A stretch of 18,707 nt of DNA from Candidatus Eiseniibacteriota bacterium (lineage in GTDB: Bacteria; Eisenbacteria; RBG-16-71-46). Below, piece by piece: positions 1 through 18,707 of this stretch. The stretch is taken from positions 1 to 18,707 of the forward strand of contig JANLWX010000089.1 of the NCBI GenBank assembly GCA_031364845.1. Reading direction: 5' to 3'. Below the pieces are notes generated by a model. It did no database searches. It was given only the letters and a program-made list of their open reading frames with translations, and was not told the DNA's origin. Position numbers and translations under genes: made by a program. Position 1 is the first letter of the stretch. Each line of letters begins with the position of its first letter.

Positions 1-1
1 C

Positions 2-112
2 CTGTTGCTCACGACCGAAGCGATCGTGACGGAGATTCCGGACAAGAAGCGCGGTGGAGCGCCCCAGGGTGGACAGGGCGGCGGCGGTGGTTACGGCGGA
101 GAAGACTTCTAG
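2..112 (+). CDS. groEL: Chaperonin GroEL, C-terminal end (partial; gene starts before the window)
   Basis: Frame +2 reads LLLTTEAIVTEIPDKKRGGAPQGGQGGGGGYGGEDF*. LLTTEA-x-V-x-E-x-P followed by a Gly-rich tail is the GroEL C-terminus. TAG at 110-112. Not in the ORF track. Confidence 0.93.
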   Translation: MLLTTEAIVTEIPDKKRGGAPQGGQGGGGGYGGEDF

Positions 113-140
113 TCACAGCAGAAGCGCTTCGAAGCAAGAG

Positions 141-181
141 ATACGACACGGGTGGTGGCGAAAGCCGCCACCCGTTCGTAT
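141..181 (+). terminator. Stem-loop after groEL, probable intrinsic terminator
   Basis: ACGGGTGGTGGC-GAAA-GCCGCCACCCGT (148-175), extended by ATACGA/TCGTAT; GNRA loop; ~30 nt after the groEL stop; weak U-tract. Confidence 0.75.
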
Positions 182-224
182 ACGCCTTCGTCATTGAAAG
201 CTCCTGGAACGTTCTCTCGTTTGA

Positions 225-908
225 ATGGACTCTATGGCTCCTAATTCCCAAGATCCGGAAGAAACGCCACAGATCACTTCACGGCAGCTTGGCCTTTACG
301 AGGCCCTGGTTGATCTTGAACAAGATCGTGCGGGTGAGGCCGCGGTGCCGAGGCTAGCAGCCATGTACCTCGGCGCCATCCTCGTCTTCGGGCAGCGTGG
401 CAACCCGGATGCGATCGCCCTCGCGGCCCACGGTCTGCGTGAGTTGATGGAGAAACTCGCGCGGCACCTCAACGTACCGATGGCGCAGACGTCAGGGGTC
501 ACCGCCAAAGTATTTGAAATGTCTGCAAAGTATCGAGCGATTCAGGAGGCGCACCCGGATCGGAAGGAAGACCTTCGGATCGACTTCCACGAGTGTGCAG
601 AGGCCCTCGCTGTGTGGTTTCCTGAGAACCATACCCCGAGATCGAGGTGGGGCGCGGAGGTTTTTGACCGGCTCGATCCTCGCGGGCTGAAGTTGCCGTA
701 GCCGGTGAAGGAGCCTCACACGAGGGCGTGGCTCAAGTGCCATAAGTGCTTTGAGGATGCATCCCACCACAGACGCATTCCGTCAAACGAGTTTGAGGAG
801 CACCTTCAGCTCTTCGAGGACTTTCTCCTGAACCGGCTGCGGCCAAACGCAGTCGAGAATCAGAGCGCTCTTGAAGATATCGCCCGGGAAGGAGAGGCCA
901 ATGCCTAG
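225..908 (+). pseudogene. ~227-codon all-helical hypothetical protein (possibly HEPN/Abi-like) interrupted by one in-frame TAG at 699-701
   Basis: ORFs 225-701 and 705-908 are in the same frame, separated only by TAG-CCG. No SD precedes GTG705. Motifs NPDAIALAAHGLRELMEK and FEDASHH. The stop at 906-908 overlaps the next ATG at 901. Confidence 0.65.
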
Positions 909-3735
909 CCTGGAACACGTTCGGCGTGCGAAGGCTGCGATGAATCGCGTCGCAGATCTCGAGTTCTTCTTCGAGAAGCTGACCTCGCCCGGCTGGATCG
1001 AGCCGCTTGAGAAAGAGGGTTTCTTCAAGGAGCCGTGGGCACCAGTGTCCGAAGGACGCTACGTAAGCTTCCCCTTCTGGCCGCAATCCAAGTACTTGGC
1101 ACGGATGGCCGCCATGGCCCCCGACACGGTGTTGGAAGTCATCCAGCGCATCCCGAACACAGATAATGTGCGCATCCACGAAGACTATGCGGACGCCGCT
1201 CTTTCAATGCCGCCAAACACGGCTGCGAAGATATTGCCGCTCGCGAAAAGCTGGCTCTCCTCGCCATACTTGATGCTTCTGCCCATGAAGCTCGGCCACT
1301 TGTTGCGACATCTTGCAGTTGGAGGCGAAACTGCGGCTGCTCTCGACTTGGCTGCCGCTCTACTGACGGTCATTCCTAACAAGGAAACAAGTAGGCCGCA
1401 TGGTCGATTCGAGGACTACTCATACGGCGAGATACTTGAGCAGGATATCCCGCCCCTATTGACGAGAGATCCCCTTGGTACGCTTCGAGTCTTGGCGAAT
1501 GCGCTTGAGCAGGCCGTCATGTCTGGCGCGGTTGGTGTTCCAGGCGAGCGGGAAGACTATTCGGCCTCCTGGAGGCCCGCAGTCGAGGAACATGCACAAA
1601 ACAATGAATACGATGTCCGCCCGCTCTTGGTAGCAGCGGTCCGTGATGCTGCAACGATTGTCGTCACCACTTCGACACTGCCCTTGGCAGAGGTGTTCGA
1701 AGCCCTTGATGAGAGGCCATGGAAGATCTTCAGTAGGATCGGCCACCATCTCGTCGGCACGTTCCCGGATCTTGATCTAGAGCTTACAAGGCGCCTCGCA
1801 TTCGATACCAATCGAGCAGGTGACCCTACATATCACCACGAATATTGGCGGCTTGCGCTTGCCTCGTGTCAGCACCTCTCGCAGGACGACCGCGAGGTAT
1901 TCTTACAGCGACTGGAAACGGAGTTGGAGAAGGATGAAAGGGAGGCCGAATCTCTGAGCCCCGATATTGCCGATCAAGAAAAACGACGGGCTCGCTACCG
2001 TCTGTTCCGTCGGCTGTCTTTGCTCCGACAGGCGCTGCCACCCTCAGGTCAATTGCGGTGGAATGAACTAAAGGGGGAGTTTTCGGAAGTCGAGCACCCT
2101 GAGTTTCTCACCTACACGTCAGGAGTGTGGACCGGCCCAACCAGCCCCAAGAGTTCGGAAGAGTTGTCGGCCATGGCCGTTGAGGAACTCGTTGAGTACT
2201 TGCGCAACTGGCGACCGACGGACGCATTCATGGGGGACAGCGAGGAGGGGCTCGCCAGAAAGATCGCTCCTGTGGTGGCCGAGAACCCCGAGTTATACGC
2301 AACAAGGGCCATGGACTTCTGTGGACTTGACCCAACTTACGTCCGTTCATTAATTGACGGCTTGCGGCAAGCTCGTAGGCGGCGGCATGCCTTCGATTGG
2401 GAACCTGTTCTCGATATGTGCGAGTGGATTGTCACTCAGCCGCGTTCGATTCCGGGCCGTATCGTTGATGAGAATCACGATGATTTAGATCCGGACTGGG
2501 GCTGGACGCGCAAAGAAATCGCCGGTCTCCTCGAAGACGGATTCGAGGAAGGTGTCGGAGCCTTACCACAGCGATTGAGAGGCCAGATCTGGAGTGCGCT
2601 CTCACCACTAACGAGCGATCCCGACCCCACGCCTGAGCATGAGGCCCGATACGGGGGATCGAACATGAACCCGCTAGCGCTGTCCATCAACAGCGTCAGG
2701 GGGGTCGCCCTTTATGCGGTCGTAAAGTATTCGCTTTGGGTCCGTCGCTACTTGGAAACTGAAGGCGATACCTCCGCCTTGGCACGGGGGCTCGATGCGA
2801 TTCCTGAGGTGCAGCGAGTACTTGAGGATCACCTCCGCGTTGACCTGGACCCATCACTTTCGACGCGGGCCGTATTCGGGCAGTGGTTGCCCTGGTTGCA
2901 CAGGCTTGATCCGAATTGGACGCTAGAACAACTGCCGCACATTTTCCCGCGGAGCGATGAGCAACGTGCCCTCAGGAGTGCTGCTTGGGGCAGTTATCTT
3001 CTGTATTCCGGCGTATTCAATAACATCTTCCACCTCCTGCGTGATGAATACGCCTTTGCCATTGAGCGGATTGGTCAGGACAATTTCGGGGGCCGGGACG
3101 ATGAACATCCAGATCTTCGGCTAGTCGATCACCTCATGATCTTCTACATCCGCGGGCTTATCGAGTTGAGAGATGAGCGCGGCCTCCTGCAGCAATTTTA
3201 CCGCAACGCTCCCATTGAGTACCGTGAGCGGGGCATCCGATTCGTCGGAAGCCTTCTCCACAATGAGAGCTCTGACGCCCTGCCAGCCGAGGTACAGCTG
3301 CGGCTTCAGGCACTCTTTGACATGCGTCTGAAGAACGAAGAACCGTCCACGGAAAGAGCGCGAGAATTGGCTCACTTCGGCTGGTGGTTCGCGTCGGGCA
3401 AGCTACCTCAGGACTGGGCTGTTTCGCGCCTCATTACTGTCCTGCGCACGGGCAGGCAATTGGATGCTCAAAACTTGGTCGTGAAGCAGTTGGCGGTAGC
3501 TGCTCAGACGGATCCAATCTCAACGAGTGAAGCCCTTCTCTTGCTAGTCCTAGCAGACTCAGATGCGTGGGGATTTGGTCTTTGGGTCGAGGAGGGGCGC
3601 GTCGTTCTCGAGCGTGCGCTTGCGCAGGCCGACCCGCGGCCAAGAGACCACGCCAATCGGACCATTAACCTCTTAGCTGCTAGGGGAAATCGGGCCTACG
3701 TAGATCTCCTCACCGAGAACCGTGAAGCGCAGTAA
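901..3735 (+). CDS. Large (944 aa) hypothetical protein, Leu/Trp/Glu-rich, predicted alpha-helical repeat (ARM/HEAT-like); putative defence-associated
   Basis: Long uninterrupted ORF; GGAGAGG SD at 891-897 before ATG901; no Walker A, signal peptide or clear TM segment seen; many A/T-ending codons unlike the neighbouring genes. Confidence 0.8.
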   Translation: MPSLEHVRRAKAAMNRVADLEFFFEKLTSPGWIEPLEKEGFFKEPWAPVSEGRYVSFPFWPQSKYLARMAAMAPDTVLEVIQRIPNTDNVRIHEDYADAALSMPPNTAAKILPLAKSWLSSPYLMLLPMKLGHLLRHLAVGGETAAALDLAAALLTVIPNKETSRPHGRFEDYSYGEILEQDIPPLLTRDPLGTLRVLANALEQAVMSGAVGVPGEREDYSASWRPAVEEHAQNNEYDVRPLLVAAVRDAATIVVTTSTLPLAEVFEALDERPWKIFSRIGHHLVGTFPDLDLELTRRLAFDTNRAGDPTYHHEYWRLALASCQHLSQDDREVFLQRLETELEKDEREAESLSPDIADQEKRRARYRLFRRLSLLRQALPPSGQLRWNELKGEFSEVEHPEFLTYTSGVWTGPTSPKSSEELSAMAVEELVEYLRNWRPTDAFMGDSEEGLARKIAPVVAENPELYATRAMDFCGLDPTYVRSLIDGLRQARRRRHAFDWEPVLDMCEWIVTQPRSIPGRIVDENHDDLDPDWGWTRKEIAGLLEDGFEEGVGALPQRLRGQIWSALSPLTSDPDPTPEHEARYGGSNMNPLALSINSVRGVALYAVVKYSLWVRRYLETEGDTSALARGLDAIPEVQRVLEDHLRVDLDPSLSTRAVFGQWLPWLHRLDPNWTLEQLPHIFPRSDEQRALRSAAWGSYLLYSGVFNNIFHLLRDEYAFAIERIGQDNFGGRDDEHPDLRLVDHLMIFYIRGLIELRDERGLLQQFYRNAPIEYRERGIRFVGSLLHNESSDALPAEVQLRLQALFDMRLKNEEPSTERARELAHFGWWFASGKLPQDWAVSRLITVLRTGRQLDAQNLVVKQLAVAAQTDPISTSEALLLLVLADSDAWGFGLWVEEGRVVLERALAQADPRPRDHANRTINLLAARGNRAYVDLLTENREAQ

Positions 3736-3948
3736 GCCCTTCCGACGGTCATGAATTCCAGGACGAACAGCACCGATGCCCGCGAACCCGCCCACCGGTC
3801 CGTCAAAACCCCGCGCCCGTCAGCCGGGACTCGCTCGCCCCGGGCGGACTGCTAGCCTCTCGTCATTGGATCCGCCATCCTCGCTGCCGTCCCATGGTGC
3901 CGGGCCAACCCCGGCGGATCTTCCGGTCACTTCATCAAGGAGAGTTCC

Positions 3949-6672
3949 ATGATGCTCCGTCGTGTGGGAGCGCATCGCGTGCTCGGGATCACCGTGCTCG
4001 CCATGCTCGCGCTGTCCGCAACCGTCCTGGCCGCGGACAAGCCCAAGGGCAAGCAGGCCGGTGGCCCGCCCGCCGATGCGGGCGACAAGCCGTTCGCCGA
4101 ATGGAAGAAGGTCACCAAGGACGCCGAGGTCATGAAGGGATATTTCACGCTCTACAAGAAGCGCGAAAATCTCTACCTCGAGCTCGCTCCGGACCAGCTG
4201 AACCAGCCGGTGCTCGGTGTCTTCAGTTTCGCCAAGGGCATCGGCTCGAACTTCCTGCTCGGCGGACTGCCGCTCAACGACCGGCTGCTCGAGTTCCAGC
4301 GGTTCGGCGATCGCGTGCTGGTGTTGGAGAAGAACACGCGCTTCGTTTCGCCGGGTGACGAGGCGTTCGACAAGGCGCGCGATCTGTCCTACGGCCAGTC
4401 GGTGCTGGCGTCGCTCAAGATCGAGAGCGTGCACGACTCTTCGAAGGCGCTGCTCGTCGACCTCGCTCCGTTCCTGTTGAGCGATCTCACCGACCTCGCG
4501 GAAGGCATGCGCGGAGCGCTCGGGAAGTCGATGCGGTTCGACAAGGAGCGCTCGGCGCTGACGTCGGTAAAGACGTTCCCCGAGAACTCGGAGATCGAAG
4601 CGTTGCTCACGTATTCGCCGAACGATCGCATGAACTACGGGCTGCCGACAGTTCCGGACGACCGCTACGTGCCGGTCACGGTGCACTACTCGTTCTCGAA
4701 GCTGCCCGAGAAGCCGATGACCCCAAGGCTCGCCGACGACCGCACCGGATACTTCCTCACTGCGGTCAAAGACTTCACGCGCGACACGGGCGACAACTAC
4801 TGGCGCCGTTTCGTCAATCGCTGGCGGTTGGAGAAGAAGGACCCGGCCGCCGCGCTGTCCGAGCCGGTGAAGCCGATCGTCTACTACATCGACCACACGA
4901 TCCCGGTGAAGTACCGCCCGTACATCAAGCAGGGCATCGAATCGTGGAACAAGGCGTTCGAGGCCGCGGGCTTCAAGAATGCGATTCTCGCCAAGGACGC
5001 GCCCGACGATCCGAACTGGGATCCGGAGGACGTGCGCTACAGCACGATCCGCTGGATCGTGTCGTCCGAGCCGTCGTTCGGCGCGATCGGACCCTCGCGC
5101 GTCGATCCGCGCACCGGTGAGATCCTCGATGCGGATATCCTGTTCGAAGGCTCGATCGTCCAGCGGCGACTTCAGGTGTTCCGCCGCATCAGCCCGGACG
5201 CGATCGCCGAAAACATCGCGCCGTCGATGAAGGACTGGCCGTCGTTCATCTCACCCGATCACCGCTGCGATGCGCCGCTCGGCATCTCGCAGGGCGCCTC
5301 GCTCGCGCAGATCGGCATGATGCTCGATGGATCGATCCCGGCCGGCGCGCCGCTGCCCGAGAAGTTCATCGGCGAGATGCTGGTGCACGTCACGCTGCAC
5401 GAAGTCGGACACACGCTCGGGCTCACGCACAACTTCCGTTCGAGCACCTCGACTCCGTGGGACAAGCTTCAGGATCGCGACTGGACGCAGCAGCACGGAC
5501 TGACCTCTTCGGTGATGGACTACGCCACACCGAATCTGTCGGTCGACCGTACGAAGCAGGGCGACTACTACGGCATCACCGCAGGCGACGCCGACCTGTG
5601 GATGATCCGCTACGGCTACCAGCCGTCGGGCTCGACCGATGTCGATGCCGACTACGCGTTCGCGAAGACGATCGCGGCCGAATCGACGATGCCGGGCCAC
5701 GAGTATTCGAACGACGCCGACACGTATCCGGCCGACGCGCTCGATCCGCGCACCAACATCTGGGATCTCGGCAACGATCCGCTCCAGTTCGGCAAGGATC
5801 GCGCGGAGATGATCGCGAATCTGTGGAAGAGCCCCAAGCTCGAGGAGCGCATCCTCGGCGCCGACGGTTCGTATCCCACGCTGCGCAACGCGATGGACGA
5901 CCTGCTGAGCCAGTACGCGATCGCGCTCGGCATGGGCGTGAAGTGGGTCGGCGGGCAGTACCACGCGCGCAATCATCGTGGCCAGGCCGGCATGGTGGAG
6001 CCGCTCCAGCTCGTCCCCGCGGCGAAGCAGCGCGAAGCGCTCGACTTCCTTGCCCAGCGCGCGTTCTCGGCGGACGCGTTCACGGTTTCGTCCACGACGC
6101 TCAACCGTCTGGCACCCGATCGCTGGAGTCACTGGGGCATGCCGAATCCGTTTGGCGGCGGTGGCGCGCGGCTCGACTACGATCTCGGCGACAAGGTGTT
6201 CGCGATCCAGAACGCGTTGCTCGGCCAGCTCACCCAGCCGCGGCTGCTCGCGCGACTGCGTGAAGCCGAGTCACGGGGACCCGAAGCATTCCGGATGTCG
6301 GAGCTGTTCGATCGCCTGACGAAGATGACGTGGGGCGAAGTGGCGGTCGGAGGGGCCGGAGTGAAGACCCTGGAGCGCCCGACCACGCGCCGCGACGTGC
6401 AGCGCGCGTTCGTGGACCGGCTGGCGACCATGATCGTGAGTCCCGCACCCGGTACGCCCGATGACGCCCGCGCGCTCGCGCGGCTCCAGCTCACCCGCAT
6501 CGACGGCCGTGCGGCCCAGGTGCTGGCGGGGAAGGCCGCGGTCGGCGATTACACGCGCGCCCATCTGCTCGAGACACGCGCGCGCATCAAGCGCGCGCTC
6601 GAGGCGGCGCGCAATGCCGATCCCGCGCGGCCGGCGGGTGCCGGCGGGGCGAACGCGACGCCGTCGGAGTAA
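3949..6672 (+). CDS. Secreted zinc-dependent metalloprotease (metzincin; DUF5117/DUF4953, EcxA-like architecture)
   Basis: Signal peptide; PRLADDRTGYF, RWRLEKKDP...KPIVYYID and DPRTGEILDADI family motifs; zinc motif HEVGHTLGLTHN (HExxHxxGxxH) and Met-turn SSVMDY; AAGGAG SD upstream. Confidence 0.92.
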   Translation: MMLRRVGAHRVLGITVLAMLALSATVLAADKPKGKQAGGPPADAGDKPFAEWKKVTKDAEVMKGYFTLYKKRENLYLELAPDQLNQPVLGVFSFAKGIGSNFLLGGLPLNDRLLEFQRFGDRVLVLEKNTRFVSPGDEAFDKARDLSYGQSVLASLKIESVHDSSKALLVDLAPFLLSDLTDLAEGMRGALGKSMRFDKERSALTSVKTFPENSEIEALLTYSPNDRMNYGLPTVPDDRYVPVTVHYSFSKLPEKPMTPRLADDRTGYFLTAVKDFTRDTGDNYWRRFVNRWRLEKKDPAAALSEPVKPIVYYIDHTIPVKYRPYIKQGIESWNKAFEAAGFKNAILAKDAPDDPNWDPEDVRYSTIRWIVSSEPSFGAIGPSRVDPRTGEILDADILFEGSIVQRRLQVFRRISPDAIAENIAPSMKDWPSFISPDHRCDAPLGISQGASLAQIGMMLDGSIPAGAPLPEKFIGEMLVHVTLHEVGHTLGLTHNFRSSTSTPWDKLQDRDWTQQHGLTSSVMDYATPNLSVDRTKQGDYYGITAGDADLWMIRYGYQPSGSTDVDADYAFAKTIAAESTMPGHEYSNDADTYPADALDPRTNIWDLGNDPLQFGKDRAEMIANLWKSPKLEERILGADGSYPTLRNAMDDLLSQYAIALGMGVKWVGGQYHARNHRGQAGMVEPLQLVPAAKQREALDFLAQRAFSADAFTVSSTTLNRLAPDRWSHWGMPNPFGGGGARLDYDLGDKVFAIQNALLGQLTQPRLLARLREAESRGPEAFRMSELFDRLTKMTWGEVAVGGAGVKTLERPTTRRDVQRAFVDRLATMIVSPAPGTPDDARALARLQLTRIDGRAAQVLAGKAAVGDYTRAHLLETRARIKRALEAARNADPARPAGAGGANATPSE

Positions 6673-6701
6673 GCACGGAGCATTCACAACGCGAAGTTTC
6701 G

Positions 6702-6732
6702 AGGGGGCGGCGCCAGTTGCGCCGCCCCCTTT
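6702..6732 (+). terminator. Intrinsic terminator after the metalloprotease gene
   Basis: Perfect 12-bp stem AGGGGGCGGCGC-CAGTT-GCGCCGCCCCCT ending in a short T run, 30 nt after the stop. Confidence 0.75.
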
Positions 6733-6894
6733 GCATCGGGCACACTGCCCGGCCGCAACGGGAGGGAGTCCGCACGGGGCGCTTCGCGTCCCGGTACTGC
6801 CCGCCCCGAACCCAAGAGCCTTCGAGTCCGGCGCTGTTCGGCCCGGGCATTCATGGAGCCCGGGCAGCCCCGGCCGGGTCCAGTGGAGTTTCCA

Positions 6895-7458
6895 GTGATC
6901 GCAGCCACCCATCTCAAAGTCGGCATGATCGTCATGCACAACGGCAAGCCGCACCGCGTGACGAGCGCCATCCATCGCACTCCTGGGAACCTGCGCGGAT
7001 TCGTCCAGGTCCGCTTCGTCAACATCGAGAGCGGCTCGAACTCGGAGCACCGCTACTCGTCCGTGGACATGGTCGAGAAGGCGAACATGGAGCAGCATCA
7101 ACTCCAGTACAGTTACCGCTCGGGCGACGCCTTCAACTTCATGAACATCGAGAGCTACGAGATGATCGAGCTGCCGTCCGAGGTGCTGGGGGATGCGGTC
7201 AACTACCTCAAGGAAGGCATGATGATGGAGGCCGAGTATTACTCCGGCCGCGTGGTGGGCGTGCAGGTGCCGATGTTCGTGGAGTTGGAGGTCAAGGAGA
7301 CCACGCCGAACATCAAGGGTGCCGCCGTCCAGAACACGAACAAGCCCGCGATCGTCGAGACCGGTTACGAGGTCAAGGTGCCGCCCTACATCGAGGTCGG
7401 CAATCGCGTGAAGATCGACACGCGCACCGGAGAGTTCGTCGAGCGCGTGAGCGGTTAG
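6895..7458 (+). CDS. efp: Translation elongation factor P (187 aa), PGNL loop variant
   Basis: GTG start at 6895 with GGAG at 6885-6888; LKVGM, HRTPGNLRGFVQ, FMNIESYE, YLKEG, KPAIVETG..VKVPPYIEVG..VKIDTRTGEFVERV match EF-P. Confidence 0.96.
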   Translation: MIAATHLKVGMIVMHNGKPHRVTSAIHRTPGNLRGFVQVRFVNIESGSNSEHRYSSVDMVEKANMEQHQLQYSYRSGDAFNFMNIESYEMIELPSEVLGDAVNYLKEGMMMEAEYYSGRVVGVQVPMFVELEVKETTPNIKGAAVQNTNKPAIVETGYEVKVPPYIEVGNRVKIDTRTGEFVERVSG

Positions 7459-7470
7459 GGGCGGCGCGCT

Positions 7471-7971
7471 TCAGCGCTTCGTTGCCGCCCGCGCACTCTT
7501 GCCGCCGAGATGCGCCTCCACGAACCACAGATCCTTGTCGGCCGCCCGCGAGATCTCGGTGCACAGGTCCGCGGTGTCCTGATCGATCTCTGAGAACGTT
7601 TCGATCGCCGCGCGCACACCGGCGCCGAACTTGGCGATGGCGCTCGCCAGCATCTCGACGTGGTCCAGGTCGCGCACCAGCTCGAGCGGATAGGGCTTCA
7701 AACGCGTCGACTTCGCGGCGGCCTGCAGCGTTCCATGCACCTGACCGCCGACCTGCGCCACGCGTTCGGCGATTTCGTCCGACCACTCCGCTGCGTGCTC
7801 ATAGACCTCGTCGAACAGCCGGTGCAGCGCAATGAAGCTCGGGCCGCGCACGTTCCAGTGTGCCTGCTTCGCCTGCATCGCCAGATCGCTCGAGTCGGCG
7901 AGCAGCTGATTCAGGACGCGCGTGACCTTCTCGCGGGTCTTCGCCGGCAGATCGTTGTGGGTCGGGTGCAT
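7471..7971 (-). CDS. dps: DNA starvation/stationary-phase protection protein Dps (166 aa)
   Basis: ATG at 7971 with GGAGGA SD; KQAHWNVRGPSFIALHRLFDE, DEIAERV..VGG, DQDTADL and DKDLWFVEAH are Dps signatures. Confidence 0.96.
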   Translation of the reverse strand: MHPTHNDLPAKTREKVTRVLNQLLADSSDLAMQAKQAHWNVRGPSFIALHRLFDEVYEHAAEWSDEIAERVAQVGGQVHGTLQAAAKSTRLKPYPLELVRDLDHVEMLASAIAKFGAGVRAAIETFSEIDQDTADLCTEISRAADKDLWFVEAHLGGKSARAATKR

Positions 7972-8030
7972 CGATTCCTCCGTGAACTGCATGAACCGGT
8001 CGCGGGCCGCAAGGCCCGGCGTCCGGTGCG

Positions 8031-9230
8031 CTATTCGTTTACCCGCAGCAGCTGGAAGATCTCTTCGTTCGTCTTCCACTTGTTGAGCAGGTCGAGCAGC
8101 TTCTGCATCGCATCCTGCGGCTGAAGTCCTGCGAGCCCGCGGCGCAGCAGGTGCATGCGCTGCACGATCTCCGGAGGATAGAGCTTCTCCTCCTTGCGCG
8201 TGCCGCTCTTCGGGATGTCGATCGACGGATAGATCCGCCGCTCGGCCAGTTCGCGCGACAGCACCAGTTCCATGTTTCCGGTGCCCTTGAACTCCTCGAA
8301 GATCACTTGATCCATGCGCGAGCCGGTATCGACGAGTGCCGTGCCGACGATCGTGAGCGATCCGCCGCCTTCGATCTTGCGCGCCGCACCGAAGATCATG
8401 CGCGGCGACTGCATCGCGGTCGAATCGAGACCGCCCGACATGGTGCGTCCGCTGCCGTCGGAATTTGCGTTGTAGGCGCGCGCGAGTCGCGTGATCGAGT
8501 CCAGCAGCAGCACGACATCCTTGCCCTCGATCACCTGGGCCGCGACCACCTCCATCGCGTGCTCGGTGGTCTCGATGTGCTCCTGGATGCTCATGTCGCT
8601 CGAGGCGGCGATGACGGTCGCAGGTGTATTGCGCTTGAAGTCGGTCACTTCTTCGGGACGCTCATCGACGAGCAGCGCGTAGATCCCGACTTCCGGATGA
8701 TTGAAGGCAATCGATGCCGCGATGCACTGGAGAATTCGCGTCTTGCCGGCCTTGGGCGGCGAAACGATCAGACAGCGCTGTCCGCGTCCGATCGGTGAGA
8801 TCAGGTCGATCGCGCGGCCGGTCGTGCGGTCGCCGTAAGGAGGCGAACCTTTGCCCGGCGGAAGCTCGAGGATCAGGCGTTCGGTGGGATCGAGCGCCAC
8901 GCCGATCTGCTGCATGTCGCGCAGGATCTCGAGACCTCGGCGCTTCTCGTTGCCGGAGCGGCCGCGAGGATTGCGGCGGCGGCGCTGGCCATTCTGCTGG
9001 GGGGCGTTGTCGCCTAGCCCGCGTGCTTCCGAATAGGGCTGCGGGGCGTTGTTGGTGATCGGGCGGGCCGGACCGCGCGGACGGCGGCGGCGGCGGCGGC
9101 CTTGTGGCTGTCCGGATCCTCCGCCTTCGGAGGGGGCGGCTCCCGGTGCGGATCCTTGCACGGCCCCTTGAGGGGCTCCGGGCGGCTGTGGGGGTCGCGG
9201 GCCGCGAGGGCGGCGGCGACGGGGTCTCAT
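8031..9230 (-). CDS. rho: Atypical transcription termination factor Rho (399 aa): complete ATPase domain, Arg/Pro/Gly-rich N-terminus, no recognisable OB-fold RNA-binding domain
   Basis: IDLISPIGRGQR, Walker A PPKAGKT, DERPEEVTD, LLDSITRLARAYN, SGRTMSGG, GAARKIEGGGSLTI, EEFKGTGNMEL, SGTRKEE; GGAG upstream of ATG9230. Confidence 0.93.
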   Translation of the reverse strand: MRPRRRRPRGPRPPQPPGAPQGAVQGSAPGAAPSEGGGSGQPQGRRRRRRPRGPARPITNNAPQPYSEARGLGDNAPQQNGQRRRRNPRGRSGNEKRRGLEILRDMQQIGVALDPTERLILELPPGKGSPPYGDRTTGRAIDLISPIGRGQRCLIVSPPKAGKTRILQCIAASIAFNHPEVGIYALLVDERPEEVTDFKRNTPATVIAASSDMSIQEHIETTEHAMEVVAAQVIEGKDVVLLLDSITRLARAYNANSDGSGRTMSGGLDSTAMQSPRMIFGAARKIEGGGSLTIVGTALVDTGSRMDQVIFEEFKGTGNMELVLSRELAERRIYPSIDIPKSGTRKEEKLYPPEIVQRMHLLRRGLAGLQPQDAMQKLLDLLNKWKTNEEIFQLLRVNE

Positions 9231-9387
9231 CGGAATGGTGGACTCCAGAGTTTCGACATCGAACGGGTGCGCGCGATCGCGAGTACCAGGGGTGCTCGCG
9301 ACGCAACGCGTTGGGTGCGCATGCTGAGGCGCACGGGACGGTGCTGCGGGTCGCGCCCGATCGGGCGCGAAAGGCAGTTCACGACTT

Positions 9388-9410
9388 CCGCGCCCCGATG
9401 AGGGACGCGG
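9388..9410 (-). terminator. Stem-loop just downstream of the 9425-10609 gene
   Basis: Minus strand CCGCGTCCC-TCATC-GGGGCGCGG (9 bp, one G-U), ~15 nt after the stop; no U-tract. Confidence 0.4.
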
Positions 9411-9424
9411 GATCGCGAACCGCC

Positions 9425-10609
9425 CTACTTCTTCTGCCGTGAATACCCGGCAGGCACTTCGAAGCTGCCGGCGGGAACCGCGTCCGTGCTGATGCTCAGG
9501 ACCTCGGTCACGCTCTTAAACGTCGTGCCGCCGGTGGACGGTGTGCCGGCAGCGGAAGCCACCTGCGCCTCGGCCGCAGCGCTGGCCTTTTTGGCCGCCG
9601 CTTTGCTCGCCTTCTTGCCGAGAAATCCACCGAGCGCACCACCCAATCCGCCACCGCTCGCGATCGAGCTGCCCATCGACTTCGCATCCGCGGCGTCGTC
9701 CTTCTTTTCCTGCTCGGCGCGTTCGGCCTTCGCGCGCGCCATCTCGCGTTCGGCTTCGCCTTGCGCCTTCTCCGCGTCCTTCTGAGCGTCGGCGACCTGC
9801 TGCGCATGCTCGCCCGACATCACGCTCTCGATGGTGAAGGTCGAACGGATCGGAAATCCCTCGAGATCCTTGAGCTTTCCGGTCAGTTCCTTCATCCCGT
9901 TGCCGTACATCGCGCGCGCGGCGTCGGCCATGTGCGCCATTCCCGCGTCGCGGCCGAGCTTCTCGGCGAACGCGCGGTGGTACGACGTCATCTCCACCTG
10001 GCCGGGCGCCTTCTTTGTCATCCACTGATCCATCGTCAGGCGGACTTCGGAGACCGTTTCCGCCTGCTTGGGATCGGTCGGCTTGCCGGTGCAGGTGATC
10101 ACCACCTGCTCGCACGGGAAGCCGTTCACATCCTGCTTCACGCCGGTCTTCTTCACGTCCACACTGAACGTCATCCCCTCATCTTTGGGGCCGGACGCTC
10201 CGGGAGTCTTCGCGGACGCCTGTTCGGCGCCCTTCGCCATCATCGCCCGCATGTCCGCGAACGTGATCTCGGTGTACTCGTGCTTCTCGGGATCGAGACT
10301 CCACATCAGTTCCTTGTCGAGCCGCGTGATCGTGATGCTCTGCTTCGGTTTGCCGCCGGCCAGCGACTTGAAGCGGCCGGTGTAGGTGACCAGGTCTTCG
10401 CTACGGCTTCGATCTCCGGACACGACGAGCGTGCCTTCGGTCGATGCGTTGCCAAAGCCACCCAGGCCCTCGGAGACGGTTTTCTGCTTCACCAGCACAT
10501 CGGCGCCCGCGAGACTCGGCAGGGCAAGCGCGACGGCGAAGGTCAGAGCGGGGAACCACTCACGAGGGGCCCGATGATCGGACGCGATGCCCATGGGCAA
10601 ACGCGGCAT
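9425..10609 (-). CDS. Secreted/periplasmic hypothetical protein (DUF4412-like beta domain with coiled-coil and Gly-rich insert)
   Basis: GGAGG SD; signal-peptide-like ...AVALALPSLAGA-D; ITRLDKELMWSLDPEKHEYTE, KTG.KQDVNGFPCEQ and C-terminal VPAGSFEVPAGY resemble DUF4412-type proteins. Confidence 0.75.
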   Translation of the reverse strand: MPRLPMGIASDHRAPREWFPALTFAVALALPSLAGADVLVKQKTVSEGLGGFGNASTEGTLVVSGDRSRSEDLVTYTGRFKSLAGGKPKQSITITRLDKELMWSLDPEKHEYTEITFADMRAMMAKGAEQASAKTPGASGPKDEGMTFSVDVKKTGVKQDVNGFPCEQVVITCTGKPTDPKQAETVSEVRLTMDQWMTKKAPGQVEMTSYHRAFAEKLGRDAGMAHMADAARAMYGNGMKELTGKLKDLEGFPIRSTFTIESVMSGEHAQQVADAQKDAEKAQGEAEREMARAKAERAEQEKKDDAADAKSMGSSIASGGGLGGALGGFLGKKASKAAAKKASAAAEAQVASAAGTPSTGGTTFKSVTEVLSISTDAVPAGSFEVPAGYSRQKK

Positions 10610-10712
10610 AGAGGGCCTCCTTCACAACTCATTAGCCCGGACGTGCGGTTCATGAATAGTCCGGGATGGGTGCCACGGCATTATGGCCGCGCGCACGGGC
10701 GTTTGTCCAGAG

Positions 10713-11267
10713 TTACCGCGAACCGGGGCGCCACTCGACATCGGCGATGCCCGCACGATGATTGGCATGGCGGGCCATGACGAACAGCAGATCGGCGAGC
10801 CGGTTGAGGTAGCGGACCACATCCGCAGGGACCGCCTCCGCTCCCGCGAGTGCCACGACCCGGCGCTCGGCGCGGCGGCACACGGTGCGCGCGAGATGGA
10901 ACTGTGCGGCGAGCGCACTGCCGCCGGGCAGGATGAAGTTGCGCAGAGCCGGCAGGTCCGTTTCGAAGCGGTCGATCCACGCCTCGAGCGTCTGAATCGC
11001 CGTCGGGGAAACCCGTGGCGGTGATTCCGTGCCGCTCGCGTTCACGACGGTGGCGAGTTCGGCCCCGACGTCGAACAGCGCGGACTGGATCGCGCCGAGC
11101 TCGGCGGCATAGGCCTGGGCGCCCGGAAGCGCGCCGAGGGTGCCCAGAACGGCGTTCAGCTCGTCAACGGCCCCATAGGCTTCGACACGCGGGGCGCTCT
11201 TCGGGACCCGGCCGGGGCCGAGCAGCCCGGTCGTGCCGTCATCTCCGGTGCGGGTGTAGATCTTCAT
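10713..11267 (-). CDS. pduO: ATP:cob(I)alamin adenosyltransferase, PduO type (184 aa)
   Basis: MKIYTRTGDDGTTGL, RVEAYGAVDELNA, FILPGG, HLARTVCRRAERR, YLNRLADLLFVMAR. Confidence 0.95.
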   Translation of the reverse strand: MKIYTRTGDDGTTGLLGPGRVPKSAPRVEAYGAVDELNAVLGTLGALPGAQAYAAELGAIQSALFDVGAELATVVNASGTESPPRVSPTAIQTLEAWIDRFETDLPALRNFILPGGSALAAQFHLARTVCRRAERRVVALAGAEAVPADVVRYLNRLADLLFVMARHANHRAGIADVEWRPGSR

Positions 11268-11274
11268 GCGCGGC

Positions 11275-11280
11275 AGTCTA
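11275..11280 (-). promoter_or_regulatory. Putative -10 box (TAGACT) for a leaderless pduO transcript
   Basis: TANNNT hexamer ends 7 nt upstream of ATG11267; no SD is present. Confidence 0.5.
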
Positions 11281-11394
11281 GCCGCGCGGCTCCCCGCACC
11301 GCCAGCGCCGGGCCGGGCGTTGGCCGGGGACGGCGGGCGCCGCGAGCGTCCGGCGCGCCGCGGGAGCTGCCCGCGCAATAATCCCCCATCCCGC

Positions 11395-11423
11395 TTGCCA
11401 CGCGGGGCGCCCTGCGCCATGAT
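11395..11423 (+). promoter_or_regulatory. Putative sigma70 promoter of the long greA gene
   Basis: TTGCCA (11395-11400), 17-nt spacer, CATGAT (11418-11423). Confidence 0.5.
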
Positions 11424-11440
11424 GTCCGACCGATTCCCAC

Positions 11441-14185
11441 ATGAGGACACTTCCGATCCGAATGTCTGTTCGAGAGACGCTCCCCACGATCCTCCGCGGC
11501 GACGAAGCGGCAATTCTCACTCCCGAGGCATTCGTGCGCCTCGATGCCTTCGCCCACGAAGCCGACAACGAGATGCAGCTCGTGTACGTGCGTGATGAAT
11601 GCGCTTCACGCATGCGGCAGGGCGGCGCTTCGCACGGAGTCGAGTATCTGCTCTCGCAGGTGTGCCGCATCCATCGCGAACACGAGCGCGCGCACCAGAC
11701 GCTGCTGGCACTCGGCGACAAGCTCGCGGCGGCGAAGCAGTGGGAAGCACTCGCGGTGGTCGCCGAGCGCGCACTCGCGATCGAAGAGACCGGCGCCGCG
11801 GCCCATCTGCTGGTCGCCGCGCACGAAGCGCTGAAGAAAGATCCTGAGCGGATCGAAGCGCTGCAACGCGCATGGACGATCATCCCCGACGATCTCGACC
11901 TGGGCCTCACACTCGCGGTGCGGCTCGGAGAGATCGGACGCGGGGGCGAACGCCGCGCGCTGCTGGGCGCTCTGATGCCGCGGTTCGCCGAAGAGAAACG
12001 CTACGCGGGACTCGAAGAGACCGCACTCGAGTTCACCGAGCACGAAGATCACGAAGGTCTCGTGCAGCTCATCCAATCGCTCCCGATGCTGGTCGAGCAG
12101 GAAGCGCACGCGCAGGTCACCCAGTTGCTCGGCATCGCGTTCCCGCCGCTCGCGCGCGCGGAGCGCGCCGGCGAAGTGATTGATCCGGTGCGCAAGGTGG
12201 TGTTGAAGACGCTCGACAAGCTCGGAGCGCCGGCCGCGGACCGCCATCGCCCGATCCTGGTCGAATGCCTGCGCCAGGGCCCGGGGCGCGATCTTCCGCA
12301 GCCCGATCCGGTGATCGAACTTTCGGGCGTGGCGGATACCGACAAGCCGCTGATTCCGTCCCTCGAGCGCTTCGATGCGATCGTGGCGCTGCCGCCGGGC
12401 CGCGCCGTCCATCACACATCGTTCGGCGCCGGCCGCGTGACCGGGAACGACTCCGAGACCGTGATCCTCGACTTCGCGCACGGACGCGGTCACCGGATGC
12501 CGATCGTCGCCGCACGGCGGTCGCTGACACTGCTGCCGGACGACGACCTGCGCCTGCTCGCGGTCGTCGAGCCCGAAACGCTCGCGCGCATGCGTTCACA
12601 CGAGCCGGTGGAAATCCTGGTTCGCGCGCTCAAGTCGCTCGGCGGTCTGTCGGACGCGACGCGGCTCAAGGTGTTCCTGGTCGGTTCGGGCCTCGTGCCG
12701 CCCAAGGACTGGAACGTGTTCTGGCGCAAGTCGCGCGCGGCGGCCGAGAAGGATCCGCGCATCGATTCCTCGCGCGCATTCGAGCAGACCTATCAGCTGG
12801 CACCCGAGGGCATGGAGGCGAGCGACGACGATCGCGCGCCGCTGCCGTCACTCCAGCCGAACAAGACCGTGAAGCAGAACCTCGCGACGCTGCGCAAGTT
12901 CCTGTCGCAGCATCCGCGCGCCGACAGCGCGCTGTCGCAGCGCTTCGGCCGCTACGTCCAGCGCGCCGTGCTCGATCCGGACGGCGATCGCGTTGACCGC
13001 GCGCGCGCGGGCCTGTTCTTCGCGCGCTGGTTCCCGGAGCGCGTCGAAGAGTGGACGAACGTGCTGCGGACGTTGTGGGAGCAGGGACTCGCGATCTCGG
13101 ATCTGCCGGGCGAGGACGAACAGCTCGGACTGCTGCGCGCGTCGCACGAGGCGGGCGTGGAAGCCGATGCGATCCTGTCGGCGCTCGACTCGCGCTTCGC
13201 GGCCGTGCGCACCGAAGGCGAGCAGGCGCGCGTACAGCTCGACGATCGCGGACGCGACGAGATGCGCCGCACGCTGCTCGCGCACGCGACCCGCTATCCG
13301 GGTGCGGCGCTGCGATTGATCGAGGAAGAGCTCGACCGCACCACCGACGGTCCGGAGCCGTGGCGGCTGTTCTGCTCGGCGCTCACGCTCATCGAAGAGC
13401 GGCCCAAGCCTTCGACCGCGGACAAGGTCCTGCGCTGGCTCGAAGACGGCGGCGCGTTCGACGCCGTGCTCAAAGGCCGCCCGTGCCCCGAAGAATTCCG
13501 TCTCAAGGTGCGGATCCTGATGCGCCAGTGGAAGTCGAGCGATCGTTATCTGTTCCCGGCGCTCGAGGCCGCGGAGCGGCTCGGTCTCGCCGAGGAAGCC
13601 GCCGCGATCCGTTCGGCGCGCAAGACGAAAGCCGAGCGCATGTTCGACGGTGTCGGCCAGATGGTCGAAGACGCCGAGCTGCCGGTGATGACGCGCGCGA
13701 CATTCGAGCGGCTCACCAAGGATCTCGAGCGCATGGAGCGCGAGCTGCGCACCACGATTCCGGCAACGATCCAGAAGGCGCGCGAACTCGGCGATCTCAA
13801 GGAGAACGCCGAATATCATTCCGCGAAGGACAAGCAGGCGAACGTCAGCAAGATCGTCGCATCGCTCCAGCTGCGGCTGTCGCGCGCGCGCTTCGTCGAC
13901 GACATCGAAGTGAAGGACGGCAAGGTCGGTGTCGGCACCGAAGTCATCCTCGAGAGCGGCGGCGAGAAGCTCAAGTACTGGATACTCGGTGAAGACGAGC
14001 ATCACCACGGCGCGCACGTGATCTCGTTCCAGGCGCCGGTCGGCCGTTCGCTGCTCGGTCACTCCCTCGGTGACGAACTCGAACTCGGCGAGGGTGCCGC
14101 GCGCAAGCGTTATCGCGTCGTGTCCGTGGAGCGGCGCCTGCCGCCGCACGGCGCCGAAGCCGCGCAGGAAACCACAGAAGCCTGA
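11441..14185 (+). CDS. greA: Multidomain (~910 aa) GreA/GreB-family transcription elongation factor with C-terminal Gre domain
   Basis: C-terminal ~165 aa: MTRATFERL..., ARELGDLKENAEYHSAK, VGVGTEV, ISFQAPVGRSLLG. The N-terminal ~750 aa is helical with a VHHTSFGAGRV motif. Alternative start at ATG11462. Confidence 0.88.
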   Translation: MRTLPIRMSVRETLPTILRGDEAAILTPEAFVRLDAFAHEADNEMQLVYVRDECASRMRQGGASHGVEYLLSQVCRIHREHERAHQTLLALGDKLAAAKQWEALAVVAERALAIEETGAAAHLLVAAHEALKKDPERIEALQRAWTIIPDDLDLGLTLAVRLGEIGRGGERRALLGALMPRFAEEKRYAGLEETALEFTEHEDHEGLVQLIQSLPMLVEQEAHAQVTQLLGIAFPPLARAERAGEVIDPVRKVVLKTLDKLGAPAADRHRPILVECLRQGPGRDLPQPDPVIELSGVADTDKPLIPSLERFDAIVALPPGRAVHHTSFGAGRVTGNDSETVILDFAHGRGHRMPIVAARRSLTLLPDDDLRLLAVVEPETLARMRSHEPVEILVRALKSLGGLSDATRLKVFLVGSGLVPPKDWNVFWRKSRAAAEKDPRIDSSRAFEQTYQLAPEGMEASDDDRAPLPSLQPNKTVKQNLATLRKFLSQHPRADSALSQRFGRYVQRAVLDPDGDRVDRARAGLFFARWFPERVEEWTNVLRTLWEQGLAISDLPGEDEQLGLLRASHEAGVEADAILSALDSRFAAVRTEGEQARVQLDDRGRDEMRRTLLAHATRYPGAALRLIEEELDRTTDGPEPWRLFCSALTLIEERPKPSTADKVLRWLEDGGAFDAVLKGRPCPEEFRLKVRILMRQWKSSDRYLFPALEAAERLGLAEEAAAIRSARKTKAERMFDGVGQMVEDAELPVMTRATFERLTKDLERMERELRTTIPATIQKARELGDLKENAEYHSAKDKQANVSKIVASLQLRLSRARFVDDIEVKDGKVGVGTEVILESGGEKLKYWILGEDEHHHGAHVISFQAPVGRSLLGHSLGDELELGEGAARKRYRVVSVERRLPPHGAEAAQETTEA

Positions 14186-14655
14186 CGTCGCGCACCGCGA
14201 CGTATGTGATTTCCGCTCCGCTTCGAACATCACTTGCGCACGTTCCCAACGAGTTGCGCGCATGAGTTCGCAAAGCTGCGACTGCCCAACGTTTCTTCAC
14301 GTCGATCACCCGCGCGTCATCGTCGAACGTTTCGCAGAAAACTCCTGCGCTCGACGAAAATCCCTTGGCCCTCACCGGGCTTCACGCTATGTTGCCGCCC
14401 TCGCACTTTTGCATCGCCCGTGCTTGAAGGATGCAGGCCGCAGCGAAGAACGAACACCCGCATTGCGAACAAAGCTTTCGCTCACGGATTCTGTTTGGGT
14501 GGGCGGCGAAGACATATGGAGTTGACCGTAAAGTTGGGCGACCCTGTGTCGCCCGAGTTTGGGCTGGAAAGGGATTTCCCGCCGCCCATCCATTTCGGTG
14601 TTCCCGGAGATCGGCGAGTGATGCGCGATACGCATCGTTCCCGGTCGCGATGCCC

Positions 14656-15342
14656 ATGTCCCTTCAAGCAAACACACACGGCCTCAAGCTCGTCGTCGAG
14701 GAATCGCTGCGAGGCGTTCTCTCGATGGGCATGCTCGAAGTCGAAGGGGTGAGTCCGGGCGAGTTGCCGCCGGAGTACGCGACCGAGCGCGATCGCCTGG
14801 TCGAGCGACTCGCGACCCTCTACGCGGGGAAGCAGGCCGCGGACATCCCCGGTGTCGCCGAGACGCGCGCGCTGTTCCACCAGCTCGACATCGATCCCAC
14901 CAAGCATCGTCCGAGCAGCGAGGCTTTGTTGCGCCGCGTGCTCCAGGGCAAGGGACTTCCTCAGGTTTATCCCGCGGTCGATGTCTGCAACCTGTGCTCG
15001 CTCGAGCATCAGCTTCCGCTCGGCCTCTACGATCGCGACACGGTGCACGGTGCGATTCACGTGCGCGTCGGGCGCGAAGGCGAGGGGTATCCCGGCATCC
15101 GCAAGCAGCGCGTCCATCTGTCGGGACGGCTGTTGCTGGCCGACGACGACGGCCCGTTCGGCGCGCCCACGTCGGATTCGACGCGCACCGCGGTGAATTC
15201 CGACAGCCGCAACCTGCTGGTGGTCCTGTTCTGTCCGATCGACCGGGCCGGCCAGCATCTGTCCACCGCCCTGGAACACATTGCCGACCTCCTCACGCGC
15301 TATTGCGGTGCCCACGTCGCCGCGGTACGCGTGTTGCAGTGA
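14656..15342 (+). CDS. Standalone B3/4 (PheRS beta-subunit editing-like) domain protein
   Basis: RALFHQLDIDPTKHRPSSEALLRRVLQGKGLP..YPAVDVCNLCSL...LPLGLYD and LADDDGPFGAPTSDS.RT match B3/4 proteins; start ATG14656 or ATG14650. Confidence 0.9.
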   Translation: MSLQANTHGLKLVVEESLRGVLSMGMLEVEGVSPGELPPEYATERDRLVERLATLYAGKQAADIPGVAETRALFHQLDIDPTKHRPSSEALLRRVLQGKGLPQVYPAVDVCNLCSLEHQLPLGLYDRDTVHGAIHVRVGREGEGYPGIRKQRVHLSGRLLLADDDGPFGAPTSDSTRTAVNSDSRNLLVVLFCPIDRAGQHLSTALEHIADLLTRYCGAHVAAVRVLQ

Positions 15343-15520
15343 CCTGCGGCCCCACGGAACGCCATCTCAAGCCCTTCCGCACCTGAGCCGATAACGCGGT
15401 GACGGTCATCGTCCCGCCATTGCGCGGGCGGCGAGAGAGATGTTCAAGTGTGCAGCGAGTTCCCCAACCCGCGGTCGGCAGCGTCCCTCGCCGCCGATCG
15501 TTTTTCCAGGAGGTAGCCGC

Positions 15521-16081
15521 ATGAAGAAACTCGGAGTGTGCTCGATCGCGCTCGCGCTCTTCGCATTCGCGAGCACCGCCAGTGCCGGCGGCATCGGAAT
15601 CGGCGCGTTTGGCGGAGCGAGTGTTCCGCTGGTGCAGGACGACAACGGACAGGGCACGATGTATGGCGTGCGCGTTCCCGTGAGCCTCGTCCCGCTGTTC
15701 ACGGTCGAGCCGTACTACGCGAAGTCCACCGGCGGCGACAAGGATCAGGAAGTCGGCGGATCCACGTTCACGCGCAGCGGCATCGATCTCACGTCGTACG
15801 GCGCGAATCTCATGCTGACGTTCGGCACCGGATTCCAGATGTACCCGTACGCCGGCATCGGCACCACCAAGTCCGAGCGTCCGGGTCTCGATGCTTCGGC
15901 CACCGCGTACAACTTCGGCCTCGGCTTCGGGATTTCGCCGCCGGCGTTGAAGCTCGCGCTGCATCTCCGTGGCGAGATGGCCGTGGTGCGCGAGGAAGAT
16001 GCGACGGAGTCGGCGCGCAAGTGGGCCAACGTGACGGTCGGCGTCTCGTATGGCCTGTTCTCTTTCCCCCCTGCTCCTTGA
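15521..16081 (+). CDS. Outer-membrane beta-barrel protein (small, OmpA-TM/porin-like; 186 aa)
   Basis: AGGAGGT SD at 15508-15514; signal peptide MKKLGVCSIALALFAFASTASA; alternating amphipathic strands (YGVRV, YGANL, YPYAGIG, YNFGLGFG, VTVGVSY). Confidence 0.85.
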   Translation: MKKLGVCSIALALFAFASTASAGGIGIGAFGGASVPLVQDDNGQGTMYGVRVPVSLVPLFTVEPYYAKSTGGDKDQEVGGSTFTRSGIDLTSYGANLMLTFGTGFQMYPYAGIGTTKSERPGLDASATAYNFGLGFGISPPALKLALHLRGEMAVVREEDATESARKWANVTVGVSYGLFSFPPAP

Positions 16082-16093
16082 GGAGACCTGAAC

Positions 16094-16645
16094 ATGTCCA
16101 AGCTTAGGATTCTGCTCCCCTCGCTGGGGCTTGCCGCACTCATCGTCAACGGCTGCATCATCACGCAGGCGCAGGTGTTCGCGAACTTCGCCCTGCCGAG
16201 CCCGTTCACGATCAACTCGGTTTCCGATCCGTTCGAGCGCGTGCTCGTCGACCTCAACACCATCAGCGAATACAACGATCACAAGGACAAGCTGAAGGGA
16301 CTGAGTGACGTCGCGATCGTCGGAACGTTCACGAACGTTTCCGGCCCTGCCGGTGCGGTCGAAGTGTGGATCACCGCGGACCCGACCAACCTCACGACTG
16401 TCGATGCCGTGAAGAGCGGCGCGACGTTGCTGTGGGGTCCGGGCTCGATCGGCGCAGCACCCGCGTCGCGGACGATCGGCTGGGACGAATCGGCCGCTCT
16501 GTTCAGTGCCGCCGGCAAGAAGATGCTGATCGACGAGGCGCTGGGCGACGGAACGCTCACGCTCTACATGTTCGGCACCGCCGCGAACTACACGATCCTG
16601 GTCGAAAACGGCAACATCATCCTCACGCTGACCGGCGGCGTCTGA
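16094..16645 (+). CDS. Hypothetical lipoprotein (183 aa, beta-rich)
   Basis: AGGAGA SD overlapping the upstream stop; MSKLRILLPSLGLAALIVNG-C lipobox-like signal. Confidence 0.8.
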   Translation: MSKLRILLPSLGLAALIVNGCIITQAQVFANFALPSPFTINSVSDPFERVLVDLNTISEYNDHKDKLKGLSDVAIVGTFTNVSGPAGAVEVWITADPTNLTTVDAVKSGATLLWGPGSIGAAPASRTIGWDESAALFSAAGKKMLIDEALGDGTLTLYMFGTAANYTILVENGNIILTLTGGV

Positions 16646-16668
16646 GCTTCACGCCGCAGCAGATAAAC

Positions 16669-16703
16669 GACCGGCCGGGTTCCGATGAGGGGCCCGGCCG
16701 GTC
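16669..16703. terminator. Probable bidirectional terminator between the convergent lipoprotein gene and nadE
   Basis: GACCGGCCGGGTTCC-GATGA-GGGGCCCGGCCGGTC; 11-bp perfect outer stem; ATAAAC on the left and TTG on the right. Confidence 0.75.
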
Positions 16704-16722
16704 TTGCTCCTACGGACTTCGC

Positions 16723-18492
16723 CTAACCGCTCCACCGATTGGTAATGGGCAACCTTCGATCCTTGCCGAACGCGCGCGGCGTGATCTTGATGCCGGGCGG
16801 GCTCTGGCGGCGCTTGTACTCGGACTTGTCGACCATGCGGATGATGCGGCTCACGAGTTCGCGGTCGTATCCGAATTCGGCGATCTCGATCACCGAGCGA
16901 TCCTCCTCGACGTACATCTTGAGAATCGGATCGAGCACGTCATAGGGCGGCAGCGTGTCCTGGTCGGTCTGGTCGGGGCGCAGTTCGGCGGTCGGCGGCC
17001 GCGTGAGCGTGCGTTGCGGAATCGGCGCCGAGTCCCGCCCGTTGCGCCAGCGAGCGAGCTGAAACACCATCGTCTTGTAGACGTCCTTCAGCACCGCGAA
17101 GCCGCCCGCGCTGTCGCCATAGAGCGTGCTGTAGCCGACCGACACCTCACTCTTGTTGCCGGTCGTCAGCACCAGCCATCCGAACTTGTTGGAAAGCGCC
17201 ATCAGATAGTTGCCGCGGATGCGCGCCTGAAGATTCTCCTCGGTCGTGTCGGGTTCGCGTCCCGCGAAGGCGGGTTCGAGCACCGAGAGATACTCGTCGA
17301 ACACCTCGCGGATCGGGATCGTGTAGTGGCGCAGACCGAGCGCGGTCGCGAGAGCCGCCGCGTCGTCGCGTGAGATCTCGGAAGTGTAGGCCGACGGCAT
17401 CGACACGCCGACCACGTTGTCGGAGCCGATCGCATCCGCCGCGATGCACGCGCACAGCGCCGAGTCGATGCCGCCCGAGAGGCCGAGCACCACTTTCTGG
17501 AAGCCGTTCTTGACCACGTAGTCGCGGATGCCGACCCGCAGGGCTTCATAGACTTCGGGCACCAGTTCGAGCGGGGCCTGTGACTGGCGGATCTCGAGTG
17601 CCGGCTTCGCGGCCACCGCGGTCGCCGAGCCCCCGCGGCCGGCGGATTCGTCGCCGTTGCCGCCGAGCGGAACCTCGATGCGCAAGGCCGGCTCGCCGGT
17701 TTCCAGCGCGCGGCCCTTGCGCAGGCGCGGGTCGTGGAGCCGCGCGCTGAACACCGAGTCGAGGTCGATGTCGGCAACCAGCAGGTCCTCGACGAACATC
17801 CGCCCTTCGGCGAGTACCTGGCCCTGCTCGTCGACCATCAGACTGCAGCCGTCGTAGACGGTCTCGTCCTGCGCCCCGACCAGGTTCACGTAGCACACCA
17901 CCGCGAGGTTGTCCGAGGCGCGCGTGCACAGCATGCGGCGGCGCTGAAGCGCCTTGCCCGCGTGATAAGGCGAAGCCGACAGATTGATCACGATCTCCGC
18001 GCCCCCGCGCAGCACCTGATCCTCGACTGGGCCGCCGGGATACCAGATGTCCTCGCACACATTCACGCCGATCACCGTGCCGCCGCGCACGAACACAGGG
18101 TTCTTGGTGCCCGGCATGAAGTAGCGGTTCTCGTCGAACACGCCGTAGTTGGGCAGGTAGCGCTTGCGATAGGTGCCGACCCAGTGGCCATCGTGGAGGA
18201 CCGCGGCGGCGTTGTAGAGGTCGAAGTCGCGCTCCACGGTGCCGACCACGGCGGTGAGCCCGCGCGTGTGGGGCAGCAGGGCGTGCGTGCGCTCGATGGC
18301 GCGTTCGATGAACGATGGCTTGAGGAGCAGGTCCTCGGGCGGGTACCCGGTGATGAACATTTCCGGGAATGCGAGGATGTCGATCCCGAGCTCTCGCGCG
18401 CGCGCAAGAGTCGCGACGGCCCGATCGAAGTTGCCGTCGAGGTCGCCGACGGTGGAATTGAGCTGGGCGAGACCCAGCCGGAGTTGTCGCAT
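16723..18492 (-). CDS. nadE: Glutamine-dependent NAD+ synthetase (589 aa)
   Basis: Nitrilase domain (AQLN..VGDLDGN, FPEMFITGYPPEDLL, YRKRYLPNYGVFDE.RYF, VCEDIW) plus synthetase domain (GLSGGIDS, ENLQARIRG, TGNKSE..VGYSTLYGD, PPTAELRPDQTD, EYKRRQSPPG). Confidence 0.98.
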   Translation of the reverse strand: MRQLRLGLAQLNSTVGDLDGNFDRAVATLARARELGIDILAFPEMFITGYPPEDLLLKPSFIERAIERTHALLPHTRGLTAVVGTVERDFDLYNAAAVLHDGHWVGTYRKRYLPNYGVFDENRYFMPGTKNPVFVRGGTVIGVNVCEDIWYPGGPVEDQVLRGGAEIVINLSASPYHAGKALQRRRMLCTRASDNLAVVCYVNLVGAQDETVYDGCSLMVDEQGQVLAEGRMFVEDLLVADIDLDSVFSARLHDPRLRKGRALETGEPALRIEVPLGGNGDESAGRGGSATAVAAKPALEIRQSQAPLELVPEVYEALRVGIRDYVVKNGFQKVVLGLSGGIDSALCACIAADAIGSDNVVGVSMPSAYTSEISRDDAAALATALGLRHYTIPIREVFDEYLSVLEPAFAGREPDTTEENLQARIRGNYLMALSNKFGWLVLTTGNKSEVSVGYSTLYGDSAGGFAVLKDVYKTMVFQLARWRNGRDSAPIPQRTLTRPPTAELRPDQTDQDTLPPYDVLDPILKMYVEEDRSVIEIAEFGYDRELVSRIIRMVDKSEYKRRQSPPGIKITPRAFGKDRRLPITNRWSG

Positions 18493-18502
18493 GGTCAAAG
18501 GG

Positions 18503-18532
18503 ATTGTGTGGCCTGTGGACCGGAAGGCGCAA
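18503..18532 (-). promoter_or_regulatory. Putative sigma70 promoter of nadE (very short leader)
   Basis: Minus strand TTGCGC, 18-nt spacer, CACAAT ending 10 nt before ATG18492; no SD. Confidence 0.4.
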
Positions 18533-18571
18533 GCGGGCGCGGTTCGCGTGAAAATTTGGGGATGCGACCAC

Positions 18572-18610
18572 AAACGAAAGCGCCCGGCCATGGACCGGGC
18601 GATCCCGTTT
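18572..18610 (-). terminator. Intrinsic terminator-like hairpin upstream of nadE
   Basis: Minus strand CGCCCGGTC-CAT-GGCCGGGCG followed by CTTTCGTTT. Confidence 0.6.
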
Positions 18611-18707
18611 CTTCGCGGACGATACGTCCGCGATCCAAGAGGGAAGCGGCAACCTCGGCGCTTGTGCCTGTTCTCGCGCTTCCATACCACCGGCGGTCAG
18701 GGGTCTC

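Follow-up and report, generated by a model that had tools for sequence, protein, structure and literature searches.

The 18,707 nucleotides of Candidatus Eiseniibacteriota DNA analysed here (the window) carry a gene for a second Rho, in which the ATPase motor is preceded by an arginine-rich tail in place of the N-terminal RNA-binding region. A reading of the sequence alone had proposed a non-canonical Rho paralogue, and this is supported, as the gene is under purifying selection and is accompanied by a canonical rho in the same genome. Our preferred, though tentative, interpretation is that of an old, selected second Rho forming a homo-ring RNA motor, which would be loaded via its basic tail and would release rut-poor transcripts.

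Gene and domain content

The gene lies on the minus strand, and its start is supported by an MR.RRR beginning in 20 of 24 family loci.

8031..9230 (-): OB-less Rho paralogue P0001, 399 aa

As the sequence-only reading had anticipated, PF00006 alone passes the Pfam cut-off (residues 139-342) with no hit to Rho_N or Rho_RNA_bind, and residues 1-115 searched alone against Pfam gave no family at E ≤ 0.05. The RNA-binding signatures had also been described as missing from other frames; when the whole genome was searched in all six frames, nothing was found on the window's contig at E ≤ 1, and Rho_RNA_bind and Rho_N rose above cut-off solely at the canonical rho on contig C85. The gap upstream of the paralogue is 194 nt (9231-9424), as had been claimed. 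An OB profile built from the sequences collected in this work did not match the paralogue, nor did it exceed 10 bits in any of 240 homologues (including 0 of the 120 best database matches), and by inspection and this profile the best 120 database matches all share the OB-less architecture. The top cluster in a search of a cluster atlas was the paralogue's own family.

Using the NCBIfam models, scores of 374 bits for PRK09376 (cut-off 315), 368 for TIGR00767 (509) and 331 for the NF041509 'short form' (628) were obtained; as the laxer PRK09376 is passed, databases call such proteins plain 'Rho'. Compared with canonical (Type 1) Rho, the paralogue has the Rho-type ATPase with its catalytic and pore-loop residues, lacks Rho_N (PF07498) and the OB fold (PF07497), and falls short of the TIGR00767 cut-off. 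Compared with the short Rho of Group B, Type 4 and NF041509, it is likewise a second copy without Rho_N, and the OB domain retained by that form is missing. Judged by these models, it belongs neither to canonical Rho nor to the OB-bearing short form. It has the single ATPase domain and the essential residues of the 'Rho-like ATPase domain' class of Moreira 2024, an assignment made with Pfam and NCBIfam models rather than with that study's own HMMs.

A complete canonical rho of 431 aa, the second copy that had been sought in the genome, was found on contig C85. It is 53% identical to the paralogue over 255 aa; the two genes are on different contigs and unlinked.

A mis-assembly, or a split gene with its OB half elsewhere, would be invited by an assembly of 233 contigs with gaps (nusG and rplK not found), but its probability is negligible. 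The junction at 8880-8960 is bridged without differences by a contig from run X1 (8742-9100) and one from run X2 (8640-8960), both runs coming from one study and X1 possibly being the source sample, so the OB-less form is no mis-assembly. In addition, all 120 close homologues share the architecture, and the assembly contains no separate gene for Rho_RNA_bind. Loss of NusG was also considered and set aside: nusG and rplK are both missing from this assembly, whose stated completeness is 97%, and NusG is present in 10 of 15 family relatives, so that an assembly gap is most likely, probably at the tuf-nusG-rplK region.

The arginine-rich N-terminal tail

The region ahead of the motor is strongly basic and contains three arginine runs.

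8937..9230 (-): predicted disordered tail, residues 1-98 (24 Arg, 18 Pro, 16 Gly; net charge +21)
9198..9221 (-): arginine run 1, RRRRPRGP (4-11), kept in relatives
9069..9098 (-): arginine run 2, RRRRRRPRGP (45-54), with R47-R50 never varying in an alignment of 61 sequences
9033..9065 (-): short conserved motif after run 2, residues 56-66, with N60 and Y66 invariant in 61/61
8958..8984 (-): arginine run 3, RRRRNPRGR (83-91)

The residue positions previously given for the three runs, and for DPTERLILE (from 114), are correct in the translated ORF. Seven tail residues (R47-R50, N60, Y66 and R84) are invariant in 61/61 sequences, and the pattern of run 2 with its following motif was found in 111 of 120 matches. 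The three runs exceed chance for the composition of the genome, since at least three R4 runs occur in just 10 of 33,273 stop-free stretches of 98 aa taken from the six frames of this 66%-GC genome. Arginine runs recur in all 29 loci examined, in tails of 89 to 174 aa. An origin by triplet slippage was considered, run 2 being near-pure CGC here, and was rejected, as relatives use mixed synonymous codons (235 CGC, 80 CGT, 47 CGG, 25 CGA and 8 AGR).

The likeness that had been drawn to the arginine-rich motifs of lambda N, Tat and Rev holds for composition only, and the Arg-rich tails differ in the other families of the clade. The tail holds one aromatic residue. A single aromatic is weak for Arg-aromatic phase separation, and this speaks against condensates. 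No conserved upstream RNA element was identified in 9 aligned leaders, an Rfam search of the window gave no match, and a promoter and terminator scan returned no sigma-70-like promoter and no minus-strand terminator-like site.

Predicted structure and the connector

A structural model was obtained with AlphaFold2 on a 61-sequence alignment and is of moderate quality (mean pLDDT 69, pTM 0.62). Residues 1-98 are predicted without secondary structure (10-residue pLDDT means of 40-59), followed by a helix at 99-109 (block pLDDT about 85) and a RecA-type domain. The latter matches Rho best in Foldseek, and VIA-align gave a Z of 29.8 and an rmsd of 2.6 over 249 aligned residues. An OB fold in residues 1-115, which would have contradicted the earlier reading, was thus found neither by HMM nor by structure prediction.

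8901..8936 (-): connector start (equivalent to E. coli 132-136) and 7-residue clade-specific insertion, predicted helix; residues 99-110
8826..8861 (-): lengthened Pro/Gly loop specific to the family, where the connector meets alpha6 (E. coli ~150-156), residues 124-135

The suggestion that GLEILRD resembles the first OB strand and may be a deletion scar does not stand: GLEIL aligns with E. coli L132-F133-E134-N135-L136, the start of the connector, and the domain loss therefore ends just ahead of it. The canonical connector begins L-F-D/E-N-L-T-P-L-Y/H-P/A, and its spacing is kept in the OB-bearing copies of families f10 and f15 (5/5), in gammaproteobacterial forms (43/50) and in an OB-less group of Acidobacteriota type (7/7). 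In 118 of 119 family sequences a 7-residue insertion is located between the second Leu and V-A-L-D-P. By inspection, an insertion of 6-7 residues is also seen in families f3, f7, f11 and f13, with a strict pattern matching 50/93 and 3/10. The longer Pro/Gly loop of f1, the host's family, occurs in 109 of 120 close matches and in none of 120 distant ones. In E. coli Rho, changes at G150/G152 and at 156-158 are reported to impair termination and are thought to act on ring closure, and the protein Psu binds residues 139-153 (PMC5449661).

Motor residues and selection

The ATPase, Q-loop, R-loop and Arg-finger motifs had been called intact, and mapping on E. coli Rho confirmed it.

8739..8759 (-): Walker A, PPKAGKT (K163 = E. 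coli K184)
8649..8666 (-): DERPEE, with catalytic Glu E190 (= E211) and Arg valve R191 (= R212)
8496..8510 (-): Walker B, LLLDS (D244 = D265)
8430..8453 (-): Q-loop, SGRTMSGG (E. coli SGKVLTGG)
8316..8330 (-): R-loop, DTGSR (R305 = K326)
8187..8207 (-): Arg-finger segment SGTRKEE (R345 = R366)

The equivalents of K184, T185, D210, E211, R212, D265, S266, R269 and R272, and of Y274, T323, K336, G337, N340 and R366, are present in 120/120 aligned rows, these being the query and 119 of 120 matches (the dropped match differs only by E215D). The basic residue of the R-loop is Arg in 119 of the 120 rows, and a basic residue at this position supports contact with RNA inside the pore (PMC4499133). Fixed differences from canonical Rho were found at M219F, F232S, P279D/E, K283R, V284T, T286S, K298R and W381H/Q; the P279 position is D or E in 120/120 rows, and at W381 every row has H or Q. 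The C-terminal helices are still about 50% identical to those of Rho.

Nei-Gojobori dN/dS against 27 relatives gave a median of 0.17 (0.09-0.29) from residue 99 onward, and these core values are probably upper estimates, as dS is lowered by G+C bias; for the tail the range is 0.21-0.64, from rough tail alignments. In seven genome pairs, the motor of the paralogue had 1.1 to 2.2 times the dN of the canonical gene. The proposed analysis of selection and monophyly among homologues of the same architecture thus came out in favour of a maintained gene, with dN/dS far below 1 and a single clade at 100/99 support.

As the motor and the pore loops that touch RNA are kept residue for residue, ATP-driven RNA translocation would very probably be the activity of this protein, whichever reading of its role is taken. 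Conservation of the motor suits a subunit of mixed rings, or a motor outside termination, equally well.

Distribution and gene neighbourhood

The architecture was found in other genomes, as the sequence-only reading would need, and is present in family f1 and four more families of the phylum. The named close relatives of the host are Candidatus Eisenbacteria MAGs. In a first set, all 24 family genomes had the paralogue together with a further rho match, with two loci frame-broken (G016, G020). Among 150 sampled genomes of the phylum, a paralogue match at E < 1e-100 was obtained in 55/59 of f1, 5/6 of f3, 7/7 of f7, 4/4 of f11 and 10/10 of f13, and one rho match only was seen in families f2, f4, f5, f6, f8, f9, f12 and f16. 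A further rho match is present in 53 of the 55 f1 genomes with the paralogue, the two exceptions being incomplete assemblies. For f7, f11 and f13, 10 of 21 copies were retrieved, and neither N-terminal Pfam domain is present in any of these 10, whose tails are Arg/Gly-rich.

These data bear on the possibility of a non-functional, decaying duplicate. The class has been labelled 'not functional' (Moreira 2024, PMC11347177), reading frames are interrupted at 2 of 24 family loci, and no match to the paralogue was obtained in 4 of 59 family genomes. Those four are fragmented assemblies of 170-500 contigs, dN/dS lies well under 1, no residue of the catalytic set varies and the copy has been kept across five families in one clade (100/99). 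Residues, dN/dS and retention largely refute this explanation, which is very improbable.

The site of the paralogue is syntenic, with a cobalamin adenosyltransferase gene at most 1.5 kb upstream in 17/24 family loci and efp downstream in 9/24; a zincin gene is a neighbour in four f3 loci as well. Given that kin are not independent, these counts of retention and synteny show inheritance and not function. The greA-like gene and efp lie on the strand opposite the paralogue, and neither a conserved partner domain nor a co-oriented partner gene was found at the examined loci. In the window a ferritin/Dps-like gene, 7471-8079 (-), is directly downstream and co-oriented; as it stands beside the paralogue in just one other locus of L003-L049, it is probably a recent neighbour. 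On the other side, 11441-14185 (+) encodes a 914-aa protein with GreA/GreB domains only C-terminally (749-897) and about 750 unannotated residues, and this protein is conserved near the paralogue in many relatives.

Near the start of the window is a 954-aa ORF without a Pfam family, 871-3735 (+), which matches the PADLOC model Dsr1 with an E of 1.6e-44 over model positions 543-1110 only, omitting its N-terminal part. It lies in a stretch of lower GC (56-61% against 66%), and is possibly a defence-island gene. Upstream of it is a 158-aa ORF, 225-701 (+), with no PADLOC match.

A mobile origin of the paralogue was considered and rejected, as among matches in 21 phage and 59 plasmid records none covers 80% of the query and all are below 60% identity.

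Ancestry

Trees were made from the motor region only, on hand-picked subsets of 80, 92, 46, 57 and 49 rows from which duplicates, fragments and most gammaproteobacterial rows were left out, and no root was determined. In the 57-row tree (LG+C20 PMSF, careful mode) the OB-less copies of f1, f3, f7, f11 and f13 form one clade at 100/99, with a gammaproteobacterial type as its sister at 80/87, unstarred, and the canonical rho copies of the phylum grouping elsewhere, with E. coli. Duplication of the host's own rho was rejected as the source of the paralogue by a constraint test in which the paralogues were forced to group with the canonical rho of the phylum (AU p = 0.004; 46 rows, quick tree).

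This result is relevant to whether the protein could instead join canonical Rho in mixed hexamers as a catalytically active subunit, which would dilute the C-specific primary sites, contribute basic tails and so tune or relax rut dependence, or damp termination. Co-occurrence with another rho match in 53 of 55 paralogue-bearing family genomes is in line with such a role, as are the retained catalytic and trans-acting Arg-finger residues, and hetero-hexamers have been proposed for second copies (Moreira 2024, PMC11347177). A paralogue that does not stem from the host's own rho, is 53% identical to it and is encoded at an unlinked site speaks against shared rings. So do the fixed differences clustered in blocks around E. 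coli 219-235 and 279-300, which may lie at subunit contacts. Mixed hexamers are unlikely, and the many fixed substitutions relative to the host's canonical Rho fit the separately evolving oligomer of our preferred interpretation.

Second copies in f10 and f15 (L135-L138, L141) lack Rho_N, have a weakened OB fold (PF07497 scores of 51, 41, 51, 30 and 20.5 bits, against 112 for the canonical copy) and have the RYFAL segment replaced. They share M219F and F232S/N, and are placed near the OB-less clade in trees without firm support; a constraint uniting them with the paralogues in one clade gave p = 0.23. These copies are candidate intermediates of OB loss, and would suggest a stepwise path from loss of Rho_N through erosion of the OB fold to its loss with gain of a basic tail.

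A separate OB-less group (P0277, P0434-P0440; one member labelled Acidobacteriota) has long poly-Arg tails without the helical insertion. The free tree separates it from the paralogues and requires the OB state to change 4 times across its 49 rows, although a joint clade is compatible with the data (p = 0.35), so repeated loss of the OB fold is unproven. This group may be convergent.

Relationship to known Rho proteins

Compared with canonical Rho (E. coli; TIGR00767; PDB 1PV4, 3ICE, 5JJI), the paralogue has lost the Rho_N bundle and the primary OB site and has P279, F232, M219 and W381 replaced. The second copies of Group B, Type 4 and Type 2d, and paralog_Rho2 of NF041509, resemble it in lacking Rho_N; those of f10 and f15, unlike the paralogue, keep the OB fold (PF07497 at 20-51 bits). 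The Streptomyces short form is far from it in the tree. In the Rho of M. tuberculosis, M. luteus and B. thetaiotaomicron the N-terminal region, hydrophilic or disordered, contributes to RNA binding or to condensation, and the OB fold is kept; unlike in these proteins, the tail of the paralogue would be the sole region likely to capture RNA beyond the pore.

The closest parallel in the literature is the 'Rho-like ATPase domain' class, with 28 sequences, in the supplement of Moreira 2024 (PMC11347177), where the class is described as well conserved with the essential residues kept, includes Myxococcales forms with a D/G/R-rich initial domain, and is called 'not functional Rho factors', a label stated without a test in the portions of the text examined. 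Members in its Table S3 include M. xanthus MXAN_RS11995 and sequences from Anaeromyxobacter, Colwellia, Marinobacter, Opitutus and Salinibacter, and no match to Eisenbacteria or Krumholzibacter was found in the supplement. The Eisenbacteria copies do not appear there, but the OB-less Rho architecture had already been catalogued, so that its novelty had been overstated. Like the paralogue, proteins of this class have the Rho ATPase domain alone and usually occur beside a canonical rho, as in M. xanthus, which has both a Type 1 Rho and MXAN_RS11995 (PMC11347177). The paralogue clade is distinguished from the class by its three conserved Arg runs and the 6-7-residue helical insertion in the connector, and further by the family-specific Pro/Gly loop and strong selection.

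MXAN_RS11995 (= MXAN_2479, annotated as a shorter frame) is listed as constitutive, with transcription at 78-151 RPKM against 102-200 for the canonical rho (PMC6791715), and has been named among pathway proteins detected in a proteome (PMC6627406). This expression supports the architectural class and not this clade. For the paralogue itself, 20 sequencing runs were listed as containing matching sequence and none of them is of RNA, which is neutral as to its expression.

Short OB-less Rho proteins of marine Gammaproteobacteria (~315-325 aa) also have a basic N-terminus, and share with the paralogue the V-A/S-x-D/N-P connector and the M219F/F232S signature. They differ in a Lys-rich tail of ~30 aa, in K181 replaced by Gly in 51/51 and in the absence of the helical insertion. 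Loci L050-L110 are of this kind, with a Lys/Arg N-terminus of ~30 aa. A further short OB-less Rho, on plasmid pB of Spartinivicinus ruber (L134:2959-3918), adjoins holin and terminase genes, suggesting a phage-like plasmid.

Literature searches, which missed most subscription papers, returned no functional study of an OB-less Rho. Moreira 2024 alone surfaced as describing a class of OB-less or second Rho, nothing was found for Rho with Eisenbacteria and termination factor or for changes at Rho F232/M219, and under the terms searched a 2025 review (PMC12360218) gave no passage on OB-less paralogues.

Proposed mechanism and significance

Since the primary site is missing, the loader that suggests itself is the conserved basic tail. 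In the homo-ring that we tentatively favour, six subunits would assemble as in Rho, and the six tails, each with a net charge of about +21, would bind the RNA backbone near the pore with little sequence preference. Binding of RNA to the Q- and R-loops would then close the ring and start ATP hydrolysis. The two connector insertions specific to the clade may stand in for the allosteric input of the lost domain. By translocating 5'-3' the motor would dislodge RNA polymerase, for instance where the RNA is G+C-rich, structured or untranslated, and the transcripts released would be those poorly loaded by the host's normal Rho. Condensates of the tail are possible and are not required by this model.

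There is precedent for several of these steps. In M. tuberculosis Rho a hydrophilic N-terminal insertion stimulates RNA binding and early termination, acting together with the OB fold and hindering motor function (PMC4499133). Pore-bound RNA (U12) is sufficient to close the ring of E. coli Rho (PMC5449661), and RNA on the pore loops triggers closure, with NusG speeding activation at poor rut sites (PMC12360218). On the other hand, the tail of the marine gammaproteobacterial forms is only ~30 aa, so a long Arg tail is no general need of an OB-less Rho.

Primary-site and Q-loop interactions were both reported to be mandatory for RNA release in E. coli (Chalissery et al., 2007; PMC1950744), and the primary site is gone in the paralogue, which counts against simple termination. 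In the same organism P279S/L is unrescuable (PMC1950744), and mutants of I382, which adjoins W381, read through in vivo (PMC5449661, PMC1950744). Loss of the rut-reading domain, the changed P279 and W381 positions and the E. coli genetics would all suit an RNA motor outside termination, engaged in RNP remodelling, clearance of R-loops or stalled complexes, or feeding of RNA decay, possibly in tail condensates such as those driven by the disordered region of B. thetaiotaomicron Rho (PMC12360218). Its neighbours also include a GreA-domain protein and efp, but these are on the opposite strand, with no conserved partner domain or co-oriented gene, and the C-terminal helices have stayed about 50% identical to Rho. 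We regard a role of this kind as somewhat unlikely.

It is conceivable, if doubtful, that motors independent of rut are widespread, the Rho_N bundle having been lost and the OB fold eroded and dropped, possibly repeatedly, with polyarginine tails taking over loading. If this is true, a second pathway of factor-dependent termination or RNA release, with its own targets, would exist in many bacteria, among them the tractable M. xanthus. A large, strongly selected clade that has every motor residue but lacks the primary site offers a natural experiment on the loading and closure of Rho rings, and would also inform the role of the disordered basic regions of Rho where there is no OB fold. The strong selection on this clade challenges the published 'not functional' label of the class.
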